Part shown: positions 1-63,426 of the stretch, in pieces
How positions within the stretch are numbered: the first letter of the stretch is position 1
Layout: each line of letters starts with the position of its first letter
From: Patescibacteria group bacterium UBA4473
GTDB taxonomy: Bacteria > Patescibacteriota > Gracilibacteria > UBA4473
Direction: 5' to 3'
Assembly (NCBI GenBank): GCA_002389285.1
Contig: DGOF01000029.1
Location: 1 to 63,426, forward strand
Length of the DNA stretch: 63,426 bases
Made by a program: the position numbers and the translations under genes
Notes under the pieces: model-generated
What the model saw: the letters and a program-made list of their open reading frames with translations, nothing else
What the model was told of the DNA's origin: nothing
Database searches by the model: none

Positions 1-1490
1 AGGAAAAATAAACAGAGCAGTGGTACTAAGAAGAGTGAGGCGACCAGTGCGCCCAGCATCGCAAAGATATTCGTGAAGGCGAGGGGATGGAAGAGCTTTC
101 CTTCCATGCCTTCAAGCGCAAAGATTGGCACGAAAGAGAGGGCGATAATGAAGATGGCGAAAACCAGTGGTGCGGCAACTTCTTTGGTTGATTCTAAAAT
201 AACTAAAAAGCGTTGCTGAAAGGTCTTGGGGTTTTGTGCTTTTAATAAATGCTGATAAGCATTTTCTGTCACGACGATGGCACTATCAACCATGGTTCCG
301 ATGGCGATGGCGATCCCGCCAAGACTCATGATGTTGGAAGGAATGCCTAAAGTATACATAGCTAAAAACGTCATCAAAACACCAAAGATTAACGCGATAG
401 CCGTGATAATAGTCGCGCCACCATGGAGTAAAAAGGCCCAGAGGACCAGGCCGGTAATCATCAACATCTGTAGCAAAACATTGCGGAGGGTACGAATTGC
501 GTTTTGGATCAGTTCGGTTCGATCGTAAAAAGGTTGAATAGTAATGCCTTCGGGGAGGCTTTTTTCTATGTCACTGATTTTATTTTTTACCTGCCCAATG
601 ACTTCGAGAGGATTTTCGCCATAACGCATGACGACGATACCGCCGACTTTTTCGGATTCACTATCAGCGAGTATGCCGCGTCGAAAAGTACTTCCCGTAC
701 GAACTATTCCAACATCTTGGATTGTCAGGGGGACGCCGTCGGCACGATGGCCTAAGACAAGGGAGGTCATTTCTTCGGGGGATTCAAAAAATCCCAAGCC
801 TTGGATCGCGATTTCGCGCTCACCGTGTTCGAGGACTTTGCCGGAGACATTGTTATTGGCGTCTTGAATGGTTTTTATGACGTGGGGGAGACTGACATCG
901 TATTGTTCAAGTTTGACCGGATCGAGGACCACTTGGTAGGTTTTGAGATAACCGCCGACCGAGGCGATTTCGGCTACGCCGGAGAGACTTTGTAAATTAT
1001 ATCTGACCGTAAAATCTTGTAATGATCGTAGTTGGGTGAGGGAGTGTGTTTTACTCTCAAGGGTATACATAAAAATATGCCCGACGCCGGTGGCATCCGG
1101 CCCTAGCAGAGGCGTTACGCCGGAAGGAAGTTGATTGGCAATAACACTCAGTCTTTCACTTACCCGATCCCGGGCAAAATAAATGTCAGTTTTATCTTCA
1201 AAAATAACGGTTACGAGGGAGGTCCCGAGCATGGAGCTGCTGCGAACGGCTTTGACCTGGGGGAGTCCCTGCATGCTCACCGTGAGGGGATAGGTGACCT
1301 GATCTTCAATGTTTTGGGGAGACTGTCCGGCCCATCGGGTCATGACGATGACTTGGTTTTCCGAAAGATCGGGGATCGCATCAACGGGCGTTTTCATGAG
1401 CGAAAGACTTCCCATTAAGATCAAAATCACAAATATAATGCTCGTAAGAAATCTGTTTTCCAGGGCGAAAGTGATAAGTTTATTGATCAT
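1..1490 (-). CDS. Heavy-metal efflux RND transporter, CusA/CzcA family. Partial: the N-terminal ~496 aa are present and the C-terminus lies off the window.
   Basis: Minus-strand ORF with ATG at 1490-1488, open to the window edge. It is absent from the ORF track because its stop is off-window. My translation starts MINKLITFALENRFLTSIIFVILILMGSLSLMKTPVDAIPDLSENQVIVMTRWAGQSPQNIEDQVTYPLT and continues through GGIAIAIGTMVDSAIVVTENAY and ALEGMEGKLFHPLAFT, typical of the CusA/CzcA N-terminal half. The start overlaps the stop of the adaptor gene by 11 nt (1480-1490). Confidence 0.9.
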   Translation of the reverse strand, partial: MINKLITFALENRFLTSIIFVILILMGSLSLMKTPVDAIPDLSENQVIVMTRWAGQSPQNIEDQVTYPLTVSMQGLPQVKAVRSSSMLGTSLVTVIFEDKTDIYFARDRVSERLSVIANQLPSGVTPLLGPDATGVGHIFMYTLESKTHSLTQLRSLQDFTVRYNLQSLSGVAEIASVGGYLKTYQVVLDPVKLEQYDVSLPHVIKTIQDANNNVSGKVLEHGEREIAIQGLGFFESPEEMTSLVLGHRADGVPLTIQDVGIVRTGSTFRRGILADSESEKVGGIVVMRYGENPLEVIGQVKNKISDIEKSLPEGITIQPFYDRTELIQNAIRTLRNVLLQMLMITGLVLWAFLLHGGATIITAIALIFGVLMTFLAMYTLGIPSNIMSLGGIAIAIGTMVDSAIVVTENAYQHLLKAQNPKTFQQRFLVILESTKEVAAPLVFAIFIIALSFVPIFALEGMEGKLFHPLAFTNIFAMLGALVASLFLVPLLCLFF

Positions 1491-3117
1491 TTTCTGTTTC
1501 TTGAGGTGCTAGAAAAGGTTTGCTTTCTCGAAAAAATCGAGAAGAGGCGGTCTGGATAATATTCAGATCTTTTGTGAGAAGTTCGGATTTTACATCGCTG
1601 TACTCACCGTCTTCGGCGAGGACTTGTACGATGAGGTGGGCTAACGATTCATCTTCCTGAATGATCCAGAGATAAAAGTCAGACCCTTTGCGCTTGAGGG
1701 CGGTGGAAGGAACGGACCACACGGGGTTTTCTTGATCTAACAAATGTACATAGATGCTCGTGTTGTGTGACCAGTCTTGAGGGGTATCTAACACGGCCTG
1801 TGCTTGTGCGGTGCGAGACATCGCATCAAAAGAAGCGCCGATACTGGTGATCTGGGCCGGGAATTTTTTATTATCTTGGGGAAGACTGATGAGAATCTCA
1901 TCAGTAATTTTTATTTTTTTCATCCAGGATTCTGGCACACCGAAGTGAATTTCTTGTGGGTTTTCTTGGCCGAGGGTGGTGTGTACGTTTTCAACGGCAA
2001 AGAGGGCTTTGGAGGGATGAACGTTGTGTCCGATCTCGGCGAAGCGTCGCACGATTACGCCATCGAAAGGCGCGGTAACGCGTACGTGTCCGCTTTGGGC
2101 CAGAACATTTTGATAGGCTTCTTGAGCCACTTGGACTCGGTTTTGGGCATCAGAGATGCTTTTTTGTGACTGAGAAGATGTCAGGTCAAGGCCTTTAGTG
2201 GCCTGCTTGACGGAAACCGACAATTGATCGGCCCTGAGAAGAGTCTTTTCCAGTCGATCGAGCGCAGCCAAAACATTTTGTCTGTTTTTCTGAAGCGCTA
2301 AGTGATTCTGTGAATTTTCAGAAGCGCTTTGGTAGAGTTCTTCGGCAAGAGAAAGTAAGATTTCGAGTGATCGTATTTGGATTTGCACTGACGCTTGATC
2401 TAATCGGTTCTGCCGAGCAGATTTATACTGATTAAAAATTTTGTTTTCCAAGAGGCTGTTGTTGAAGTTGCCTTTCAGCGCCGATGCATTTTGGATCGTG
2501 CCGGTATCGCCGTATAAAATTTTCTTCGTGTTCTGAAAAGCCGCATCTGAAATCGACTGTGCATGATCGAGATCTTGCTGGAGTTGGCTTCGTTCGTTCA
2601 AGCTTCCGCCCTCGATTGTTGTGTCGAGTTGGGTTTGGGCCTGAAGGAGTTTTTTCTCTGATACAGAGATAGATTCACTGGCCACTCCGCGCGTATTGGC
2701 CAAGTTTTGTTCCGCCGCGATGAGCTGGGCTTTGGCTTTTGCGATTTGGCTTGAGCTTTGGCCGGCGACTCCCTGCGGGAAGAGAAAGGCAAGCGTTTGT
2801 CCGATTTGAATCTCATCCCCGACATCGACCAAAATATCCTTGAGCAGTCCTTCTCGCCGCGGATGAATCATAGCGAACTGATTGGAATGAACCTGTCCGA
2901 TGAGTTTAATACTCGAGAAAGATTCAGAAATTTGAGGATTTATAGATTTGTGAATTTTCGCATTGGTGGATTTTGAAACTTTTGAATGTGTGGGCGTGGG
3001 TGTTTGAGTCTTTGTGAAGATGAAAACAAAAATCACAAGGATTATTATTCCCGCATAAATTCCCCATTCCCATAATTTTATGGGCCTTTTCCAAAAAGCC
3101 TTGAATATGTTTTTCAT
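1480..3117 (-). CDS. Efflux RND periplasmic adaptor (membrane fusion protein, HlyD/CusB-like)
   Basis: 545 aa with an N-terminal TM helix, then a lipoyl-like hairpin (MIHPRREGLLKDILVDVGDEIQIGQTLAFL), a long coiled-coil middle, and a beta-barrel segment (VTAPFDGVIVRRFAEIGHNV). It is translationally coupled to the RND pump gene. Confidence 0.8.
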   Translation of the reverse strand: MKNIFKAFWKRPIKLWEWGIYAGIIILVIFVFIFTKTQTPTPTHSKVSKSTNAKIHKSINPQISESFSSIKLIGQVHSNQFAMIHPRREGLLKDILVDVGDEIQIGQTLAFLFPQGVAGQSSSQIAKAKAQLIAAEQNLANTRGVASESISVSEKKLLQAQTQLDTTIEGGSLNERSQLQQDLDHAQSISDAAFQNTKKILYGDTGTIQNASALKGNFNNSLLENKIFNQYKSARQNRLDQASVQIQIRSLEILLSLAEELYQSASENSQNHLALQKNRQNVLAALDRLEKTLLRADQLSVSVKQATKGLDLTSSQSQKSISDAQNRVQVAQEAYQNVLAQSGHVRVTAPFDGVIVRRFAEIGHNVHPSKALFAVENVHTTLGQENPQEIHFGVPESWMKKIKITDEILISLPQDNKKFPAQITSIGASFDAMSRTAQAQAVLDTPQDWSHNTSIYVHLLDQENPVWSVPSTALKRKGSDFYLWIIQEDESLAHLIVQVLAEDGEYSDVKSELLTKDLNIIQTASSRFFRESKPFLAPQETENDQ

Positions 3118-3145
3118 GATAAAAATGAATAAGAATTACAAAGGT

Positions 3146-3382
3146 TTAGTGACCGTGTGATTCCATATCCATATCCATTTCGTGTTCATGCATGTTGTCC
3201 ATGTCCCCCAGATGATCTTCGATCGACATGTTCATGCGAGCAGCGGCTTCTTTTTGTTCTTGGAATTCTTCCATAGAAAGTCCATAAGAAGCGGCCATGT
3301 CAGCTTCGGTCATAGGTTTTTGACCACAAGCGGTGAGAAGAAAAGCGAAGGCGAAGATGAAAACGATTGATAATTTTTGCAT
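3146..3382 (-). CDS. Small Met/His-rich lipoprotein, putative periplasmic metal (Cu/Ag) binding protein
   Basis: 78 aa with a lipobox (LLTAC). The C-terminus MNMSIEDHLGDMDNMHEHEMDMDMESHGH is rich in Met/His/Asp. It lies directly upstream of the adaptor/pump genes on the same strand. Confidence 0.6.
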   Translation of the reverse strand: MQKLSIVFIFAFAFLLTACGQKPMTEADMAASYGLSMEEFQEQKEAAARMNMSIEDHLGDMDNMHEHEMDMDMESHGH

Positions 3383-3440
3383 AATAAAAAAAGAAAAAAG
3401 AAATAAAAAATAAATCCTACTAAGAATATTCTTTTTCTGT

Positions 3441-3788
3441 CTAGAGCAAAAGCTGGATTGTCTTGGTAATGATCGCTGGAGGATCTGGGCTGGAAAAAAC
3501 CAGCATCAAGGATTTTGGTGTAAAGATCGGTGCGGCGATGAAATCAGGAATCGTGTAGCTTGTTTGGAGAACAATCTCTGGGGAATCGCTTTCTAAAACA
3601 GTGGTCTCACTCCAGGCTTCTGCGGCTTCTAAGCAGGCGTCGCAGTTTGCTTCTTCTTGTTCGGGAGCTTGTTCCTGATGACAGGGAGGTAGTTCGGTCG
3701 CCTCAACGGTCATGCCTCCCATGAAGCTAAAGCAACTCAGGAGGAAGAGTTTGGAGAAGAGAAGGGAGAGCGAGGAGATTCGGTTCAT
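3441..3788 (-). CDS. Hypothetical secreted protein (signal peptide, Cys-containing acidic segment)
   Basis: 115-aa ORF with a hydrophobic N-terminus (LSLLFSKLFLLSCFSFMGG) followed by CHQEQAPEQEEANCDAC. No family recognised. It sits between the ncRNA array and the efflux operon. Confidence 0.5.
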   Translation of the reverse strand: MNRISSLSLLFSKLFLLSCFSFMGGMTVEATELPPCHQEQAPEQEEANCDACLEAAEAWSETTVLESDSPEIVLQTSYTIPDFIAAPIFTPKSLMLVFSSPDPPAIITKTIQLLL

Positions 3789-3829
3789 GGATACACGCGG
3801 ATTGTAGCAGGGAAGCGGATGTGCGTAAA

Positions 3830-4047
3830 GAGAGAGACCGCCTTTTTTAGGGGCGGTCTCGTCCTGTTTCGGTACGGGGCAGGCTCACAGGCGTATAGTC
3901 TGTGAGCATGTGGTTGGTCAGTGTGATTAACCGACGAAGGAGGTCGCACTGAACCGAACACGCTGTCCGTTACTTTTCCCCGATAATACTCGTTCCATCG
4001 GAAGAGTCCGGGAGAGATGAAGCTAAAAGCTTCGAAGCAAACAGGTT
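3830..4047 (-). ncRNA. Structured ncRNA, copy 1 (subfamily A), unknown family
   Basis: Minus-strand promoter: TTGACA (4081-4076), N16, TAAATT (4059-4054). Predicted 5' end ~4047. Hairpin 1 is GAAGCU/AGCUUC (4019-4033). Hairpin 2 is UUCC-GAU-GGAA (3989-4006). The closing helix pairs CCUGUUU (4045-4039) with AAACAGG (3869-3863). The terminal hairpin at 3834-3860 has a 9-bp stem but only a weak U-tract, so this is the least terminator-like of the four copies. Confidence 0.7.
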
Positions 4048-4097
4048 GATACTAATTTAGTATTTACTGCGTATTTGTCAAATCTTTTTAGGATTTA

Positions 4098-4320
4098 AAA
4101 CAAAGATAAGAGGGCCGCCTTTGTGGGGCGACCCAGACCTATTTCGGTTTATCTAATGTTAGTGAGGGTGATTCCTCGCTAACATATGTCCAGATACAGT
4201 GAGGACAGGCCCGGAGGGCCCACTGGAGCAGGATGAACTTTCTTGATTTTCCCCGATATACTCGTTCCATCGGAAGAGCCCGGGAGAAAGAAGCCAGAGG
4301 CTTCAAAAGCAAATAGGTTG
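4098..4320 (-). ncRNA. Structured ncRNA, copy 2 (subfamily A), unknown family
   Basis: Promoter: TTGACA (4354-4349), N16, TTAAAG (4332-4327). Hairpin 1 is GAAGCC/GGCUUC (4290-4304). Hairpin 2 is at 4261-4278. The closing helix pairs CCUAUUU (4317-4311) with AAAUAGG (4144-4138). The terminator is GGGUCGCC-loop-GGCGGCCC (4134-4112) followed by UCUUAUCUUUGUUUU. Confidence 0.75.
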
Positions 4321-4361
4321 ACGCTACTTTAACTGTTTTTGTCGATTGTGTCAATTTTTGT

Positions 4362-4589
4362 ACAAGGAAAAACGGCCGCTTTGTGGGCGGCCTGGGTTTG
4401 TTTCGTGTGCTATATGGATTACGGATCATGATTGAATGTAGATCCATTCGGACGAGGTCCGTCTCCTGACGAAGTCAGAATAGAGAACCGGGCCTTGTCC
4501 GAAGCAGCGGCTTATTTCTTCTCGGACTCATTCCATCGGAAGAGCCATGCGAGAAAGAGGGGTTCTGAAAGAACCAAGCAAACAAACTT
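4362..4589 (-). ncRNA. Structured ncRNA, copy 3 (subfamily B), unknown family
   Basis: Promoter: TTGACA (4623-4618), N16, TAACTT (4601-4596). Hairpin 1 is GGUUCU/AGAACC (4561-4575). Hairpin 2 is at 4527-4544. The closing helix pairs GUUUGUUU (4587-4580) with AAACAAAC (4403-4396). The terminator is GGCCGCC-CACAAA-GCGGCC followed by GUUUUUCC (4392-4365). Confidence 0.75.
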
Positions 4590-4635
4590 GTTTCTAAGTT
4601 ACTCATTTTTCACAATATGTCAATGCTTCTTGCTT

Positions 4636-4855
4636 CTTTAAAAAACAGGACCGCTTTGAGGGCGGCCCGGGTTTGTTTCGCGTGCTTTCTCAGTCAGGTT
4701 TTATGGTGAAAACCGGAGTGAGGATATAAATGGGAACCTTTAGACGAAGTCAGGTTCACATTTCATCAGCATCTATCTGATCTCTTCTCTGACTGATTTC
4801 ATCGAAATAGTCATGGGAGAAAGAGGGGTTCTAAAAGAACTCAGCAAACAAACTT
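4636..4855 (-). ncRNA. Structured ncRNA, copy 4 (subfamily B), unknown family
   Basis: Promoter: TTGACA (4889-4884), N16, TAAGTT (4867-4862). It begins 17 nt after the stop of the vWA gene. Hairpin 1 is GUUCU/AGAAC (4828-4840). Hairpin 2 is the variant UUUC-GAU-GAAA (4793-4810). The closing helix pairs GUUUGUUU (4853-4846) with AAACAAAC (4678-4671). The terminator is GGGCCGCC-CUCAAA-GCGGUCC followed by UGUUUUUU (4668-4638). Confidence 0.75.
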
Positions 4856-4905
4856 AAGCCTAACTTAGTTGTTATCTTAATTTTGTCAAGTCTTCTTCGT
4901 TTTGG

Positions 4906-6903
4906 CTATGATTTTGACGAGAAGGCGTCGATATTTTCTTCTAAAAACGTGATGGTTTTATCGACGGCCTCCCCTACGCGGTGGCTGGCAGCGGCGTGCA
5001 TACGGGTTCGGCAATGGGGACGAAAATGAGACTCATACATTTCAATCACGGCTTGTGCACAGGGGGCGACACCATTCACCATGAAATAAATCCCTAAGGG
5101 ATCTTCTTGGATTTGATTCAAAACGGTATCTTCGGGAAGTGTGTCATATCCATCACTGAGGATAGATATGAATTTTAAGGCATTGGGATCGTGTAATTTC
5201 ATTCGTGAGTATCCATATTTTAAGGATGCTTCACTATTGGTTCCTCCAGGATTTTGCATTTCGAGGATTATTTGGTAAAATCCTTGGACGAGCGTTTTGA
5301 GGGTGGGGGCGTCATCGAGGGGGACCACAAGTTTTATGCCACTGTGAAACAATATGACTTCTGTTTGAACCGGGCTTTCCATGCCGCGGGGAAGTTTGTA
5401 TCGTCCGGATTTGTTTCGAAGTTCTTCGGCAATATTGAGCGCGGATTGCATGAAAGCCGTGTAATATCCGAGGGTTTCATTCAGTTGGTCGCCCATACTT
5501 CCGGATACATCAATTATTTTTTGAATCTGGAGGATTTTGGGGGTGAGAAAGTTTCGTTGATTGACATATACGGGGGCATCAAATTCGCCCATCCGTCCTC
5601 GGGTCCAGGCTTCGGCTTCGCGGCCGGGTTCCACCATGGATCCGGATCGTTGTCTTCGAACGGGCATTTTTCGGTATTCTTGTTGAATAAAACGAGTGAA
5701 GACTTCGGTGAGACGTGTGATTTGCGGAGAAAATATGTCACAGGTTTGAAGATATTGGCGATAGATTTCGGGGGGTATTTCGAGTTGCTCGGCCATTTCT
5801 TGAATGTGAGAATCCAATATTTTTCCGCTCATTTTACCACTCCCATCAGCGTCTGTTCCCAGGAGATCATCGATTCTCTTGGCCGCTTCTTGAAGGTTTG
5901 CTTCGACGACCTGCTTTCCTTCTTTTGTTCCTGGTTTTACGGTTGTTGATTGTTGAGTCACCACTTCAATTTGTCGGTTGTGTTGTGCGATTTGTTCGAT
6001 GATTTCTTTGAGTTTGGCTCGCGGATCGTCTGCTTTGGAACATTGTTCATCGATATCCTCTTGAAGGAGTCGACCGAGGTCCTGCATGCCTTCAAAAAAG
6101 ACCATGCATTTTTCATGCACGGAGGAGGTGGTACTTCTGAGGGATCGGAAGTAATGTTCCATGGTTGGAACTTCGTTTACAACTTTCGGAGGAAGGGTGT
6201 TGGTCTCTGGCATTCCAAAAAAAGGTGCCGTGAGAAAGAGGTTTTGAAAGGCTATGTGATCCATGGCTCCTTCAAATTCGTTGTCTTTCCAGACAAATTC
6301 TTGGGTTTCTTTAAATTCCTGAGCACGTTTTTGTCCGGCCTCTCTTTCTTCCGGGCTGACACAACCCATTTCTTTTGAAAAGATCGTTCCTCGATTTAAA
6401 AGAAAACACTGTCGCAAAAGATCTTGGGTGGTGACATTTTCGGCATGAGGGGCGATGGTTTCAAGGATCACGTCCGCACAAGTATTAATGAACCCGCGCG
6501 CCATTTGTTCTTTGGTTTGTTGGGGAAGTTCTGCAGGAAGTTGGCTTATGGTTGCGGGAATCAGGGCTTCACATTGATCTTGAAATTGGAGCAGTTCTGG
6601 TAAATGGTGACCGAATTCATGCGCAAAACAGGCCATTTTTTCATCGATGGGAAGGGTGAAAATCGTGTAGGGATTGTAGAAAATGATCTGTTGTTTGATC
6701 AAGGTCGCATATCCAGGGTTGTCAGGCGTGGCTTCTGGGTCAGGTTGTAAAGGGAATCTCCTCGCATTGGGAATGAGTTGCTCGAGAATCTGTAAAAAGG
6801 CCTCCCCATTATCCCCATCTTCAGAAAAGGCTTCTGCAAGAGTGGTCGGAAGAGGACGTTCTATGTCCACTTGAGTCGGTAAGAGGTCTTCGTTTGGTGG
6901 CAT
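4906..6903 (-). CDS. HExxH metallopeptidase-like N-terminal domain fused to a C-terminal von Willebrand factor A (vWA) domain with an intact MIDAS motif
   Basis: 665 aa. CFAHEFGHHLPE carries the HExxH motif (codons at 6621-6607). The vWA domain has IIDVSGSMG (DxSxS at 5511-5497), then GGTNSEASL and ISILSDGYDT. The gene starts 11 nt after the AAA+ gene stop. The architecture resembles the metallopeptidase+VWA partners of MoxR-type ATPases, as far as I recall. Confidence 0.8.
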   Translation of the reverse strand: MPPNEDLLPTQVDIERPLPTTLAEAFSEDGDNGEAFLQILEQLIPNARRFPLQPDPEATPDNPGYATLIKQQIIFYNPYTIFTLPIDEKMACFAHEFGHHLPELLQFQDQCEALIPATISQLPAELPQQTKEQMARGFINTCADVILETIAPHAENVTTQDLLRQCFLLNRGTIFSKEMGCVSPEEREAGQKRAQEFKETQEFVWKDNEFEGAMDHIAFQNLFLTAPFFGMPETNTLPPKVVNEVPTMEHYFRSLRSTTSSVHEKCMVFFEGMQDLGRLLQEDIDEQCSKADDPRAKLKEIIEQIAQHNRQIEVVTQQSTTVKPGTKEGKQVVEANLQEAAKRIDDLLGTDADGSGKMSGKILDSHIQEMAEQLEIPPEIYRQYLQTCDIFSPQITRLTEVFTRFIQQEYRKMPVRRQRSGSMVEPGREAEAWTRGRMGEFDAPVYVNQRNFLTPKILQIQKIIDVSGSMGDQLNETLGYYTAFMQSALNIAEELRNKSGRYKLPRGMESPVQTEVILFHSGIKLVVPLDDAPTLKTLVQGFYQIILEMQNPGGTNSEASLKYGYSRMKLHDPNALKFISILSDGYDTLPEDTVLNQIQEDPLGIYFMVNGVAPCAQAVIEMYESHFRPHCRTRMHAAASHRVGEAVDKTITFLEENIDAFSSKS

Positions 6904-6914
6904 GAATATTTCTT

Positions 6915-9900
6915 TTAAGACCGGTAGGTTGGAAGCGTTGGAAGATCGACGGGAATTTTTCGCATCATGTGTTCCACGATGACCTGCATATTGCTTTCTT
7001 GGATCTCGGAGATCATTTGTATGGCTTCTATGTAGGGAAGGGTTATCTTCATAGGTTTATCGGGATGGATACCTCGTTGTGCCATGAAGGTTTTGACCTG
7101 TCCTGCAATTTCCATAAGACGGTCCAAAGGAATGACTTTGAGATCGTAGAGTTCTTTCGCTTCTTTGAAGATGGTGAGAATCGGAAGAAACTGTGATTCA
7201 AAGATCGTAAAGTCTTTCATGACGGCTTGTGCTCTTTTGGATATGGCTTTGATCGGAGGGTTGAAGGCGGCTTCTCTTCTTTTTTCAAAGTCTTCTTTCC
7301 AGTCGTCTTGGTGCTTCATAATGACCCCGGTGGGCTCGTCTGCGTCTTCTCTGGTAATGAGTTCTTTGAAATCAGGACATTGATGGATGAGGCTTATGAT
7401 TTCTGGGTACTTTCGGAGTGGACGCATATGGCTTTGAATAGCTTTTCGAATGGGCTCGGCTTCTTCTGGGGTTATAACAAAGAGCGCTTGCATATCGGTC
7501 CAGTGACGAAGGACCTGCTGGACCGTGTTTTTTCGAATTTTTGTTTTACTTCTGGTTTTCGCTGCTTTTGATTCGCTCCCGTTTTCCGTTTCCTTGATGT
7601 TTTGGGTCGCTTCGTCGAGTGTTTGGACGAGATATTCGAGGCTTGGGTTTTTAAAGGCTTTTTCGTCTTGAAAAGAATCGCGTGAGATGAATTTTTTCTC
7701 TACGCCAAGGGCAAAGAGAGAAGCGTTACGGAGGAACGTCACGGGATTATCTTTGGTGTTTTCGATTTGTGCTTTAAGAAATTCTGTGAGGGATTTGGAG
7801 GCTTTTTCCGAGAGTGTTCCAACGGAGAGTGAATCGTCTTTCGTTCCAAAGTTTGCTTGAAGGAGCTCGGTCCAATTTTCCGTAGCGATGAGTTCTTGTT
7901 GATACTCGTTTATGGATTTCATAACGAGCGGATTCAGTCCCATTTTTCCGAGTTCGGCCATGTGATCAACATGATGCGCGTACTTTTGGGCCTCTTCTCC
8001 ATGGACGGGACAGTGTTTGACGCCACAAACGGGACATCGGTGTTGATAGTTTTTTTTGCTCTCACTGTAGTCGTGCGGTTTGAAGGATACTTGATCGGCG
8101 CGTGCGGAATCGATGAGTTCGCTTAATCGAGCGGATCCAAGATTGGAAATCATGCCTTCAATTTCTTTTTTATAGCCGTTGAGGAATCCACTTCCGATGA
8201 GAAGAGGAATGATAGTTCGAAGACTGTCGGTATATCCGAGGGCGAAGGCATCTCGTACGTAGTGTGCCATAAGCGCTTCGTCGATATTACACGGATGATG
8301 ATTGGTTTGAGGATTGATCGATTTACAAATTTCAATCAAGACCCGATTTGAGAAGGGGAGAAATTCATTTCTTCCTCCGTATTCTCGTGTCAGTGTGGCT
8401 TTTAGTTTGGGGATCAGTGTTTGAACGAGGAAGTGCATTTGGTAGGCACTTTCATCGTCAATCGTTCCGGCGTTGTCAGTGAGTGCAAAATGTCCGGTCA
8501 TGGGGTCACAAAGATGAGCCCAGGCAAGGGATCGAGTCATTTCTTCTGGGGGGAGTCCTTGGAAATCAAGCGATCCTCCCATGGCTAATCGGCTGGCCAT
8601 GGCGGGATTGGCCGCAATAGAGGTTCCGTGTTCGGATCCGACATTTCCCGTAAAGGTGATACAAAACTTATCTCCGACGCGCATCCATTCAGAGGTGATG
8701 GTATTGAAAAACCATCCAATAGGATTTTTTTGAGTTTTTCCCTCTTCTTGTTTTCGTGTTTCAGGGCGCGGTCCGGCGGTTTCGTCATCGGCTGGAATAC
8801 AGTGCAATAAGGAGTGCAAAAAGGTCCAGTTATCGAGTTCCGGGAACTCGTTGATGATAATGGGCGTGTTCTTGATGAGTCCTTGAAGGATATTTCCGTA
8901 GGCAAATCCTCGTTGGGTGGTTTGGCTTTTAAGCACGGTGAGGAGATGGGAGGTCAGATCTTTTTGAGCGGATTTTTTGAGCAGGGCGCGGAGTTCTTCA
9001 ATACTGGCCCCTCCTTCGGAAAGAGTTTGTTCTGTGAGTTCGAAATGTTTTTCAAAAAAATCAGGATCTTGTGCTACGAGTATTTCTATTTGGGGTTTGT
9101 CTAGCTGATCGATCATGCTGGTATGGGCCATGGCTTGTTCCGCCATGGTTTGATCTCCGATCGTGGGTCGGGCCATAAGTGTAAAGGACGATTGTCCGGG
9201 ATCGATATCGATCGAAATGGGTTCGATACCATGCATTCGAAAATATTCTTGGAGGAGGCTGGTTTTTCCTTCTCCGGGAGGGCCGGTCAGCGTGGGGCCT
9301 ACGACGTGTCTTCGATCGGCTCCGTAAATACGGCCGTGAAGATTATTGAGATGTTGGATAACGGTTTCACTTTCATGAATCGATCGGTGGTTTTGTGCAT
9401 CGCCAATACATTTCATATGTTCTTGTCGTTGGTGGGCCATGCGTACGCTTTCATCCTGCCATACGGAATAGAGGCGTTCTTTGAGTCCGGTTTCTTGTTC
9501 GAGAAGTCCACCATCGGTTCGTTGAACTTGATTGAGAAATTGAGCCCCTCCTGGCATCGAACTTCCTATTTCTGTTTGCAAATATTGCTTGAGAATACGA
9601 CGTTGTTCCGCTTGGTCTTGTTGGTTTTGGAGGAGGTTTTCTTGGAGGGCATTGAAATTTGCAAGAGTCGCTGGACAGTATCCTGTCGTGAGATTCTCAT
9701 CGGGTTGATGTGCGAAGCTATAGATTCTTTCGGCTTGATGCGATATTTGATCGCCATAGGCCGTTACAGTGGTACGGATATCGTCTTCGATTCGTACTTG
9801 TGTTGCGTCCATGAGCTCTCTTTGACCGGCAAAGGCTGGCATCTCTCGGAGTGGGTTACTGGCCGCGTGCGTGAGCATCTGAGCGTTTGTCGTGAGCATT

Positions 9901-10112
9901 CTCACGATAAAATCAGCTTGATCATCTGGAAGTTCTTCGGGGACAGCGGGATTCGTGAGAAGTGTTTGGCTTACACGATCTGAAAAACAATCCGCCAGAT
10001 CATGGAGGTAGGCGAGCGGGTCTTTGTGGAGTTTTTCTTGTGCGGCTTGAAGACCTTCTGGCGTTTTGAAATCGATAGCTTTAGTCGTCATAAGATGAAT
10101 ATTATTTACCAT
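6915..10112 (-). CDS. Large AAA+ ATPase, MoxR/AAA_5 (CbbQ/NorQ-like) core, with long N- and C-terminal helical extensions and a CxxC..CxxH zinc knuckle
   Basis: 1065 aa. Walker A is GPTLTGPPGEGKTSLL (GPPGEGKT at 9284-9261). The Walker B-like segment GNILQGLIKNTPIIINEFPELD is at 8864-8847. ITFTGNVGSEHG...NPAMASRL looks like the sensor-1/Arg region. CPVCGVKHCPVHGEE forms the zinc knuckle. The gene starts 6 nt after the RT stop. Confidence 0.75.
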   Translation of the reverse strand: MVNNIHLMTTKAIDFKTPEGLQAAQEKLHKDPLAYLHDLADCFSDRVSQTLLTNPAVPEELPDDQADFIVRMLTTNAQMLTHAASNPLREMPAFAGQRELMDATQVRIEDDIRTTVTAYGDQISHQAERIYSFAHQPDENLTTGYCPATLANFNALQENLLQNQQDQAEQRRILKQYLQTEIGSSMPGGAQFLNQVQRTDGGLLEQETGLKERLYSVWQDESVRMAHQRQEHMKCIGDAQNHRSIHESETVIQHLNNLHGRIYGADRRHVVGPTLTGPPGEGKTSLLQEYFRMHGIEPISIDIDPGQSSFTLMARPTIGDQTMAEQAMAHTSMIDQLDKPQIEILVAQDPDFFEKHFELTEQTLSEGGASIEELRALLKKSAQKDLTSHLLTVLKSQTTQRGFAYGNILQGLIKNTPIIINEFPELDNWTFLHSLLHCIPADDETAGPRPETRKQEEGKTQKNPIGWFFNTITSEWMRVGDKFCITFTGNVGSEHGTSIAANPAMASRLAMGGSLDFQGLPPEEMTRSLAWAHLCDPMTGHFALTDNAGTIDDESAYQMHFLVQTLIPKLKATLTREYGGRNEFLPFSNRVLIEICKSINPQTNHHPCNIDEALMAHYVRDAFALGYTDSLRTIIPLLIGSGFLNGYKKEIEGMISNLGSARLSELIDSARADQVSFKPHDYSESKKNYQHRCPVCGVKHCPVHGEEAQKYAHHVDHMAELGKMGLNPLVMKSINEYQQELIATENWTELLQANFGTKDDSLSVGTLSEKASKSLTEFLKAQIENTKDNPVTFLRNASLFALGVEKKFISRDSFQDEKAFKNPSLEYLVQTLDEATQNIKETENGSESKAAKTRSKTKIRKNTVQQVLRHWTDMQALFVITPEEAEPIRKAIQSHMRPLRKYPEIISLIHQCPDFKELITREDADEPTGVIMKHQDDWKEDFEKRREAAFNPPIKAISKRAQAVMKDFTIFESQFLPILTIFKEAKELYDLKVIPLDRLMEIAGQVKTFMAQRGIHPDKPMKITLPYIEAIQMISEIQESNMQVIVEHMMRKIPVDLPTLPTYRS

Positions 10113-10118
10113 AAAAGA

Positions 10119-11906
10119 TTATTTTTTCTCCTTAAAACCAGGAAGATTGATGAAATTACTTTTTTTGTCTTTTGTATGTTTTTGTTTTTTGGGGACGGGA
10201 GCAAGGACTTTGGTGACTTCTTTTTCTGCATCCCAGAACAAATAACGCGTTCCACGGAGGATGGCATAAAGACTCGTGTCACCTCGTTCTTCCGCTTGAC
10301 CTTTTATGGCTTCACAAAGTCGTTCCCAGGCTTCTCGATTAAGTTTGAGGGTCAGGAGTGATTCTCCTTGGGCATCAGACTCATCTTCATTTTCTATAAC
10401 ATCTTCCTTGTTGAAAACCGTGAGTTCTACAAACGCAATGAGTTGGTAGAGGCTTGTTTCAAACAGGGCTCGTATTTCTTCTTCGGAAAGATCGTCATTA
10501 TCTTCGATCGATTCGGCGATGTTTGCGATTTGATCCGAGAGTTCAAATTCTACAAGAGTTTCATCTTTGTTAATGGTCTCTTCCATTTCGAGGAGAGAGG
10601 ATTTGGCTTCGTCGATTTTTGCGGTGAGTTCTTCGGGGGTGATATTTCGTTTTTCACAGAGCGTTGCTTGACGTTTTTGGGTGAAGACTTCTTTATCGGC
10701 ATCAACATAGTCGACCTGTTCTTGCATTTTCATTGCCTGGTTTGAAAACCATCCAGAAGCACTGGCGGGGAGGATGTCTCCGAATTTCTCCAAAAATTGT
10801 CGCCAGGCATGCGCCATGCGATCAGGAAGGACATAGAGGTCATCTTTGATCGTATCGCCTCCTATACGGGCAATGTGATGGGCGTGAGCGAATTTTCCAA
10901 GAATAGATGCGACTTCTTTGTGTTCTAAGAATTCGGCTTGTGTTGTCGGTAGAGCGTCTCCACGAAGATTATTATGATCGATGAGTGCATGCATTTGAGA
11001 AGCCCAGGTTTTGGCGCGGGAATGTGGAATACGAAATCGTAATTTTTTGTCGCTTTTTTTATCGGCGGGGAGGAGATCTACGCCCCAAATTCGATACTTT
11101 TTGTCGTTTTCTTTGTAGTGGGTTTTGTGCGGTGCGGCTTGAAATCCAAAAGATTTGAGGATACTTATGACGAGATGTCGGAATTCTTCGGGGATGTGTT
11201 CACTTCCCAAGATCATAATATCATCGGCATAGCGTCCGTAGGTGAGGTTTCCATCTATTCCCGCTTCTTTAGCTTTTTTTTGAATGATCCGATCAAAGGA
11301 GCTGCTGGCGACCATGTTCGAAAGGGTCGGGGAAGAGGGTGCTCCTTGGGGGAGGCGTTCTTCGAGACAGCAGAGCTCGGTGATGAGTTCGGCGAGTTCT
11401 TGGACGAGTTCGGTCGTGAGTTTGGGGCCTTTGTTCCAATTGTGAAGTATGCGATAGAGAAAATGATAGACTTCTTCTTGTACTTGATCTCGATTTACAC
11501 TGGGAAAAAAGTCGGTGATGTCGGTTTCAAAACAGGCATCCACGTTTTGATCTCGTTCTTCAAAGGTATCTATCATACTTCGAAGTCCGGTGTAGGCGGA
11601 TTGTCCGGCGCGAAATCCAAAAGAGGCCTCACTGAGGGTTGCTTTTCGAAGTAGGTCTTGGATGCGTCGTTGAACAAATTTAAGCGCCTCACTGGGGGCT
11701 TCAATGGTTCGTGTTTTTCCGGGTCCTTTGGGAATTTCAAATATTCGATAGTTTTTTCCTGAATCTCCCTGGTTGTTTTCAAGGGCTTGTACGACCAAAG
11801 GGGCGATGCTTGGAATACCATCGTTTCTAAACGTTGCTTTGTCGAGGGCCTCAAGGGCTTGTTGTGACGGAACACCAATGGATTGTTGTGATGATTTTCG
11901 AGGCAT
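10119..11906 (-). CDS. Stand-alone reverse transcriptase (retron/Abi/UG-like catalytic core) with a ~300-aa acidic helical C-terminal extension
   Basis: 595 aa. RT motifs: FEIPKGPGKTRTIEAP (RT1), FGFRAGQSAYTG (RT3), ETDITDFFPSVN (RT4/A), LPQGAPSSPTLSNMV (RT5/B), YGRYADDIMILG (RT-C; YADD at 11231-11220), HKTHYKEN...YRIWGVDL (RT6/7). I see no maturase, endonuclease or DGR-type motifs. Confidence 0.85.
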   Translation of the reverse strand: MPRKSSQQSIGVPSQQALEALDKATFRNDGIPSIAPLVVQALENNQGDSGKNYRIFEIPKGPGKTRTIEAPSEALKFVQRRIQDLLRKATLSEASFGFRAGQSAYTGLRSMIDTFEERDQNVDACFETDITDFFPSVNRDQVQEEVYHFLYRILHNWNKGPKLTTELVQELAELITELCCLEERLPQGAPSSPTLSNMVASSSFDRIIQKKAKEAGIDGNLTYGRYADDIMILGSEHIPEEFRHLVISILKSFGFQAAPHKTHYKENDKKYRIWGVDLLPADKKSDKKLRFRIPHSRAKTWASQMHALIDHNNLRGDALPTTQAEFLEHKEVASILGKFAHAHHIARIGGDTIKDDLYVLPDRMAHAWRQFLEKFGDILPASASGWFSNQAMKMQEQVDYVDADKEVFTQKRQATLCEKRNITPEELTAKIDEAKSSLLEMEETINKDETLVEFELSDQIANIAESIEDNDDLSEEEIRALFETSLYQLIAFVELTVFNKEDVIENEDESDAQGESLLTLKLNREAWERLCEAIKGQAEERGDTSLYAILRGTRYLFWDAEKEVTKVLAPVPKKQKHTKDKKSNFINLPGFKEKK

Positions 11907-11989
11907 TATTATTATCGGAAAAAATTAAAAATTACATCTTTTTTATACGTATTTACAAAAAAGTCAAGAGATTCTTAAGAATTAAAATA

Positions 11990-12916
11990 TTATTGCTTTG
12001 CCTTGGCACGTTTTTCTCGGAGATAGCGTGCTGATTTTATGGGTCCTGCGGAAAAAATTCCCTTGATAGATTGTGAGAGGCTGGGGCCTCGGACGATATC
12101 GGCGATGGCTGTTCGAATGTTTTCGGCGAGCTCGTGAGGGTTTTCGGCAAAGTCCGTTTTGTCGCGAAGATTTTCTGGGAGTTGGCTGTGCAGTTCGGAT
12201 TGGGTCCGTGGGGAGGACTCTCGTTCGAAATAGTCTTGTCCTTCTCCTATTTTTAGAATATTCCATCGCTGTTCTATGGCGGATTTATAGAGTTCGGCAA
12301 AGGCGTCTTGGTTCTTGGTGACAATGTTTTCTATTTTTCTTGGATTTTCTGCGTGTTTCATGCGCGTATCTCCTGTATAAGAAAGTCCGGCAATGGTTAT
12401 AAACAATTCTTCGGGAGTGAAGTTCCCGGGTAAGAGGAGCAGGGCGGTTGAGAGCGCGTGTTTGAGATTTTTCTGAATCGCCCAGCGAACATCCGTGGTG
12501 GTTTGTAAGATTTCAACCGGTTTTTGGAGGCGTCCGGCACAATAGAGTGTGGTCCATTCGAGAAGATCTTTTTTAAGGTCTTCGATAGAAATGACGCCGT
12601 ATTTTATTTCGCGATATCCGAGGTCGTCTTCAAAATCCACATAGGGGTGATAGTAGATCCCTGCGCCTTGATCTTGAAGTATTTTTAGGACTTTGTGTCC
12701 GAGCATGCGCGCGAGGAGCGAGTAATCTTGAGGATTTTGTGCGAGTTGTAGGTTATGCCAGTCTTTTGTTTCCAGAACTCCCCAAATGAAATCAATCATC
12801 GGTTGGTCATTTTTGTCATAGCCTTCTTGTTCAAAGGCTCCTGATCCGTAGACCATGGCAAAGTCTGGTTTGTATTTCTCTAAAATCGCTTCTGGGTCGA
12901 AACTTAATTTTTTCAT
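11990..12916 (-). CDS. Tam41/Mmp37-family protein (mitochondrial-type phosphatidate cytidylyltransferase homologue)
   Basis: 308 aa. MVYGSGAFEQEGY, PMIDFIWGV, WHNLQLAQNPQDYS, GAGIYYHPYV, IKYGVISIEDL and TLYCAGRLQKPV match the conserved blocks of Tam41/Mmp37 as I recall them. Confidence 0.65.
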   Translation of the reverse strand: MKKLSFDPEAILEKYKPDFAMVYGSGAFEQEGYDKNDQPMIDFIWGVLETKDWHNLQLAQNPQDYSLLARMLGHKVLKILQDQGAGIYYHPYVDFEDDLGYREIKYGVISIEDLKKDLLEWTTLYCAGRLQKPVEILQTTTDVRWAIQKNLKHALSTALLLLPGNFTPEELFITIAGLSYTGDTRMKHAENPRKIENIVTKNQDAFAELYKSAIEQRWNILKIGEGQDYFERESSPRTQSELHSQLPENLRDKTDFAENPHELAENIRTAIADIVRGPSLSQSIKGIFSAGPIKSARYLREKRAKAKQ

Positions 12917-12979
12917 AATATCTCTCTATATTTAAAAAATAGTTTGTCAATTGTGTATGTTTTCACGTAGGATCAAATT

Positions 12980-13486
12980 ATGTTTGAAGAGGGAACCATT
13001 TGGGCTTATCCGACGGATACGAGTTTTGGTCTGGGGGTGCGCATCGATGATGGGGTGATGCTGGATCGTCTTTTTGATCTGAAAGGACGTGAAAAAAATA
13101 AGCCGGTATCTTTGATGGTGAAAAATTTCGAAATGCTGCAGCAGTATGCGAACGTGCCAGAAGATTTAGAAGAAAAGTTTTTTTTCGAAAAGCCGAGAAC
13201 CGTTATATTAAAACCGACAGAGGCCCTGCCTAAATCTGATTATTGGCCAGAGGATAAAGTTGCTTTTCGTATTTGCACAATGCCGGCTGTGGCCGAATAT
13301 ATTGATGTACCAATTACGGCGACTTCAGCGAATCTAAGTGGGGAGTCTCCGATATTTGAAATACAAAAACTAAAAGATCAGTTCTCGGAAGAGCTTAATA
13401 TTTGTTGTATGTTTTCAGAACTTCCAGAGAGAGATCCGTCAGAGATCTATGATTTTACGACGTCGGCAAGATCTCGATTACGCTAG
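12980..13486 (+). CDS. tsaC: L-threonylcarbamoyladenylate synthase (YrdC/TsaC domain)
   Basis: 168 aa with YPTDTSFGLG, KGREKNKPVSLMV and ITATSANLSGESP, the YrdC-family signature blocks. Confidence 0.8.
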   Translation: MFEEGTIWAYPTDTSFGLGVRIDDGVMLDRLFDLKGREKNKPVSLMVKNFEMLQQYANVPEDLEEKFFFEKPRTVILKPTEALPKSDYWPEDKVAFRICTMPAVAEYIDVPITATSANLSGESPIFEIQKLKDQFSEELNICCMFSELPERDPSEIYDFTTSARSRLR

Positions 13487-13961
13487 GATGGGGGAGGAGC
13501 ATTTCCACCATTCCGTTTCCAAAGAGTACGAGGAGTCCAACAATGAGTGCACTGAGAATGACACCCGCTCCAATAAGGAAAAGGGCTTTTCGAAAAGGGA
13601 TCTTGAAAATATCGGCCACAAGTCCACCTGTAAAGGCGCCACTACCGGGGAGCGGAATGGCAACGAGAACCACAAGGGCGATGGCACCGACGCGAGCCAT
13701 ACGTTGAGAATGTTCTCGGCGGGCTTTGTCCAGAACCGTTTCGACAATACGACGAAGAAAAGGAATCTTGCGCATGAACTCAATCACGTATCGAAGGACG
13801 AGGAGATTGAAGGCGGCCAAGAGAATTCCTCCCAGAATAGAAACCAGGACGGCATGGCCCAGAGGAAGGCCAAATAATAAATGTCCAATAGGAATGGATC
13901 CCCTGAGTTCTACCACAGGGGTCATCGACCAGATGAGCGTATAAAGATAATCTTTCCACAT
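13455..13961 (-). CDS. Small multidrug-export-family membrane protein (COG2426-like)
   Basis: 168 aa with about 4 TM helices. TPVVELRGSIPIG and IPLPGSGAFTGGLVA resemble the small multidrug export protein family. Its 3' end overlaps tsaC by 32 nt in convergent orientation. Confidence 0.55.
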   Translation of the reverse strand: MWKDYLYTLIWSMTPVVELRGSIPIGHLLFGLPLGHAVLVSILGGILLAAFNLLVLRYVIEFMRKIPFLRRIVETVLDKARREHSQRMARVGAIALVVLVAIPLPGSGAFTGGLVADIFKIPFRKALFLIGAGVILSALIVGLLVLFGNGMVEMLLPHPSVIEILPTS

Positions 13962-14213
13962 GTCGGGTCTATTATCGGATAATCTGCAGAGAGTGCAACT
14001 TTTTACTTCTGCACTTTTTTTACTGAGTAAAAAAATGAAACAAGAATGGTGTTAGGTCAATCTGAAATAAGGATAAATGATTGTGCAAACACATTTTTTG
14101 TTCTAAATTTTGAATAAGCAGACCGCTCTGCGAGTGAAAAATACACACAAAAACAAATTTTTTGCACACCATGTGCACAAGTTTTTAACAACTACACAAA
14201 AAGAGCTCACCTT

Positions 14214-15149
14214 ATGACTGATAAAAACTGGTTTCACGACCCGGTGCTGAAGAAAGAAATCCTTGATTTCTTGGTGTTTCCTACGGTGGAAACTTTTTTT
14301 GATGGAACGCTTGGGTTGGGAGGACACGCCGAATCAATTTTGGAACACGTTCCCAACCTCAAACATTACGTGGCCTGTGATTTAGATGAACATCATATTG
14401 AGGTCGCTCGGAAGCGTCTTTCTCCCTGGAAAGAAAAATTAAAGATTCATCATGCGAACTTTTCCGAAATAGCTTCTTTGTTGGAGGCGGTTGAGGATCG
14501 AGGGCCTTTGGCGATTTTATTGGATTTGGGTTTGTGTTCGGCGCATGTCGATCAAGCCGATCGAGGATTTTCGTTTCAAGAAGACGGGCCGTTGCATTTT
14601 TGCTTTGATACGTCGGCAAAATTTACAGCTGAAATATGGATTAGCGAAGTTTCTCGTGTGGACCTGACACGTATCTTTCGTCGATATGGAGAACTCTCGA
14701 ATGCGCCGCAGATAGCGCGTAAGATTGTGGAGGTTCGGGCCGAGAAGCCTATTACTACGACGCAGGAGTTGCGCGCAATTGTTGAGTCGGTTACTCATCC
14801 CCAAAATCGAAGGAAAGCGCTGACGTTGGCTTTTCAGGCGATTCGTATTTTTATCAATCAAGAATTAGAGGTGTTAGAAAAAGCTTTGGTCGGTGGAATG
14901 AATATGTTGCAACCGGGGGATCGAATGGGAATAATTTCTTATCACTCATTAGAAGATCGGATCGTGAAACAGTCTTTTGCGCTTAATGCTAAGCCGGTGA
15001 CAGAAGAATCAGAATTTTCATTGCATGAGGAAGTGCAACCGCCCTCGGTAAAACTTTTACGGAAAAAGCCTTTTGAGGCTTCGGCTCAAGAAGTGGCTGA
15101 GAATCCGCGTAGTCGAAGCGCTAAACTTCGTATTATTGAAAAATTATGA
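14214..15149 (+). CDS. rsmH: 16S rRNA (cytosine1402-N4)-methyltransferase RsmH (MraW)
   Basis: 311 aa with HDPVLKKEILDFL, DGTLGLGGHAESIL, SYHSLEDRIVK and ENPRSRSAKLR, the typical RsmH blocks. Confidence 0.9.
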   Translation: MTDKNWFHDPVLKKEILDFLVFPTVETFFDGTLGLGGHAESILEHVPNLKHYVACDLDEHHIEVARKRLSPWKEKLKIHHANFSEIASLLEAVEDRGPLAILLDLGLCSAHVDQADRGFSFQEDGPLHFCFDTSAKFTAEIWISEVSRVDLTRIFRRYGELSNAPQIARKIVEVRAEKPITTTQELRAIVESVTHPQNRRKALTLAFQAIRIFINQELEVLEKALVGGMNMLQPGDRMGIISYHSLEDRIVKQSFALNAKPVTEESEFSLHEEVQPPSVKLLRKKPFEASAQEVAENPRSRSAKLRIIEKL

Positions 15150-15490
15150 ATGTGATTCATCACGATTCCAAGGTGGCAACTTCTGCCCTCACGCGCGCTT
15201 CTTCTAGAAGTGTGCAATGGATTTTTCGTATTGGGGTTGTTGCTATGGTGGTGCTTGGTTTTCTTCACTTATTATTGTTGAACTCTTTGGCGACCCAGGG
15301 ATTTGTTTTGCAGAGTATTAAGCAGGATCGTTTGGCGCTTCAGCAGGAACTCGATGATTGGAATATTACGTTGGCCACGGTGACGAGTTTGTATGCTCTT
15401 CAGAGTTCAGAGCAGGTTCAGGAAATGGATCTTGTGGATCATAAAGATTTTGTAAACTTGCGAGAGGATCGGTTGGCAATGGTGTATTAG
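15146..15490 (+). CDS. FtsL-like small bitopic membrane protein
   Basis: 114 aa with a single TM helix followed by a coiled-coil-like segment. It overlaps the rsmH stop by 4 nt, which is the canonical ftsL position in dcw clusters. Confidence 0.45.
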   Translation: MNVIHHDSKVATSALTRASSRSVQWIFRIGVVAMVVLGFLHLLLLNSLATQGFVLQSIKQDRLALQQELDDWNITLATVTSLYALQSSEQVQEMDLVDHKDFVNLREDRLAMVY

Positions 15491-15509
15491 TTTTTTTTGT
15501 TTAGTTTTT

Positions 15510-18500
15510 ATGAAACGTTTTCTTGTACCGGCTTTCGTGTTTGGGTCTTTGCTTATGACTTTTTCTTGGGTGGAAGCCCAAGAGGCTGTTTCTCGGGTTC
15601 GATCCGTTGATGAAACACGGTCGGAGGAAAGAATTCAGCGAGATAAAGGCGATGGACTTCTTTTAGAGGCGATAGAAGAAGCGTTGAAGACGGATGAGTC
15701 TAATCCGATTTTGGAGGCACAGAAAAAAATGTTGGCCTATCGGATTGATAAATATGATGATTCGATACGTCCGCCGCAATCGGCCAATAATAATCGTTGG
15801 ACCAATGTGAATAATCGGCGAGTGACGAATTTGCGCTTTGAACAAATTCAAAACGTGGGACCTTCGGAACAACGCACGGAAATTTCTCGAGAATTAGATA
15901 TTTTGACTGGGCAAAGAGCCATTGATGAAAGTTTGCAATTAGGATCGATTGGGAGTGATCGGGATTTGGTGGATCGGGAACCGACGGTAGATATTTCGAC
16001 GATTGATCCGGTAGCGATTCCGTCTCATCCCTGGGAGGAAATGATTGAGGGGAAGTCGTTTGAAGTGCCTTTATCATCACACTTGGCGCCGAAAGATTCA
16101 TTTTATGTTTCGTTTAATGATCCCACACAAGTGAAGGAGATCGAAGATTTTGTCTTTCAGTCGGAGACGTTTGTGAAAGATCTCTATGGTTTTGGGGAGC
16201 TCATGCATTTGAAACCTAAAATGCTGGAACGGCTCGGTCTGCCGGATGATCCGCGACTTTTGTCTTCGCTGGAAGAACTGGCTTTTGTGAGTGATGATAT
16301 TGATTTTCGACATCGTGCGGACTATGCCCTGATTTTGAAATTCAAACCTGGCGCGGATCAGTTGTTCTCTTTCTTTTTTGGGGACACGACTATTCATGAT
16401 TCGATCGGGGATTATGTGGTGATTACGACGCATGATTCTTTTTTGAAAAAAATTCAAAAGACGTTCAAGACGCCCGCTTTGTCGTTGGCGCACGAACTTG
16501 ATTTTCACTATGCGCTTTCGGCGCTTGATCCCCGTCGCGATGGTGTGGTGTATTATTCAGATGCGTTTATCCGCAAACTCACCGGTCCGGCTTATCGTAT
16601 CAAAGCGCGACGACGGAACAATACGTTGAACCGACTCGAGACCTTGCAGTATATTGTCTTTGCCTATCGTGGTTTAGAAAATACCTGGCCGACGTCCTTT
16701 GATCAGTTGGTGGAGGAAGATTATCTGGAACCCAAAGCCGCCGAGACGCTTGAGGACTACGCTCTTGATGATGAAGGCCGGGTGTCGCATGAGGATTGGG
16801 GATCGCTTTGGGATCAGACGCCCGTGACACGGTTGGAAATTGATAGGGTTGGCGTTTCTGAAGCAGATCTTTATAAGCGATTTAATACGCGTTATCAGAG
16901 CTTTTTTCGAGAGTTCTTTGATCCGATTGGAATCGCGTTTGTGGTATCTGACCATGTGTACTTACATACCATCATCTTGCCGCTGATCGAACGCAGTGAG
17001 TATCGGACGTTGCAAAATTTCTTTTCCCAGACCCGTGATCTTTCGTTTTTGTCCGATCATCATCGCAAGGGGGCGCTTATGATTGGGGCGGGATTTTCTT
17101 TGGATGATGTTTTGCAACAATCTGGCTTTTGGGGGCGAAATCTTTCTTTTCCTAACGAAACGCCTTCGGAGGAAGATTTGAAAGAAATTTCTATTTTTAT
17201 GTCCGAAGCCGAATTGTTGGATGATCTCAATGATGAACATCCTTTGGCGGTGTATCAGCGAGAGTTAAGAAAACAAATACGCGCTGGAAAGACGCCGTCG
17301 AGTCGTGAAATATTGCGAGAGTTTCGGCGTCGAGGGCGGGTTTTAGATTTTGTAGGCGATGAAATTTTCTTCGGTATTGGGCGTGATAATATTTTTAGTC
17401 AGAATAATATTGCCAATCTGGATCTGTGGTTGGGGGTTGATCTCAAGAGCCGGGCGAAAGCCGAGCAGTTTATGCGGGATGTGTATGCAAAACTGTATGA
17501 AGAGATGAGTAGTAGTCGACGGGGTGGGTTTGGATTTTTTCAGCTCAGTTCCAATGAACCCTTGGCGAATGAATACTTAGGCCATACGTTTTATATTATC
17601 CCGACGGGGTTTATCAATCTCTATTACACATTCTTTGAGGATACGCTGTATTTCTCGGTTTCGCAGTTGTCGATCAATCGTCTTATCGAAGCGCGTCAGA
17701 GTGCGGTCGAAGAAGTCTTACAGGACACTTTACAGCGTCCAGTCGCTTTTACCGGGACCAAGCATAACATCATGGCGATGATGGATCTGTCGGCGATCTC
17801 TCGCTATGGGGTGACGCCGGATTTGATTCCGGCGCGATCGACGTATCAAGTGCGAAAACAGTATCGAGAGCAGGTGTATCGTCTCCAAGAAGCGTTGACC
17901 TTGGCGCAATCGTTGCCCGACTATGATGGGACGTTGAGCAACACGGCATCGTATTATCGGAACCTGCCGATGGACCTGCTTGAAGCTTCGTTTGAGGTGC
18001 GGGAGGGCAAGCTGTTCTTTGTGTTGAATGGGGAAGATTTTGAAGTCGAGCAACATGCTTTCCCCGATATGTATAGTTATGGAAGAAATTCGCATCCTGA
18101 ATCCAAGCCTCAAATACCGCTGGATCGATTGGCCAATAGTGTCGATGCGCTGGAGGAGGTTCAAGCCTGGATGAAGCTTTATGAGTCGGCGACGGTGGGG
18201 GTGTCGTTTACCGAAGAAGGTTTGGAAGTCAAAATGGCCATTAAAAATAATGCCCATAAAGGAGAGCCGGATGCGCGGTTTGCTGCTGCAGGACTCGATG
18301 GGACGCCCACGGGAGCTCCGGCTTTGAAAATGAAGATGAATGTTCCGAAAGAAGTCTACTGGGTGATCATTGGTTTGATCTTGGGCGTTTTGGGCGCCAA
18401 GATGGTCTCGATGCATGGCAAGCTTTCGGTGAGGGAAGAAGCTGCTCCGGTTGCCCCAACGCCGCCGGTTGCACCATCACCAAAAGCCCCCGACAGTCCG

Positions 18501-18515
18501 TTTGAAGGGGAATAA
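15510..18515 (+). CDS. Large exported hypothetical protein (signal peptide, C-terminal TM anchor, Pro-rich tail)
   Basis: 1001-aa uninterrupted ORF. N-terminal signal MKRFLVPAFVFGSLLMTFSWVEAQE. C-terminal TM VYWVIIGLILGVLGAKMVS, then APVAPTPPVAPSPKAP. No family recognised. Confidence 0.75.
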   Translation: MKRFLVPAFVFGSLLMTFSWVEAQEAVSRVRSVDETRSEERIQRDKGDGLLLEAIEEALKTDESNPILEAQKKMLAYRIDKYDDSIRPPQSANNNRWTNVNNRRVTNLRFEQIQNVGPSEQRTEISRELDILTGQRAIDESLQLGSIGSDRDLVDREPTVDISTIDPVAIPSHPWEEMIEGKSFEVPLSSHLAPKDSFYVSFNDPTQVKEIEDFVFQSETFVKDLYGFGELMHLKPKMLERLGLPDDPRLLSSLEELAFVSDDIDFRHRADYALILKFKPGADQLFSFFFGDTTIHDSIGDYVVITTHDSFLKKIQKTFKTPALSLAHELDFHYALSALDPRRDGVVYYSDAFIRKLTGPAYRIKARRRNNTLNRLETLQYIVFAYRGLENTWPTSFDQLVEEDYLEPKAAETLEDYALDDEGRVSHEDWGSLWDQTPVTRLEIDRVGVSEADLYKRFNTRYQSFFREFFDPIGIAFVVSDHVYLHTIILPLIERSEYRTLQNFFSQTRDLSFLSDHHRKGALMIGAGFSLDDVLQQSGFWGRNLSFPNETPSEEDLKEISIFMSEAELLDDLNDEHPLAVYQRELRKQIRAGKTPSSREILREFRRRGRVLDFVGDEIFFGIGRDNIFSQNNIANLDLWLGVDLKSRAKAEQFMRDVYAKLYEEMSSSRRGGFGFFQLSSNEPLANEYLGHTFYIIPTGFINLYYTFFEDTLYFSVSQLSINRLIEARQSAVEEVLQDTLQRPVAFTGTKHNIMAMMDLSAISRYGVTPDLIPARSTYQVRKQYREQVYRLQEALTLAQSLPDYDGTLSNTASYYRNLPMDLLEASFEVREGKLFFVLNGEDFEVEQHAFPDMYSYGRNSHPESKPQIPLDRLANSVDALEEVQAWMKLYESATVGVSFTEEGLEVKMAIKNNAHKGEPDARFAAAGLDGTPTGAPALKMKMNVPKEVYWVIIGLILGVLGAKMVSMHGKLSVREEAAPVAPTPPVAPSPKAPDSPFEGE

Positions 18516-18640
18516 AATTTGAGGTAAAGAAAAACGCGAGATCTCCCGTAAAAATAAATGGGAAGAGTTCCGCCCGCGTTTTTCATATTATATTACCACA
18601 GGATGGATATAATTGCAAGTGCTTTTGGGGAGGATTTTCC

Positions 18641-19501
18641 TTAATCCACATCAAAGACCTGCCGCAAAAGGCTGTCGATAAAACGGAAGCGGAGTTTTTT
18701 GACGCCGGAGAATTCGCGTTGGACAAAAGAGATCATCGGGATGCCGGCGATTTCTCGGATGCGGAGGTTTTCTTCGAAGATACCGCGGAGCGAGGGATCA
18801 AACTGAAACTTTATGTTTTTTTCGTCACACAGAGAGATGAGATTGATCGTGTGCTCAAACGCATCGCACTGAATCAAGGCGGTGATGTTCTCTTCTTCAC
18901 AGAGGGTTTCGAGTTTATTCAGTTTGCCGAGAATCTGTGAGCCTTTTATCTGTGAAGATAGTCCATAGGGATCAATGACCCCGATGATTTTGTGCGGGGC
19001 GTAGGCGTTGTTTTCAATCGCGTGAATCAATCGTTCGGCCGTTCTATTGGCTCCTACGACCAGGGTTCGGTAGATGTGGCGTTCTTGGCGTTTGAAGCCT
19101 TTGAGGAGCTGTCGGGTTAAAAGCTGCGTGAGGACCAACCAGAGCGTTCCAAAGCTAAAACTATACACACTGATGAGGCGAGAGAAGAGAATTTCGCGGG
19201 GGAAGAAGTAGCTGACGATCATGACGCCGGTGGCAATGGCGCCGCCGAGGAAGATTAAGATGATATCAAAGCTGACGCGGGAGCCGGATCGGGGTGGGAC
19301 GCGGTAGTATTTCGCCAGCATGAGGAAGCCCATCCAGATCAAGGTGCTGAAAAGCGCCACCAGGGCGTAGAGGTGAAAGGGGAAATCCGTGGAAAAGATC
19401 CATCCGACCCGGAGAAAGTACGCCAGCATAAACGCCCCCAAGATGCCGCAGACATCAAGAAGTATTTGGAGGAGCCGGAGATAGATCCAGGTTTTGGACA
19501 T
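18641..19501 (-). pseudogene. WbaP-like polyprenyl-phosphate sugar transferase. Only the N-terminal TM and CoA-binding-like region is present; the catalytic domain is missing.
   Basis: 286 aa with 4-5 TM helices, then TLVVGANRTAERLIHAIENN...KIIGVIDP (Rossmann-like linker). The ORF ends at GVKKLRFRFIDSLLRQVFDVD, about where the Bac_transf catalytic domain normally starts. It could be a truncated remnant or a stand-alone module. Confidence 0.5.
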
Positions 19502-19572
19502 AGCAATAACTAATATAATGAAAAATTAAAAATTAAACATTAAAATTTATTTGACGGGGAGGCTCTTTGGAA

Positions 19573-20028
19573 TTACGATTTTGTTACAAGTTTGCCCTCT
19601 TGAGGGTTCCCTCCGATTTTGATCGGGGGGTTATTTTTTGTAATGAACTGAATAAATTGTTTTTGCAGATTTTTAAAATCATGGATTTTCATCTGTCCAA
19701 GTTTGTGATGAAGTCTTTTTGCGTCGATATATCTAATTTGGGAAAGATATACATATTGAAACTTATTTTGGTATTTGAATTTGAAATAATAATTCCCTGA
19801 TTTTTGTTTTGAGGTAAGTGGGAGAATGATACAGGCATCATCAAATACTTTTCTGAAAATAATGGCAGGTCTTAAGAAATCATCTCCTTTTCCATAGATT
19901 TCGCTTGCGATGTTTTGTCCAAACTGGACCCACCAAATTTCTCGATCAGAAAAATAAGGACCGGGGCCTTTTTTATGAATGCGTTGTTTATCTTTGTTCC
20001 AAATATTGAAGAGTGTTTCAATGTTCAT
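19573..20028 (-). CDS. PemK/MazF-like toxin family protein (long ~150-aa form)
   Basis: 151 aa. REIWWVQFGQNIASEIYGKGDDFLRPAIIF...ILPLTSKQK...YLSQIRYIDAKRL resembles the MazF/PemK fold signature. Confidence 0.55.
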   Translation of the reverse strand: MNIETLFNIWNKDKQRIHKKGPGPYFSDREIWWVQFGQNIASEIYGKGDDFLRPAIIFRKVFDDACIILPLTSKQKSGNYYFKFKYQNKFQYVYLSQIRYIDAKRLHHKLGQMKIHDFKNLQKQFIQFITKNNPPIKIGGNPQEGKLVTKS

Positions 20029-20149
20029 TTCTTTTTTGTAGCGGAAAAAGTTTGTCTCTCAAAATATTTAATCTGGATTTAATGTAGGCGTACACGCGAA
20101 CAGGTTTCTTCAAGATGCATCTTTTCATCAAGCAAATCTAGGTTCAGAT

Positions 20150-20182
20150 AAAAAAAAGCCGATCAGGGGATCGGCTTTTTTG
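20150..20182. terminator. Bidirectional intrinsic terminator downstream of the pilin gene
   Basis: The sequence aaaaaaaGCCGATCagggGATCGGCtttttt forms a stem (20157-20164 with 20169-20176) flanked by an A-run and a T-run. Confidence 0.75.
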
Positions 20183-20202
20183 AAAGACTTTCTAAAAGAG
20201 AA

Positions 20203-20724
20203 CTAAGTTGCGTCCGTAGCAGTTCCGTTGATTGATACGCCTTTCGCAGCAGAGGTGAAGGCGGTACTGACATCATCAAGAGCGTCAAGATTAGAATCAC
20301 AAGTAAGGCCCTTCGCAGCCGCAATAGGATCTGCGCCAGTAATGCCATTTACGGCAGCTGCACTTCCTTCGGCATAATAGGCATCGCCTTTATCAGCCGC
20401 GACAATCACCAAAAATTCTTCGCCTTCACCGATGTAAAAATAACATTTGTTTCGATCCGCTGTTGGAAGTTGGGATCCGGTATTGGTTACAGCGGTTGTG
20501 ATCGTGCTGTCAAGATATCCTCCCATTTTATCATTCGCAGCAGTGTCTCCACTATCCATAATGAGGGCTGTGTAGATAGATTTCACATTTGCTTGTCGGG
20601 CATTGTTTCGGGCATTTTCCATTTGTGTCTGATAGGTTCCAACAGAGATGCTGGCCAAGACGCCAATGATTACCACTGCGACTAAGAGCTCAATAAGTGT
20701 AAAACCAAAGCGTTTTGTTTTCAT
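20203..20724 (-). CDS. Type IV pilin / pseudopilin (prepilin-type N-terminal cleavage/methylation domain)
   Basis: 173 aa starting MKTKRFGFTLIELLVAVVIIGVLASI, the class III signal peptide with the invariant Glu5. Confidence 0.85.
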   Translation of the reverse strand: MKTKRFGFTLIELLVAVVIIGVLASISVGTYQTQMENARNNARQANVKSIYTALIMDSGDTAANDKMGGYLDSTITTAVTNTGSQLPTADRNKCYFYIGEGEEFLVIVAADKGDAYYAEGSAAAVNGITGADPIAAAKGLTCDSNLDALDDVSTAFTSAAKGVSINGTATDAT

Positions 20725-20931
20725 GATTATAAAAAGGTAAAGAGAAGGGAAAACTTCACGGGGTATTGTAGTGCCGGAGGAGCCTTGCTGGCAACCGTTT
20801 TGATGGTGAAATGAGTGGCGAGAAAGAGAGAATTATGTTAAAAGTGATTAATCAAAAATTAATTTTCATTCTTGAGGCTTCCTCTTATACTGGACACGAC
20901 CTTTTCTTAGCTTTTTAATTTTCTATTTATT

Positions 20932-21894
20932 ATGTCAGTACTGGAGAATACGATTTCAGAGATTATTTGTTCGGGAGCGGAAAATCATCACTCGGGTAAA
21001 GTCCGTGAAAGTTTTACGTTTGCAAATGGCAAGCGCGCGATTGTCGTGAGTGATCGTATTTCTTCTTTTGATTTTATTCTTGGTACGGTGCCGTACAAAG
21101 GCCAGGTGCTCAATCAGATTGCGGCGTGGTGGTTTCGGCAGCTCGATGGGGTGGTTCCGCATCATTTGATCGATACGCCGGATCCGAATATCTCCGTGGT
21201 GAAAAATGCCCAGGTGTTGCCGATTGAGATTATTGTGCGAGGCTACCTGACGGGATCGACGAAGACGTCGTCTTGGTATGCGTATAATAATTTAGACCGG
21301 GTGATCTGTGGGCTGGAGATGCCGGAGGGGATGGTCAAGAACCAAGCCTTTGGGGCACCGATGATCACCCCGACGACGAAGCCTGAGACAGGACATGATG
21401 AACCGGTGACACGCGATGAGATCTTTGAGCGCGGGCTTGTGCCAGAAGATATCTACACACAGGCGGAGGCCTATGCGTTAAAGATGTTTGCGTTGGGGCA
21501 GAAGAAAGCGGCCGAACGCGGATTGATCTTGGTCGATACCAAATATGAAATGGGACTCGATGCGGAGGGAAACCTGATGGTGATCGATGAGGTGCATACA
21601 CCGGATTCGTCACGGTATTGGGTGGCGGATAGCTACGAGGCGCGTATGGCGGCGGGACAAGAGCCGGAAATGCTGGACAAAGAGTTCGTGCGTCGCATGA
21701 TTGTCGAGGCGGGCTATGATGTGGAGAATGATGATCAAGATCCGGCGGACTTCATGACGGACGCCATTCGTTTGGAAGCGTCCAAGAAATATATTCAGTT
21801 GTACGAAAAAATTACGGGTGAAAGCTTTGCGTATCCCGCCGAAGGGAGTGCGCGTGAGCGTATTGAGCAAGCGCTTGCTTCCATAAACTCTTAA
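20932..21894 (+). CDS. purC: Phosphoribosylaminoimidazole-succinocarboxamide synthase (SAICAR synthetase)
   Basis: 320 aa with GKVRESF, IVVSDRISSFDF, IIVRGYLTGS, LILVDTKYEMG and DEVHTPDSSRYW. Confidence 0.9.
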   Translation: MSVLENTISEIICSGAENHHSGKVRESFTFANGKRAIVVSDRISSFDFILGTVPYKGQVLNQIAAWWFRQLDGVVPHHLIDTPDPNISVVKNAQVLPIEIIVRGYLTGSTKTSSWYAYNNLDRVICGLEMPEGMVKNQAFGAPMITPTTKPETGHDEPVTRDEIFERGLVPEDIYTQAEAYALKMFALGQKKAAERGLILVDTKYEMGLDAEGNLMVIDEVHTPDSSRYWVADSYEARMAAGQEPEMLDKEFVRRMIVEAGYDVENDDQDPADFMTDAIRLEASKKYIQLYEKITGESFAYPAEGSARERIEQALASINS

Positions 21895-21897
21895 CCC

Positions 21898-22563
21898 ATG
21901 CGCTTTGATGTCCTGACGCTTTTTCCCGAAGCTTTTGAAAGTTTTTTGAAGACGTCGATGATCGGTCGGGCGGTGGAAAAAGGGCTGATCGATGTGCAGC
22001 TTTTTAACATTCGTGATTTTTCTACGGATAAACATCACTCCGTGGACGATGAGCCCTATGGAGGGGGGGCTGGCATGTTGATGATGTGTCAGCCGTTGTT
22101 TGACAGTATTGAGCATGTGAAAGGTTTGGTGGCGGATGAGGCGCCGGTGATATTCATGACGCCGCAAGGAGATGTCTTTGATCAAACCGTTGCGGAATCG
22201 ATAGTTGATCAAAAAAAGTGTTCAAGAATGATTTTGCTCTGTGGACACTACGAAGGTATTGATCAGCGGGTTCGCGATGCGCTCGTGGATCGCGAAATTT
22301 CTTTGGGAAACTTTGTTTTGACCGGCGGTGAGTTGCCGGCGCAGGTGTTTATCGATGCGGTAGGGCGTTTGGTGCCCGGCGTTTTAGGAAAAGCGGCCAG
22401 CCATCAAGAAGAAAGCTTTTCGGCGCACCTTGATCGTAAAAAAGAATATCCGCACTATACACGTCCGGCGGAATTTCGAGGCCTTAAAGTCCCCGACGTG
22501 CTGCTTTCGGGGCATCATGCGGAAATTGAACTGTGGCGGAAAAACAATTGTAAGGACTCGTAG
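21898..22563 (+). CDS. trmD: tRNA (guanine37-N1)-methyltransferase
   Basis: 221 aa with MRFDVLTLFPE, HHSVDDEPYGGGAGMLM, LCGHYEGIDQRV, SLGNFVLTGGELPA and YTRPAEFRG. Confidence 0.95.
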   Translation: MRFDVLTLFPEAFESFLKTSMIGRAVEKGLIDVQLFNIRDFSTDKHHSVDDEPYGGGAGMLMMCQPLFDSIEHVKGLVADEAPVIFMTPQGDVFDQTVAESIVDQKKCSRMILLCGHYEGIDQRVRDALVDREISLGNFVLTGGELPAQVFIDAVGRLVPGVLGKAASHQEESFSAHLDRKKEYPHYTRPAEFRGLKVPDVLLSGHHAEIELWRKNNCKDS

Positions 22564-22570
22564 CTTGTTT

Positions 22571-23407
22571 CTAGATTTCGACTTCTTGGACCTGCTCGAG
22601 CGGCGCGTCTTTTTGTCCGTAGTCATCCCCAAATCGGGTCTGGACGTTGAGGAAGTCGGTTCCGTAGCTCTGGAAGATGGCGTTGTAAAAGTATTTCGCC
22701 CAGCCATTTCCAAGGCCCAAACAAGCCATAAGGAGTGGGAGGGTGAGGAAGGCGACGAGCGCGATGTTTGTGATGCCCATCAGGCTGGCAATGCCGGCGA
22801 AGACACAGAGGCCGAGGACGACGCCGTAGAGATCGACGAGCGCGTAGCGTGACCGTCGGAGAATTTCAAAGCTCAGGACACTAAAGAGGACGGAGATCGT
22901 CCAGTGAAAAATACCTAATATCGAGACGCCGGTGGGGCCAAACATGATATTGCCTAATATATAGACTAAGAGCATGAGAAGTCCTATGACGAGATTACCA
23001 ATGAATACATGAGTGAGGGCGGTGGACCTGATTTCGGTTTCTCCTCGGATGGTTGTAGAAAGGAGTACGTGTGTGACGTTGGCGATCAGGGCCGAAAGAA
23101 AGACGCTCATCATAACGACACTCAAAAAGAGGGGATGCGCCGGTGATTCATCTATTTCGAGGGCATCGAGGGCGAGTTCTTCGGTGGTTTTGTTTTCTGA
23201 AATATCAGAAAGAGTTCCCCCAACAATAGACCAACTAAAAAACAAAATAATGCCGAGGACGATACTGCCTGCAAATCCGGAACTAAATCCCACGAATACT
23301 TGAGAGAAAACACGAAGATGGGGGAATGGAAGCAGTGAAGTTGGAGAAGTCATAAGGGGAGAACTGAATGTCGGAAATATTGTCGCGCGTTTTTTATGAA
23401 TCGTCAA
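22571..23407 (-). CDS. Hypothetical polytopic membrane protein
   Basis: 278-aa ORF with about 7 hydrophobic helices. No family recognised. Confidence 0.65.
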   Translation of the reverse strand: MTIHKKRATIFPTFSSPLMTSPTSLLPFPHLRVFSQVFVGFSSGFAGSIVLGIILFFSWSIVGGTLSDISENKTTEELALDALEIDESPAHPLFLSVVMMSVFLSALIANVTHVLLSTTIRGETEIRSTALTHVFIGNLVIGLLMLLVYILGNIMFGPTGVSILGIFHWTISVLFSVLSFEILRRSRYALVDLYGVVLGLCVFAGIASLMGITNIALVAFLTLPLLMACLGLGNGWAKYFYNAIFQSYGTDFLNVQTRFGDDYGQKDAPLEQVQEVEI

Positions 23408-23491
23408 ATAATGGAGCTTTGTGTATAAAAAAAGCGTGGACCGATGGGCCCACGCTTTTTTTGAAAGTAATCTGCAAATATTTGCGATTAA

Positions 23492-24013
23492 TTACGGCGT
23501 TTCTTCTTCTTTTTTACTTTCTTCTTTGTCTTTTAAGACTTGTTCCGCTGCAGAAAGTGTTGTCTCAGGAGCTTTGGTTTCTGCTTCTGGTGCGGGCGCT
23601 TCTGTTACTGGCGGTGCGGGAGTTTCTGCGACAGGAGGGGTCGCTGCTTCAGGAGCAGCTTCTTCTGGTGCCGGCGGTGTTGGGATCGTGTATCCTGGTT
23701 TGGCCACGCCTGGGGAAGCACATTGCATGCCCAAGAGGTCGGCTTCTTGTCGGTTTGCACCTTCTCCTGCGTAAATATTGATGGGTTCACATCGTTGTCC
23801 CATGTTGATGAGTTGAACGATGATTTCTTGTGCGGCGGCTTTAACGCCTCTTTCTTGTCCCGCTTGTTGGCCGTCTTGGACTCCGGTTTTATAGATTCCA
23901 ACGACGATGGTTTTCTTTACGTCGGCGACAACGTAGAAGAGAGAAAAGAGGACCCAGATGACGAGGATCACTTTGGCGAAAGACCATTCTTTCGAATTGA
24001 TGGGATTTTGCAT
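23492..24013 (-). CDS. Hypothetical membrane-anchored protein with a Pro/Ala/Glu-rich C-terminus
   Basis: 173 aa with an N-terminal TM helix (FAKVILVIWVLFSLFYVV) and a PTPPAPEEAAPEAATPPVAETPAPPVTEAPAPEAE tail. Confidence 0.6.
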   Translation of the reverse strand: MQNPINSKEWSFAKVILVIWVLFSLFYVVADVKKTIVVGIYKTGVQDGQQAGQERGVKAAAQEIIVQLINMGQRCEPINIYAGEGANRQEADLLGMQCASPGVAKPGYTIPTPPAPEEAAPEAATPPVAETPAPPVTEAPAPEAETKAPETTLSAAEQVLKDKEESKKEEETP

Positions 24014-24264
24014 GACAAAAAAAGGTTAAGAAAAAGTTTCGAATCTGATTATTAATCAAACTTTTTACAAGAATCAACCTTTTTTTGCAAAAATCCCTTG
24101 CCAGATCTCTCTTCCGTAGTTGCTTTAGGCCTTTTTAACCAGAAGTAAAAAACATCTTGAGGCTTCTTTAAAAAAAGTTTGCACTCCCTTATGAAACTCT
24201 TTACACTACTTTCGACTTTAATGTCTTATCCCTTTATCTTCGTACTTTTCATTTTCCTTACCCC

Positions 24265-24924
24265 ATGAAAAAAATTATCTTGACGGCTTTTGTATTAGGT
24301 CTCGGAATGACCTTTATTTCTTCACAGGAAGCGCATGCCTACAAAGAAGAGGCCGTGAGTCGTTTCGCAGCAAAGAAAACTTTCGGTCGAAAATTGCGAA
24401 GTGCTATGCAAAAACGTTGGAATCTTGATTACAAAGAACTCTACATTCGAGATAAATCTTACAAAAATCGTCTGAATCAGATCGAACGTCATAAAGATGG
24501 AATGTTTGCGGGAAATGTAAATGAGCGTTCAACTCAATCTGTTCGAACGGGAGCTTTGACGGACTATTCTGGTCGACGAAATAATAGTGAGTCGAATTAC
24601 GGGACGGTGAACACGCCCAAAAGAAACTTTCGTCGTCGAGCTATTGATTACTATGTTGATGGAGGATACGCAGATCGTCCGGTTTTGGAACAGGGCACTC
24701 GTATGTCGACTCATCGTGTAAAACGAATTCCTGATTCTTACTACAACAGAGGTCTTTTCGACAGCGATATCAAGGATCGGATTCGAAAAACACAAAAAGC
24801 TCTTAAATCTCCAGATCAAGTAGGAGCGGGACAACAGCGACAACGAAGTTACCGAAAAGGATCTTCTTATCGATCTTTTTCTCACCCTTTCATGAATAAT
24901 TCAGTTTTCGGTTCACCTGAATAG
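24265..24924 (+). CDS. Hypothetical secreted basic protein
   Basis: 219 aa with signal peptide MKKIILTAFVLGLGMTFISSQEAHA. It is Arg/Lys/Tyr-rich and I recognise no family. Confidence 0.6.
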   Translation: MKKIILTAFVLGLGMTFISSQEAHAYKEEAVSRFAAKKTFGRKLRSAMQKRWNLDYKELYIRDKSYKNRLNQIERHKDGMFAGNVNERSTQSVRTGALTDYSGRRNNSESNYGTVNTPKRNFRRRAIDYYVDGGYADRPVLEQGTRMSTHRVKRIPDSYYNRGLFDSDIKDRIRKTQKALKSPDQVGAGQQRQRSYRKGSSYRSFSHPFMNNSVFGSPE

Positions 24925-24984
24925 TTAGGTTTTTCTAAAAGATTTTTAAAAAGCGTAGGCATTCTTGTCTGCGCTTTTTTTGTA

Positions 24985-25626
24985 TTATATTTGTGCGGAA
25001 GGACAGACATCTTTGAAAAAACAGTCCTTGCATTTAGGCTTTGGGGCGCGGCAGGTATCACGTCCAAACTGAACGAGTTGATGAGAGAGTTTTCCCCATT
25101 GATCTTGAGGGAGTTTTTTCATGAGATCTTTTTCGATTTTTATCGGGTCTTTGTGCTGAGTGAGTCCTACTCGCTGACTGATGCGACCCACATGGGTATC
25201 CACGACAAACCCAATATTCTTTCCCCACACATTCCAGAGGACGACGTTGGCGGTTTTGCGGCCGACTCCCGAGAGGGCGGTGAGTTCCTCCATGGTATCG
25301 GGGAGTTGTCCGTTGTGTTTGAGGAGGAGTTTGTGAGCGGATTGGTGGAGTGATCGTGCTTTATTTCGAAAAAATCCTGTCGAATGGATGGTTTTTTCGA
25401 GTTCTTCAATGGGTTTGGCGACGTAGCTTTCAAGGTCTGGAAAGCGTTGAAAGAGTGTTTGGGTCACAATATTGACGCGTTTGTCGGTGCACTGCGCAGA
25501 AAGAATGACCGCGAAGAGGAGTGTCCAGGGTTTTTTTCGGTCCCACTGTAAATGACATTCTTCATCTTGATAATGTGTTTTGAGTCGATCGACAAAAACA
25601 AGTGGGAGAATGGACTTCATAATCAT
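24985..25626 (-). CDS. nth: Endonuclease III (DNA glycosylase/AP lyase, HhH-GPD with a 4Fe-4S cluster loop)
   Basis: LLFAVILSAQCTDKRVN, LSGVGRKTANVVL, VDTHVGRISQRVGL and C-terminal CRAPKPKCKDCFFKDVC. I place the start at MIMKS (25626) rather than the track's 25722. The upstream 32 aa are not Nth-like and overlap the neighbouring gene. Confidence 0.85.
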   Translation of the reverse strand: MIMKSILPLVFVDRLKTHYQDEECHLQWDRKKPWTLLFAVILSAQCTDKRVNIVTQTLFQRFPDLESYVAKPIEELEKTIHSTGFFRNKARSLHQSAHKLLLKHNGQLPDTMEELTALSGVGRKTANVVLWNVWGKNIGFVVDTHVGRISQRVGLTQHKDPIKIEKDLMKKLPQDQWGKLSHQLVQFGRDTCRAPKPKCKDCFFKDVCPSAQI

Positions 25627-25656
25627 CTCAAAAAAGAGTATTCTCACCCTACGAAA

Positions 25657-27012
25657 ATGAACATAAAAAATAAAGGTCTTTGGTTGTTTTTCTTGAGCTG
25701 TATTTGGGGCGTCCCGGTGCACGCGAGTTTGGGAGATGATATTAATGCGTTGATTGATACGTTTTTTGGTGATGACAAAAGGGATGAACCGGCTTTAGAT
25801 AATCCGATGCCACCGGTTATAGTCCCGGTATTAGATCTTCCTAAAGATCCGACGCCGGAAGATTTAGCACAGCTAAAAGCCGACATTGTTCGTCAGGAGG
25901 CGGAACTTTCTACGGTTGAAGATGGGATTCGGTTTTCACAGGGTCGTGCACAGGCATTGGATCGGGATCAACATCAGCTTGAATCGCAGATCATGCTTCT
26001 GGATCAGGAATTAAGCATTACGAACAAAAAGCTTTCGCTTTTATTGGAGCAAGAGACGAATTGGAAGCAAACACTTGAGGCACTGACAAGAGAGAAACAT
26101 GAATTAACGTCTCGACTTCGTGTCGTAAAGCGGGAATGGAATCGTGACATGAACACAAAAATTGTTCGAGCTGAGGTTTTTGGTTTATCGGAAGAAACAG
26201 CCCTTATTCAATGGATTTTTTCGCCTAAAACAGTTTCTCAAATTTTGGAAGAACAGCATTTGTCTCGTCAGCATTTGGCGTCTCAAGAACAGGATATTTA
26301 TCAGTTAGAACTTCTGGAACGATCGTTATCGGGCAAAGAACAAAAGGCGGCTTTTTTATTGGCGCATGTATCGACGCTTCGGCAAAGAATTCGAGAACAA
26401 CATGTGATTTTGAAACGTTTTACCGATCAAAAAGCGCAATTGCTCACCGAGCTTCGAAAGGAGTCGGGGAAAGAAGAAAAATCTTTGATAGCGCATCAGT
26501 ATCAGCAGGAAGAATTGTCACTGTATCTTCGAAGTTTGTATGAGGGCCAACAAAAAATTGAAAACAAAATTTCGTCTTTATTGGTTCCTGATCAGAAGCT
26601 TTTTCAGCCGCCCTTAGCAGGAGATTTATTGGTGACAGCGGGATTTCATGATGCGGCGTATCAGGCGGCAGTGGGGAAGGTTCATGAGGGGATTGATTGG
26701 GAAGTTGTTTCGGGGACGCCCGTGTTGGCGGCATCGAGTGGCACCGTAAAAAAAATATCGCATACGGGACTGGGTTATAGCTATGTGATTCTTGATCACG
26801 GTGAGGGGCTCTATACGATTTATGGACATCTTTCAAAAATCCTGATTCTTGAAGATCAGGCGGTTGAGGTGGGGGATCGGATAGCGCTGACAGGTGGAGA
26901 TCCGGGATCCGAAGGGGCCGGGGCTTTTACGACGGGGCCTCATCTACATTTTGAAGTTTTTCACGGGGGTGAGTATCAAGATCCCGCTTCGTATTTTAAA
27001 AGTGAAAAGTAA
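25657..27012 (+). CDS. M23-family metallopeptidase with an N-terminal coiled coil (EnvC-like murein hydrolase/activator)
   Basis: After the signal peptide (MNIKNKGLWLFFLSCIWGVPVHA) there is ~280 aa of coiled coil, then HEGIDWEV, ILDHGEGLYTIYGHL and GPHLHFEVF. The start is moved from the track's 25552 to ATG 25657. Confidence 0.85.
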   Translation: MNIKNKGLWLFFLSCIWGVPVHASLGDDINALIDTFFGDDKRDEPALDNPMPPVIVPVLDLPKDPTPEDLAQLKADIVRQEAELSTVEDGIRFSQGRAQALDRDQHQLESQIMLLDQELSITNKKLSLLLEQETNWKQTLEALTREKHELTSRLRVVKREWNRDMNTKIVRAEVFGLSEETALIQWIFSPKTVSQILEEQHLSRQHLASQEQDIYQLELLERSLSGKEQKAAFLLAHVSTLRQRIREQHVILKRFTDQKAQLLTELRKESGKEEKSLIAHQYQQEELSLYLRSLYEGQQKIENKISSLLVPDQKLFQPPLAGDLLVTAGFHDAAYQAAVGKVHEGIDWEVVSGTPVLAASSGTVKKISHTGLGYSYVILDHGEGLYTIYGHLSKILILEDQAVEVGDRIALTGGDPGSEGAGAFTTGPHLHFEVFHGGEYQDPASYFKSEK

Positions 27013-27017
27013 AATTG

Positions 27018-27467
27018 TTAGTCGATAGTCGCGATTGCTCTTTTGACCTGGGCTACTATATCCGTCATTGCTGGTGGTTTTTGAATGACGGAAACCCCTC
27101 TTTCTTTGGCATAGCGGATGCCTTCGCCTGGAATTCCGGGATCATCCGCATACTTTGCGGTTATGAGGAGTATTTGTTCGGTGCGAAGCTGCATCGTGTC
27201 GAGGGCGTATCGAATCGCTTTGTGTCCAGATATCTCATCGGTGGGAAACTCTTCATCTCGTTCTGGATATTCGCCATCGGTGGAGAGGAGGACTACGCGT
27301 TGTGTTTCTGGGTCAAAGGCGGTTCCATCGATTAATTTTTCAAGGGTCTCTAAGACGATGACGGTTGAGATACCCGCATGTTCTATGAATATTCTTAGGA
27401 GCGTGGCCACGATAGGGGTATCCTCTAGTACAATGGCGATGTCTTCTCGAGGGGCTTGTTCAGGCAT
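27018..27467 (-). CDS. Stand-alone CheY-like receiver domain protein
   Basis: 149 aa. IAIVLEDTP (acidic pocket), VVLLSTDGEYP (putative phospho-Asp), ILLITAKY (Thr) and VIQKPP (Lys-Pro) occur in the order expected for a receiver fold. Confidence 0.55.
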   Translation of the reverse strand: MPEQAPREDIAIVLEDTPIVATLLRIFIEHAGISTVIVLETLEKLIDGTAFDPETQRVVLLSTDGEYPERDEEFPTDEISGHKAIRYALDTMQLRTEQILLITAKYADDPGIPGEGIRYAKERGVSVIQKPPAMTDIVAQVKRAIATID

Positions 27468-27550
27468 GGAAAAAAGTATAAGTTCGAAATTCTTATAATT
27501 ATTTATTTAAAAATGTCAAAAACATATGTCAATATCGCTCTTCGGCGGGG

Positions 27551-27859
27551 TTAAGATTTCTGAATGTGGATGTTTTTGACTTTGTGGGGGAGGTCGAGGC
27601 TTTCGAGGGCTTCAAGAATTTCATGTGTACGCATAAAGAGTTCTGATGAAGCAGCAGAATTCGCAACTTTAATGGAAAGTTTTCCCGCTTCAAAGTTGTT
27701 GGCGTGCCACTGAGAGGCTTGCGCCTTATATTCTTGAACAATAAAGTTGTTCACGCGGGTGCAGATCAGGGCTGAGTTTGCCTGACGCGTGAGGCGATAT
27801 TTGTTGGTGGCAAGGGAGAGAAGATTTCCGGCAGATTCAAAAGACATAGCACCCATCAA
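27551..27859 (-). CDS. DUF721/DciA-like small protein
   Basis: 102 aa. GKLSIKVANSAASSELFMRTHEILEALE resembles the DUF721 core (tLxVxvxsSxwaxEL...il). Weak call. Confidence 0.4.
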   Translation of the reverse strand: MMGAMSFESAGNLLSLATNKYRLTRQANSALICTRVNNFIVQEYKAQASQWHANNFEAGKLSIKVANSAASSELFMRTHEILEALESLDLPHKVKNIHIQKS

Positions 27860-27900
27860 TATAGTCTTCCGTGGGGAGACTTCAACTTTTGTTTGAGCGT

Positions 27901-29493
27901 CTATGTTTCGATTTCGATTTTTGGAGGGGGCGTCTTGAAAAAGAATTCATGACAAAAATCACGAAGTGCCTCTGGAAAATCAGGATTAGTTACGCCGTTC
28001 ATGCGTTCGAGAAAAAAAGCACTTCCCATTTTTGAAAGACATTCGACCAGGATTGCGTGGTGAAGGATTGTGCCTTCGGTGGGAAATCCATAGGTTTTGG
28101 TAAATTCCTGAATTTTTTTGGCCATGGTTTGAGGTCCGAGTACCGTTTGAATAGATTTAAAACGTTCACGGTCTTTTTGGTAGGCCTGTCTTGCAAAGTG
28201 TTGCATAGCTTTTTCCATGAAAATAGGAAGATATTGATCCCAATGTTTATTGAGTAATGCAATGTCTAGATTCGAGATCGTCGAACCTCTTGATCCCTCC
28301 AAAAATCTTCTAAAACTTGATGTTTGGTGACACTGTTTTCTGTGTCGGTCTTGAAGGTGCATAGCCGTGAGTCGTTGATTTTGAAGGGGCGGAATTTCTT
28401 CGCAGTCCCCCCAAAAAAGAGAGAAAAATTGCTGATAACTGCCGCGAAAAACTTCAGCGATTCTTAGAAGTGTCACTTGGCCTTCTTTTGTGGGGGCAAC
28501 TTTTTTTATGGTATGGGGAAAGGTTTGGACGCCGAGAATGGACTCTAATTCCTGAGCGACTCGTTCAAAATCTGTTTGGGGGGCGTCGTTTGGTTTTATG
28601 TTTTTGGGGATTTTTTTTATTATTGTATGTATCTGAACGCGCATTTCAGTCCGAAATCTTAGGTTTTCATCAGAGAAGCTTCTTTCTTTTTGTCGTGAAA
28701 AAAAATCATGATATTTTCTTGTTGTTGGAATGAGGTGAATTTTATTTTGATCGTAGTAGTATACGCCTCTTTCGTGAAAGAGAATATGTTCGATATGTTC
28801 GGGAAGTTCTTGGTTCAAGAGAATGAGAAGGAGTTCTCGTACATTGATACCTGAGACAGTATTCATGTCTCTGGATTCATAGATTTCATAGAGAGGAGGA
28901 AGAGGCGTGGTGGAGTTTGAAGGGAGTATCTGTTGAAGGGTGTCCCTTTCTTCTCCGATGAAGACGAATTGTTCTTCCCAAAATGTGTTGAGGTCTCTTT
29001 TTCTGTCTCGTGAAAGTCTGCGGACAAATTTATCACTTGATCGTTTCATGCTTCCCTCTGGATTGACCAGTATATGCGCTTCCATTTGATCAATCATTTG
29101 TTGGATCGGCTGGATGTAGGGCGCTGTTTCTCTGGGAAAAGGTCGGGGAGATTTTCGGTGTTCCTTTTTCCATTCTTTCTTTTCGGAGTCACTCATTGGG
29201 AGTCCGAATGTAAGTCCTGCTGGGGAGCATTCTATGTCTAATACGGGATTGGCCGTCGGGGGAATTCTTTTACAAAGGCTTACGAGATAGACTTCGTGAC
29301 TTGTTGAGCGAGCGACTTCTTGGGTTTCATTTTCAAATTCACTGATCTTTTTTCGACCTTCTGTAAAGGAGGCGAGGGATGTACATTGCTTTGTCAGAGC
29401 TTCAAGTTGCTGGACGCCCTCTTGGTGTTCGGCTTCAAAAATCTCTTTGACTTGATCATAGACGTCTCTATTGTTGGGGGTCATATCGATCAA
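27901..29493 (-). CDS. Hypothetical protein (530 aa, soluble, no recognised domain)
   Basis: Long uninterrupted ORF. Its start overlaps the 3' end of the upstream 882-aa ORF by 26 nt. Confidence 0.7.
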   Translation of the reverse strand: MIDMTPNNRDVYDQVKEIFEAEHQEGVQQLEALTKQCTSLASFTEGRKKISEFENETQEVARSTSHEVYLVSLCKRIPPTANPVLDIECSPAGLTFGLPMSDSEKKEWKKEHRKSPRPFPRETAPYIQPIQQMIDQMEAHILVNPEGSMKRSSDKFVRRLSRDRKRDLNTFWEEQFVFIGEERDTLQQILPSNSTTPLPPLYEIYESRDMNTVSGINVRELLLILLNQELPEHIEHILFHERGVYYYDQNKIHLIPTTRKYHDFFSRQKERSFSDENLRFRTEMRVQIHTIIKKIPKNIKPNDAPQTDFERVAQELESILGVQTFPHTIKKVAPTKEGQVTLLRIAEVFRGSYQQFFSLFWGDCEEIPPLQNQRLTAMHLQDRHRKQCHQTSSFRRFLEGSRGSTISNLDIALLNKHWDQYLPIFMEKAMQHFARQAYQKDRERFKSIQTVLGPQTMAKKIQEFTKTYGFPTEGTILHHAILVECLSKMGSAFFLERMNGVTNPDFPEALRDFCHEFFFKTPPPKIEIET

Positions 29494-32116
29494 GGATATG
29501 GAGGATTGCTGGGAAGATATCAGTACAACATTCGTTCTCTGAAATTTCTTGTTCGACTTTTTTGATAAAGGTGCTTCGTTCTTCTGGGGATTGATTCCAG
29601 TATTCCTTCATCCAGTCTTCATTTTTTTTGGGACTTGTTGAAAATAGGACTTGTTCGTCTTCTGGAGACAGTTCTTCAATAACAATAAGGTTCAGGACTT
29701 GGATGGTATTCCAAGCTCTTTTTTCCTGCTCGCTAAACAGTCTGTTCGCCCGCCTTTTATCAAGACAGAGTATCGTATTGATCTCGTGTGTGGCGGCTTG
29801 AATATCCATAGAGGTTGGTATGAATTCACGGGTCATCGCATCCAAAAGATCCATATTCTCAATTTCTGCATTTTCGACTTTCTTAACATACTCGTTTTGA
29901 AACGTATCCAAACGTTGTTTCATGGCCTTCGCCTTCTCTGCTGTGACGGCTCGGGGACGTGAAAGTATAGTGATGTGGTCCGCTCGTATTTCGTGGAATC
30001 GTTCTGAGGCGATCCTTATTTCATTTTGAGTTGTTGTAACGGCTTCGAGGATTATGTTTTGGAGTCCGGCTTGCGTGGTTCTTTCTTCCATCAAATGAGC
30101 ATCGGTAGTGATATTGTTGATCCAAGTTGCCCACTCTTGTAAGAGGGTTTCTTGACGTTCAAACACAGCTTTTGCTTCTGGGATAAGTGTTTCAAGGGTT
30201 CCTTGTGGATATTTTTTGAAAAAAGGATCTTTTTCATCTTCATCATTATCTTCTTCTGGGGGAGTATTTATGACGATCGTAGGTTGATTAGGAAGGAGAA
30301 TGGATTCGTCTTCATGAGGAATATAGGAATCGATTATTTCTAAAAACTCGACGAGAACCGGCGCGTGTTGCGTTGGGAGTCCTTTGTCCCAGAGTGCATT
30401 CTGATGAAAAGCGGATTCTATTTTTGTTTTCAAATCGTTTCTCATGGTAGCGCGTTCTTCCTCAGAGGCTTCGTAATAACGAATCAAGGCTTTAACGCCT
30501 ATTTGTTGATTTATTCCTATAGAACGAGAGCTATTTAGATACTTTGGATTTTCTTCGGCCAAAACTTCAAAGAATGTATTGAGGATAGAGGTTTGGGTGA
30601 TGGTTTTTTGCGCAATTTTTGCGGATCTTTTAGTCGGCGTAACATCATGCATACGAGCCTTGATTTCGTTTAATGCACAAGGGATGTCACCGGGGGTTCT
30701 TTTATATTCTGCTGCCGCGAGTTCAGACAATGTTTCATTTTTTCCGTTGTCACCTTGTCTATTGGAGGTGAGGAGGTTCATATCATCCTTATAGGTATTG
30801 TAGGTCTCTCGAAAGAGTTTCACTTGTGACTCAGTGAGTCGTTGTTGGAGATGGGCCTGCCCGACCATAGAGGCGAGAATGATTTTCTTTTCTTTTTTTC
30901 TTTTGATAGCATTAGTTACCTTTTTGAACTCTTCTGGATCGGCTTGGTCTTCGGGTTTCCCCAGAAGAATTTCAGCCCAGGTTTTGCCGCTGGCGGCTAT
31001 TTTTTGTTGTAATTCAAAATCAAATCGCAGGAGATCTTCACCGATTGGGGCGAGTTCTTCTGCGTTTTGTTCTAGTTGTTGGGGGATCATCTGGGTTTGT
31101 GCTTCGAGTAAAACCTTGAGGTCTAAAAGATTGTAGATAGGTTTATCGAGGGATGTCGGACTAATAACGGAGTATCTCAGGCCCTTCGGGATAAGGGGAA
31201 GATTCCGATTGGTTAGATGAGGGATCGCTTGCAAAAGTCCCTGAACCAGTTGCATAATGCTTGCTTGTGTTGGCGTATAGGATTTTTTGTTTTTATCGGC
31301 TTCGGTAAGAGCGTCCCGAACTCTTCGCAGTCGACTCAGTAATTCGTCATCGAGGTTTTTTCGATAGTGATAGGTCAGAGCTTGATCCAAGAGGGGTTGT
31401 ATATCTTTGATTAACTGTGCGGTTGTTTTATCTGCTTCGGTTTCTGATATTTGAGCGAGTTGGGTAATCTGAGGCATCGTGAGATCCTCAAGAGTGAATT
31501 TTGGATGGAGCTCTTGAATTATTTCTACGGACTCTGTTATTTTCACTGGAATTGCTGCGCCCTGTTCTTTGAGGATATAAAAGGTTTGTTCGTCTTGATC
31601 CGTGCTTGTTTCGGCGGTTGCGAGTGCGGTGGTGCCTGAGGGGGAAGCAAAAAAGGTAGCGCTCTCTGTTTCAACATCGTTGGCTGAGGTTTGGATTGTT
31701 TTTTCTGGTGTCTCATCGGGAGGCGTTTCGTCTGATTTGACATCTTTTTGTCGCTCGTTTAACCAGATGATATTCTTTTGGTGTTGTTTTGCGGCGGCAG
31801 ATATTTGTTTGACAGAGGTGTAATCAGCGGCATCTAAAGCCGCATTTATGTGTTCTGTTTGTGATTCGACGAGGGCACTGGTTTCTCTTACCAACTCAGC
31901 AATAGCTTTATTGCGTAAGGCTTCGCTACTTTCAAGTAATGTTGCATATTGTTCAAGGGCATCAAAATCTTGTTCGTTGGAGGCTTGTCTTGCCAGTTCT
32001 TTTGTTCGTTGTGTGAGTTTTTCTGTTTTTTTGGAAATAGCCGATTCAAGCCCTTCGGGAGACGAAGGATCTGGAAAGTTTTCTTCAAGAGGTTCAATAG
32101 TAGGAGTTGTTGCCAT
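29468..32116 (-). CDS. Hypothetical protein (882 aa, helical/acidic, no recognised domain)
   Basis: Long uninterrupted ORF that appears co-transcribed with 27901-29493. Confidence 0.7.
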   Translation of the reverse strand: MATTPTIEPLEENFPDPSSPEGLESAISKKTEKLTQRTKELARQASNEQDFDALEQYATLLESSEALRNKAIAELVRETSALVESQTEHINAALDAADYTSVKQISAAAKQHQKNIIWLNERQKDVKSDETPPDETPEKTIQTSANDVETESATFFASPSGTTALATAETSTDQDEQTFYILKEQGAAIPVKITESVEIIQELHPKFTLEDLTMPQITQLAQISETEADKTTAQLIKDIQPLLDQALTYHYRKNLDDELLSRLRRVRDALTEADKNKKSYTPTQASIMQLVQGLLQAIPHLTNRNLPLIPKGLRYSVISPTSLDKPIYNLLDLKVLLEAQTQMIPQQLEQNAEELAPIGEDLLRFDFELQQKIAASGKTWAEILLGKPEDQADPEEFKKVTNAIKRKKEKKIILASMVGQAHLQQRLTESQVKLFRETYNTYKDDMNLLTSNRQGDNGKNETLSELAAAEYKRTPGDIPCALNEIKARMHDVTPTKRSAKIAQKTITQTSILNTFFEVLAEENPKYLNSSRSIGINQQIGVKALIRYYEASEEERATMRNDLKTKIESAFHQNALWDKGLPTQHAPVLVEFLEIIDSYIPHEDESILLPNQPTIVINTPPEEDNDEDEKDPFFKKYPQGTLETLIPEAKAVFERQETLLQEWATWINNITTDAHLMEERTTQAGLQNIILEAVTTTQNEIRIASERFHEIRADHITILSRPRAVTAEKAKAMKQRLDTFQNEYVKKVENAEIENMDLLDAMTREFIPTSMDIQAATHEINTILCLDKRRANRLFSEQEKRAWNTIQVLNLIVIEELSPEDEQVLFSTSPKKNEDWMKEYWNQSPEERSTFIKKVEQEISENECCTDIFPAILHILDRYDPQQ

Positions 32117-32210
32117 GGTGTGTGGAAAAATAAAGAAAGAGAAAAGCGAGAAGAATATTAATCACAGTCCTTCTACTTACTTTACCACAAAAGTCAACCC
32201 CTTGTCAATC

Positions 32211-32822
32211 TTATTCGCTTTTTATCATGGAAAAGGGGGATTTTCTAGTGATTTCTCTCATCATGTTTCCCATCTTCATAACCGGAATGCCGATAATATT
32301 CTGAAAATCGCCCTGTATATTTTCAAGAAAAAAAATACCGGTCCCTAAAATAGAGTAGGCGCCGCACTTGCCGGCCCAGTCGCCAAATTCGAGATATTTT
32401 TTGATTTGGCAGTTGCTTATGTCATTGCGAAATTTTACAGAAGAAGATTCGAAATCTACTTTTTCGAAATATTGACCTTTGTGGTTTCCTATCAAGGCGA
32501 GTCCGGTCGTAACTTTTTGGGGTTTGCCCACAAAGCTTTGAATCATTTCAAAAGCTGCTTTTTTAGTTTTAGCTTTGCCGATACTGCCCCCTTCAAAATC
32601 AATCATTGAATCAAAGCCAAGAATCAAGACGTCTGATTCTTGTTTGTATTTTTCATAGACCGATTTTGCTTTTCCTAGCGCAAATTCTTGAACTTGTTCG
32701 GTGGGTGATTGATCGGGGATGATGACTTCTTCGTAGTCGGGCGGGGTGACTTCAAATGATATTCCCATACGAGTGAGGAGTTCCGCGCGATTGGGAGAGC
32801 TGGAAGCGAGAATGAGGCGCAT
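32211..32822 (-). CDS. maf: Maf-like nucleoside triphosphate pyrophosphatase
   Basis: MRLILASSSPNRAELL..., ILGFDSMIDFEGGSIGKA, KCGAYSILGTG and GDFQNIIGIP. The start is set at ATG 32822, since the track's extension to 33008 overlaps uppP. Confidence 0.85.
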   Translation of the reverse strand: MRLILASSSPNRAELLTRMGISFEVTPPDYEEVIIPDQSPTEQVQEFALGKAKSVYEKYKQESDVLILGFDSMIDFEGGSIGKAKTKKAAFEMIQSFVGKPQKVTTGLALIGNHKGQYFEKVDFESSSVKFRNDISNCQIKKYLEFGDWAGKCGAYSILGTGIFFLENIQGDFQNIIGIPVMKMGNMMREITRKSPFSMIKSE

Positions 32823-32827
32823 AGGGA

Positions 32828-33607
32828 TCAGTGAACAGCGATCAGTACTATCAGGCCGAGGATAAAACAATAAGGGGCAAAGTAAATCCATTTTTTCTCG
32901 ACGAGTTTGACCATCCAGGTCATGGCTACGATGGCAGCGAGGAATGACATCACACACGCAAGAAGGACTTGAGGTGTTATGAGGAGCATTTCGCCTTGTT
33001 GTATCCAAGAATAGATAAGGGCGGCAAGGATCGTTGGAATGGCGAGAAGAAATGATATCTCTGCGGCATGTCGACGCTTGAGTCCTGAAAAGATCAAAAA
33101 GGCAATCGTAATACCCGATCGAGATATACCGGGGATAGGGGCGAATCCTTGGACTAATCCGAGGAAAATCGCCATACGCCAGGAAAATCCGCGTTCGGTT
33201 TTGGGGCGGTATTGTTCGGCTATGAGAATAAATACGCCGGTGATAATAAGCGTCTTGGCAACAAGGTCGGGCGTGAGGAGTTGATCAAAATAGATTTGAA
33301 TAACATAGGCAAGAGGAAAGGTCATGAAGGTCGCGGCCAGGAGCTTGAGGCCGAGTATTCCGTAACTTCGCGAGCCTTGTGAGCTTCCTAATAAATGCAT
33401 CCAACCTTTGAGGATGAGGTGTATTTTTTTTTGAAAGAGAAGGATTACGGCCAGCAGGCTCGCACCATGAAGAAGAATTTCAAAATGAAGATTGGGCATG
33501 ATATTCCAAAAATGTTCGACCAAAAAAAGATGTCCACTCGAAGAGATGGGAAGAAATTCGGTAAATCCTTGGATCGTTCCGAGTGTGAGCGCCTGAAAAT
33601 AGTCCAT
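32828..33607 (-). CDS. uppP: Undecaprenyl-diphosphate phosphatase
   Basis: 259 aa with ALTLGTIQGFTEFLPISSSGHL and IPGISRSGITIA, the BacA/UppP signature motifs. Confidence 0.9.
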   Translation of the reverse strand: MDYFQALTLGTIQGFTEFLPISSSGHLFLVEHFWNIMPNLHFEILLHGASLLAVILLFQKKIHLILKGWMHLLGSSQGSRSYGILGLKLLAATFMTFPLAYVIQIYFDQLLTPDLVAKTLIITGVFILIAEQYRPKTERGFSWRMAIFLGLVQGFAPIPGISRSGITIAFLIFSGLKRRHAAEISFLLAIPTILAALIYSWIQQGEMLLITPQVLLACVMSFLAAIVAMTWMVKLVEKKWIYFAPYCFILGLIVLIAVH

Positions 33608-33762
33608 ACGGAAAATATTATAGGGGTTTTCCTGGTGCGTGACCAGGGTCTTGTTTGCGGATGTTTTTCATAAGGCAAGTGTTAAAATAAGGCCTTAATA
33701 AGCTACAAAAAGAGGAAATGATTATTGAATAATGAGTTGTTTATTGGAGCAAGGGGAAAGCT

Positions 33763-33791
33763 TTGACAGCACAATATATAGTGCTTATGAT
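33763..33791 (+). promoter_or_regulatory. Sigma70-type promoter of nrdAB
   Basis: TTGACA at 33763-33768, a 17-nt spacer, and TATGAT at 33786-33791, about 110 nt upstream of the nrdA ATG. Confidence 0.6.
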
Positions 33792-33817
33792 TGAGTTCGC
33801 ACACAATATGTTGTGTC
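33768..33817. promoter_or_regulatory. Two tandem NrdR boxes
   Basis: Near-palindromes agCACAATATATAGTGct (33768-33785) and ACACAATATGTTGTGT (33801-33816). Their centres are ~32 bp apart and box 1 overlaps the promoter spacer. This is the arrangement known for NrdR operators. Confidence 0.7.
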
Positions 33818-33899
33818 ATCGAGTCTTGCCATTCCCTTGGGGAAAGGCTTTAAGGGCTCGTTATACTCGCCCCCTTTTTTTCACCCCTATATTTTTATT

Positions 33900-36677
33900 A
33901 TGAGTTTACAAAAAATTCGGAAACGCAGTGGCCAGATTGTTGATTTTGATCAGGAACGTATTCGTATCGCAATTGGCAAAGCTGCCAGTGCCAGCGGTAT
34001 TGCTGAGGGAGAATTTTTCCCCGATAGTGTTATGCACGATGTTGTGGGGTCTTTGACCGACCAGTTTGATGGTATGGAAACGGTTCCTTCTGTGGAAAAC
34101 ATTCAAGACATGGTGGAAAAGAAATTGGTGGAATTGGGGCATTTTGATATTGCGAAGTCTTATATTCTTTACCGAGCAGAACATGAACGATTGCGGGCCG
34201 AACAGAGATTGGAGGAACTTAAAAAATTAGAAAAAAATCTTCTTAAGATTGTAAAAGATGATGGGAAATCAGAAGCTTTTCAAGAACAGAAAATTCGAGT
34301 GGTACTGGCTCGAGTGGGAGCAACTTTCCCGGTTGTTGATCAGGATGCGATTCTTAAGGAAGTGAAGAAAAATATTTATGATGGCATGAAAGCGTCTGAA
34401 ATTTCAAAAGTTTTGGTGATGGTCGCTAAAAGTTTTATTGAGCGAGATCCTGGTTATTCGCTTTTTGCCTCGCGACTTCTTTTGGAGTCGGCTTATCCGG
34501 AAGTGATCAACGGAGCCCGTGCTGCACAGGCGGATTTTGAAGACGTTTATCGTACAACCTTTAAGAGCAATTTAAAGAAAGGTGTTGAAGCGGGTCGTAT
34601 TAACCCAGAAATGTTGACGTTTGATTTTACATCGATTGAAAAGGCTTTTGTTGTCGAGCGTGATCATTTGTTGCATTACTTAGGACTGCAGACGTTGTAT
34701 GACCGTTATTTTGTACATATTAATGATCAACGTATTGAGACGCCACAGTATTTTTGGATGCGAGTGGCTATGGGATTGGCGTTGAACGAAAAGAAAGAAG
34801 ACCGTGAGAGGTATGCGGTTGAGTTTTACAACATCTTGTCGACGTTACGATTTGTGAATTCTACGCCGACACTCTTTAATGCCGGAACGACACATTCACA
34901 GCTTTCGTCTTGTTTCTTATCGACGGTTGAAGACAGCCTCTCTCATATCTTTAAAGTGATTGCGGATAATGCGCAGCTTTCGAAATGGGCGGGAGGTATC
35001 GGAAACGACTGGACGAATGTACGCGCAACCGGAGCTCGGATTCATGGGACCAATGGGAAATCACAGGGAGTGATTCCGTTCTTGAAGATCGCAAATGATA
35101 CGGCCGTAGCTGTGAATCAGGGAGGAAAACGAAAAGGTGCCGTCGTTGCTTATCTAGAATGCTGGCACTATGACTACGAAGAATTTTTAGAACTTCGAAA
35201 AAACACAGGAGATGATCGCCGACGAACGCATGATATGAATACGGCATCATGGATTCCAGATCTGTTCATGAAACGATTGGCTGCGGACGGAGATTGGATG
35301 CTTTTTTCTCCGGATGAAGTGCCAGAACTCCATCACATCTACGGTCAGGCTTTTGAGGATAAATATGAGGAATATGAAAAAATGGCAGCAGAAGGAAAAA
35401 TCCTTGTCTGGAAAAAAGTAAAAGCTTCTCAGATCTGGCGTAAAATGGTCACGATGATTTTTGAAACGGGGCATCCTTGGATTACCTTTAAAGATCCTTG
35501 TAATGTTCGTTCACCGCAAGATCACGTGGGGGTGGTGCATAATTCAAATCTTTGTACGGAAATTACGCTTAATAACTCGGATGAAGAAACGGCAGTTTGT
35601 AATCTTGGATCGGTGAATTTGGCGCGTCATTTTGATGCGGAAACAAAGGACCTTGATCGGAAGAAAATGAAGGATACGATTCATACGGCGATGCGAATGC
35701 TTGATAATGTGATTGATATTAATCTTTATCCGACGAAAGAAACCGATACGTCTAACTCTCGACACCGTCCGGTGGGCATGGGGATTATGGGATTTCATGA
35801 TTTGCTCTACCAAAAAAACTTAAATTTTGATTCACAGGAAGCGGTTGATTTCTCGGATGAGCTGATGGAACTCGTGTCTTATCATGCGATCATGGGAAGT
35901 TCTCAGTTGGCCGGGGAACGAGGATCTTACTCTTCTTTCAAAGGTTCCAAATGGGATCGAGATCTTCTGCCGGTTGATACGTTAGATCTTTTGGAACAAG
36001 AGCGTGGAGAGAAGATTGAAGTATCTCGTGAGTCACGGCTGGATTGGACGAGTGTTCGAGATTCGATCAGGACCAACGGAATGCGAAACAGTAACTGTAT
36101 GGCTATTGCGCCGACCGCAACGATTGCAAATATCTCCGGGTGTGTGCCGTGTATTGAGCCGATTTATAAAAATCTCTACGTAAAATCAAATATGGGAGGG
36201 GAGTTTACGGTGATTAATAATTATCTGGTAGAAGAGCTCAAAGAACGAAACCTTTGGAGTAAAGAAATGCTTCAAAAACTTAAAGGTTGTGATGGGTCGG
36301 TCCAGGACATTTTGGAAATTCCACAGGACATTCGAGATAAATATAAAGAAGTCTTCGAGGTTGGTGCTCACTGGATCGTTCAGCATGCGGCTATGCGTGG
36401 GAAATGGATTGATCAAGCGCAATCAACGAATATCTTCTATAAAGGATCGAGTGGAAAAGAGATTTCTGATGTCTACACAATGGCGTGGAAAATGGGCCTC
36501 AAAACAACGTACTATTGCCGAACGCTTGGGGCGACTCAGGTAGAAAAATCAACCGTGAACTTGTCCGCGCAAAAAGGATCACAGCATGGTGATGAGGCGA
36601 AAAAAAAAGACTACACAGAAGCAGAAAAAGTAGTATGTTCTATTATGAATGGTGATCAGTGTGAAGCGTGCCAATAA
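33900..36677 (+). CDS. nrdA: Ribonucleoside-diphosphate reductase alpha subunit (class I, N-terminal ATP-cone)
   Basis: ATP-cone IRKRSGQIVDFDQERIRIAI. Catalytic blocks FNAGT..SSCFL, NLCTEI, the C-terminal tail YYCRT and the terminal CSIMNGDQCEAC. I use ATG 33900; the track's GTG 33813 sits inside the NrdR box. Confidence 0.95.
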   Translation: MSLQKIRKRSGQIVDFDQERIRIAIGKAASASGIAEGEFFPDSVMHDVVGSLTDQFDGMETVPSVENIQDMVEKKLVELGHFDIAKSYILYRAEHERLRAEQRLEELKKLEKNLLKIVKDDGKSEAFQEQKIRVVLARVGATFPVVDQDAILKEVKKNIYDGMKASEISKVLVMVAKSFIERDPGYSLFASRLLLESAYPEVINGARAAQADFEDVYRTTFKSNLKKGVEAGRINPEMLTFDFTSIEKAFVVERDHLLHYLGLQTLYDRYFVHINDQRIETPQYFWMRVAMGLALNEKKEDRERYAVEFYNILSTLRFVNSTPTLFNAGTTHSQLSSCFLSTVEDSLSHIFKVIADNAQLSKWAGGIGNDWTNVRATGARIHGTNGKSQGVIPFLKIANDTAVAVNQGGKRKGAVVAYLECWHYDYEEFLELRKNTGDDRRRTHDMNTASWIPDLFMKRLAADGDWMLFSPDEVPELHHIYGQAFEDKYEEYEKMAAEGKILVWKKVKASQIWRKMVTMIFETGHPWITFKDPCNVRSPQDHVGVVHNSNLCTEITLNNSDEETAVCNLGSVNLARHFDAETKDLDRKKMKDTIHTAMRMLDNVIDINLYPTKETDTSNSRHRPVGMGIMGFHDLLYQKNLNFDSQEAVDFSDELMELVSYHAIMGSSQLAGERGSYSSFKGSKWDRDLLPVDTLDLLEQERGEKIEVSRESRLDWTSVRDSIRTNGMRNSNCMAIAPTATIANISGCVPCIEPIYKNLYVKSNMGGEFTVINNYLVEELKERNLWSKEMLQKLKGCDGSVQDILEIPQDIRDKYKEVFEVGAHWIVQHAAMRGKWIDQAQSTNIFYKGSSGKEISDVYTMAWKMGLKTTYYCRTLGATQVEKSTVNLSAQKGSQHGDEAKKKDYTEAEKVVCSIMNGDQCEACQ

Positions 36678-36709
36678 AAATATATAAATCTTAACTTTCT
36701 ATAAAAAAA

Positions 36710-37723
36710 ATGTCAGACGAGAATAAAAAAAAGACCATCTTAAATTGTTCATCGACCGATCCAAACAAGATTTTTCCGATGAAATACAAATGGGCACGAC
36801 AGCACTACAAAGATGGTGTGGCCAATAATTGGGTGCCGGAAGAAGTGTCGATGCAACGTGATATTGAGCTTTGGAAATCAAGAGATGGTTTGTCGGAAGA
36901 TGAACGACGTATGGTCATGTGGAATCTTGGATTTTTCTCGACGGCAGAAAGTTTGACGGCGAATAACATTGTCTTGGCGATTTACCGGCATGTGACGAAT
37001 CCTGAATGTCGGCAGTACATGCTGCGGCAGGCCTACGAAGAAGCGGTGCATACGGAGACTTTTATTTACTGCTGTGATAGCTTGAATCTTGATCCTGAGG
37101 AAGTCTACAACATGTATGAGACCATCCCTTCGATTCATGAAAAAGATGAATTTGTGGTTAAAATGACGGAGTCTATTTTTGATCCAGAATTTAAAACAGA
37201 CAGTACGGAAAATGTTCAAAAATTTGTACATGATCTTGTGGGATATTATGTCATCATGGAAGGAATCTTCTTCTACGCCGGGTTTGCGATGATGCTTTCG
37301 ATGCTTCGAAATAATAAAATGGTGGGAGTGGGGGAGCAGTTTCAGTACATATTGCGAGATGAGTCTGTGCATTTGTCTTTTGGATCCGACCTCATCAATG
37401 AAATTGTGAAAGAAAATCCAGAGATCTGGACGGACGAGTTCAAGGCAACGATTGCTGAAAATATTAAAAAAGCCGTTGAGCTTGAGTGTGCGTATGCTGA
37501 TGATGCGTTGCCCCGAGGTATTTTGGGACTGCGTCCTGATGTCGTGAGTCAGTATGTGCGGCATGTTGCCGATCGACGACTTGAGCGCATTAATCTTAAA
37601 CCGGTGTACGGTGATGAGAATCCTTTCCCGTGGATGAGTGAGATTATTGATCTGTCTAAAGAAAAAAACTTCTTCGAGTCTCGTGTGACGGAGTACCAGC
37701 AGGGTGGAAGTTTGGGCTGGTAG
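36710..37723 (+). CDS. nrdB: Ribonucleotide reductase beta subunit, class Ic-like (Phe at the radical-Tyr position)
   Basis: 337 aa. Metal ligands: FFSTAESL (Glu80, 36947-36949), EEAVHTETF (Glu111/His114, with Phe118 at 37061-37063 where class Ia has Tyr), MEGIFFYAGF and RDESVHLSFG. Confidence 0.9.
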   Translation: MSDENKKKTILNCSSTDPNKIFPMKYKWARQHYKDGVANNWVPEEVSMQRDIELWKSRDGLSEDERRMVMWNLGFFSTAESLTANNIVLAIYRHVTNPECRQYMLRQAYEEAVHTETFIYCCDSLNLDPEEVYNMYETIPSIHEKDEFVVKMTESIFDPEFKTDSTENVQKFVHDLVGYYVIMEGIFFYAGFAMMLSMLRNNKMVGVGEQFQYILRDESVHLSFGSDLINEIVKENPEIWTDEFKATIAENIKKAVELECAYADDALPRGILGLRPDVVSQYVRHVADRRLERINLKPVYGDENPFPWMSEIIDLSKEKNFFESRVTEYQQGGSLGW

Positions 37724-37734
37724 TATATACTCGA

Positions 37735-37754
37735 ATATATATTCGAATATATAT
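37735..37754. repeat. Perfect 20-bp AT-rich palindrome
   Basis: ATATATATTCGAATATATAT is its own reverse complement. It is preceded by a near-direct copy, tatatactcgaatatata, from 37724. Confidence 0.9.
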
Positions 37755-37760
37755 AGTGAA

Positions 37761-37788
37761 AGACCCCGCCGCAGTTGCGACGGGGTCT
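37761..37788. terminator. Hairpin between convergent genes (putative bidirectional terminator)
   Basis: AGACCCCGCCGC-agtt-GCGACGGGGTCT forms a 12-bp stem with one mismatch. On the minus strand it is followed by TTTCACTATAT. Confidence 0.55.
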
Positions 37789-37809
37789 GACACGATGCGG
37801 TGCGGGGTA

Positions 37810-38487
37810 TCACTTCTTTTTGACCACCGTTGCCGTCACGATTTCTTTGACGGCGGGGACGATGCGCTGATACGGAGGCTTGGGTTCTTCGAACTTTACC
37901 TCTGTTTTTACGGGATCGCCCCATGCAAGCGTCCATTCTTTGTCGGGAACGACGAGTTCCAGCAGTGCGAGGGGATTGATTTTTCCCTCCATGGATCCCT
38001 CTTCGTTGAGGGTGGTAATTGTGATTTCTATGGCCGGTGGATTTGGCATGGCGATTGTGACGGAGCGTACAAAGTGCAGAGGCTCATTTTTTGGTAGGTC
38101 AAACTGCGCAATGAGTCCGCCATCATAGGCCATGTGCATCCGTTTCTTCTGGGGGATGGTTTTCCCCGGATCAAGGAACCCGAGAATAGCCGCGAAGGCC
38201 ATTTTTTCGTCAGGGACGGGATCGGTTTCGATCTCGAAGACGCCGATTTCCTGAGGGTTCCCCCGCAATCCTGTTGGACGGAAGTTGATCAGAATCTCGA
38301 TGGGGACTTTCCGTTGAGGGATGAGTACGGTTATGGGCTTGCTGAAGGCAATACTGATCCCGCTATTGCCCCCAAGTATTCGGATGGGCCGAGATTCCAC
38401 TGGATTGGGTTTGTCTTCTTCGGCGGCGAAGGCCGGTCCAAAGAAGCTCAACATGACCATGATGTAGGTTGTGATTGAGTGTTTCAT
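37810..38487 (-). CDS. Hypothetical secreted protein
   Basis: 225 aa with signal peptide MKHSITTYIMVMLSFFGPAFAAEE. No family recognised. Confidence 0.65.
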   Translation of the reverse strand: MKHSITTYIMVMLSFFGPAFAAEEDKPNPVESRPIRILGGNSGISIAFSKPITVLIPQRKVPIEILINFRPTGLRGNPQEIGVFEIETDPVPDEKMAFAAILGFLDPGKTIPQKKRMHMAYDGGLIAQFDLPKNEPLHFVRSVTIAMPNPPAIEITITTLNEEGSMEGKINPLALLELVVPDKEWTLAWGDPVKTEVKFEEPKPPYQRIVPAVKEIVTATVVKKK

Positions 38488-38633
38488 ACTGAGCGCTCCT
38501 TATGATTGCGCGTTATGGGTTGTGTGATATTGCACCGATCGTGTAAAAGAACGTTCTCTGACGTTCTTCGATCAAGTAGATAAACAACATCAAGAGATGC
38601 TGTTTATATAGTTGTTTTTTTAAGCAAGTCAAT

Positions 38634-39446
38634 CTAGAGCTCTATTTCAATGCCTCCGGTATCATCGAGTTCTTTTTCAACCCGAATGCCGTGCGTCGGT
38701 GGGGTAGATGGTTTTGCATCTCCTTGATGGCGTAACCAGGAAAAAACTTTGTTTCGTTCTGGCGGGGGAGTGTTTTTTTCTGGGGAGGCTGTTTTTTTTG
38801 TAGGGGTAGCAGCCGGACTGTTTTGTTGTTGCAGGCCGCCTCCAGCTACATGAGACTGAACGAGTCCTGTTAATATTTCTTTGAGAGACCCTTCTTCTGT
38901 TTTTTGTTTGAAGTCCACCATGTCTTCACGGAAGGCTTCGAGGAGGGCGGCTGTTCGGTGTGGGTGGGAGACGTCTTTAAAAGAGATAAGTTCTCCACCG
39001 TTTACTTTTTGGAAATGAAGCGTTCCATAGTTGTGAAAAAAAGCAGCGATTCCTATTTTTTCGACTTGGATTTCATCGATGTTCCAGTAATCAATACGCG
39101 TGACCGTTCTTTGAAAAGGCTTGGGCCATTCTAAGAGAAGGATATTGAGATCGGTTACCAGCATGGCGTTACGATACCAGGCATAAAAAATATCGAGGGC
39201 TTTTCCGAATCCCACCAGTCCGATTCCAGCTGCGATCGGCCAGTATTCTCCGGGGAGAAAAAACCAGGCCAAAAAGGAACCCGCACTCGCAAGGGCTAGG
39301 TATCCGGTCATTTTTCGCATAGAAAAAAAGAAAGTTTGGCGAAAGACTCTCAGCACCTGTTCATTCTCTTCTAAAAGGCCCCCAAATCCGATGGCCCGAG
39401 GTCGCCAAGAGCTAATGCGTTGAGATTTGACATCAATTTTTTTCAT
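38634..39446 (-). CDS. Hypothetical membrane protein (2 TM helices followed by a possible bacterial PH-like domain)
   Basis: 270 aa with a hydrophobic hairpin (YLALASAGSFLAWFFLPGEYWPIAAGIGLVGF). The PH-like assignment is only an impression from ...IDYWNIDEIQVEK..GTLHFQKVNG. Confidence 0.55.
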   Translation of the reverse strand: MKKIDVKSQRISSWRPRAIGFGGLLEENEQVLRVFRQTFFFSMRKMTGYLALASAGSFLAWFFLPGEYWPIAAGIGLVGFGKALDIFYAWYRNAMLVTDLNILLLEWPKPFQRTVTRIDYWNIDEIQVEKIGIAAFFHNYGTLHFQKVNGGELISFKDVSHPHRTAALLEAFREDMVDFKQKTEEGSLKEILTGLVQSHVAGGGLQQQNSPAATPTKKTASPEKNTPPPERNKVFSWLRHQGDAKPSTPPTHGIRVEKELDDTGGIEIEL

Positions 39447-39543
39447 ACGCTCTTAGTCTAGAGAGTGCAGCGAAAAGAGAAAAGGGAAAAGATGTGAAAT
39501 TTAAGATTGGAAATTTAAGAAGAGTTTCTTTACACTTCAGGGG

Positions 39544-40194
39544 ATGTTTAAAGAGAAAGATCAAAGTTGGCCGAGTTTCTTCTTGGAAATGGTAATTATA
39601 ATTAGTGTGGTCTTATTTATTCGTTTTTATGTGTTTCAGTTTTTTCGTGTGCATGGTGTTTCCATGTGTCCAACGTTGAATTTTGTGGAGGATAAATGTC
39701 GAGATGGGAAAGGGGAGTTTATTTTTGTGAATGAATTTCTTTATCATTTTCGGAGAGATCCACAGCGGGGAGAGATTGTAGTGTTTCGTCCACCCATCGG
39801 AGAAAAACATTACATCAAACGTGTTATTGGCGTACCAGGTGATACGATTGATGTGCGACATGGGAAGGTTTTTCTGAGTAATGATGAATATCATCAACAA
39901 CTGTTAGATGAACCCTATTTATCGCTTAAAAACAGAGGGAGAACGCTTTCTCAGCGTGAAACATTTGAGGTTCCAGAGGGGCATTATGTGTTGTTTGGTG
40001 ATAATCGACAGAAGAGTCTTGATTCACGCTATTGCTTTAGTGCTTGTGACGGAAGAGCGACGCCATTTGTTCCGAAGAAAAACATTCGAGGGCGGTCAGA
40101 ATTTGTTATTTGGCCCTTGGATCGATTGCGTTGGTTGACCGAAGAGTTGTTCGAAGAAAATGAAGAGGAATCTTCTGCAATAGAAGGTTCTTGA
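39544..40194 (+). CDS. lepB: Signal peptidase I
   Basis: 216 aa with FRVHGVSMCPTL (catalytic Ser), GEIVVFRPP, YIKRVIGVPGDTI (catalytic Lys) and VLFGDNRQKSLDSRY. Confidence 0.9.
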   Translation: MFKEKDQSWPSFFLEMVIIISVVLFIRFYVFQFFRVHGVSMCPTLNFVEDKCRDGKGEFIFVNEFLYHFRRDPQRGEIVVFRPPIGEKHYIKRVIGVPGDTIDVRHGKVFLSNDEYHQQLLDEPYLSLKNRGRTLSQRETFEVPEGHYVLFGDNRQKSLDSRYCFSACDGRATPFVPKKNIRGRSEFVIWPLDRLRWLTEELFEENEEESSAIEGS

Positions 40195-40243
40195 CCTGCT
40201 TGGGTTGGAATCTACAATGGTCGGGCTTTTTAGCTTTTTTAAT

Positions 40244-41416
40244 ATGAAAAAATTTATTCTGGCATTCGTGGTTGGTGTGTTTAGTGTGGGATCTTCTTTT
40301 GCGGCCGATATTCAAGATCTTAAAGTGTTAACGACGGGGTCAGAAACTGTTATTCAGTGGACGGCACTTGCGGAGGAATCGCTTTTTGGAGTGGATGGAT
40401 ATGCTTTGCAGTGGAGTGATAGTCAGACCGAGATTGCGAATGACAAAGCGGCTCGTCAGTTTTTGCAATCATCTCAGTCAAGTTTGGCGATTCGTTCTGC
40501 CGGATTGGAATATAATAGAGAATATTATTTTCGGGTGTACACGTATCGAAAAGAGGGACGGAAAACAATTTTGGGAAATGGTTCTCAAATTTTAAAATGG
40601 AAAAAGCTTTTTAACGGAGAGGTTGAAACTAATTATTTCGATGCGAGTGATGCAAATGTATCAGAAGCCGTGACATCTGGTGCGAACGAAGAGTTTGGAC
40701 ATGTTCGTGTGACGCGATATGACACGTATGCGGTTTTCGCATGGTCTCGTCCGAATCTTGCCAGTAGTGAATATGATGGATTCTCACTTGTGATGGCCTC
40801 AGGAAATAATTTTTCAAATCCATTGGTAACAACGTATACAGGAAAGAATGATTTCAAAGGTCGTATTAATGGTCTTACCCCGGCTACGGAATATTACGTA
40901 CGGGGATACTTTTATAAGACGACAGCCGGAGAAAAAGTTTTATTTGGGGCTGGAAATGTTAAATCGTTCAAAACATCGGCGAAGTTTACCGAGGCACAGC
41001 TCGCTCGGATGGATCGTCTCCGAAAGATGGGGCGTGTAAAAGATCGTGTTTCCCCAACGGCAACTGTGTGGCTCCCCGGGACAGAGGAATCGGCAACGGC
41101 TGCAGCGACCACTACTACGACAACAACAAGCACTTCTTCATCGACCGCAACCGCTTCTTCAACCGGGATGAAAGGGGCTTCTCGTGATCAGGTCAAGGCT
41201 CGTATTTCAGAAGTTGAAAAACAAATTCGAACGCTTCAGGTAGAACTTCGACGATTGCAAACGGATCTTCGAAAGGCTTCGGGGACGAGTGCTTCTCGGG
41301 CGAGTTCTAGGACGACGAGTCGTCGAACATCTTCTTCTGCGTCGACATCTCGATCGAGTCGAACCTCATCGCGTGAATCACTTGTGGAGAGATTAAAGCG
41401 ATTACGATCACGATGA
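40244..41416 (+). CDS. Secreted protein with two FN3-like repeats and a Ser/Thr/Arg-rich C-terminal tail containing a coiled coil
   Basis: Signal peptide MKKFILAFVVGVFSVGSSFA. FN3-like blocks end in EYYFRVYTY and EYYVRGYFY. There is a TTTTTTTSTSSST run. ATG 40244 is preferred over the track's TTG 40205. Confidence 0.65.
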   Translation: MKKFILAFVVGVFSVGSSFAADIQDLKVLTTGSETVIQWTALAEESLFGVDGYALQWSDSQTEIANDKAARQFLQSSQSSLAIRSAGLEYNREYYFRVYTYRKEGRKTILGNGSQILKWKKLFNGEVETNYFDASDANVSEAVTSGANEEFGHVRVTRYDTYAVFAWSRPNLASSEYDGFSLVMASGNNFSNPLVTTYTGKNDFKGRINGLTPATEYYVRGYFYKTTAGEKVLFGAGNVKSFKTSAKFTEAQLARMDRLRKMGRVKDRVSPTATVWLPGTEESATAAATTTTTTTSTSSSTATASSTGMKGASRDQVKARISEVEKQIRTLQVELRRLQTDLRKASGTSASRASSRTTSRRTSSSASTSRSSRTSSRESLVERLKRLRSR

Positions 41417-41443
41417 TCTCGTTAATTTTGACTTTTTATTCCT

Positions 41444-42235
41444 ATGAAAAAATTATTATTACTGGCTTCGGTGTTTTTTGTTTTTCCGGTAGCGGCTCAA
41501 GAAGTTTGTACGGAGTCGATTGTTTATGCGGTGGGATCGGATGGACAGTGTGAAACTTTTAAAAATTCTTGCGTGGTTCCAGATGACTGGAAAACAGTGC
41601 CTTCTTGTGAATCGGTGCGTCCGAAGCGTTTTGGGCGAAGTCCTGATGAATTAGCGAAGCTTCGGGCACAGGGGCGAGCCCGTTCGATGCGTTCAAAACG
41701 ACGTATGCAGGACAAGAAGCCGGAAAGAAGAAGTAATAATACTTACTCCCGAGCGGGACGTGGGAAGTTTATGTCCAGAACAGGTGCCGAACGTCGTGTC
41801 CGTTCAAAAAAGGATGAATCAGCCCCGAAGGGAAAAGTTAGAGGACGTTCGATGCCGAAGTTTGGAAATGCTAAAGCTTATTCACGTTATAAAAAAACAC
41901 TCAATCGTGGAGGATTCAAGGTCGAGGGTGACCAAACGGCAAGGGAAATATTTAAGGAGAAGAAAGCGAAATGGGGATCGAATCGTCCGAATCTTCGAGC
42001 TCGTACGGATGTGATTCGGGAGGGGTATTTGAAAAATGAACCGGACTTTCAAGAGCGACAAAAGAATCGCATGAAAACTCTTGGCGGACGGAAGAATGCG
42101 GCAACGCATTTTGCAGAGCTTCGTCGCAAGAGACGAGAAGCTCTGGGGCCTAAAACACCTCGATCGGCACGGCTCAAACGTCGTTGGACTGGGGATCGTT
42201 TGGAAGGAGATTTAAATCAGCGTCTTCGAGACTAG
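41444..42235 (+). CDS. Hypothetical secreted, highly basic (Arg/Lys-rich) protein
   Basis: 263 aa with signal peptide MKKLLLLASVFFVFPVAAQE. A 4-Cys N-terminal module is followed by a low-complexity K/R-rich region. Confidence 0.6.
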   Translation: MKKLLLLASVFFVFPVAAQEVCTESIVYAVGSDGQCETFKNSCVVPDDWKTVPSCESVRPKRFGRSPDELAKLRAQGRARSMRSKRRMQDKKPERRSNNTYSRAGRGKFMSRTGAERRVRSKKDESAPKGKVRGRSMPKFGNAKAYSRYKKTLNRGGFKVEGDQTAREIFKEKKAKWGSNRPNLRARTDVIREGYLKNEPDFQERQKNRMKTLGGRKNAATHFAELRRKRREALGPKTPRSARLKRRWTGDRLEGDLNQRLRD

Positions 42236-42238
42236 TTT

Positions 42239-42991
42239 ATGCCATCAGATTTTATTGATATTTTCGGTGTTAAAACGCACTTTGTTTCTCATGGAAAAGG
42301 GGAGCGGGTGTTGGTATTTTTGCACGGTTGGGGGGGAAGTGTGGAAAGTTTTGAGAAGCTTTCTGAAAACCTTGATTATAAGATTATTATTCCGGATATG
42401 CCCGGGTTTGGGCTATCCGGTATGCCGGATTCAAAAGGTTGGGATACGCATGATTATGAAGCTTGGTTGGAAGCATTTTTAAAAAAACTAAATATTCAGA
42501 AGGCTTGTTTTTACGGGCATAGTTTTGGGTGCAGAGTGCTCGTGCGATTGCTCTTAAAGCGTCCAGAATTAGCCGAAAAAGTGATTTTAACCGGCGCCGC
42601 CGGTATCAAGTGGCCGTTAAGTTTTCGACAGCGGGTGGCGAAATTCATCAGTGTTCTGAAAATAAAAAAGATTATTCCGGAAAAAATACAGCTGTTCATT
42701 AAGCGTAAGATTTTTAAGGCGCATGATTGGGCCGATGCGCATCCTGAGATTAAGCCCACGTTACAAAAAGTTGTAGAGGAGCCAGATTTCCGAGAGGAGC
42801 TTGTCAAAATACGAACACAAATTTTACTCATCTGGGGAGCTCGTGATACTCTGACACCTATTAAATCAGCACATGTGTATGAGGAAAATTTGCAGAATGT
42901 GACCCTCGCGATTCTTCCAGAAGGCCGGCATGGGATTCATCATACGCATACCGAAGAGATAGCAGGATTGGTGGATCGGTTTTTGGAATGA
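42239..42991 (+). CDS. Alpha/beta-fold hydrolase
   Basis: 250 aa with VLVFLHGWGGS, the nucleophile elbow GHSFGC, and a C-terminal GRHGIHHTH. Confidence 0.8.
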   Translation: MPSDFIDIFGVKTHFVSHGKGERVLVFLHGWGGSVESFEKLSENLDYKIIIPDMPGFGLSGMPDSKGWDTHDYEAWLEAFLKKLNIQKACFYGHSFGCRVLVRLLLKRPELAEKVILTGAAGIKWPLSFRQRVAKFISVLKIKKIIPEKIQLFIKRKIFKAHDWADAHPEIKPTLQKVVEEPDFREELVKIRTQILLIWGARDTLTPIKSAHVYEENLQNVTLAILPEGRHGIHHTHTEEIAGLVDRFLE

Positions 42992-43055
42992 TATTTGACT
43001 TCGGTGATAAAAAGCGTAAAAAGGGGACAAAAAAATTTTTAGCCCCATTTATATC

Positions 43056-45614
43056 ATGGCAGAACCAAAATCCGGATTGGACGTTTTTGAAGGAAAGTTG
43101 CCTCAGGATCTTCGTGTTTGTTTTGAAGGACAGGAGGATGCACCCCAGTCATTAAGCGCAGCGGTTGCTACAATTTGTGAAGATGGGGGGGCTGAGATGG
43201 TTTCTGATATGATGGGGGTTTCGCAGGATCTTGTTTTGTGGGCTTTGGGAGCAGAAGGCGGACGCGTGCCAGAAAACGGAGAATACGAAGCTTTATTATC
43301 CGTTTTAGACTTAGAGATGGCTACGGTCACGACGACTACCGTGGATCAAGTTGATGCGCAATTAGCGGTAGCCGGGCCTGAAAAGAAAAAAAAGCGTCGA
43401 AAGAAGAGTGCGATTGCGAATCCGGACAAGCGTCCTGAATTTAAAGAATTTGATGTTGATGATCATGCAGAGGAAGCGCGTGATGCAAATACAGAAGATG
43501 ATCTCGCGGCTGATGGAACTTCTGTGAAAGCCATTGCTTCTGGGTTGGAGGTGCATGCAGATGAACTGCCGGATGAAAAAGCGCCTGAGAATGAAGAAGA
43601 GGGGCATGTGTCGATGAAAGATACTCTCGGGACGCTTGAGGAAGCAGAGGTGAGAGATGGTCCTCTTGAGGGGACGGTCCTTTTTCGAGATCCGATAGAT
43701 GGATCGGTTATAGATCTACATAAAGTATTGGCGGAATTACTGAAATATGAAGATGCGGTTGCTTTACTTGCTGAGGAGCATGGCATAACGCAAGATGATT
43801 TAGAACATTGGCAAGAGACACAGGAGTTACCGCCTCTCAGAGCAATAGAGGCCTTGGCCCATTTAGGAGAATCTGATTTTTATCTTTCTTTGGATGTGGG
43901 GGCTCGAAAGGTTCCCGAGCCAGAGATGGTTCAGATGGATCGTTGTTATGTTTTGAAAACGGAAGCCTACGGTGTTATTCCGGTATCGGCGTTAGCAGAT
44001 ATTTGTTTGAGGGGGGATGTGTCTCTGACGGGAAAGAATGGAAGACTGGTTTCTGCACAAACTATTTTAGAGGGTTGTCCGCAGGTGCGTCATTTGACGC
44101 CGAATAGTATGGCTTGTTTTACACAGGGACAGAGGGCCCTTCTGGAGCAGCATGTAGGATCTTTTCTTCAGGTATTGGGCTATGGTCTTTCTGATTTGGT
44201 AGAACAGCAGGCGGATCGATCTTCGGTGGTGGGAAAACAAAATTTATCGCTCTGGGAAGGTCTTTCCAATGGAGTTCGTCTTAAAAATGACGCGTTATTA
44301 GTTCCACGAGGATTGGAGCCTCAACAAGTAACGGATTATATTCTTCGAGGGATGCTTTCTCCGCAAGTGGCGTCTGCCTTCCGTGGAGAGCATGCAAAAG
44401 ATCGTCAGTCTATTCATCAGCTGACTCATATTTTGAATGGCTTATTTCCAGATGATGAGGCGTTAGTCTCGGGCGAAGCGATCGATGCGGTGAAGGAATC
44501 TGTTGGAGCGTATACAAAAGCAGAAAAAGGGATTGTGGCTGATATTTTAAAAAGTATCTTTGGGGTGTCTCTCGCAGAGGATAGTCCGGAGGTGGCTACA
44601 GAAAAAATTGAACATGTAAAATCTCAGTACCGAGTTACGTGGGTACAACTTGGGCGCATGATGAAGATGATTGTTGATGGCCTGAAAGATGGATCTTTGA
44701 AAAAACCACGAGGGTTGGATCTTGAAGCCTTGAAAGAAAGAACCGATGTTTCTTATGGGGGGCACATGCGTCGTTTGCTGCACTTTGTGCAGGGGAAATC
44801 CTCGCAGGTAACCGGTGAAGATGGGGGAGAAGACCGTTTGCCAGCGCGTCCGCATTTACCATCTATTTGGGATCAGATCGGTCAAGAAGATACGCCGCTT
44901 CGAGGTGCTATGGGAACCGGTGACATGCCGTATGCTCCAAAAGTTTTCGAAGGGACGGGTGATACCACTCCTGTAAATGTATTAAAGAGAGATAAGGGGC
45001 AAAAACTTTCGCTCCAAGATGCTTTGGCGGAATTGGTGCGAGTGCATCAGCGAGAGTGTAATGCAAAGGCACAAGATAGATCTTCATCGGTCAAAAGTAC
45101 GGCCCATGAATACGGGGCTCCGGTGAATATTACGTTTGCTCCTGGAATAGGTCTTTCCCGAGATATTCATAAAGCGATTGATTTATCAGAATTTGAAGCG
45201 ATTATGGCGGGAGCAGATCCAGAGTTTCAACCTGATAGTGGGCAGGTTCGTGAGGTAGACGGCGGTTTTCTGATTCGATTGTTTGATAATCGAGATACGA
45301 TGTCTTTGACGTTGCCGGTGAGTCGTTTGTATCTTTTAGCTGACAGCGCTTTGGGGGATGCGGTGTACGGTAAAATTGATGATTGGATGCATAAACTTAC
45401 GAAAGTGAAAAAAATGCTCTCCTATTCAGAGGGAAGATCTGGAAAACGTAAAAAGCAAAGTGTTTCTGTGATGGAAAATACAGGCGGTATTTTGCATGAA
45501 GCGTCACAGTCTTTCAGAACGCGGGTAGCGGAATTTGTGGTGAGTCACACGAAATCCGGAGAGCCTTCTTTTAAACAAGCTCGATGGAAGGAACCGACAT
45601 ATTCGGTTATTTAG
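43056..45614 (+). CDS. Hypothetical protein (852 aa, soluble, acidic N-terminal part, no recognised domain)
   Basis: Long uninterrupted ORF with no competing ORF. Confidence 0.7.
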   Translation: MAEPKSGLDVFEGKLPQDLRVCFEGQEDAPQSLSAAVATICEDGGAEMVSDMMGVSQDLVLWALGAEGGRVPENGEYEALLSVLDLEMATVTTTTVDQVDAQLAVAGPEKKKKRRKKSAIANPDKRPEFKEFDVDDHAEEARDANTEDDLAADGTSVKAIASGLEVHADELPDEKAPENEEEGHVSMKDTLGTLEEAEVRDGPLEGTVLFRDPIDGSVIDLHKVLAELLKYEDAVALLAEEHGITQDDLEHWQETQELPPLRAIEALAHLGESDFYLSLDVGARKVPEPEMVQMDRCYVLKTEAYGVIPVSALADICLRGDVSLTGKNGRLVSAQTILEGCPQVRHLTPNSMACFTQGQRALLEQHVGSFLQVLGYGLSDLVEQQADRSSVVGKQNLSLWEGLSNGVRLKNDALLVPRGLEPQQVTDYILRGMLSPQVASAFRGEHAKDRQSIHQLTHILNGLFPDDEALVSGEAIDAVKESVGAYTKAEKGIVADILKSIFGVSLAEDSPEVATEKIEHVKSQYRVTWVQLGRMMKMIVDGLKDGSLKKPRGLDLEALKERTDVSYGGHMRRLLHFVQGKSSQVTGEDGGEDRLPARPHLPSIWDQIGQEDTPLRGAMGTGDMPYAPKVFEGTGDTTPVNVLKRDKGQKLSLQDALAELVRVHQRECNAKAQDRSSSVKSTAHEYGAPVNITFAPGIGLSRDIHKAIDLSEFEAIMAGADPEFQPDSGQVREVDGGFLIRLFDNRDTMSLTLPVSRLYLLADSALGDAVYGKIDDWMHKLTKVKKMLSYSEGRSGKRKKQSVSVMENTGGILHEASQSFRTRVAEFVVSHTKSGEPSFKQARWKEPTYSVI

Positions 45615-45669
45615 TCTTTCTTGGATATCGCCTGATTTACTTATTTCCTTTGTTTCTTACAATGGAAGC

Positions 45670-47148
45670 ATGTCTTTTCCCCCTCAGGAAATAATTGCGG
45701 GCGTGTTGATCGTTTTAGGAATCCGAACGATATTTTGGTGGATTCAACGATGGCAACTGCAAGAGTATCGCGTTGATCGTCTGAAGGCGTGGCTTCACAC
45801 CGGAGATGGGGTGAAGAGTATCTTTAATCTTTGGTTTTATCCGGGGATTTTACCGAGACCTAAGTTTTCGATTCGTGTGGGGTTGATGGTTTTGATTTTT
45901 TTAGTGTGGACGCTTGTGCTCTGGTGGATTGTTCCGGATTGGGATTTTCTTTGGGTGACGGTGCTCTGGGAGCGTACAATCTGGTTGGGGGTTTGGGTGT
46001 CGGTATTGATTTCTCGTATTCCGGTTCAGTGGGTTCAGAAATGTCTGTTCGCCCAGTCAAAGATGATTATTACGGATTCTCCGATCATGCGGGTCGGGAT
46101 TACTGGAAGCTTTGGGAAATCATCGACGAAAGCGATCTTGGTGCATTTATTGTCGATGAAATACGGAATTGATAGTGTATTGAGTTCTTTGAAGAATGAA
46201 AATACAGAAGTGTCGCTGGCCAGACGAGTAGTACACAATAAAGAATTTTTCAAAGTGGGGGGAGTGACCCTGACGAATAATAAGTTTTTTGTGGCGGAGA
46301 TGGGGGCTTATCGTCGTGGGGAATTGGAACAGGTTTGTCAGTTTTTACAGCCACAGATTGGTATTGTGACGGGTATTAATGCACAGCATGTAGAGCTTTT
46401 TGGTTCTTCAGAAAAGCTTTTAGCAGCCAAAGGGGAGCTTCCGAAGGCTTGTACAGAAAAAGTTTTCTATCCAGCGGAAGATCCGGAGCTTAAGCATTGG
46501 TTTAATATTAATTCAATGCAGGCCACGGTTATTCCTATTTCAAGCCTTCCGGTGAAGGTGACGCATATTGATCATCAGAAAACAGAATTTACGTATGGAG
46601 GCCAGGACTTTACGTTGCCTTGGTGTGGGGCCTTTTTTGTTCGCAATGCGCTTTTGGCGCTGGAAACCGCGAAAACACTGGGGGTTTCATTCGAAGAATC
46701 GGCGATTTATCTATCGGTTTTGCCGCCTCTCAAACAAGCTTTGCATACGCATCATCATGCCTCGGGGGCGCTTATTTTTGAAGATTTGTATTCGGCCAAT
46801 CCCGATGGAGTTTTCTCGGCGATTGAGCAGTTGGCTATGGTGACGGGACGTAAGATTTTTGTGGGGATTCCTCTTCGCGAGCTGGGGGATCGTGCTTATG
46901 CTGTGCATCAGCGTATTTTTAAGCGTTTGGACGAAATAGATGCAGAAGTTTTTTGGTTGAAGAGTGATTTTTCTGATCTCGGGAAAGAAATCTGTGGAGA
47001 TCGTTTTTGGGGATCCAATCAAAACGTGTTGAAAAAACTTTTGAATACGCTTGAAAAGAATGATGGTATTTTGCTCGAGTCAAGATTGCCCAAAGAAATT
47101 GTAGCTTTGGTAAAATCACAAACGGTTGAGCCGAAATCTGAAGAATGA
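45670..47148 (+). CDS. Mur ligase family protein (MurF-like) with an N-terminal ~120-aa multi-TM extension
   Basis: 492 aa. Hydrophobic N-terminus, then VGITGSFGKSSTKAIL (P-loop), EMGAYRRGEL and IGIVTGINAQHVELFGS. Confidence 0.75.
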   Translation: MSFPPQEIIAGVLIVLGIRTIFWWIQRWQLQEYRVDRLKAWLHTGDGVKSIFNLWFYPGILPRPKFSIRVGLMVLIFLVWTLVLWWIVPDWDFLWVTVLWERTIWLGVWVSVLISRIPVQWVQKCLFAQSKMIITDSPIMRVGITGSFGKSSTKAILVHLLSMKYGIDSVLSSLKNENTEVSLARRVVHNKEFFKVGGVTLTNNKFFVAEMGAYRRGELEQVCQFLQPQIGIVTGINAQHVELFGSSEKLLAAKGELPKACTEKVFYPAEDPELKHWFNINSMQATVIPISSLPVKVTHIDHQKTEFTYGGQDFTLPWCGAFFVRNALLALETAKTLGVSFEESAIYLSVLPPLKQALHTHHHASGALIFEDLYSANPDGVFSAIEQLAMVTGRKIFVGIPLRELGDRAYAVHQRIFKRLDEIDAEVFWLKSDFSDLGKEICGDRFWGSNQNVLKKLLNTLEKNDGILLESRLPKEIVALVKSQTVEPKSEE

Positions 47149-47158
47149 TTTTTGAATA

Positions 47159-48301
47159 ATGTATGTTTCTAAACTCGTATCGAATCAATTATGTCCAGAC
47201 CTCTGTTTTTGGGATGGGGTTCGTGGTTTGGGGGGGTGTTTGGGGCGTCATGATCTAGATTTTTCAGATTCCTTTGGGAGTGATCATTATATTTTGTTAA
47301 ATGTGGCGCGTTCAGGATTCGGTCTTTTGATTGATGCTTGGCAGCTTCCTAAAAATAAAAAAATTGCACTTCCCGCTTTTTGCTGTTGTGTTATGGCGGC
47401 GCCTTTTTTGTCCCGAGGATATGAGATCTGCTGGATTGATACCGATGAAAATGGCTTATTTTCGAACAAAGACTTGAACACAAAAATTGATCAAGTTTCA
47501 CTGGTTTTGGTTCCGCATATTTTTGGACAAGAAGCAGATTTGGAATCTATTTATGTGCTGGCTCAAAAAAACGGTGTTAAAGTTGTGGAAGATGGGGCGC
47601 ATGGATGGAGTGAGGGTTTTGATTTTTGTGATGCGAAATTATTGAGTTTTGGACGTGAAAAATTTGTCAGTTGTGGGTCGGGCGGCGCTTTAATTATGAA
47701 AAGTAAGGAACGGAGTGTGAAAAATATAAAAAAATCTTCTGTTTTTTGGACGCTTCAATATTTGTTCTATCCAGTGATTTGGAGTTTAGCTTTGGCGTGT
47801 TGGGGGTTTGGAGGGAGGGGGATGAGTTATGTGGCGGGTAAATTAAAGCTTTTGCCTCGAGCGGTGACATCGGCTGAAAAAAGGGGACAGGAAGATGTGA
47901 AGCTTGCAAAATTAGCACGAGGCCTACAGACCGTCTTAAAGTATCAGCTGGATCATTTAGATAGTCTGGAATCTCATCGGCATAAGATGGCAGATGCGTG
48001 GGAAGATGTTTTGGGAAAACTTTTTCCTGAAAACGAAATTATTCGACCTTTGAGTAGTTTTCGTGTTATTTTAAAAACCAATCAGGCGTTGGCGCTTCGT
48101 TCTCGCGCGAAAGCCATTGGTTTTGATCTTCGTGAATGGGATGGCGTTCCTATTGCGCCCAAGGGGGTTTCGTTGGAGGCTTTTGGGTATCAACCGGGAT
48201 CTTGTCCGAATGCGGAACACTTTGCGCAGCACTATGTTACTTTTCCTACGAATCGCAGAGTTGCCCGGAAAGATATTGAAAGATTTAAAAAACTATACTA
48301 G
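47159..48301 (+). CDS. DegT/DnrJ/EryC1/StrS-family aminotransferase-like protein
   Basis: 380 aa with IALPAFCCCVMAAPF, LVPHIFGQEADL, VKVVEDGAHGW and SFGREKFVSCGSGGALI (putative PLP-Lys). Confidence 0.65.
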   Translation: MYVSKLVSNQLCPDLCFWDGVRGLGGCLGRHDLDFSDSFGSDHYILLNVARSGFGLLIDAWQLPKNKKIALPAFCCCVMAAPFLSRGYEICWIDTDENGLFSNKDLNTKIDQVSLVLVPHIFGQEADLESIYVLAQKNGVKVVEDGAHGWSEGFDFCDAKLLSFGREKFVSCGSGGALIMKSKERSVKNIKKSSVFWTLQYLFYPVIWSLALACWGFGGRGMSYVAGKLKLLPRAVTSAEKRGQEDVKLAKLARGLQTVLKYQLDHLDSLESHRHKMADAWEDVLGKLFPENEIIRPLSSFRVILKTNQALALRSRAKAIGFDLREWDGVPIAPKGVSLEAFGYQPGSCPNAEHFAQHYVTFPTNRRVARKDIERFKKLY

Positions 48302-49309
48302 ATGCATTTTGTACTCAAACCGATTAATGAGAAGACCCAAGACGATTTTTATGATGCGTTTGTTGGGGAGAAGACCTATTTACAGGGGGCAAAGTATGGT
48401 TCTGTTCGACAGGCTTTGGGGGAAAAAAATATTCGACGGGGTCTTTTTTTAGGGGACCAGTTGATTGGAATCGCGCAGTTTCAAAAAATATCCGCGCGTC
48501 GAGGTGTGTATTTGCATCTTCCCCATGGGCCACTCATTGAATCGCAGTATTTGGAGCCGGCTTTAAAATTTTTCTTAGAGGCTTATCAATCTTTTGGAAA
48601 ACAGGAAGAATGTGATTTTGTTCGAGTTTCTTCTTTGTTTGATCCCGCGCATCAGTCTGTGTTTTCGGAGGTGGGATATCGATCGGCGCCGGTGCACTTA
48701 GTAAATCCTGAAAAAACATGGGTCTTGAATCTTCAATCAGCCAAAGAGGATCTGTTGGCGCAGATGAAAAAATCAACGCGCTATGAAGTCAAAAGAATCG
48801 AGAAATGTGGCATTGAAGTATCGCAGGGGAATTCGGCGGAGCATTTAGATATTTTTTGGGCGTTGCATCTGGAGACGGTTCGGCGGCAGGGATTTGTTCC
48901 TTTTCCTCGCTCTATGACAGAAAAAGAATTGGATGTTTTTGGAGAAGACGTGCAAATTTTCTCCTCCAGCATTGATCAAAAAAATTACTCAAGTTCAATA
49001 ATTGTGTTCGACAAGAATGCGGGATATTATCATCAGGGAGCGTCTTCTTATTCAAAACTTCCCGTAGCACATGCGACTATTTGGTCGGCGATTTGTGAGG
49101 CAAAATCACGAGGCTGTTTGGAATTTAACTTTTGGGGTGTGTGTGGAGATGATGAAAAAAAGCATCCCTGGTATGGACTTTCTCGTTTTAAAAAAGGTTT
49201 TGGAGGTGAAGAACGTAATTATCTGCATGTACAGGATTTTCCGCTTCGGAAAAAGTATTGGCTTAATTGGTTTATTGAAAAGTGGCGTAAATGGAAGAAG
49301 AAGTTATAA
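48302..49309 (+). CDS. FemAB/MurM-family peptidoglycan interpeptide-bridge aminoacyltransferase
   Basis: 335 aa with FLQGAKYGSV, LPHGPL, KKSTRYEVKRIEKCG, GYYHQGASS and YGLSRFKKGFGG. Confidence 0.75.
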   Translation: MHFVLKPINEKTQDDFYDAFVGEKTYLQGAKYGSVRQALGEKNIRRGLFLGDQLIGIAQFQKISARRGVYLHLPHGPLIESQYLEPALKFFLEAYQSFGKQEECDFVRVSSLFDPAHQSVFSEVGYRSAPVHLVNPEKTWVLNLQSAKEDLLAQMKKSTRYEVKRIEKCGIEVSQGNSAEHLDIFWALHLETVRRQGFVPFPRSMTEKELDVFGEDVQIFSSSIDQKNYSSSIIVFDKNAGYYHQGASSYSKLPVAHATIWSAICEAKSRGCLEFNFWGVCGDDEKKHPWYGLSRFKKGFGGEERNYLHVQDFPLRKKYWLNWFIEKWRKWKKKL

Positions 49310-49334
49310 TGCTTTTGATTTAAAAAAAAATTAC

Positions 49335-49637
49335 ATGGCCAAAGTTGTTATTACCGATCATACCGGCACTCAAGCTGCAGCATTTGATTCTGTGGCGGAT
49401 GAATCTGTCGGATCACAGGCGCAGGATGCAGGAGCACCGATTCCTTTTTCTTGTGGAGTTGGAGCTTGTCGAACCTGTGTTTGTACCGTTAAGAAAGGGA
49501 AAGAATATCTCGATCGGGCGGCTATCGGACCGCAGCATATTGATGTGGAAGAAGATGAAATTTTGTCTTGTATTTGTGGGGTGAAGGCGGATGCCCCGGA
49601 AGGGGTAGAGATTGAACTCCTGGCTGAGAATTTATAG
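49335..49637 (+). CDS. 2Fe-2S ferredoxin-like protein
   Basis: 100 aa starting at ATG 49335. Cys pattern SCGVGACRTC ... LSC follows C-x4-C-x2-C ... C. Confidence 0.65.
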   Translation: MAKVVITDHTGTQAAAFDSVADESVGSQAQDAGAPIPFSCGVGACRTCVCTVKKGKEYLDRAAIGPQHIDVEEDEILSCICGVKADAPEGVEIELLAENL

Positions 49638-49715
49638 TTTTGACAGAAACACCTTTTTTAGTAGACTCTCGTAGATTTATTGCTCACTTGTTACTTGATA
49701 ATTGCCCTTTGAAAC

Positions 49716-49925
49716 ATGGCTCGCGCAACAAAAAAACGTCATTTCTTCGCTCTCTACTGTACTGAATGTATGGAAAAAGAGGGGAAGCGTGTAGAAAATT
49801 ATAAAATTCTTCTCAATACGCAGAATACGAATCCAAAAGAATTTACGCTCAATAAGTATTGTCCTCGTATGAGAAAGCATACGTTGCACAAAGCAAAACA
49901 GATTTCACGATCACAGAACAAGTAG
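49716..49925 (+). CDS. rpmG: 50S ribosomal protein L33
   Basis: 69 aa with ALYCTEC...NYKILLNTQNT...FTLNKYCPRMRKHTLHKAKQI, the L33 pattern. Confidence 0.8.
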   Translation: MARATKKRHFFALYCTECMEKEGKRVENYKILLNTQNTNPKEFTLNKYCPRMRKHTLHKAKQISRSQNK

Positions 49926-50015
49926 TGTGAGAATTGAGGTGAATATCGAGCATGAGAAGGAACAGCGCAGAAAAGGCGCTTGTTCTCTTTTTTGCTTTGT
50001 GCGAGAATGTTTTCG

Positions 50016-51239
50016 ATGAAAAAAATCATTTCGCAAATCGTGAGTCAGATCCAAAAATTACAATCTTTGAAAGATAATTATGAGGCGCGTCAAACTCAGA
50101 AAAAATCAGTTAAAAAACCAGTAAAAAAGGTGGTTACTACTTCCAAATCTTCTCCGCCCCAAGTTGTGACATTAGAGATTTCTTTGTTCACGATTGTGAA
50201 GGTGGTTCTGGTGGTGGCTGCATTTTTGGCGCTCAGTCGTATTTTTATAGAGCTTCAGAGTATTATTATTGTTTCGGTGGTTTGTTTTTTTATGGCGATG
50301 GGATTGTCACCTATTCTCGATGTGATTGAATCCAAGCATGTTCCTCGACCGTTAGCGATTTTGGTATTGTATATTATTTTTCTGGGGGCTGTGGGGATTC
50401 TTTTTGTAAAAGTTATTCCGATTTTAGGAGAACAGCTTTCGGCTATTGCGTCAGACCTTCGTCGGTTTCTTGATGAGGGGGCGTTAGATATTCCTATCTT
50501 GGAGCCCTTTTTGAAGAGTGTTCAGTTTAATAGTGAAGAAGTACAGATGTTTCTTTCGACGAACTTGGTTGCCATTTCTCGAAATCTTCAAAACGTTGCG
50601 GGCTCTACTTTTTCAATTCTTAGTGGTGTGTTTCAGGGTGTTTTTAATTTCATTTTTGCCTTGGTACTGCTTTTCTTTATTCTTATGGAGCGCGAGACGA
50701 TTGGACGATTCTTGTTGGCTCTTTTCCCTCGTGGAGAGAGATCTTATATTCTTGAAAAATCAGAAAGTATTCAGAGAAAGATGTCTGAATGGTTTCGTGG
50801 ACAGGTGGTCCTCATGATTTGTATGGGACTTTTTATGTACATAGGAATGAAAGGGCTTGAATGGACCTTGGGGATGAAGTATGCGGCGACGATTGGTTTG
50901 CTCTCGGCTTTTATGGAACTTTTTCCTTATATTGGTGTTTTGATAACGGGTTTTTTGGCCGGACTTATTGCGTTGAATGTTTCTTGGGTCCTTTTGTTAG
51001 CGGTTTTGATCTGGATGCTTGTCGCGCAGTTTTTGGAAGGAAACTTTTTAGTGCCCTTAATTATGGAACGTGTCGTGGGACTTTCAGCCGTGGTAACTAT
51101 TTTAGCACTCGCGATTGGTGGTATTTTGGGTTATGCCGTTGGAGGGGTTCCTCTTTCTATTTTAGCGATGATTTTTGCGATTCCTGTTGCGGCTTCTGTG
51201 GCGATCTTTGTGGAAGAGTATGCGAAGAAGAGTAAATAA
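50016..51239 (+). CDS. AI-2E family transporter (PerM/UPF0118)
   Basis: About 8 TM helices with FNFIFALVLLFFILME and FPYIGVLITG, typical of UPF0118. ATG 50016 (MKKIISQI) is preferred as the start. Confidence 0.75.
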   Translation: MKKIISQIVSQIQKLQSLKDNYEARQTQKKSVKKPVKKVVTTSKSSPPQVVTLEISLFTIVKVVLVVAAFLALSRIFIELQSIIIVSVVCFFMAMGLSPILDVIESKHVPRPLAILVLYIIFLGAVGILFVKVIPILGEQLSAIASDLRRFLDEGALDIPILEPFLKSVQFNSEEVQMFLSTNLVAISRNLQNVAGSTFSILSGVFQGVFNFIFALVLLFFILMERETIGRFLLALFPRGERSYILEKSESIQRKMSEWFRGQVVLMICMGLFMYIGMKGLEWTLGMKYAATIGLLSAFMELFPYIGVLITGFLAGLIALNVSWVLLLAVLIWMLVAQFLEGNFLVPLIMERVVGLSAVVTILALAIGGILGYAVGGVPLSILAMIFAIPVAASVAIFVEEYAKKSK

Positions 51240-52041
51240 GCGCAAAAAATATTTTGTTTTCTAAATCCGGAAAAAATTGGATTTTATAATTTTCAAATAT
51301 TTTTTTGATAGATGATTCCTGTTGGGGGAGGAATTCGAGCCAGAGTTGTTGAAAGGCTATTTTTTTTGACGTCAGTTGGTCTTTGAGACGACGAATGTGG
51401 TTCAGGCCGTCTGATCCAGAAAAGAGCGCTAAGGAGGGCTCCTTGCTTACTTCGGAACTGATGGGGAGCTTTTCGGGAACATATGGAAGGTTGGCAATGA
51501 TTAGATCATAGTGGGATTCCTGGGGACAGGTTTTTAAAAGATCTGAGTATTGAAACTTTATATTTGAAAAATTATAGGTGTTTGCATTTTTTTGGGCGGT
51601 TTTGAGAGCTTTGTGGGAAATATCGAAGGCGGTGATTTTTGATGCCGGAAAATGTTTCGCCATAAAAAGGCTGATACAGCCGGAACCTGTTCCGATATCG
51701 AGAATGGATGTGGGGGAGGGCTGCGTGTCTAGGATGTGATGACAGAGAATTTCGGTTTCATCGCGTGGGATGAGGACGTGTTTGTTTACTTTAAGATCAA
51801 AATCTGACCAGGCTTTGTGGCCGGTGATATATGCAACGGGGATGTGAAAACGGCGTTGCACCAGAACATATAAAAATTTTAGTGTGTTTAAATCATTTAT
51901 TTTATGCGCGGGATTTGTCTTTATAAAAAATCTGTCCCGCTCTAAAGCATAACAAAGTAAAATTTCGGCTTCGAGGGCGGGTTGATCCAGATTCGATAAA
52001 AAACGCCTCGCATACCGGAGGGCTGTTTTTATACGAAGCAT
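51157..52041 (-). CDS. prmC: Release factor glutamine methyltransferase
   Basis: 294 aa with ILDIGTGSGCISL (SAM motif I) and LIIANLPYVP (NPPY-type motif). Its C-terminal ~25 aa run antisense into the 3' end of the transporter gene. Confidence 0.85.
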   Translation of the reverse strand: MLRIKTALRYARRFLSNLDQPALEAEILLCYALERDRFFIKTNPAHKINDLNTLKFLYVLVQRRFHIPVAYITGHKAWSDFDLKVNKHVLIPRDETEILCHHILDTQPSPTSILDIGTGSGCISLFMAKHFPASKITAFDISHKALKTAQKNANTYNFSNIKFQYSDLLKTCPQESHYDLIIANLPYVPEKLPISSEVSKEPSLALFSGSDGLNHIRRLKDQLTSKKIAFQQLWLEFLPQQESSIKKIFENYKIQFFPDLENKIFFALIYSSSHTLPQRSPQKPQQESQKSSLK

Positions 52042-52046
52042 CTGTT

Positions 52047-52259
52047 TTAGTTGCTCAAGAACTGTTTTCGTTTGTTTTCAGCTCGGTGCTTTTCTCTCAT
52101 AATAGCTGATTCACGAATCGTTCGTTTTCGAGGAGACTGTTTATTGAAACGCAGTGCTCGAAATTTTTGCATTAAACGCAAAGATTTAATATGTCCCGAG
52201 AAACGTTTTAAAAGTTTCTCAGAAGATTCGCCGTCTCTTTTTTGTACTTGTACTGTCAT
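52047..52259 (-). CDS. rpsU: 30S ribosomal protein S21
   Basis: MTVQVQKRDGESSEKLLKRFSGHIKS...KQSPRKRTIRESAIMREKH. The start is set at ATG 52259. Confidence 0.85.
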   Translation of the reverse strand: MTVQVQKRDGESSEKLLKRFSGHIKSLRLMQKFRALRFNKQSPRKRTIRESAIMREKHRAENKRKQFLSN

Positions 52260-52303
52260 GGTCGGGAGTAATATTACGAAATGCTCAAGGATTGTCAACT
52301 TTT

Positions 52304-53533
52304 TTATGGGTCAAATCGAATCGGCGTGAGTAATCTATTCTTAACACGGATCGGAGCACTTCGGAAGCCCGTTGATCGATCGATGCTGTCACTTTTGAAG
52401 GTGCTGATCATAGAGGCATCGGCATTAATAATAGAAATAGTTCCGTTACCAGGCTTTGAATAGAAGCTGTCTTCTTTTTCTGGGCGAAGGTAGGTTCGGA
52501 AGCTTTTGGTCGATCCTGAGAGGATGGTTATCTTCATGCCTCCAAAGACAATTTCTCCATTGCGATTCAGGCGCCCTTCGAGGACTTGATTTTCGGTTTC
52601 GAGTTTGAGGTGAAAGTTTGATTCGGGGCCAACACTGCTGTTTTCAAATCGTAGTTCGAGTTCTACCGAATGAAATTCAACGCGGTCATCCGTTGTGTTT
52701 TTTATTTTAGTGAGACCAATGTACTTCCATTCATCAGATCTTGTAATGGTTACGGGCTCTGGTTTGGGTTCGGCAAAAATCGTTAATTCTTTTTTTTCAA
52801 CTTCATAGCCTTGTTGATTGGGGTTGAAGTCGCGAGGCTTGATGGCTGTCCGGCGAGAACTCACTCGTCGGCTGCTAGAGAAGTTATTTGAGGCAGAGGT
52901 TCCCGTGAGGCGTGGTTTTTTCAAAATTTCAGCCATGAGCCAGGCGGCTTCGGCACGGGTGACGGATTCGTCGGGGTGAAAGGTTCGGGATCGTCGTCGA
53001 ATTAACTCATTGGCCTGTAGGTGTCGGACGGGTTTTGCGAACCAGGCTTTTGCGGGGACATCGAGAAAAGAAACTTCTTGTTCTCGCTCGAGTTCAAAGG
53101 CTCGGGATACGAGTGTGGCCCATTCGGCATTATTGAGAATCTTATCTGGTCGAAATGTTCCATTGGGGAAGCCTTTAATCCATCCTTTGTTGGTGCCTTC
53201 GATGACGGCGTTTGCAAACCAGGCTTCGCGAGGAACGTCTTTGAAAGGGGAGCGTCCGACGGTGTTCTTGATGTCGACATTCTTGGTGCGCAGGAGAATC
53301 GTAAGTGCTTCAGCACGGTTGAGTTCTTTGTCTGGACGAAATGTTCCGTCGCCAAACCCCGTCATTATTTTTTGTGTTTGGACTTTATCAATAGCTGGCT
53401 CTGCCCAGGTAGGAATACTTAAAAAATCTGTAAATCGAGCCTGTGTACTCGAGATACTGAAGAGACAAATCAAAACACTGAAGCCTAATTTTTTTGTATG
53501 TTTCATTTTTAAATAGATAGATCTATTGTACAA
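52304..53533 (-). CDS. S-layer homology (SLH) domain protein
   Basis: 409 aa with a signal peptide and then three SLH repeats: FTDFLSIPTWAEPAI...FGDGTFRPDKELNRAEA, FKDVPREAWFANAV...FPNGTFRPDKILNNAEW and FLDVPAKAWFAKPV...FHPDESVTRAEA. Confidence 0.85.
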   Translation of the reverse strand: MYNRSIYLKMKHTKKLGFSVLICLFSISSTQARFTDFLSIPTWAEPAIDKVQTQKIMTGFGDGTFRPDKELNRAEALTILLRTKNVDIKNTVGRSPFKDVPREAWFANAVIEGTNKGWIKGFPNGTFRPDKILNNAEWATLVSRAFELEREQEVSFLDVPAKAWFAKPVRHLQANELIRRRSRTFHPDESVTRAEAAWLMAEILKKPRLTGTSASNNFSSSRRVSSRRTAIKPRDFNPNQQGYEVEKKELTIFAEPKPEPVTITRSDEWKYIGLTKIKNTTDDRVEFHSVELELRFENSSVGPESNFHLKLETENQVLEGRLNRNGEIVFGGMKITILSGSTKSFRTYLRPEKEDSFYSKPGNGTISIINADASMISTFKSDSIDRSTGFRSAPIRVKNRLLTPIRFDP

Positions 53534-53575
53534 AAAATATAACGAAGTACCAAGTGATTCCGGGACAAAAAAAAG

Positions 53576-54760
53576 TTGAAAGAAATATTTTCTTGCCTAA
53601 AATCATTGACCTTTTCCTTCAAATTTGGTAAAAGAGAACCCGTGAAAAAGCAGAATATCGTTCTCGTAGGATTTCGAGGTGCCGGGAAGACGACAATAGG
53701 TCGTGCGCTTGCCAAAGTTTCAGGGCTTCCTTTTGCGGACCTTGATGAAGAGGTAGAATTCGTATTGGGGGAATCTATTGTAGATTTTGTAGAGAAACAT
53801 GGTTGGCAGGTTTTTCGAGAAGTCGAACAAAAGGTGACGCATGATTTCTGTCGTAATTTTTCTGGTATTTTAGCCACCGGAGGGGGTACGATTGAGAATT
53901 CTAAAAATCTTCAGAATTTAAAAAAGACGGGGACTTTTGTCTTTGTAAATCCGAATTTTTCAAAAGTGAAAAAGTTTTTGATGCAGGATAAATCAGGAAA
54001 GCGTCCTCAGCTGAATCCTTCCGTGCCTTTTTCTCAGGAAATTGATATGTTGTGGGCTCAGCGTAAGGATATTTATTCGGCTACTGCGGATATAGAAATT
54101 AATCAGGAGTATGATGGAGACATGGAGGCTACGGCCAAGTCTTTACTAGAGGGGGTTTTGAAATCTCATTTACCGGCGCTTTCTCCAAAGAAACGCGTCG
54201 CTATTTTTTCTTCTACACGAGGGACAACTTTTCAGGGACTTTTGGATCGACAGGCGTTTGGACGAATACCAAATGTAGAGTTTGTTCTCTTTGTTACGAA
54301 TAAACCTGATTGTGAGGCCCTTGAAAAAGCAAAAAAGGCGGGGATAAGTAATATTGAAGTTTTGGGAGAGGATGACAATCTTTCACGTGAAGAATATGAT
54401 CGAGCGTTGATCAATATTGTACGAAGCCATAATCCGGATATAATTCTTTTGGCGGGGTGGATGCGTGTTTTGTCGGCTCTCTACTGTGATCAATTTGGTG
54501 ATATAAGTCTTAATGTTCATCCGTCACTCCTTCCTAAATTTGCAGGATTGATGAATTTAGAAATTCATAAAAAAGTACTTGAGTACGAAGAAAAGTATGC
54601 GGGATGTACCGTGCATAGAACTTCTGCTGAAGTTGATGAGGGTGAGCAAGTGTTGCAGAGAAAAGTTCTCGTTGATGAGAACGATACGCCCGATACGTTG
54701 CAGCAAAAAGTACAAAAACAAGAAGTACTGGCTTTTTGTGAAGTTCTTGAAAAGAGATAA
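53576..54760 (+). CDS. Bifunctional fusion: shikimate-kinase-like P-loop domain + phosphoribosylglycinamide formyltransferase (PurN)
   Basis: N-terminal half: IVLVGFRGAGKTTIGRALA..PFADLDEEVE...ILATGGGTI (AroK-like). C-terminal half: RVAIFSSTRGTTFQ, ILLAGWMRVLS, NVHPSLLPKFAG and GCTVHRTSAEVDEGEQVLQ (PurN). The start is ambiguous between TTG 53576 and GTG 53642. Confidence 0.8.
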   Translation: MKEIFSCLKSLTFSFKFGKREPVKKQNIVLVGFRGAGKTTIGRALAKVSGLPFADLDEEVEFVLGESIVDFVEKHGWQVFREVEQKVTHDFCRNFSGILATGGGTIENSKNLQNLKKTGTFVFVNPNFSKVKKFLMQDKSGKRPQLNPSVPFSQEIDMLWAQRKDIYSATADIEINQEYDGDMEATAKSLLEGVLKSHLPALSPKKRVAIFSSTRGTTFQGLLDRQAFGRIPNVEFVLFVTNKPDCEALEKAKKAGISNIEVLGEDDNLSREEYDRALINIVRSHNPDIILLAGWMRVLSALYCDQFGDISLNVHPSLLPKFAGLMNLEIHKKVLEYEEKYAGCTVHRTSAEVDEGEQVLQRKVLVDENDTPDTLQQKVQKQEVLAFCEVLEKR

Positions 54761-54769
54761 GTCCTCGTC

Positions 54770-56074
54770 ATGAAGTTTTATTCTTCGAAAAACAAACAGA
54801 TTACCGCCGATTTTGAGCAGGCCCTTATGACAGGCCTTGCTTCTGATGGGGGGCTTTTTATGCCGGAAAGCTTTCCTTCTTTTTCAGAGGATCAGTTACA
54901 AACTTTTTCAGAACAATCTTTTCCTGTGGTGGCGGCGCAGGTGGCGCAGTGTTTTGTGGGATCGAGTATTCGGGAAGTAGATTTGCAACGTATTTGTAAG
55001 GAAGCCTATGACTTTTCCGTGCCATTTCATGCGTTAGAGGCTGATCAGCTTGTGTTAGAGCTTTTTCATGGACCTACGGCCGCCTTTAAAGATTTTGCGG
55101 CGCGATTTATGGCGCGATGTGTTGAGTACTTCTTGCTTCAAAAAAATCAGAAAAAGACGTTGCTTGTCGCGACCTCTGGTGATACCGGTGGGGCGGTGGG
55201 GCATGCTTTTCGAGGGATGGAAAATATGCAGGTTTTTATTCTATATCCGTCAGGAGGGGTCTCTCCCTTGCAGGAAAAACAATTGACTACGCTCGGGCAG
55301 AATGTGCAGGCTTTAGAGGTGAGGGGAAACTTTGATGACTGTCAGCGCATGGTCAAAGAAGCGTTTATGGATCAAGATTTCAACGACCAAATAAATCTTA
55401 TGTCGGCGAACTCTATTAATGTCGGACGTATTTTGCCGCAGAGTTTTTATTACTTTTGGACGAGTCTTCAACTTCAAAAACAGTTTCCGGGGCGAAAAAT
55501 CGTCTATTCTGTGCCCTCCGGAAATTTAGGGAATGTTACGGGTGGCTTGATGGCAAAGCGTATGGGAGCTCCGATCGATCGATTTATTATGGCGCAGAAC
55601 ACAAATCATCCGTTTGTTGATTTTTTGCAGACAGGATCTTTTGATCCAGGGGTTTCTATTTCGACGATTTCGAATGCGATGGATATCGGACATCCGAGTA
55701 ATTTTTATCGCATTGCAGAGCTTTATAAAGAGGACCTAGAGGGACTCAGGAAAGATGCATGGGGCGCTTCTTTTACGGATGATCAGACGCGAGCAGCGAT
55801 GAAGGATGTCTTTGAAAAATATGATTATGAGATGTGCCCTCATACAGCGGTGGGCTATTTAGGCCTTCAAAAATATAAACAAGAAGTCGATGAGTCGGTT
55901 CTTGGGGTTACTGTTTCAACCGCGCATCCAGGAAAATTTCAAGAACTTATGGTGGAAGTTTTGGGTCATGAAATATCTTTACCGGAAAGATTGCAATCTG
56001 TTTTGACCCACGATAAAATCGCTCGGATTATAGAAGCAGATCTTGGTTCCCTGAAAGACACAATCCTGACTTGA
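54770..56074 (+). CDS. thrC: Threonine synthase
   Basis: 434 aa with LASDGGLFMPE, ELFHGPTAAFKDFAARF (PLP-Lys), ATSGDTGGA and SANSINVGRILPQ. Confidence 0.9.
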   Translation: MKFYSSKNKQITADFEQALMTGLASDGGLFMPESFPSFSEDQLQTFSEQSFPVVAAQVAQCFVGSSIREVDLQRICKEAYDFSVPFHALEADQLVLELFHGPTAAFKDFAARFMARCVEYFLLQKNQKKTLLVATSGDTGGAVGHAFRGMENMQVFILYPSGGVSPLQEKQLTTLGQNVQALEVRGNFDDCQRMVKEAFMDQDFNDQINLMSANSINVGRILPQSFYYFWTSLQLQKQFPGRKIVYSVPSGNLGNVTGGLMAKRMGAPIDRFIMAQNTNHPFVDFLQTGSFDPGVSISTISNAMDIGHPSNFYRIAELYKEDLEGLRKDAWGASFTDDQTRAAMKDVFEKYDYEMCPHTAVGYLGLQKYKQEVDESVLGVTVSTAHPGKFQELMVEVLGHEISLPERLQSVLTHDKIARIIEADLGSLKDTILT

Positions 56075-56078
56075 AATT

Positions 56079-56732
56079 ATGATTTTGACGCCTGAACAAC
56101 TTCACGAAAAGAAACAGAACCATTCTCTGAGGGTGGCTTTTGTGGGAATGTCGAATGTGGGAAAAAGTTTTCGAGCCAGAGAAATGGCCAAGTTTGATAA
56201 GTTTTTTCAGGTGAGTGTGGATGATTTGATTGCTGAGGGTATGCAATTGAAGAATATGTCAGCGCTGGCGAACTGGATGGGTTATCCGTATGAGGAAAAT
56301 TTTGAGGAGCATGTAAAAGAATATTTACAGCACGAGAAAAAGTTCACAACAAATATTGATCTTAGCTTGAACAAAAATATTGTTCTAGATACGACAGGAA
56401 GCGTTGTTTATCTCCCTTCAGAGGCACAAGAGTTTGTGAAAAATAATTTTTTGGTTATTAATCTTGAGTTGCCTGCGGCTATGAAAGACAAAATGATCGA
56501 TCATTTCTTTGCGCATCCGAAGCCGGTCGTCTGGGGAGAAAGTTTTGATCTTCAAGAGGGCGAAGATAAAAAAGAAGCTCTGCGTCGATGTTATCCAGAT
56601 CTTTTGGCCTGGCGTGAGGAAAAATACCGAGAGATGGCAGATGTATCGGTGAATTTTTTCGAAGATACGAGTTGGGTGGGGTACAGAGAGTTCTGGAGAA
56701 GATTGGAGGGCTCTTTGTCGGAGGAGGCTTAA
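56079..56732 (+). CDS. Shikimate-kinase-like P-loop NTPase, function unknown
   Basis: 217 aa with VAFVGMSNVGKSF (Walker A) and IVLDTTGSVVYL, which resembles the SKI-family xxATGGG block. Confidence 0.45.
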   Translation: MILTPEQLHEKKQNHSLRVAFVGMSNVGKSFRAREMAKFDKFFQVSVDDLIAEGMQLKNMSALANWMGYPYEENFEEHVKEYLQHEKKFTTNIDLSLNKNIVLDTTGSVVYLPSEAQEFVKNNFLVINLELPAAMKDKMIDHFFAHPKPVVWGESFDLQEGEDKKEALRRCYPDLLAWREEKYREMADVSVNFFEDTSWVGYREFWRRLEGSLSEEA

Positions 56733-56737
56733 AATAC

Positions 56738-57397
56738 TTAAGCAATCGTTCCCCAAATAGATCCAAAGATGCGAGGATGTGTTTTTAAGCATGAGCCGAA
56801 TAACTCTTGGAAGTCTTTTTGAATTTCATTAGGATATGGTGCCCGGTGATAGGTTGTTCCGGTCATTATTTGAATGTTTCCATCGGTAGATCTTGTAGTG
56901 AGAGGGTCTAGTTCTGGCATGAAAATCTCACCGGATGGATAGTGGTAGGCATTCCAGTATTCTTCAGAAATGGGAACTTGTATGTCTGGTGGTAAGATTC
57001 GAGTCGGAGAAACGCTAAAGGTGGCGCGTAGTATTTTTGGATCACTTGCGTCTCGATGGGTTTTACAATTGCTCGAATCAGAGGCTTTTTCGATCCAGAC
57101 AGCAGAGAGTCTTTCGTCGATAGAGATGGGGGCAACGGTTACTTGTGAAAGAGCTATTAAAACATCATTTTTCACTGATTCGAGAACGGCTTGAAGTGTT
57201 TGTTGTAAATCATTTTCGGGTCTATCTTCTAGGTTCATAAATTCTTGCCTTCGTTCCCCAGTTAAGACAAACCCTTCTCTTATAAGTATTTCTTGAAGTT
57301 CTATAAGTTTTATATTTGGTTCGATGCAGGTTCCTCCGATATGAGAAAAATGTGTAAATCCATCTTTTATATCGGGCGTTCTTAATATGTTTCGCAT
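56738..57397 (-). CDS. Hypothetical protein
   Basis: 219-aa ORF with no recognised motif. Confidence 0.55.
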   Translation of the reverse strand: MRNILRTPDIKDGFTHFSHIGGTCIEPNIKLIELQEILIREGFVLTGERRQEFMNLEDRPENDLQQTLQAVLESVKNDVLIALSQVTVAPISIDERLSAVWIEKASDSSNCKTHRDASDPKILRATFSVSPTRILPPDIQVPISEEYWNAYHYPSGEIFMPELDPLTTRSTDGNIQIMTGTTYHRAPYPNEIQKDFQELFGSCLKTHPRIFGSIWGTIA

Positions 57398-57450
57398 GTA
57401 CTTCTTTTATTTGTTTTGATCTTTTTGTCAAACGTGGTATGTTCTGACTG

Positions 57451-57606
57451 ATGAGTATCAATTCTCTTTCGGAATCGTTTAAAGAAACAGGAAAAAATAT
57501 CTTCAAGGGAGGATTGATGATTGCTGCGGGACTTTTGATGCTGCCACCGGCGGTAGCTATTGCGACACAGGGGGTGAGTGCGAGTGTGGCCGGTGTTTTG
57601 GCTTGA
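57451..57606 (+). CDS. Possible 51-aa small membrane protein
   Basis: This ORF is below the track's size cutoff. It reads MSINSLSESFKETGKNIFKGGLMIAAGLLMLPPAVAIATQGVSASVAGVLA, with a hydrophobic C-terminal half. There is no other support. Confidence 0.25.
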   Translation: MSINSLSESFKETGKNIFKGGLMIAAGLLMLPPAVAIATQGVSASVAGVLA

Positions 57607-57642
57607 TGAAAGTATTTTCTTGATTAAAATGACCTCACTTAC

Positions 57643-57720
57643 GGGGCATTAGCTCAGCTTGGCTAGAGCGCATGCATGGCATGCATGAGGTCATCGGTTC
57701 GAGTCCGATATGCTCCACCA
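57643..57720 (+). tRNA. tRNA-Ala (anticodon GGC), CCA encoded
   Basis: Manual cloverleaf fold. Acceptor GGGGCAT/ATGCTCC with the G3:U70 Ala identity pair. D arm GCTC-AGCTTGGCTA-GAGC. Anticodon arm CATGC-AUGGCAU-GCATG. T arm ATCGG-TTCGAGT-CCGAT, followed by ACCA. Confidence 0.9.
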
Positions 57721-57735
57721 AACTTTATTCTTTTT

Positions 57736-58242
57736 ATGCATATTTTCTCTTGGATATACCAGAAGCAGTGGAGAAGGAATTTTTTTTATACCGTGAGTAT
57801 TATTGGCTCTCTTACGGTTATTGTCGGTGTTTTCTTTCTGGGGATTCTTTTGGTAGAGGGTCCATTTCCGCCGCTTCATGATGCGGCTCGAAGCGGTGAT
57901 TCTCAGCAAGTGGAACAGCTTCTTGATGGGAAATCTGTGGATATTAATGCCCGATTCAATGAAGGTTCAACGGCTTTGATGATAGCGGCATTCAACCATA
58001 ATATTGATGTGGTGCGCGTGCTTTTGGAGGCGGGGGCGGATGTTAACTTACAAAATGATTTTGGATCTACGGCTTTAATGGAGGCGGTTCTTTTTGATTT
58101 TGAAGGCGATACACAGGTGCTTTTAGAAGTGTTGCTTGAAGCGGGAGCCAATATTTATGTAAAAGATGAAAAGGGTCTTACCGCCATGGATCACGCGCAA
58201 GAAGAATGGGTGGAATCTTTTTTGAGAACTTGGAAACATTAA
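57736..58242 (+). CDS. Membrane-anchored ankyrin-repeat protein
   Basis: N-terminal TM helix (TVSIIGSLTVIVGVFFLGILLV), then ANK repeats: LHDAARSGDSQQVEQLL, GSTALMIAAFNHNIDVVRVLLEAGADVN and GSTALMEAV. The start is set at ATG 57736 because the track's start overlaps the tRNA. Confidence 0.8.
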   Translation: MHIFSWIYQKQWRRNFFYTVSIIGSLTVIVGVFFLGILLVEGPFPPLHDAARSGDSQQVEQLLDGKSVDINARFNEGSTALMIAAFNHNIDVVRVLLEAGADVNLQNDFGSTALMEAVLFDFEGDTQVLLEVLLEAGANIYVKDEKGLTAMDHAQEEWVESFLRTWKH

Positions 58243-58254
58243 ATTTAGATTAAA

Positions 58255-58818
58255 ATGATTGGTTTTCTTTCCGGTATCGTGGCTCGTATGGACGCCAAAG
58301 AGGTCTTGATACAGACTTCTGGGGGTGTTGGGTATAGTGTGCATCCAGCCGGATCGCTTTTAGCGGAGTGCAAAGAGGGAGAGAAGATCTCGGCTGAAAT
58401 TTTTACCGTGGTGAGAGAACAAGAGATTTCATTGTATGGGTTTGGGCATAAAGATGAAAAACAGCTTTTTATAAAAGTTATTTCGGTTTCCGGTATTGGG
58501 CCCAAAATAGGGCTTCAAATTGTATCGATGAGTCCGGCAAGATTTATGACGGCAGTTGAACACGGTGATGTCCCGGTTTTGACGGAGATTCCCGGCTTGG
58601 GTAAAAAGACCGCTGAGCGATTGATTATTGAATTGCGGGGTAAACTTGATCTGACAGCGTCTGAGGGCCCACAGGCTTCTCCTGCGCTAGAGGAGGCCAT
58701 CACAGCATTAGAAGGCTTGGGTTATGATCGGAAGACGATTCAGCAGCGAATCGAACAGACGGGGGCAAAAACATCCGCGGAAGAGATGATCAAAGATTTT
58801 TTGAAGTCAAATGCGTAG
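58255..58818 (+). CDS. ruvA: Holliday junction branch migration complex subunit RuvA
   Basis: 187 aa with MIGFLSGIV, GGVGYSVH, LYGFGHKDEKQLFIKVISVSGIGPKIGLQI and IPGLGKKTAERLIIEL. Confidence 0.9.
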   Translation: MIGFLSGIVARMDAKEVLIQTSGGVGYSVHPAGSLLAECKEGEKISAEIFTVVREQEISLYGFGHKDEKQLFIKVISVSGIGPKIGLQIVSMSPARFMTAVEHGDVPVLTEIPGLGKKTAERLIIELRGKLDLTASEGPQASPALEEAITALEGLGYDRKTIQQRIEQTGAKTSAEEMIKDFLKSNA

Positions 58819-59032
58819 GCTTGATAAGCTTTTGGCTTGGATCTTAATACAGGTCATTAAGCTCTATCGGCTCCTTTTGTCACCGGATCATTCTTTTTGG
58901 AGTTCGGCGTTTCCTTTTTTGGGATGTAAAGATTATCCCAGTTGTTCGAGTTATAGCTTGGAGGTCTTGAAAAAACAGGGGTTTTTGAAAGGGGTGCCTA
59001 AAATAATCCTGCGCGTATTGAAATGTCACTGA
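58811..59032 (+). CDS. yidD: Membrane protein insertion efficiency factor YidD
   Basis: 73 aa with IKLYRLLLSP and CKDYPSCSSYSLEVLKKQG. Confidence 0.85.
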   Translation: MRRLDKLLAWILIQVIKLYRLLLSPDHSFWSSAFPFLGCKDYPSCSSYSLEVLKKQGFLKGVPKIILRVLKCH

Positions 59033-59086
59033 GTCTCCCTATACTCTTTCAGAATAATTTATAACATTTCTCTTTAAAATTTATCT

Positions 59087-59974
59087 ATGGTTTTGATTTC
59101 TCTTCTTGTCTTCGTGGTTATTTTTTCTTTTCTTATTCTGATTCATGAGTTTGGGCATTTTTATGTGGCCCGGAAGTCAGGTATTAAAGTCGAAGAATTT
59201 GGTCTGGGGTTGGGGAAAAAAATATGGGGAAAAAAGATAGGCGAAACAGAATATACCCTGAATGCGGTTCCTTTTGGGGGATTTGTTCGAATGTTGGGGG
59301 AAGAAGAAAACTCCAAAGACCCAAGGAGTTTTTCTTCTGCGGCGCTTTGGAAAAGAATGGCCGTGACATTGGCGGGTGTTTTTATGAATTTCATAGGAAC
59401 GATTGTTCTTCTTACTATTGTGTTTACGGCGGGGGCGACTCCGATTATTACTTCACAGGCTGAGCTTTCGGCCGCGGAGGAGGCCGGACTGGTTGAGATG
59501 AGTGAACCGGATGAGGAGGGACGTCGGAAAATTATTACTATGGAAAAAATACGATATGGATTCCCTCAGTCTTTTTTGTTCTCCCTTCACGAAACAAAGC
59601 GTTTGACGGGGGTTATCCTTGAAAAGGCTATTGAAATTCCTCGTAAGCTTGTACAAACAGGAAGTCTTCCGGAAGGTTTGGCCGGTCCCGTGGGTATTGC
59701 GGATGTAACACATCAAGTAGTTCCTTCTGGATTTATAGCCATTTTGAAGTTAGCGGCCTTGCTTTCTTTGTCTTTGGCGGTCATGAATTTGTTGCCTATT
59801 CCTGCTTTGGATGGGGGGCGATTGTTGTTCCAACTCGTTGAATTAGTGCTGAAGCCTTTGAAGGTAAAAATCAATGAGAGTCTGGAAAATGCCGTTCATT
59901 TGGGGGGCTATGTGCTTTTAATGCTTTTTCTCGTGGCGGTGACCTGGAATGACATTGTGAATCTTATAAGCTAA
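59087..59974 (+). CDS. rseP: Site-2 protease, M50 family (RseP-like)
   Basis: 295 aa with LILIHEFGHFYVARKSG (HExxH), AVPFGGFVRM and NLLPIPALDGGRLL. Confidence 0.85.
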   Translation: MVLISLLVFVVIFSFLILIHEFGHFYVARKSGIKVEEFGLGLGKKIWGKKIGETEYTLNAVPFGGFVRMLGEEENSKDPRSFSSAALWKRMAVTLAGVFMNFIGTIVLLTIVFTAGATPIITSQAELSAAEEAGLVEMSEPDEEGRRKIITMEKIRYGFPQSFLFSLHETKRLTGVILEKAIEIPRKLVQTGSLPEGLAGPVGIADVTHQVVPSGFIAILKLAALLSLSLAVMNLLPIPALDGGRLLFQLVELVLKPLKVKINESLENAVHLGGYVLLMLFLVAVTWNDIVNLIS

Positions 59975-60030
59975 AAAAGTTGACACCGAGGGGCTAAACC
60001 TTACAATGGCCCGGCTTTTCAAAGAAAATT

Positions 60031-60684
60031 ATGGCAGAAAAATATTCGCTTGCGGCTCAGGGACGGGATGCTTCAGTAAAACAATCAGCTCGAGAGACTC
60101 GTGCCGAAAGACGTGTTCCAGGCGTTGTTTATGGGAAAGGGTTTGATTCAGAGTCTGTTTCTGTTGCTTACTCAGATCTCTTGCGTCTGTATCGTAAAGC
60201 CGGTACCTCTGCTTTGGTAGAGATTGATTTGGATGGAAAATCTATTCCGGTTTTGATCCATCGATTGGATTTACATCCCTCACGACAGGAAATTCAACAT
60301 GTAGATTTTTATGCGGTGAACCTGAAAGAAAAAACAATGGTGGAGGTTCCTTTCGCTTTTGTGGGAGAATCTTTGGCGGTCAAAAACCAAGGAGGAATTT
60401 TCATGCAGGATCACAACTCTATCTCTATTCGTTGTTTGCCAACGGAGATTCCTGCAGAGATTACGATTGATATTTCAGTGTTAGAAAATATTCATGATCA
60501 TATTAATGTCTCATCTTTGGGACTTGATCCTGAAAAGTTTGAAATCATGAACCTTGAGCCTGATACGGTTATTTGTTCTATCACAGGACACATGGAAGAT
60601 GAAAAAGAAGAAGAAGCTGTCGCAGTAGAAGGTGAAGAAGGTACTGCTGCAGAAGGCGAAGAGAAAGAGGAGGGAAAGGAATAA
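60031..60684 (+). CDS. rplY: 50S ribosomal protein L25/general stress protein Ctc
   Basis: 217 aa with TRAERRVPGVVYGKG, IQHVDFYAV and an acidic C-terminal tail. Confidence 0.9.
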   Translation: MAEKYSLAAQGRDASVKQSARETRAERRVPGVVYGKGFDSESVSVAYSDLLRLYRKAGTSALVEIDLDGKSIPVLIHRLDLHPSRQEIQHVDFYAVNLKEKTMVEVPFAFVGESLAVKNQGGIFMQDHNSISIRCLPTEIPAEITIDISVLENIHDHINVSSLGLDPEKFEIMNLEPDTVICSITGHMEDEKEEEAVAVEGEEGTAAEGEEKEEGKE

Positions 60685-60695
60685 ATTTCTGAGTA

Positions 60696-60733
60696 AAAAA
60701 AATAAGCCCTCGTTCATAGAACGGGGGTTTTTA
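60696..60733. terminator. Bidirectional intrinsic terminator between convergent rplY and dnaA
   Basis: The sequence aaaaaaaataagCCCTCGTTCataGAACGGGGGttttt forms a stem (60707-60715 with 60719-60727) flanked by an A-run and a T-run. Confidence 0.75.
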
Positions 60734-60752
60734 AAATTAATTATTTGCGCGC

Positions 60753-62165
60753 TTATCGGACTCCCAAATCTTTTCGTAAGGCATGGATGTGTCGTGCGGT
60801 GGGGGAGTCTTTTCTTTTGAGACCTCCGATTTTTCGGATGCCGTGCATGATAGTGGTGTGGTTTTTGCCGCCAAAATCCTTTCCAATAGCTTCAAAGCTC
60901 ATGTCGAGGAGGTCTTTGCAGAGAATCCAGGCAATCTGACGAGGATAGACTATTTCTTTTTTTCGAGATTTTCCAAGTAGATCTGTGGCCGGGATTTGAA
61001 AATAGTCACTGACCGCAGTTATGACGTCATCGGTTGATCGTGCAAATCCTTTTTTACTGTTTTCAACGGTGAGAATGTCTTCGGATGGATTAAGTTTTCT
61101 GAAAATTTTACTGACAGACTGAACCGTAGGAGAAATGTTGGTCAGTTCAATTTCCGCAGAAATTTGGGTGAGTACGTTTTCCATTTCCCGAAGATTGTGG
61201 CGTGTGTTGGAGGCGATGAATTCTTGAATGTCCTGGGGAAGGATCAGGCTTCGGTCTTTCATTTTTTCTTGGACAATAGCCATGCGAGTTTCAAATCCTG
61301 GCATTTTGACATCTACCGAGAGTCCCCATCCCATACGGGAACGAAGTCGATCTGATATTCCAGCCAGTTCAGAAGGCGGTCTGTCAGCAGAAAAAATAAT
61401 CTGTTTTTGAAACTCGTACAGATCATTAAAGGTGTTAAAGAGTTCTTCCTGGGTTTTTTCTTTCCCTTCAAAAAATTGCACGTCATCGATAATAAGGGCG
61501 TCTACGCGTCGGTATTTTTTTCGAAATTCATTATTTTTTCGTTCACGAATGGCTTTTATGATTTCATTCATGAATCGTTCTGATGTGGTGTAGACGATGA
61601 CGGCGTCAGGATTCTTTTTTAGAATTTCATTCGCTGTTCCCTGAAGGAGGTGTGTTTTTCCCAATCCGACCCCTCCATAAATAAAGATTGGATTGTATTT
61701 CTTGATTTGTCCTTTTTTTGAGCTTTCGGCAACAGCCATACAGGCCGCATGCGCCATTCTGTTCTCGTCTCCTACGATATAATTCCCAAGGGTGAACTTG
61801 GGGTGGATAATACGTGATTCAACGCCCTCGGCGAGTTTTACGTCTGGACGGTTGGGAAGTTTCCGTGGGGCTTTGGGTTTTTCAAAGATTGGTGCGTGAA
61901 CGGGGGCTTTGTCGGCCAGGGATAAATCGACTTTGAAGTATACTTTTTGAATTTCTGGGAGAACGGCTTTGAGGTTGGTGAGAATCATCCCGTTGTATTT
62001 GTTCTCCAGCCAATTCTTATTCATCTCGGTTGGACAGGCGATGAGGACGGCGCCCCCTGATATTTCCGCAATATGCACCTTTTTAAACCAGGTATGGAAT
62101 TCCATTCGAGAAAGTTTCTCAGAGAGACGGGTAAGAACGGCGTTCCAGGCTTGGGAATTGTCCAT
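60753..62165 (-). CDS. dnaA: Chromosomal replication initiator protein DnaA
   Basis: 470 aa with NPIFIYGGVGLGKTHLLQ (Walker A), ALIIDDVQFF (Walker B) and C-terminal domain IV (IVYPRQIAWILCKDL...GGKNHTTIMHG). Confidence 0.95.
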   Translation of the reverse strand: MDNSQAWNAVLTRLSEKLSRMEFHTWFKKVHIAEISGGAVLIACPTEMNKNWLENKYNGMILTNLKAVLPEIQKVYFKVDLSLADKAPVHAPIFEKPKAPRKLPNRPDVKLAEGVESRIIHPKFTLGNYIVGDENRMAHAACMAVAESSKKGQIKKYNPIFIYGGVGLGKTHLLQGTANEILKKNPDAVIVYTTSERFMNEIIKAIRERKNNEFRKKYRRVDALIIDDVQFFEGKEKTQEELFNTFNDLYEFQKQIIFSADRPPSELAGISDRLRSRMGWGLSVDVKMPGFETRMAIVQEKMKDRSLILPQDIQEFIASNTRHNLREMENVLTQISAEIELTNISPTVQSVSKIFRKLNPSEDILTVENSKKGFARSTDDVITAVSDYFQIPATDLLGKSRKKEIVYPRQIAWILCKDLLDMSFEAIGKDFGGKNHTTIMHGIRKIGGLKRKDSPTARHIHALRKDLGVR

Positions 62166-62195
62166 GGTTGGGGAGAGTGCGGAGGCGTTAGGAGA

Positions 62196-63426
62196 TTAGC
62201 GTCTAAAAATGAGGTTTTGTCGGTCGGGTCCGGTTCCAATGATACGGATACGGGATCCAATGAGTTCTTCGAGACGGAGCACATAGGCTTGTGCATTTTG
62301 GGGAAGATCTTCAAATTTTTTAATCTGGGTGATATCTTCGTCCCATCCGGGAAGTGTTTCGTATTCGATTTCTAATTTTTTGTTTGCTTTTCGCGTCGTG
62401 GGGACGGTGAAGAGTTCTGTTTCATCGAGAAAATAACGCGTTGCTATTTTGATCTCAGGAAGTCCGGAAAGGACATCAAGCTTGGTGAGATTAATCGTAT
62501 CAATACCGTTTACTTCGACACTATTTCTTACGACGACCGCATCAAACCAACCGCATCGACGGGGGCGACCGGTGGTGGCTCCAAATTCAAATCCTTGTTG
62601 GCGGAGTTGTTCGCCTAAGTCATCTTCGAGCTCTGAGGGGAAAGGGCCTTCGCCAACACGCGTGGTATAGGCTTTTGCGATACCTACAATACCGCTTATG
62701 GCTTTAGGAGGGACTCCTAATCCGGTATTGACGCCTCCAATAGAGATAGAGCTTGAGGTTACAAAAGGATAGGTTCCATGATCAATATCGAGATGATGGG
62801 CCTGGGCGCCTTCGAAAAGTATTTTTTTACCTTCTTGGGCTGCATCAAACAAAAATTTACGTGTATCGGTCAGGAATGGTTTTACCTGCTCCCGAATTGC
62901 GAGTATTTCTTGGAATTCGGCTTCTGCGTCGAGTTCTATGTCGTAGCATTCGCTGTGAAATTTGCAGTTGGCTTCTAATTTTTCTTTGAGAAGTTCTTTG
63001 TCGAGGAGGTCTTCACAACGGATGCCGATTCGTCCAATCTTATCGGCGTAGGCGGGTCCGATTCCCCGGCAGGTGGTGCCGATTTTCTTATCGCCTTTTC
63101 GTCGTTCGAGTTCGGCATCTATTTTTTTGTGATATTCAAAGATCAAATGTGCCCGCAGTGAAACTTTAATGCGACCTTCAATATTAATGCCTTCTTTTGT
63201 AAGACCTTTGAGTTCGTCAAAAAGATCAGGGAGGCAAATAACGGTTCCATTTCCAACGACGCCGATGGTGTCTGGGTGTAAAAGTCCCGAGGGCAAAATG
63301 TGGAAAACAAATTTTTTATCATCGACAATAATCGTGTGCCCGGCATTGCCACCACCACTACTTCTGCAGATGATATCAAACTCTGCACTTGCCGCGTCTA
63401 CCATCTTTCCTTTTCCTTCATCTCCC
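62196..63426 (-). CDS. purA: Adenylosuccinate synthetase (partial; the extreme N-terminus is off-window)
   Basis: The reading frame stays open to the window edge. The last bases encode GDEGKGKMVDA (P-loop GDEGKGK), followed by GGNAGHT, GTTCRGIGPAY, GATTGRPRRCGW and LTKLDVL. Confidence 0.95.
   Translation of the reverse strand, partial: GDEGKGKMVDAASAEFDIICRSSGGGNAGHTIIVDDKKFVFHILPSGLLHPDTIGVVGNGTVICLPDLFDELKGLTKEGINIEGRIKVSLRAHLIFEYHKKIDAELERRKGDKKIGTTCRGIGPAYADKIGRIGIRCEDLLDKELLKEKLEANCKFHSECYDIELDAEAEFQEILAIREQVKPFLTDTRKFLFDAAQEGKKILFEGAQAHHLDIDHGTYPFVTSSSISIGGVNTGLGVPPKAISGIVGIAKAYTTRVGEGPFPSELEDDLGEQLRQQGFEFGATTGRPRRCGWFDAVVVRNSVEVNGIDTINLTKLDVLSGLPEIKIATRYFLDETELFTVPTTRKANKKLEIEYETLPGWDEDITQIKKFEDLPQNAQAYVLRLEELIGSRIRIIGTGPDRQNLIFRR

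Follow-up and report, generated by a model that had tools for sequence, protein, structure and literature searches.

A probable retron-like system with a tandem RNA array and MoxR/vWA-style partner genes in candidate-phyla bacteria

We analysed a 63,426-nucleotide stretch of DNA (the window) and found a locus that probably encodes a divergent, as yet unclassified type of retron-like system. It combines a reverse transcriptase (RT), a P-loop ATPase, a protein with HExxH and von Willebrand A (vWA) motifs, and an array of structured RNA genes. A preliminary description had proposed that these four parts form one module, and comparison with related loci showed that module to be conserved: the RT-ATPase-vWA triad was syntenic in all related loci long enough to judge (about 14), and RNA units always lay alongside. 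The full triad was present in L001, L002, L003, L007, L010, L013, L014, L015 and L036; in L006, L009 and L011 the RT and ATPase were present and the contig ended early. ATPase homologues retrieved by word search adjoined an RT in every case (4/4). Against the linkage, one distant relative of the RT (L016) has neither partner genes nor a recognisable RNA beside it. Tandem RNA units, on the same strand as the genes, occurred in every locus with readable flanks, and a multi-copy array (1-10 copies) is a conserved trait of the family. Its position varies: the array lies downstream of the triad in the window alone, and upstream of the RT, abutting it, in the other loci. The carriers were about a dozen uncultured candidate-phyla bacteria, mostly Peregrinibacteria/Peribacteria MAGs. 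These hosts are small-genome episymbionts.

All three protein genes lie on the minus strand (Table 1), with gaps of 6 nt between the RT and ATPase genes and 11 nt between the ATPase and vWA genes. On re-check of the sequence, the open reading frames, their lengths and both gaps proved exactly as first described, and every motif quoted at the outset was found in its place: IPKGPGKTRTI, FGFRAGQS, DITDFFPS and LPQGAPSSPTLSN in the RT, together with YADD (11231-11220), GPPGEGKT (9284-9261), HEFGH (6621-6607) and DVSGS (5511-5497). The RNA array does begin just past the stop codon of the vWA gene, but the spacing from that stop codon to the first -35 box is 16 nt rather than 17. Four units of ~250 nt follow on the same strand, with a separate promoter and terminator for every one, an arrangement borne out by a box and terminator scan and by folding z-scores. 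Successive TTGACA boxes are spaced 266-273 nt apart, and each is followed by 16-17 nt, a TAAxTT -10-like box, the RNA, and a hairpin rich in GC that leads into a T-run. The scan returned six promoter-like sites against 2.2 expected and nine terminator-like sites against 2.9 expected, and all four units folded much more stably than dinucleotide shuffles (z = -3.4 to -5.1). From a1 to a2, the two strands of the terminal helix, the window RNAs measure about 182-192 nt.

Table 1. Genes, ATPase motifs and RNA units of the locus (window coordinates unless given as residues)
Feature	Position	Strand	Size	Details
Retron-like reverse transcriptase (RT)	10119..11906	-	595 aa	
P-loop ATPase, AAA_5-type (MoxR/NorQ-class) core	6915..10112	-	1065 aa	assigned indirectly
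HExxH + vWA protein	4906..6903	-	665 aa	
Walker A GPPGEGKT	ATPase aa 277			invariant in alignment A3
Walker-B-like IINEFPE	ATPase aa 418-424			invariant in alignment A3
Sensor-1-like TGN	ATPase aa 488			invariant in alignment A3
Conserved SR	ATPase aa 507-508			alignment A3
CxxCx4CPxHG zinc knuckle	ATPase aa 693-705			alignment A3
ncRNA unit 1	4638..4889	-		-35 TTGACA 4889-4884; a1 GUUUGUUU-GCU from 4853; GCG-AAACAAAC (a2) to 4671; terminator hairpin 4668-4648 + T-run; z = -5.1
ncRNA unit 2	4364..4623	-		-35 4623-4618; a1 from 4587; a2 to 4396; terminator 4392-4374; z = -4.4
ncRNA unit 3	4102..4354	-		-35 4354-4349; a1 ACCUAUUU-GCU from 4318; CCG-AAAUAGGU (a2) to 4137; terminator 4134-4112; z = -4.2
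ncRNA unit 4	3826..4081	-		-35 4081-4076; a1 ACCUGUUU-GCU from 4046; CCG-AAACAGGA (a2) to 3862; terminator hairpin 3860-3834; z = -3.4

The RT domain, which includes YADD, spans approximately residues 50-290 of the protein and is followed by a C-terminal extension of ~300 aa, conserved in the family and ending in LPGFK (family alignment A2). Pfam identified RVT_1 (E = 1e-22). It had been implied earlier that this RT lies outside the retrons; this was not supported, as searches of PADLOC, NCBIfam and PDB all had retron RTs as their top matches. The top PADLOC models were retron RT III-A, IX and II-A (E 1e-41 to 1e-35), and retron models outscored those of group II introns, Cas-RTs and DRTs well. 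The best NCBIfam family was retron_St85_RT (134 bits, under its cut-off of 235), ahead of group II (81 bits), Drt2 (34) and Drt3a (31), every RT family score falling below its curated cut-off. Searching PDB with the family profile placed Ec86 on top (9e-26), then Kva2 and Ec67, and the matches from single sequence and profile together (Ec86, Ec67, Kva2, Ec83 and Ec78) were all retron RTs. Judged from search scores, all under curated cut-offs, the RT is a member of the retron/retron-like sequence clade. Two retron signatures were compared with the family. Region Y is a VTG triplet in RT7 with G most conserved (Mestre 2020, PMC7736814); the equivalent triplet here is IWG, in which G is retained and T is replaced by W, and W274, G275 and V276 are near-invariant. 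Region X is NAXXH, between RT2 and RT3, with H most conserved (Mestre 2020, PMC7736814). It is absent from the RT family, where the aligned segment reads SAYxGLRxM, with no His, in all members; we therefore call the system retron-like and give it no retron type.

The ATPase is highly divergent (its Walker B has N-E, and 130 aa are inserted), and its motif conservation was read from an alignment of 11 homologues (A3; Table 1). The earlier label "MoxR-like" stood in part: distant relatives reach the AAA_5 threshold, but the window protein has no significant Pfam match, giving weak sub-threshold AAA matches. In an exhaustive profile search, nine of the ten shorter relatives scanned passed the AAA_5 gathering score of Pfam, so that the window protein would be assigned to AAA_5 indirectly, by transitive homology through these distant relatives. 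PADLOC and NCBIfam families gave no match to the ATPase, its AlphaFold model was poor, and a Foldseek search with that model was uninformative. The partner protein has an N-terminal helical domain in which HExGHH (aa 95-100) and a more distal Glu (aa 148) are invariant, a pattern as in zincin-like peptidases, and a C-terminal vWA domain whose MIDAS is complete and invariant (D465xS467xS469, T555, D584; alignment A4, 9 homologues). Pfam VWA_2 or VWA matched eight of the nine homologues, every one below threshold. The L036 orthologue (29% identity, E = 5e-88) scored above the Pfam gathering scores for both VWA (34.8 bits) and VWA_2 (36.1 bits), and the protein's profile matched an integrin I-domain in PDB (E = 0.008). 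This protein gave noise-level matches alone in PADLOC and no family match in NCBIfam.

Across the family, the RNAs are about 180-270 nt long, predicted to be independently transcribed, and on the same strand as the operon. All 35 units from 11 loci share the layout a1-GCU ... (A/C/G)CG-a2, and two invariant opposing G residues flank the a1/a2 helix in every unit. Mestre 2020 (PMC7736814) counts a1/a2 inverted repeats, with two G residues opposed at the inner end of the helix, among the hallmarks of the contiguous retron ncRNA. The Ec86 ncRNA has the matching layout a1-GCG ... ACG-a2; 48 E. coli genomes contain its sequence at 100% identity, beside a retron gene. Pairing in the a1/a2 helix reached 93% over the 35 units, a value inflated because a2 sites were picked using complementarity of the inner 6 bp, against at most 55% with a sliding partner. 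Doubly changed cells numbered 60 versus 21 +/- 5 in shuffles, and in the window the a1/a2 of unit 3 differs from that of units 1 and 2 by compensatory change. L036 had been left out when the pattern was derived and so provided an unbiased test: upstream of all five of its ACGAA anchors, at a distance of 245-257 nt, lay a 7-mer of perfect complementarity with GCT after it. A conserved inner hairpin showed compensatory change at 12/12 pairs. A covariance model of this hairpin, built from seven other loci, misses the four units of the window (best E about 4), and their homology to the other RNAs is therefore argued from common architecture. The folding z-score over the 35 units had a median of -5.0, with 34/35 under -2.

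Each unit divides into a conserved, msr-like 5' scaffold and a divergent, hairpin-rich, msd-like 3' part, identity within arrays being 64-98% in the former and merely 54-68% in the latter; units 1 and 2 of the window, for example, are alike in the 5' scaffold and differ in the 3' part. The variable part folds as two or three hairpins, whereas a typical retron has a single long msd hairpin. Short GCUNC repeats were seen at the hairpin tips of the L007 RNAs. A diversity-generating retroelement was considered and rejected: the variable parts match nothing elsewhere in the window or in related loci, and the RT is retron-like.

Retrons, above all types whose effectors contain an ATPase, such as type I-A Ec78/Ec83 (RT, msr/msd, ATPase and HNH), are close to the window system in the sequence neighbourhood of the RT, in the contiguous same-strand ncRNA with two opposing G residues and a terminal a1/a2 helix that covaries, and in a "tripartite" organisation of RT, ncRNA and effector with conserved accessory genes that include a P-loop ATPase. 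They differ in that the window partners are an AAA_5-type ATPase of ~1050 aa plus a protein combining vWA with HExxH, the ncRNA is a 1-10-unit tandem array with a promoter and terminator per unit and divergent 3' parts, the window array sits 3' of the effector genes, the RT carries the ~300-aa extension and lacks NAXXH, and the hosts belong to Peregrinibacteria-type candidate phyla. Table 1 of Mestre 2020 (PMC7736814) lists 13 retron types, none with an RNA array and none with an AAA+/MoxR, vWA or zincin partner, terms that are also absent from its text. The novelty claimed at first thus holds for the partner set, which is missing from these 13 types, PADLOC and NCBIfam 2026 (with literature covered to 2022), but not for the RT and RNAs, which are retron-like; given this RT and the retron msr/msd hallmarks, the locus is not a categorically new RT system.

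The effector side resembles the MoxR-vWA pairs with a third component described in conflict systems by Kaur, Burroughs, Iyer and Aravind 2020 (PMC7159879), which are proposed to answer invaders in a thresholded manner and whose vWA component now and then carries a fused peptidase domain. In both, an AAA+ ATPase, putatively MoxR-class in the window, adjoins a vWA/MIDAS protein, and a third component is conserved: a retron-like RT plus RNA array in the window, and VMAP, iSTAND, FtsH or a beta-propeller in the Kaur systems; the sole reverse transcriptases in a text search of that paper belonged to diversity-generating retroelements. Unlike those systems (PMC7159879), the window has a very divergent ATPase with no direct Pfam match and a peptidase-like domain N-terminal to the vWA. 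DRT2, DRT3 and DRT9 (UG/Abi RTs) share with the window a stand-alone RT, an adjoining structured ncRNA and a defence role, putative for the window, whereas the window RT is retron-like and not of the UG/Abi class, its RNA has a retron terminal helix, and the system adds a pair of large accessory proteins and an array of several RNA copies. "Multitrons", retron arrays engineered for multiplexed editing, are synthetic constructs in which one RT serves several different msr/msd RNAs in series; the window array, with a separate promoter and terminator per unit, would be a natural counterpart.

The RNAs might instead be scaffold or guide RNAs of an RNP machine like Ro60/Y RNA, the vWA protein and ATPase assembling on end-paired RNAs and the RT having a different role toward them or none, a reading we consider very improbable. 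Bacterial Ro60 has helical and vWA/MIDAS domains and is encoded beside at least one Y RNA whose 5' and 3' ends pair; the window likewise has a helical plus vWA/MIDAS protein beside end-paired RNAs, with the array directly 3' of its gene, and a K-turn-like protein-binding motif is kept in the RNA of seven loci. In all other loci, however, the array adjoins the RT and not the vWA gene, and invariant opposing G residues at a1/a2 are a retron-specific feature. Membership of the Ro60 (Rsr)/Y RNA group was rejected, as no TROVE domain was found in the nine vWA-protein homologues even at E <= 1 and Rfam gave no match to the window RNAs, Y RNA and YrlA included. We also see little chance that the RT performs templated synthesis as in DRT2, DRT9 or DRT3, where infection would trigger long repetitive or concatemeric cDNA, possibly a gene or homopolymer, and no stable branched msDNA. 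An RT that stands alone and has a structured ncRNA of its own, the weak Drt2 and Drt3a matches and the L007 tip repeats would fit such synthesis, but the retron model lies far ahead of DRT (134 vs 34 bits), priming from a 2'-OH is suggested by the a1/a2 end helix with its opposing G residues, and no shared sequence or coding pattern was found among the variable parts across units.

Rather unlikely, in our judgement, is that the association is real and its function is not defence, with the locus acting as a housekeeping or host-interaction module in which RT-made DNA-RNA hybrids regulate an ATPase/protease and the array serves dosage only. The window locus is chromosomal, among housekeeping genes with dnaA nearby, and neither mobile-element genes, a GC anomaly nor a defence-island context was found there; neighbours at the other loci are ordinary genes that change from locus to locus, and no family member was found on a viral contig. 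Against this stand the sporadic, rare distribution and 28-38% identity between members, typical of defence genes, and the 3'-part divergence inside arrays, which argues against pure dosage. To our knowledge, all characterised retrons that have an effector act in anti-phage defence.

As a divergent retron-like system, the locus would probably make several msDNAs from its diversified RNA array and couple them to a MoxR/vWA-style effector for phage defence, as far as sequence comparison can indicate. The RT would recognise the conserved scaffold of every unit, prime from the 2'-OH of the G after a1 and copy the variable part; with a shared scaffold recognised and a variable part copied, a single RT would yield a set of distinct msDNA-like RNA-DNA hybrids. 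At its MIDAS site the vWA domain may bind a peptide, belonging either to the RT-msDNA complex or to a target, which the ATPase would remodel, as in the logic of MoxR-vWA "ternary" conflict systems. A phage that alters, degrades or titrates one msDNA would free the zincin/ATPase effector and arrest the cell. The array may then offer a range of different sensors or decoys, or may simply provide higher dosage.

The locus comprises three minus-strand ORFs, encoding the RT, the ATPase and the vWA protein and lying 6 and 11 nt apart, followed by four ncRNA units (window 3826-11906; table). This anatomy of ORFs and repeat units bears out the three packed genes and four RNA units of the preliminary description, whose quoted protein motifs were each found in place. 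The array does lie close behind the last gene as described, with its first unit starting 16 nt past the stop codon rather than 17 nt. The neighbours named there, metal efflux and a lipid gene, correspond to HlyD-type efflux and Tam41-type CDP-DAG synthase genes flanking the locus. The window is chromosomal and encodes RsmH, PurC, ribonucleotide reductase and MurF; because dnaA lies inside it, the probable replication origin is no more than ~50 kb away from the locus. No GC anomaly was found at the locus and, as previously observed, no integrase, which ruled out a recent horizontal transfer island. The next gene upstream of the RT, likewise on the minus strand, encodes a mitochondrial-type Tam41/Mmp37 phosphatidate cytidylyltransferase, an unusual enzyme in a bacterium, and may share a transcript with the RT operon. 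Immediately 5' of the RT, no consensus promoter was found. At the other end, a 115-aa ORF separates the RNA array from the HlyD-type efflux gene, and a promoter-like site at window 3829-3801 overlaps the final terminator of the array.

The window units are direct repeats spaced 266-273 nt apart, each with a TTGACA -35 box, a TAAxTT box 16-17 nt on, an RNA of ~185 nt, and a GC-rich hairpin with a T-run. All four have a common 5' scaffold and a differing 3' half, pair by likeness (1 with 2, 3 with 4), and gave folding z-scores of -3.4 to -5.1 against dinucleotide shuffles. The RNAs matched no Rfam family, whether gathering scores or E <= 10 was applied. The tandem RNA array is a family trait: all related loci with readable flanks carry units of the same kind on the RT strand, there upstream of the RT, and an array downstream of the triad occurs in the window only. 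Units of one array share 64-98% identity in the 5' scaffold and 54-68% in the 3' part, the latter being close to the floor of the method. The 3' parts had no match elsewhere in the window or the loci, and a DGR was ruled out, there being no VR/TR match.

Features of the locus and of contigs bearing relatives (L handles)
Feature	Contig	Position	Strand	Details
RT gene	window	10119-11906	minus	595 aa, ORF
ATPase gene	window	6915-10112	minus	1065 aa, ORF
vWA protein gene	window	4906-6903	minus	665 aa, ORF
115-aa ORF	window	3441-3788	minus	signal-peptide-like N-terminus, several Cys/His; no family match
Tam41/Mmp37 gene	window	11990-12916	minus	Pfam E = 7e-92
dnaA	window	60753-62165	minus	
RNA array	L001			3 units
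RNA array	L002			at least 2 units
RNA array	L005			4 units
RNA array	L007	5050-8215		10 units
RNA array	L009			4 units
RNA array	L014	8890-9790		4 units (two putative dicistronic pairs)
RNA array	L015			at least 2 units
RNA array	L036			at least 5 units
RNA unit	L004			1 unit and a remnant
RNA unit	L006			1 unit
K-turn-like loop	L001	8955-8992		also in sister units
K-turn-like loop	L004	1864-1901		also in sister units
K-turn-like loop	L005	4206-4243		also in sister units
K-turn-like loop	L006	1176-1213		also in sister units
K-turn-like loop	L009	7226-7263		also in sister units
K-turn-like loop	L014	8976-9013		also in sister units
K-turn-like loop	L015	9469-9506		also in sister units
Solitary RT relative	L016	9971-11329		452 aa, 31% identity; Gracilibacteria, genetic code 25

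All 35 extracted units (35/35) have the 5' end a1-GCU and the 3' end (A/C/G)CG-a2 right before the terminator, a1 and a2 being complementary ends that form a terminal helix. This helix covaries both between and within arrays (for example UUUGUUU/AAACAAA, CCUAUUU/AAAUAGG, CUCAGUU/AACUGAG and AUCUGUU/AACAGAU), with 60 doubly changed cells vs 21 +/- 5 in shuffles. It is 93% paired, against <=55% in slid controls, a figure inflated because a2 sites were chosen by complementarity of the inner 6 bp; the chance of such an a2 match was estimated at ~4% per unit. L036 provides an unbiased test because it was anchored on ACGAA alone: all five of its ACGAA sites have a perfectly complementary 7-mer plus GCT 245-257 nt upstream. 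The units' layout matches that of the Ec86 retron ncRNA, which runs a1-GCG ... ACG-a2. The Ec86 sequence used for this comparison lies next to a retron gene in 48 E. coli genomes, which match it at 100% identity. An a1/a2 pair with "two opposing G residues" is named as the retron ncRNA signature (Mestre et al. 2020, PMC7736814).

The ncRNA also has a conserved inner hairpin, with compensatory change in 12/12 pairs. At seven loci this hairpin holds a K-turn-like internal loop, made up of a 3-nt bulge, a CCUC/GAGG helix and, beside the distal stem, a G-A that is invariant in both strands; the loop is missing in L002 and in units 3 and 4 of the window. Hairpin segments were delimited by hand, automated extraction being unreliable. 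A covariance model of the inner hairpin (R1) proved specific, with no match at E <= 1 in ~0.85 Mb of unrelated loci, but short in reach: it recovered its own seven loci and, weakly, 6 of the 10 L007 units, and was too narrow to find the window and L036 units.

In L007, the largest array, units are spaced 305-334 nt apart, every unit has an extra 5' leader hairpin ahead of a1, and the variable part shows GCUNC-like pentamer runs at a hairpin tip; GCUUCGCU strings in L036 and L005 resemble these pentamers. L014 (8890-9790) has its units in two back-to-back pairs with no promoter or terminator inside a pair, which suggests dicistronic RNA precursors that would need processing. Just upstream of the L015 array, an assembly gap (a run of N; 8640-8900) is flanked by a ~70-nt direct repeat, so that the unit count there is a lower bound.

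The RT matches Pfam RVT_1, and the best-scoring models in every library searched were retron RTs. These were retron models III-A, IX, II-A and VI in PADLOC (E 1e-41 to 1e-34), Ec86, Ec67, Kva2, Ec83 and Ec78 in the PDB (Ec86 profile E = 9e-26) and retron_St85_RT in NCBIfam (134 bits, vs 81 for group II intron RT, 34 for Drt2 and 31 for Drt3a, all under the curated cut-offs). A group II intron was ruled out, with no intron RNA present and the RT nearer to retrons. The system is closest to retrons and is presumed to work like one. It differs from them in having independent ncRNA units arrayed in tandem and in an RT that lacks NAXXH, a family-specific SAYxGLRxM standing at that place. Retron RT hallmarks include this NAXXH motif and a VTG triplet (Mestre et al. 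2020, PMC7736814); the VTG-equivalent triplet here is IWG, with the G retained. The C-terminal extension of ~300 aa is conserved and terminates in LPGFK. Word searches returned seven full-length RT homologues at 33-38% identity, beyond which scores fall sharply to generic retron RTs (E ~1e-18), and RT family scans of metagenome and viral contigs returned generic retron RTs only.

Additional family members came via ATPase homologues, a genome scan and an exhaustive ATPase profile search. The named carriers are MAGs labelled Candidatus Peribacteria, Peregrinibacteria and, once, Gracilibacteria. No family member was found in viral contigs, where a degenerate promoter plus GTTGCT pattern was unspecific, giving at least 120 single chance matches. 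By tblastn, nine loci (L001, L002, L003, L007, L010, L013, L014, L015 and L036) have RT, ATPase and vWA protein in that order on one strand, and the co-occurrence and synteny that the preliminary description proposed as a check thus held. RT and ATPase precede the contig end in L006, L009 and L011, and L004 and L005 have just ~0.5 kb of sequence beyond the RT. The solitary RT relative in L016 is C-terminally shorter, retains the family motifs and adjoins an ABC transporter; neither an ATPase nor a vWA partner accompanies it, and an RNA of the a1-GCU...ACG-a2 kind could not be recognised.

The ATPase had no significant match in Pfam, PADLOC, NCBIfam or the PDB, sequence and profile searches against the PDB giving only a P-loop match. 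Invariant in 11 homologues are GPPGxGKTS, hhhhNEFPE, TGN, an SR pair and a CxxCx4CPxHG zinc knuckle. The exhaustive profile search (1.84 billion representatives) yielded ~22 full-length clusters and ~45 shorter proteins matching the central region of the ATPase only. Nine of the ten shorter relatives scanned pass the Pfam AAA_5 gathering score, which by transitive homology points to an AAA_5-type (MoxR/NorQ-class) AAA+ domain as the predicted ATPase core. The MoxR-like assignment proposed at the outset is supported indirectly, through these relatives, but not by a direct Pfam match or structure prediction. Structure prediction and Foldseek, suggested for all three proteins, were unproductive for the two partners: the ATPase model (pLDDT 54, core <50) was unusable and did not confirm the AAA_5 fold, the vWA-protein model, folded from a single sequence, was likewise unusable (pLDDT 36), and Foldseek against the PDB gave no match at E <= 0.001. 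Shorter AAA_5 relatives also exist without an RT, as in L038, which suggests a wider ancestry for the ATPase module; the full-length ATPase adjoins an RT in all loci examined. In L038 (1-12306) the relative shares its operon with four uncharacterised proteins of ~580-600 aa that are paralogues of one another, and a further relative, the Altiarchaeota MAG protein P0152, carries a rhodanese domain at its C-terminus.

Homologues of the vWA protein were drawn from syntenic loci, a word-based search having given zero matches. HExGHH, a Glu 48 residues on and a complete MIDAS (DxSxS, T, D) are invariant in nine of them, confirming the HExxH and MIDAS motifs noticed earlier. Pfam vWA matches were sub-threshold in 8/9 members, and the L036 orthologue (E = 5e-88) exceeds the VWA and VWA_2 thresholds.

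From the anatomy, synteny and RNA structure demonstrated here, we infer a mechanism in which the RT would recognise the common scaffold of the units, prime from the G after a1 and copy the variable 3' part of each unit, yielding several distinct msDNA-like products. In MoxR-vWA ternary conflict systems, vWA captures a third-component peptide in a complex that the ATPase remodels (Kaur et al. 2020, PMC7159879); the vWA/MIDAS protein and AAA_5 ATPase may act likewise, execution probably falling to the zincin-like domain. If the system behaves like characterised retrons, phage disturbance of the msDNA would release the effector. The array could widen sensing or raise dosage, and broader sensing is favoured because the 3' parts diverge.

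We raise, as a rather unlikely possibility, that the array is a natural, evolving library of distinct msDNA-type sensors or decoys made by one RT or, alternatively, a set of non-template RNAs in a new RNP machine. In a library, the divergent 3' part of every unit would sense, or act as a decoy for, a phage factor of its own, with the MoxR/vWA-zincin machine as readout, and the locus would be the retron counterpart of multi-spacer immune loci. With non-template RNAs, the RT, ATPase, vWA protein and RNAs would together form a ribonucleoprotein machine of a new kind. Among rival explanations, the RNAs could be RNP scaffolds like those of Ro60 and Y RNA, against which stands the finding of no TROVE domain in the vWA-protein homologues; the RT could carry out DRT-type templated synthesis; or the system could have a non-defence role.

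To our knowledge, all classified retrons have one RT with one ncRNA gene, and no retron found in nature carries independent ncRNA units in tandem. The system fits none of the 13 retron types, because an AAA+/vWA/zincin partner is listed in none (Mestre et al. 2020, PMC7736814), as the preliminary description had supposed, and the partner proteins are not in PADLOC 2023 or NCBIfam 2026. If a single RT works with as many as ten diversified ncRNAs, each transcribed separately, the one-RT/one-ncRNA picture would change, and nature would have supplied a ready-made model for multiplexed retron editing, in which one RT handles many donors. The locus is compact (~8 kb), making synthesis for heterologous tests feasible. 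The AAA+/vWA/zincin module would join retron biology, tying retrons to MoxR-vWA conflict systems. The defence repertoire of candidate-phyla (Peregrinibacteria-type) bacteria is poorly known, and retron-like systems would extend to them.

Follow-up and report, generated by a model that had tools for sequence, protein, structure and literature searches.

A tandem array of structured RNA genes beside a retron-like reverse transcriptase operon in a Patescibacteria genome

The window analysed here is a stretch of 63,426 nucleotides from Patescibacteria group bacterium UBA4473 (contig DGOF01000029.1). Its minus strand carries a three-gene operon encoding a retron-like reverse transcriptase (RT) of 595 amino acids (10119-11906), a P-loop/AAA-type NTPase of 1065 amino acids with a Cys/His zinc-cluster motif (6915-10112) and a protein of 665 amino acids with an N-terminal HExxH motif and a C-terminal vWA domain (4906-6903). 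A promoter-like site for the operon was read by eye at 11940-11967 (TTGACT, 16 nt, TAAAAA). Positions 3830-4895 of the same strand comprise four tandem units of ~265 bp, each with a sigma-70-type promoter at one end, a GC-rich terminator hairpin at the other and, between them, a fold common to all four.

A preliminary description had presented this region as four separately promoted and terminated genes for structured non-coding RNAs (ncRNAs), and for the window this was confirmed. Direct reading showed that the minus-strand TTGACA elements had been placed correctly, at 4889-4884, 4623-4618, 4354-4349 and 4081-4076. They are followed after 16 nt by the -10 elements TAAGTT in unit 4 (4867-4862), TAACTT in unit 3 (4601-4596), TTAAAG in unit 2 (4332-4326) and TAAATT in unit 1 (4059-4054); unit 2 has an alternative, TAAAGT, at 17 nt spacing. 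A promoter consensus scan of the window had the promoters of units 1 and 2 among its listed sites. The GC-rich hairpins with U-runs claimed for units 2-4 were recovered by a terminator scan (hairpin and T-run at 4134-4112, 4392-4374 and 4668-4648, respectively; 9 sites in all, against 2.2 expected), and unit 1 ends, as had been proposed, in a 9-bp GC-rich stem, GAGACCGCC/GGCGGUCUC (3860-3834), with a weak U-tract, CUCUCUUU.

The earlier interpretation stood as regards the array and the lack of a known RNA family, but it had overlooked a terminal stem: a stretch of 7-8 nt at the 5' end of each RNA (repeat a2) pairs with an equally long stretch immediately ahead of the terminator (repeat a1). 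The pairs are CCUGUUU/AAACAGG, ACCUAUUU/AAAUAGGU and GUUUGUUU/AAACAAAC, the last being found in two copies. The transcription start of each unit, estimated from the -10 spacing, is predicted 1-5 nt before a2, and the intrinsic terminator lies 2-5 nt past a1. In unit 4 (4641-4889), the first to be transcribed, a2 (4853-4846) is followed by a candidate priming G (4845), a conserved 5' domain (4845-4780), a variable hairpin region (4779-4682), a CG|AA junction and a1 (4678-4671). The corresponding parts are a2 4587-4580, G 4579, 5' domain to 4514, variable region 4513-4407 and a1 4403-4396 in unit 3 (4368-4623); a2 4318-4311, G 4310, 5' domain to 4246, variable region 4245-4148 and a1 4144-4137 in unit 2 (4105-4354); and a2 4045-4039, G 4038, hairpin 1 at 4033-4019, 5' domain to 3973, variable region 3972-3873 and a1 3869-3863 in unit 1 (3830-4081).

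Both hairpins of the originally proposed fold were present in the MFE fold of every copy, hairpin 1 as GAAGCU/AGCUUC, GAAGCC/GGCUUC, GGUUCU/AGAACC or GUUCU/AGAAC, and hairpin 2 as UUCC-GAU-GGAA in three copies and UUUC-GAU-GAAA in one. Hairpin 2, with its GAU loop, is hereafter termed P3; it occupies 3988-4006 in unit 1, with equivalents at 4260-4278, 4526-4544 and 4792-4810, and a pattern search found its 19-nt motif exactly four times in the window, against 0.1 expected. In all MFE folds P3 was nested within a stem, P2. The 5' third of a unit consists of a conserved scaffold (P1, plus P2 around P3) and its 3' ~100 nt of two unit-specific hairpins. Whole-unit MFE z-scores of the window units ranged from -3.5 to -5.5.

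In agreement with the initial reading, the array contains no credible ORF: none is common to the copies, and in each of four independent assemblies of this strain gene callers placed nothing in the gap of 1.18 kb. A 102-aa ORF (4139-4447, minus strand), which crosses a terminator and a promoter, and a few shorter ORFs overlap the array. The check proposed at that stage, a scan with Rfam 15, bore out the claim that the RNA belongs to no recognised family. At gathering thresholds, the window and eight related loci gave no match apart from tRNAs, and a permissive scan (E<=10) of the window and the relatives' arrays returned noise only. Judged by sequence and predicted fold, the units are a new structured-RNA family, absent from Rfam. 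Small-protein genes were rejected as an explanation, there being no ORF common to the copies, and so were group II intron fragments, there being no Rfam intron match.

The RT-NTPase-vWA operon recurs in about ten metagenomic or CPR loci (L001-L010), in Peribacteria, Peregrinibacteria and Gracilibacteria, with RT identities of 33-41%. All eight relatives in which sequence upstream of the RT was available carry homologous RNA units there, adjacent to the RT gene and in its orientation: three units in L001, at least two in L002, four in L004, one each in L005 and L006, six in L007, four in L009 and two in L010. In the window, by contrast, the array lies directly downstream of the operon and abuts the vWA gene. 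Retron ncRNAs normally sit directly upstream of the RT gene. The operon had been regarded as a mere odd neighbour of the array, a view that does not hold, since the RNAs appear to be conserved partners of a retron-like RT. Likewise, a promoter and a terminator for every unit is true of the window but not a general rule, as the units of L009 form pairs with one promoter and one terminator common to each pair. All relatives found were CPR bacteria or unassigned metagenome contigs. A metagenome scan for further close relatives added none, and a sister RT clade that lacks the C-terminal extension (L011, L025-L027) yielded neither CM matches nor arrays.

None of the relatives contains the window motif TTYCGATGRAA in exact form, and homology to them was therefore shown via architecture and a CM. 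Because MAFFT misaligned P2/P3 between the window units and the relatives, the CM was built from the relatives alone. Run over the whole window with filters off, it gave unit 4 as the best match (4853-4780, 18.7 bits, E 0.001) and unit 3 as the second (4587-4514, E 0.005), both in exact register; units 1 and 2 gave no significant match.

Covariation had initially been claimed from the four paralogues, which by themselves are weak ground, but the claim became strong with 21 homologous units from the eight other loci. Across these 21 units, 98.5% of the P2/P3 cells were paired, compared with 40-66% in a sliding control, double changes were seen at 9 of the 10 pairs, and RNAalifold independently recovered the same helices. 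The terminal stems measured 7-14 bp and formed in the MFE fold of all units. At their positions 3-8, 102 of 104 pairs were formed in the set of 25 units, with 19 distinct combinations and several pair types per position, whereas shuffling the partners gave 71 ± 3.4 pairs (maximum 90). The 5' junction UU|GCU was invariant in all 25 units, which places a G immediately after a2; the 3' junction CG|AA was also invariant, and preceded by A in 22 of the 25. The 5' domain contains short hairpins, of which the window units have two and the relatives three, within the one to three of a retron msr.

Conservation differed sharply between the two parts of the unit. The two subfamilies noticed from the outset are real, the 5' domains being 83-85% identical within the pairs 1/2 and 3/4 and 59-65% identical across them, and within one array 5' scaffolds can be up to 100% identical. 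By contrast, the variable regions (~100 nt) within arrays showed 50-58% identity, versus a shuffled baseline of 47 ± 6. All 25 variable regions nevertheless fold (z below -2, mean -4.5), usually into two hairpins (range 1-4). With the scaffold kept constant and the inserts unrelated, the array would seem to supply a range of distinct msDNAs and not simply a higher dose of one. The identity boundaries are sharp, with flanks 100% identical beside unrelated inserts in L007 and 97% identical in L010, and L001 is a mosaic, which suggests replacement of cassettes rather than drift by point mutation. Blastn of the array against phage genomes gave no match, four exact 20-22-mers from the inserts gave none in IMG/VR (exact matching being insensitive), and no further copies of the inserts were found in the window or the relative loci; thus, within the sensitivity of these exact-match tests, spacer-like acquisition of inserts is without support. 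In other assemblies of the same strain the array was 100% identical, so that these carry no polymorphism information. A DGR was rejected as an explanation: the inserts cannot be aligned, leaving no A-specific pattern to seek.

The RT comprises an RT domain with a YADD motif at about residues 45-345 (Pfam RVT_1, 1e-22) and a C-terminal extension of ~250 aa ending in a conserved LPGF. Its strongest PADLOC matches were all retron RTs, RT_III-A first (8.8e-41), and its top PDB matches were the RTs of retrons Ec86, Kva2, Ec67, Ec83 and Ec78. The match to NCBIfam retron_St85_RT reached 133.7 bits, under the cut-off of 235 bits; the protein stayed below every retron family cut-off, and none of the 13 PADLOC retron types was matched at member level. 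Similarity to Drt2 and Drt3a amounted to 34 and 31 bits, versus 134 bits to retron RTs. The RT clade constitutes a separate small group, for which a set of 1.84 billion proteins contains ~15-22 representatives at 50% identity. Its alignment lacks NAxxH (region X, between RT2 and RT3), a motif of retron RTs defined in PMC7736814, and shows a conserved GRSAYxGLRxM instead, with no conserved H. The invariant WGV of the clade (IWGV) aligns with VTGL of Ec86, the G of the retron VTG being kept and the V and T not.

The NTPase, probably an effector or regulator, has GPPGxGKT (277-284), a Walker-B-like NEFPE (421-425) and C693/C696/C701/H704 as invariants in eight homologues. Its Pfam matches were weak (AAA_16 in 8, AAA_22 in 6, AAA in 5 and AAA_5 in 2 of the 8 members), and its AF2 model from five sequences was poor (pLDDT 54), with only noise in Foldseek searches against PDB. 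The vWA protein carries HEFGHH at 95-100 and the MIDAS residues DxSGS (465-469), T555 and D584, all invariant columns in four homologues; VWA_2 and VWA of Pfam were matched in all four members (best 1e-4), and the single-sequence AF2 model had a pLDDT of 36. Profile searches against PDB gave nothing significant for either protein, a homologue search with the vWA protein had no return, and no PADLOC accessory protein was matched at the locus. Both effector domain calls are putative and rest on motifs and sub-threshold Pfam matches.

Terminal a2/a1 repeats, a G after a2, conserved 5' hairpins and a variable hairpin region together reproduce the layout of a retron msr-msd RNA, an architecture defined in PMC7736814 and PMC8632793. 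Very probably, the four units are the ncRNA partners of the adjacent retron-like RT system. Arguments for a partnership of the retron kind are the matches to retron RTs, the conserved linkage, the paired and covarying ends with their junction G, the covariation of P2/P3, the CM, the msr/msd-like split and the precedent of engineered arrays. In the latter, tandem msr-msd units with different msds were processed by a single retron RT (PMC10370050), which makes the service of tandem units by one RT feasible. The full mechanism, in which the array would encode msr-msd-type RNAs that are reverse-transcribed in the retron manner, is put forward with less assurance, although the balance is in its favour. 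Against it stand the lack of NAxxH, IWG in place of VTG, the sub-cut-off RT scores, the lack of a PADLOC type, the two or three insert hairpins, window units 1 and 2 without a significant CM match, the position of the array downstream of the operon in the window and the putative nature of the effector domains. A natural multi-ncRNA retron-like defence system is the best reading of the locus; the synthesis of msDNA in it is what we infer.

In such a system, pairing of a2 with a1 would close the RNA molecule, and the RT would bind the conserved 5' scaffold and use as its primer the invariant G adjoining the 3' end of a2, the candidate 2'-OH priming or branch site. Beginning at the invariant CG just 5' of a1, it would copy the variable region into single-stranded DNA, so that each of the four units would yield an msDNA-like species of its own, roughly 100 nt long. 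The RT-nucleic acid complexes might then restrain the NTPase and HExxH-vWA proteins or serve as sensors for them, and interference of a phage with these complexes could set off an abortive-infection response. A bolder version, possible but doubtful in our estimation, would make the locus a natural 'multitron', in which one RT serves an ncRNA array of constant scaffold and exchangeable hypervariable cassettes, each msDNA is directed, as sensor or decoy, at its own phage factor, and cassettes turn over by recombination.

The traits that separate this RT from retron RTs, namely the absence of NAxxH and of a strict VTG, scores under the family cut-offs and a large unique C-terminal extension, would also suit an enzyme that uses its RNA partners otherwise, as templates or scaffolds for unbranched cDNA (as DRT2, DRT9 and DRT3) or in synthesis primed by a protein; the terminal stem would then do no more than set template boundaries. 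Variable regions made of several hairpins, with no canonical msd stem, point the same way. We hold this to be rather unlikely, given that the similarity to Drt2 and Drt3a is far below that to retron RTs, that paired termini and an invariant G at the a2 boundary are retron hallmarks, and that the unit-specific inserts offer no conserved template or ORF for a common product. Departing further from retrons, the RNAs might never be reverse-transcribed but act as protein-binding scaffold, antitoxin or decoy (Y RNA/Ro60-like or ToxI-type) in direct regulation of the NTPase and vWA proteins. Y RNAs are closed by pairing of their two ends, and several of them lie beside the gene of a vWA-domain protein (Ro60 contains vWA), and the closed ends and copy number of the units, in an array that in the window abuts a vWA gene, resemble this arrangement. 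Such a role is improbable, since it is the RT gene, not the vWA gene, that the array adjoins in the eight relatives, Rfam gave no Y_RNA match, and the RT would be left without a role. No TROVE domain was found in the vWA protein at E<=1, and a Ro60/Y-RNA module was rejected on that account.

The overlapping ORFs would fit a third view, by which the region holds no functional RNA array and consists of degenerate repeats, genes for small proteins or the ends of mobile elements. Its probability is close to nil: the ORFs are not shared by the copies and the 102-aa one spans a terminator and a promoter, four helices are preserved by compensatory changes, linkage to the RT operon is kept at ~35% protein identity, and the gap was left uncalled in four assemblies.

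Retrons are described as one RT, one ncRNA and an effector. If the retron-like reading is true, a single RT operon with up to six scaffold-sharing ncRNA genes and unrelated structured inserts would change this one-ncRNA picture, and would point to a new way in which immune systems built on reverse transcriptases diversify their specificity. An undescribed effector pair, an AAA-type NTPase and an HExxH-vWA protein, would be added as well, and retron-like defence would be extended to CPR/Patescibacteria, lineages with small genomes and comparatively few defence systems. Finally, the locus would be a natural counterpart to the engineered retron arrays for multiplex genome editing, with a compact scaffold evidently tolerating arbitrary inserts of ~100 nt.

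Among known systems, CRISPR arrays and type III ToxI repeats are likewise tandem RNA units, in CRISPR with a constant and a unit-specific part. However, the units described here are complete structured RNAs of ~265 bp, with self-complementary inserts for which no match to viral contigs was detected, and no cas or toxN-like gene is present. A couple of MoxR-type AAA+ and vWA proteins has been proposed as thresholding chaperone and co-chaperone in conflict systems (Kaur et al. 2020, PMC7159879), where the link to RTs consists of DGRs. The pairing of an ATPase gene with a vWA (MIDAS) gene in a putative conflict locus is common to both, but the present ATPase has weak generic AAA matches only, and a VMAP or iSTAND third component is missing. 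The UG/DRT defence RTs (DRT2, DRT3, DRT9) similarly depend on a neighbouring structured ncRNA, a single one in each system, yet the similarity of the present RT to them is much weaker than to retron RTs, and we know of no junction of the a2/a1-plus-G kind in UG/DRT systems.

Retrons (Retron-Eco1/Ec86; 13 types, Mestre et al. 2020, PMC7736814) are closest in RT sequence, in the adjacency of ncRNA and RT operon, in RNAs with a2/a1-paired ends, a conserved G at the a2 boundary and two or three short 5' hairpins before a variable structured 3' region, and in the accessory effector genes that make a multi-part system. Unlike retrons, which have one ncRNA gene per locus and a transcript common with the RT, these loci contain one to six, and in the window every unit has a separate promoter and terminator. 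Where a canonical retron folds its msd into one long stem, the variable region here makes two or three hairpins, and the RT lacks NAxxH, has IWG in the place of VTG and bears the ~250-aa C-terminal extension. The AAA-type NTPase and HExxH-vWA effectors fall outside the described retron types ('vWA' and 'AAA' are absent from the text of PMC7736814), and the relatives found are from CPR bacteria or unassigned metagenome contigs. A limited literature search found no description of natural retrons with several scaffold-sharing ncRNA genes. The nearest parallel in layout is that of the engineered 'multitron' arrays (PMC10370050), which share tandem units, a common scaffold, different msd inserts and one RT; these, however, are synthetic, based on Retron-Eco1 and used for genome editing, whereas the array described here is natural and its inserts are hairpins.

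The array at window positions 3830–4895 on the reverse strand consists of four units arranged head to tail, each about 265 bp long and numbered so that unit 4 is the first in transcription order, and direct reading and folds bore out their layout as given in the preliminary description. Reading also placed all four TTGACA −35 elements, with the claimed −10 spacing, at 4889–4884 (unit 4, −10 TAAGTT), 4623–4618 (unit 3, TAACTT) and 4081–4076 (unit 1, TAAATT), each with a 16-nt spacer, and at 4354–4349 in unit 2, where the −10 element is TTAAAG (16 nt) or TAAAGT (17 nt). Two of these promoters, those of units 1 and 2, were also picked up by a consensus scan. Terminator-like hairpins with T-runs were found by scan at 4668–4648, 4392–4374 and 4134–4112 on the same strand, and unit 1 ends in a GC-rich terminal stem of 9 bp with a poor U-tract (3860–3834, reverse strand), in agreement with the T-runs claimed for copies 2–4 and the weak U-tract of copy 1. 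The two hairpins of each copy described previously both form in the minimum free energy (MFE) fold of all units, whose whole-unit z-scores range from −3.5 to −5.5, and a pattern search found the 19-nt motif of hairpin 2 four times in the window, always in the array (0.1 expected). The copies have no ORF in common, and none of four other assemblies of the same strain has a gene called in the gap, in keeping with the claimed lack of a credible ORF; no Rfam family matches, and the preliminary description had likewise not recognised the motif as any familiar RNA family.

A further element, absent from the earlier account, closes the MFE fold in every window unit. The first 7–8 nt of the predicted transcript (a2) are complementary, in all four units, to 7–8 nt (a1) ending 2–5 nt before the terminator, forming the pairs CCUGUUU/AAACAGG, ACCUAUUU/AAAUAGGU and, in two units, GUUUGUUU/AAACAAAC, and the differences between window copies are compensatory. 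Invariant junctions lie at the inner end of this stem (UU followed by GCU on the 5′ side, CG followed by AA on the 3′ side), and the predicted start, about 7 nt from the −10 element, falls by eye within a few nucleotides of its first base. Each unit reads a2, invariant GCU, helix P1, P2 (CCUC/GAGG type) enclosing P3 (hairpin 2), an A-rich tail, a variable region of two stable hairpins (range 1–4), invariant CG, AA with the rest of a1, and the terminator; an extra hairpin after P1, P1b, is present in relatives and missing from the window units. At terminal-stem positions 3–8, 102 of 104 cells were paired, with 19 distinct a2/a1 combinations and several pair types per position, compared with 71 ± 3.4 (maximum 90) when partners were shuffled. 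Across 21 relatives, 98.5% of P2/P3 cells were paired, with double changes in nine of the ten pairs; sliding the strands lowered paired cells to 40–66%, and RNAalifold independently predicted identical helices. A covariance model trained on relatives only recovered a unit of L007, a locus carrying an RT relative, that had been kept out of training. In an unfiltered search of the whole window, it ranked unit 4 first (E 0.001) and unit 3 second (E 0.005), both in exact register, with units 1 and 2 not significant; the weak scores of window units are due to the missing P1b and to differing spacers around P3.

Conservation is unevenly distributed along the units. Within pairs 1/2 and 3/4 of the window, the 5′ domain is 83–85% identical and the variable region 47–50%; the corresponding values are 100% and 52% for units 2 and 4 of L007, 97% and 50% in L010, and 96% and 64% for units 2 and 3 of L001, the last being a mosaic with one common hairpin. 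The baseline with one partner shuffled was 47 ± 6%. Boundaries between scaffold and insert are sharp, subject to an assembly gap inside unit 3 of L007. Folded alone, 25 of 25 variable regions had z below −2 relative to their own shuffles (mean −4.5). The 5′ side is conserved RNA and the 3′ side free sequence under constrained hairpin structure, and the identity of the flanks implies that segments were replaced or evolved in concert, and did not diverge uniformly. Phage genomes, IMG/VR and the window yielded no source of the inserts. One variable-region hairpin of L001 units 2 and 3 (9392–9441 versus 9757–9806) is 94% identical while the remainder differs, which indicates that single hairpins are exchanged. 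Remnants of older units lie upstream of the intact unit of L006 (1560–1750): a 3′ end with terminator (about 1600–1665), and a promoter preceding a 5′ end that is truncated and has lost the GCU junction (TTGGTTCTTG, about 1694–1745). They suggest array turnover. The tip of the first variable hairpin carries CUGACUUCGUC in both unit 4 (4682–4779) and unit 3 (4407–4513), and a shorter form, CUUCGUC, occurs in unit 1 (variable region 3873–3972); this motif could have been retained from a common ancestor or could be a functional loop.

Upstream of the units and in the same orientation lies the gene of a 595-aa reverse transcriptase (RT; 10119–11906, reverse strand), for which the top-ranking matches are without exception retron RTs, whether in PADLOC, NCBIfam or PDB (RT_III-A, 8.8e-41; retron_St85_RT, 133.7 bits; then, in PDB, Ec86, Kva2, Ec67, Ec83 and Ec78). 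In the clade alignment no NAxxH motif was found and a GLRxM insertion occupies the corresponding place, and IWG (invariant WGV, RT7) stands where retrons have VTG, with the G aligned. GLRxM, WGV in RT7 and a C-terminal LxGF are invariant in the clade and unseen in canonical retron RTs. Seven full-length relatives (33–41% identity) were found in an index of 5.8 billion proteins, and a set of 1.84 billion yielded roughly 15–22 representatives at 50% identity, beyond which extends a continuum of ordinary retron RTs. All species-level genomes with this RT belong to the Candidate Phyla Radiation (Peribacteria, Peregrinibacteria, Gracilibacteria), and the window ORFs are uninterrupted when read with the standard genetic code. 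A sister RT clade (L011, L025–L027) lacks the C-terminal extension, and no ncRNA arrays were detected in it.

Two reverse-strand genes complete the operon. The 1065-aa product of 6915–10112 has an invariant GPPGxGKT P-loop, a Walker-B-like NEFPE, a Cys/His cluster and weak but consistent Pfam matches to AAA families; that of 4906–6903 (665 aa) has an invariant HExxH (HEFGHH) and a C-terminal vWA domain with MIDAS residues. Their putative assignments as AAA-type NTPase and HExxH-vWA protein rest on motifs and sub-threshold profile matches. Neither matches a described retron type, with zero PADLOC accessory matches and with 'vWA' and 'AAA' not found in Mestre et al. (PMC7736814). On the 3′ side of the array, also on the reverse strand, follow a 115-aa ORF with a hydrophobic N-terminus (3441–3788), a 78-aa ORF weakly matching a lipoprotein (LptM-like; 3146–3382), an HlyD/CzcB-type membrane-fusion gene (1480–3117) and an RND transporter gene, which look like housekeeping efflux rather than defence. 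A toxin gene of the PemK family is located some 8 kb 5′ of the RT operon (about 19573–20028; 879–1334 in L021, another assembly of the strain).

The three-gene operon is kept wherever the contigs of relatives reach far enough. In all eight relatives with upstream flank, arrays of tandem units of the same design lie immediately 5′ of the RT gene and on its strand (L001, three units; L002, at least two; L004, four; L005, one; L006, one plus remnants; L007, six; L009, four; L010, two). The window alone has its array on the downstream side of the operon (3826–4905, versus upstream positions 8850–9930 in L001, 4100–5240 in L004 and 7474–8895 in L007), and the 83-bp gap 5′ of the window RT holds just a promoter-like site. 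The arrangement looks like a circular permutation of one module order, and could stem from rearrangement or from a mobile or circular intermediate. In L009 (Peregrinibacteria, 7898–8770), units are paired (7931 and 8134; 8401 and 8594, the latter directly abutting), with one promoter-like site and one terminator per pair, which argues that the functional unit is the a2-to-a1 module and not the transcription unit; the variable region of the last unit is much shorter, at 38 nt. The third of the six L007 units (7988–8185) contains a run of Ns, a scaffold gap; near-identical scaffolds probably confound assembly, and unit counts from metagenome-assembled genomes may be underestimates. The window strain was also assembled from independent metagenomes (L021–L024: Logan SRR7617341, ENA ERZ23491069 and ERZ807172, JGI 3300009508) at 99.95–100% identity over 12–20 kb, so the organism is recurrent and read data exist for expression and coverage checks.

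Four features define a retron ncRNA (PMC7736814; PMC8632793): its 5′ and 3′ ends pair, its msr contains a conserved branching G, the msr also has one to three short hairpins, and its msd is structured and is copied by the RT into msDNA that remains attached to the G. Judged by sequence, the units have paired ends, short msr-type hairpins and, directly after a2, an invariant G that is a candidate for the branching G, and on this basis a retron-type mechanism is proposed. The RT would bind the conserved scaffold, prime at the junction G (4845, 4579, 4310 and 4038) and copy the variable regions, giving four different msDNA-like molecules; if characterised retrons are a guide, the RT–nucleic acid complexes might restrain the NTPase and HExxH-vWA proteins until phage perturbation. 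For conflict systems, a role as thresholding switches has been proposed for ATPase–vWA couples (PMC7159879), and in engineered tandem msr-msd arrays several units with different msds are served by one retron RT (PMC10370050).

The units might instead be templates of a non-retron kind, as in DRT systems, a rather unlikely reading. It fits the RT's scores, which fall under every retron family cut-off, but Drt2 and Drt3a match this RT less well than retron RTs do, as do the RTs of group II introns. That they serve as non-templating scaffold or antitoxin RNAs resembling Y RNAs is still less probable, given that a TROVE domain is absent and that the arrays adjoin the RT in relatives. Non-functional or coding sequence is scarcely credible.

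RT-linked ncRNA arrays may already have been described, for instance in a preprint of September 2026 that mines ncRNAs with genome language models; 'ncRNA array' appears in it 10 times, 'reverse transcriptase' occurs 14 times, and it makes no mention of vWA, AAA+, msDNA or Patescibacteria. In a limited literature search, the tandem retron ncRNA array otherwise on record was the synthetic multitron (PMC10370050). The proposed retron-type system matches the msr/msd division of retron ncRNAs in its constant 5′ and variable 3′ parts. Unlike retrons, it has an RT with IWG instead of VTG and without NAxxH, variable regions that are not a single long hairpin, multiple ncRNA genes that in the window are separate transcription units, and accessory proteins outside the described types. 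Because of these departures the system is called retron-like and is not assigned to an existing retron type.

What the first reader, a model, noticed from the sequence alone, without database searches (positions are those of the whole stretch)
3863..4853. 5'/3' closing helix and a modular layout (conserved 5' scaffold, divergent 3' half) in each ncRNA, reminiscent of RT template RNAs
In every copy, the first nucleotides after the predicted transcription start pair with the nucleotides just before the terminator, and the helix covaries. Copy 1 pairs CCUGUUU (4045-4039) with AAACAGG (3869-3863). Copy 2 pairs CCUAUUU (4317-4311) with AAAUAGG (4144-4138); the G-to-A change is compensated by C-to-U. 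Copies 3 and 4 pair GUUUGUUU with AAACAAAC (4587-4580/4403-4396 and 4853-4846/4678-4671). The 5' ~90 nt (hairpins 1 and 2 and their enclosing stem) are conserved. The following ~110-120 nt (roughly 3870-3985, 4145-4255, 4404-4520 and 4679-4790) differ in sequence between copies. Each of these variable parts still forms local hairpins, for example CUCACAG...CUGUGAG in copy 1 and GGAUC...GAUCC in copy 3. Terminal inverted repeats enclosing a variable stem-loop region are the logic of retron msr-msd RNAs and other RT-templating ncRNAs. The four copies could therefore specify four different cDNA products. That last step is inference only.
Basis: partly seen in the sequence, partly recalled or inferred. 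Interest (0 to 1): 0.75.

Follow-up and report, generated by a model that had tools for sequence, protein, structure and literature searches.

The report
Tandem retron-like template RNA array
Four adjacent small RNA genes beside a retron-type reverse transcriptase share a conserved handle and a closing helix but carry unrelated hairpin-rich 3' modules; the layout recurs, with 1 to 12 copies, in a rare group of candidate-phyla-radiation bacteria and is best read as one enzyme served by a library of different DNA-template RNAs.

Summary
On the minus strand, 3830-4898 contains exactly four ncRNA genes, each with its own TTGACA promoter and terminator. Each folds with a 7-8 bp 5'/3' closing helix, a conserved ~72-nt 5' scaffold and a ~100-nt 3' part. 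The 3' parts are no more alike between copies than shuffled sequence, yet they are strongly structured.

The array lies directly downstream of a three-gene operon:
- a retron-like RT,
- a divergent AAA+ ATPase,
- an HExxH-vWA protein.

The same operon occurs in 12 other loci (11 distinct), in Peribacteria, Peregrinibacteria and Gracilibacteria MAGs and in unassigned metagenome contigs. Every locus that retains the flanking DNA has 1-12 such units.

Across 31 units, the inner six pairs of the closing helix always pair and four of them covary. An invariant UU-G-CU follows the 5' arm and an invariant CGAA enters the 3' arm. This is the junction geometry of the retron branching G.

The best reading is a retron-like msr-msd system in which one RT serves an array of independently transcribed template RNAs. 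No cDNA has been shown. The RT lacks the retron NAXXH motif, and I found no description of a natural multi-ncRNA retron. I rate it a new variant of a known kind, of high interest.

The parts
10119..11906 (-). Retron-like reverse transcriptase, 595 aa, with a conserved ~300-aa C-terminal extension.
   Evidence: Pfam RVT_1 1.1e-22. The best PADLOC hits are all retron RT types, with RT_III-A at 8.8e-41. NCBIfam retron_St85 scores 7.7e-39 but 134 bits is below the 235 cutoff. The family profile hits Ec86 RT at 1.2e-26. Motifs: YADD and LPQGAPSSP are present; IWG replaces VTG; GLRxM replaces NAXXH.
6915..10112 (-). Divergent P-loop AAA+ ATPase, 1065 aa, with a CxxC...CPxH zinc-finger-like motif.
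   Evidence: Invariant GPPGxGKT (Walker A) and P-V-I-L-N-E-F-P-E (Walker B-like) across 11 orthologues. Weak AAA_16 hits in 10 of 11 members, AAA_22 in 8 and AAA_5 in 2. No PDB sequence match. The AF2 model is poor, pLDDT 54.
4906..6903 (-). HExxH (zincin-like) N-terminal region plus C-terminal vWA domain protein, 665 aa.
   Evidence: Invariant H-E-x-G-H-H near residue 95. MIDAS D-x-S-x-S (DVSGSM at about residue 465 in the window protein; DTSGSM in the family consensus), plus T and D-G motifs, in 9 orthologues. VWA_2 or VWA hits in 8 of 9 members. All 35 full-length relatives found in 1.84e9 representatives keep both motifs.
4641..4889 (-). ncRNA unit 4, the first unit after gene 3. -35 TTGACA 4889-4884; -10 TAAGTT about 4867-4862; 5' arm a1 4853-4846; invariant G 4845; scaffold 4853-4781; variable part 4780-4683; CGAA plus 3' arm a2 4678-4671; terminator 4668-4648.
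4368..4623 (-). ncRNA unit 3. -35 4623-4618; a1 4587-4580; G 4579; scaffold 4587-4515; variable part 4514-4408; a2 4403-4396; terminator 4392-4374.
4105..4354 (-). ncRNA unit 2. -35 4354-4349; -10 ends at 4326; a1 4318-4311; G 4310; scaffold 4317-4247; variable part 4246-4150; a2 4144-4137; terminator 4134-4112.
3830..4081 (-). ncRNA unit 1. -35 4081-4076; -10 ends at 4054; a1 4045-4039; G 4038; scaffold 4045-3974; variable part 3973-3875; a2 3869-3863; terminator 3860-3834.

Best explanation
The four RNAs are retron-type msr-msd transcripts belonging to a previously undescribed retron-like system of candidate-phyla-radiation bacteria. The system consists of an RT, an AAA+ ATPase, an HExxH-vWA protein and an array of ncRNA genes.

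Shown here:
- Each unit is an independent promoter-to-terminator gene.
- Its ends form a covarying helix (a1/a2).
- An invariant UU-G-CU follows a1, and an invariant CGAA, usually preceded by A (ACGAA), leads into a2.
- The 5' ~72 nt form conserved, covarying hairpins.
- The 3' ~100 nt are unrelated between units but always fold into hairpins. These include a terminal hairpin 8-14 nt upstream of the ACGAA.
- The RT is nearest to retron RTs.
- The RNA array and the three genes are linked in every related locus that retains the flanking DNA.

Inferred:
- The RT recognises the conserved scaffold (msr).
- It uses the 2'-OH of the invariant G at the end of the a1/a2 helix as primer.
- It copies the variable part (msd) starting at the conserved CG, so that every cDNA would begin 5'-CG.
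- It stops before the scaffold.
- One RT therefore produces as many different hairpin msDNAs as there are units: 4 here and up to 12 elsewhere.

By analogy with characterised retrons, the msDNA-RT complexes would hold the ATPase and the metallopeptidase-vWA effector in check. Disturbance by phage would release them. The different hairpins could act as different sensors or decoys. This last step is the most speculative.
For: RT affinity: all give retron RTs as the nearest relatives.

Linkage: the operon recurs with 1-12 units in L001, L002, L004, L005, L006, L007/L008, L009/L011, L010, L013 and L014. The arrays lie upstream in those loci and downstream in the window, so the linkage does not depend on position.

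Closing helix: all 14 units found by a helix-blind search and folded form it in unconstrained MFE folds, as do the L007, L009 and L010 units folded. Covariation is at 4 of the 6 always-paired positions, with 0 of 500 shuffles reaching the score.

Invariant junction: UUGCU and CGAA are invariant in all 31 aligned units. This matches the published definition: a1/a2 complementary ends, a conserved branching G, 1-3 msr hairpins, and an msd forming a single or double hairpin (Mestre 2020, PMC7736814).

Scaffold: all 7 pairs of the triloop hairpin show changes on both sides; covariation score 0.85 against 0.29 in shuffles.

Variable part: identity between copies equals the shuffled level, yet the mean folding z-score is -3.9.

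The RT region around LPQGAPSSP and the preceding Cys-Cys aligns closely with Ec86.
Against: - No cDNA or msDNA data exist.
- The RT lacks the NAXXH motif (GLRxM instead) and has IWG instead of VTG.
- It falls below the NCBIfam retron cutoffs.
- Canonical retrons co-transcribe one msr-msd with the RT. Here the units are separate genes in multiple copies.
- The 3' part forms two or three medium hairpins rather than one long stem.
- In the L007 lineage an extra hairpin precedes a1, so the helix is not at the very 5' end there.
- The effector biochemistry is unknown, and both structure models were poor.
Confidence: 0.6

Rival explanations
1. The RNAs are non-templating subunits or regulators of the complex. 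They would be structured scaffold, antitoxin-like or specificity RNAs that bind the RT, ATPase or vWA proteins through the conserved handle and present a variable hairpin module, with no reverse transcription of that module. Alternatively, the RT would copy only a short conserved stretch.
For: Everything shown here (linkage, covarying helix, conserved handle, structured variable part) is also compatible with a pure RNP role. The RT lacks NAXXH, and vWA and AAA+ proteins often assemble RNP or protein complexes. The recurrent GTGAC/GTCAC arms in the terminal hairpins could be protein-binding sites at the RNA level.
Against: The catalytic YADD and the other RT motifs are invariant across the family, so polymerisation is under selection. 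The invariant G at the helix end and the invariant ACG template-entry bases are hard to explain without priming.
Confidence: 0.22
2. DRT2-like system: rolling-circle reverse transcription of each ncRNA yields concatemeric cDNA that encodes a de novo protein.
For: An RT is associated with a structured ncRNA, and a closing helix could bring the template ends together.
Against: The cDNA strand shows no excess of stop-free frames: 0.71 open frames per 100 nt against 0.66 expected. Only 3 of 42 units stay open on the cDNA strand as a 3x concatemer, and 7 of 84 unit-strand combinations overall. The RT is far from Drt2: 1.4e-8 and 34 bits against a cutoff of 390.
Confidence: 0.03
3. Diversity-generating retroelement: the variable parts are template repeats that mutagenise a target gene.
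For: Candidate-phyla-radiation genomes are rich in DGRs (my own knowledge), and MoxR-vWA systems can be DGR-linked (PMC7159879).
Against: Nothing in the 63-kb window resembles a variable part; the best hits have E of about 0.03-0.5 over 12-42 nt. The RT's nearest relatives are retron RTs rather than DGR RTs. The units differ entirely from one another rather than by A-to-N substitutions.
Confidence: 0.02
4. Y-RNA/Ro60-like RNP: the vWA protein binds the closing helix of tandem Y-like RNAs for RNA quality control.
For: Tandem ncRNAs with paired 5'/3' ends lie next to a protein with a C-terminal vWA domain. Ro60 has a TROVE-plus-vWA architecture (my own knowledge).
Against: No TROVE domain appears in any of 9 orthologues at E<=1; the N-terminus instead carries HExxH. 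No Y_RNA or other Rfam hit is found at E<=10. This reading leaves the conserved RT unexplained.
Confidence: 0.03
5. The RNAs are ordinary trans-acting sRNAs, or a repeat family that merely sits near the operon.
For: Each unit has its own promoter and terminator.
Against: Co-occurrence with the operon in 11 of 12 other loci, 11 distinct, from divergent genomes with 33-38% RT identity, and in two different relative positions. No copies lie elsewhere in the window.
Confidence: 0.03

Closest known systems
Retron msr-msd ncRNA with retron RT (types I-XIII; Mestre et al. 2020, PMC7736814)
   Same: - Complementary 5'/3' ends (a1/a2).
- A conserved G directly after a1.
- A 5' region of 2-3 short hairpins that co-varies with the RT lineage.
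- A hairpin-forming 3' region that is free in sequence.
- An RT nearest to retron RTs.
- Conserved accessory genes in one operon.
   Different: - One RT is paired with 1-12 ncRNA genes.
- Each ncRNA gene has its own sigma-70-type promoter and terminator, instead of one msr-msd co-transcribed with ret.
- The array may lie upstream or, as in the window, downstream of the operon.
- The 3' region forms 2-3 hairpins.
- The RT has GLRxM and IWG instead of NAXXH and VTG, and carries a 300-aa C-terminal extension.
- The accessory pair (AAA+ ATPase plus HExxH-vWA) matches no PADLOC retron effector.
- Distribution is restricted to candidate-phyla-radiation lineages.
Engineered retron arrays ('multitrons', PMC10370050)
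   Same: Several msr-msd units with different msd inserts are served by one RT.
   Different: Those are laboratory constructs. This would be a natural counterpart, with separate promoters for each unit.
DRT2 (UG2 RT plus ncRNA, de novo gene synthesis)
   Same: A defence-type RT templated by an adjacent structured ncRNA.
   Different: The RT belongs to a different clade. There is no stop-free cDNA frame. The closing helix and junction G point to branched priming rather than rolling-circle synthesis.
MoxR-type AAA+ / vWA chaperone couples, including metallopeptidase-vWA partners (Kaur et al. 2020, PMC7159879; the DUF2201-type architecture is recalled from memory)
   Same: A P-loop AAA+ gene is followed by a protein with a MIDAS-containing vWA domain and an HExxH module.
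   Different: No significant Pfam match to MoxR (AAA_3), AAA_5 or DUF2201 families. The ATPase is 1000 aa or more. Coupling of such a pair to a retron-like RT and an RNA array was not found in the literature searched.
Bacterial Y RNAs with Ro60 (Rsr)
   Same: Tandem ncRNAs with paired termini next to a vWA-containing protein.
   Different: No TROVE domain and no Rfam Y RNA match. An RT is present.

Membership tests
Retron | RT belongs to the retron/retron-like RT clade. | tested here: met
   The top hits in PADLOC (RT_III-A 8.8e-41; the 25 best are all retron RT models), NCBIfam (retron_St85 7.7e-39) and PDB (Ec86 1.2e-26 with the family profile) are retron RTs. The group II model scores 8e-23 and Drt2 1e-8. 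Scores are below the NCBIfam family cutoffs, so this is a separate branch. No tree was built.
Retron | Region X NAXXH motif between RT2 and RT3 (H is the most conserved residue). | tested here: not met
   The family has S-A-Y-x-G-L-R-x-M at the position where Ec86 has S-I-L-N-N-A-T-P-H (definition).
Retron | Region Y VTG triplet in RT7 (G is the most conserved residue). | tested here: inconclusive
   The family has Y-x-I-W-G-V. The G is invariant; V and T are not kept.
Retron | ncRNA with complementary a1/a2 ends enclosing the msr and msd structures. | tested here: met
   Helices are 6-12 bp in all 42 units. Covariation was counted on 31 units, with 0 of 500 shuffles reaching the score.
Retron | Conserved branching G at the 3' end of a1. 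| tested here: met
   G is invariant within UU-G-CU immediately after the last a1 pair in 31 of 31 aligned units. Use of the G as a 2'-OH primer cannot be tested here.
Retron | msr has 1-3 short hairpins; msd forms a single or double long hairpin. | tested here: met
   There are 2 scaffold hairpins in the window and 1-3 in relatives. The 3' part has 2-3 hairpins, with stems of about 5-14 bp.
Retron | [quoted passage not shown] | tested here: not met
   Each unit has its own TTGACA promoter and intrinsic terminator. In the window the array lies downstream of the third gene.
Retron | Production of branched msDNA. | not testable with these tools
   Requires cDNA or msDNA detection.
Diversity-generating retroelement | A template repeat with a near-identical variable repeat in a target gene. 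| tested here: not met
   No match to any unit elsewhere in the window. The rest of the genome was not available.
DRT2 | UG2-type RT, and an ncRNA template whose concatemeric cDNA is an open reading frame. | tested here: not met
   The Drt2 model scores 34 bits against a cutoff of 390. Open cDNA frames are at the chance level.
Ro60/Y RNA | TROVE domain protein and a Y RNA. | tested here: not met
   No TROVE hit in 9 orthologues. No Rfam Y RNA hit at E<=10.
Group II intron | Intron RNA domains and a maturase RT. | tested here: not met
   No Rfam intron hit. The group_II_RT_mat model scores 81 bits against a cutoff of 300.

The most novel reading that the evidence does not exclude
A natural 'template library' immune or conflict system. 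A single retron-like RT reads an expandable genomic array of independently transcribed template RNAs, 1 to 12 per genome. The hypervariable terminal hairpins of these RNAs are exchanged or replaced over short evolutionary time, giving the cell a repertoire of distinct msDNA hairpins. Each hairpin would act as a bait or sensor for a different invader factor and would gate an AAA+/metallopeptidase-vWA effector. This would be an array-encoded, cassette-like specificity layer in an innate system, found in ultra-small episymbiotic bacteria.
Probability: 0.25. Interest if true: 0.9.

Novelty: new variant of a known kind. Interest (0 to 1): 0.78.

Why it matters
Retrons are known as one RT with one ncRNA. 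A natural system in which one RT serves an array of up to a dozen template RNAs, each with a common handle and an unrelated template module, would show three things:

- Retron RTs tolerate arbitrary msd cargo in nature.
- Multiplexing, so far achieved only by engineering ('multitrons'), has a natural precedent.
- msDNA sequence diversity is itself under selection. That bears directly on the open question of what msDNA senses.

The system also adds a new effector pairing (AAA+ ATPase plus HExxH-vWA) and a defence-like RT system to candidate-phyla-radiation bacteria, whose small genomes spend 7-10 kb on it. In practical terms, the conserved ~72-nt handle with a1/a2 and a compact, freely variable ~100-nt template is an attractive chassis for multiplexed in vivo ssDNA production.

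Tried and rejected
- **Rfam.** No family matched at gathering thresholds over the whole window or at E<=10 over 3700-5000; only chance-level hits appeared.
- **DGR reading.** No target-like copy of any unit exists in the window.
- **DRT2-like de novo gene.** No excess of stop-free frames.
- **Ro60/Y RNA.** No TROVE domain.
- **Phage origin.** No family member in IMG/VR; the only hit is a distant 27% RT.
- **Structure prediction.**
  - The ATPase model (pLDDT 54) was too poor to search.
  - Foldseek with the RT model (pLDDT 60) gave nothing at E<=0.001. The top hits, both non-significant, were a retron I-A RT and a group II RT.
  - Gene 3 could not be modelled with an alignment because the word-indexed search returned no homologues.
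- **PDB searches for genes 2 and 3.** Sequence and profile searches gave only weak integrin vWA (0.008) and P-loop matches.
- **PADLOC.** No defence family matched genes 2 or 3.
- **Literature.**
  - Several paper searches timed out.
  - Later searches found no natural multi-ncRNA retron and no paper linking retrons to candidate-phyla-radiation bacteria.
  - One 2026 preprint (10.64898/2026.09.22.753630) uses the phrase 'ncRNA array' together with 'reverse transcriptase' but could not be opened. It contains none of the terms Peregrinibacteria, Patescibacteria, Gracilibacteria, candidate phyla, vWA, AAA+, msDNA or metalloprotease, so overlap can be neither excluded nor shown.
- **Selection bias.** The helix scan that collected 31 units required at least 6 pairs, so '100% paired' for the inner six is partly by construction. 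Against this, an earlier helix-blind regex (promoter plus TTGCT plus CGAA) found 14 units and all had the helix. The arrays also show no unit-sized gaps.
Full report
**What is in the window.** On the minus strand, 3830-4898 holds four tandem units of 260-270 bp. Each unit has these parts, in order:
- an exact TTGACA -35 box;
- a TAAnTT-type -10 box 16-17 nt later;
- a transcript start predicted 1-3 nt before a 7-8 nt arm (a1);
- the bases G-C-U;
- two hairpins;
- about 100 nt of unit-specific sequence;
- the bases (A/C)CGAA, whose AA opens the complementary arm (a2);
- a GC-rich terminator hairpin 2-4 nt later, followed by a T run.

The scan of 3400-5200 finds 9 terminator-like sites against 1.8 expected and 5 promoter-like sites against 2.0 expected. 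A profile of the four copies finds only these four in the 63-kb window. No Rfam family matches.

**Checking the observation.**
- Unconstrained MFE folds of all four transcripts contain the closing helix, both 5' hairpins with the enclosing stem, several hairpins in the 3' part, and the terminator. Energies are 4.6-5.6 standard deviations below dinucleotide shuffles.
- RNAalifold on the four copies returns the closing helix and hairpin 2 with its outer stem. Ten of its 27 predicted pairs show compensatory change.
- The first 71-73 nt are 66-88% identical between copies. The next 97-107 nt are 53-61% identical, no better than shuffled sequence at 57 +/- 2.4%.

The modular layout is therefore real. 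The conserved part is nearer 72 nt than 90, and the variable part nearer 100 nt than 110-120.

**Genomic context.** The array starts 17 nt after the stop codon of the last gene of a three-gene minus-strand operon.
- **Gene 1 (10119-11906)** is an RT. Its best matches in every library are retron RTs: PADLOC RT_III-A 8.8e-41, with the 25 best hits all retron RT models; NCBIfam retron St85 7.7e-39; and the PDB entries Ec86, Ec67 and Kva2.
- **Gene 2 (6915-10112)** has no Pfam hit above threshold. It has an invariant GPPGxGKT Walker A, a VILNEFPE Walker B-like motif and a CxxC...CPxH motif. Weak AAA_16, AAA_22 and AAA_5 hits occur in most orthologues.
- **Gene 3 (4906-6903)** has an invariant HExGHH near residue 95 and a C-terminal vWA domain with a MIDAS DxSxS motif.

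**Relatives.**
- The RT has only seven full-length homologues at 33-38% identity among 5.8e9 clustered proteins. The next hits are ordinary retron RTs at about 1e-18.
- Gene 3 has 39 representative relatives in 1.84e9 proteins. All 35 full-length ones keep both HExGH and DxSGS.
- A scan of 185,579 species genomes places the family only in MAGs of Candidatus Peribacteria, Peregrinibacteria and Gracilibacteria. None was found in IMG/VR viral contigs.
- The three-gene order is kept wherever the contig is long enough.

| Locus | ncRNA units of the same design |
|---|---|
| window | 4 |
| L001 | 3 |
| L002 | at least 2 |
| L004 | 1, plus decayed remnants |
| L005 | 4 |
| L006 | 1 |
| L007 | 12 |
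| L009 | 4 |
| L010 | at least 1 |
| L011 | at least 5 |
| L013 | 4 |
| L014 | 2 |

L008 is a second assembly of the L007 locus. L003 and L012 retain almost no DNA upstream of the RT, so no array could be scored there. In all loci except the window, the array lies upstream of the RT. The linkage therefore does not depend on position, which argues for function rather than shared transcription.

**The closing helix in homologues.** A helix-blind search (promoter, TTGCT, CGAA) found 14 units, and every one folds with the closing helix. A second scan collected 31 units from the window and 8 other loci. I aligned both arms in register.
- The six inner pairs are paired in 31 of 31 units.
- Four of those pairs covary: CG/UA/UG, CG/UA/AU, GC/AU and GC/UA.
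- The covariation score is 0.49 against 0.23 in shuffles, with 0 of 500 shuffles reaching it.
- Sliding the partner by one to three columns drops pairing from 77% to between 22% and 45%.
- Helices also differ between units of a single array, for example CCUAG/CUAGG, CCCAG/CUGGG and CUCAG/CUGAG in L007.
- UU-G-CU after a1 and CGAA (usually ACGAA) before and into a2 are invariant.

**Scaffold and variable part.**
- The most widely conserved scaffold element is a hairpin with a 3-nt loop (GUU, GAU, GGA or UUU). It sits inside a pyrimidine/purine outer stem and is followed by GGGGAA- or GAGGAA-like bases.
- All 7 pairs of its inner stem show changes on both sides. The covariation score is 0.85 against 0.29, with 0 of 500 shuffles reaching it.
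- Relatives carry one or two further hairpins before this element. The window units have one.
- The 100 nt before CGAA fold far better than shuffles in 41 of 42 units, with a mean z-score of -3.9.
- That region always ends in a 7-13 bp terminal hairpin, followed by an 8-14 nt A/C-rich linker and then the ACGAA.
- Apart from one pair of near-identical assemblies, variable parts share at most a partial proximal hairpin within an array. The terminal hairpin next to a2 differs completely.

Both refutation criteria that could be tested here (helix not supported in homologues; variable halves being unconstrained spacer) were tested, and neither was met.

**Interpretation.** The published definition of a retron ncRNA (Mestre et al. 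2020) has five elements:
- complementary a1/a2 ends;
- a conserved branching G whose 2'-OH primes synthesis;
- an msr of 1-3 short hairpins that is not copied;
- an msd that folds into a single or double hairpin and is copied from its 3' end towards the msr;
- an RT with NAXXH and VTG motifs.

The RNAs here meet every RNA-level criterion that sequence can test. The position of the invariant G at the end of the helix, facing an invariant ACG on the template side, is exactly what a conserved initiation site would look like.

The RT is retron-like in overall similarity. Its RT4 region (CC...LPQGAPSSPxLAN) aligns closely with Ec86. However, it has GLRxM where NAXXH should be, and IWG where VTG should be, with only the G kept. 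It also carries a 300-aa C-terminal extension ending in LPGF.

I therefore read the system as a retron-like branch rather than a member of any described retron type. Its novel property is that one RT is paired with an array of separately transcribed msr-msd-like genes. Priming from the G, copying of the variable part and gating of the ATPase/metallopeptidase-vWA pair are all inferred, not shown.

**Rivals.**
- **Pure RNP or regulatory role without templating.** This fits most of the data and is the main alternative (about 0.2). It does not explain the invariant catalytic motifs together with the invariant junction.
- **DRT2-like de novo gene synthesis.** Unsupported. Stop-free cDNA frames occur at chance frequency, 0.71 against 0.66 per unit, and few units stay open as concatemers.
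- **DGR template repeats.** Unsupported. No variable-repeat-like copy exists in the window and the RT affinity is wrong.
- **Ro60/Y RNA-like system.** Excluded by the absence of TROVE and the presence of HExxH.
- **Chance proximity.** Excluded by the linkage in every related locus that retains the flanking DNA.

**Novelty.** Searches of the held literature found engineered retron arrays (PMC10370050) but no natural retron with several ncRNAs. They found no paper linking retrons to candidate-phyla-radiation bacteria, and no RT coupled to an AAA+/vWA-metallopeptidase pair other than DGR-linked MoxR-vWA systems. One September 2026 preprint that uses the phrase 'ncRNA array' together with 'reverse transcriptase' could not be opened. 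Term probes suggest it does not discuss these taxa or proteins. I rate the finding as a new variant of a known kind, with interest 0.78.

**Limits.**
- All relatives are metagenomic.
- Repeated scaffolds can be collapsed by assemblers. L009 and L011 are 99.9-100% identical in their flanks but differ by one unit and a run of N.
- Two structure predictions were of low confidence.
- No RT tree was built.
- Nothing here demonstrates cDNA.

Noticed in passing
L007 4511-5330: Three ncRNA units lie under ORFs called in the source annotation (4616-5047 on the minus strand, 5121-5330 on the plus strand). These are probably spurious gene calls. With them the L007 array has 12 units (4511-8165).
   Followed up: partly
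L004 1540-1750: Remnants of decayed units. One is a 3' end with ACTCAAACTGAGTTC in place of ACGAAC..., followed by a terminator. The other is a promoter plus a1 in which the junction G is lost (GGTTCTT); it is cut off after about 10 nt by the next unit's promoter. Arrays therefore appear to gain and lose units.
   Followed up: no
L009 7100-8230 vs L011 8400-10000: Two assemblies of essentially the same genome (flanks 99.9-100% identical) differ in the array. L011 has an extra unit with a unique variable part (8734-8918) and a run of N. This is either strain-level variation in array size or an assembly collapse of the repeated scaffolds.
   Followed up: partly
L007 5360-8190, proximal variable hairpins: The apical loop carries runs of a CGCUN pentamer, for example GGCTCCGCTACGCTTCGCTG. 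It recurs in most of the 12 units although the flanking stems differ. Its meaning is unknown.
   Followed up: no
Terminal hairpins of L001, L004, L005, L007, L009, L010 and L013 units (the last ~60 nt before CGAA): GTGAC/GTCAC arms occur in 13 of 38 distinct terminal hairpins from several lineages, roughly three times my rough estimate of chance. This may be a preferred protein-binding palindrome. None of the four window units has it.
   Followed up: partly
L001 9242-9874; L007 unit pairs: Within an array, the proximal half of the variable part can be shared (93% over 46 nt in L001 units 2 and 3; 82-89% over 27-60 nt in L007 pairs), while the terminal hairpin next to a2 is unrelated. This mosaic pattern suggests module exchange or focused turnover.
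   Followed up: partly
L007 5360-8190, upstream of each a1: In this lineage an extra ~40-nt hairpin lies between the promoter and a1, so the closing helix is not at the extreme 5' end of the transcript as it is in the window.
   Followed up: no
window 11990-12916 (-): A Tam41/Mmp37-type phosphatidate cytidylyltransferase (Pfam 6.7e-92) lies directly upstream of the RT gene. Pfam describes this family as mitochondrial, and it is worth a look in a candidate-phyla-radiation genome.
   Followed up: no
window 3441-3788 (-) and 3146-3382 (-): Two small ORFs lie directly downstream of the array. One is 115 aa with a hydrophobic N-terminus and no Pfam hit. The other is 78 aa with a lipoprotein-like LptM_cons hit (3e-4, below threshold). 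Neither appears in the related loci, so they are probably not part of the system.
   Followed up: no
window 57643-57717 (+): A tRNA gene, the only Rfam gathering-level hit in the window.
   Followed up: no
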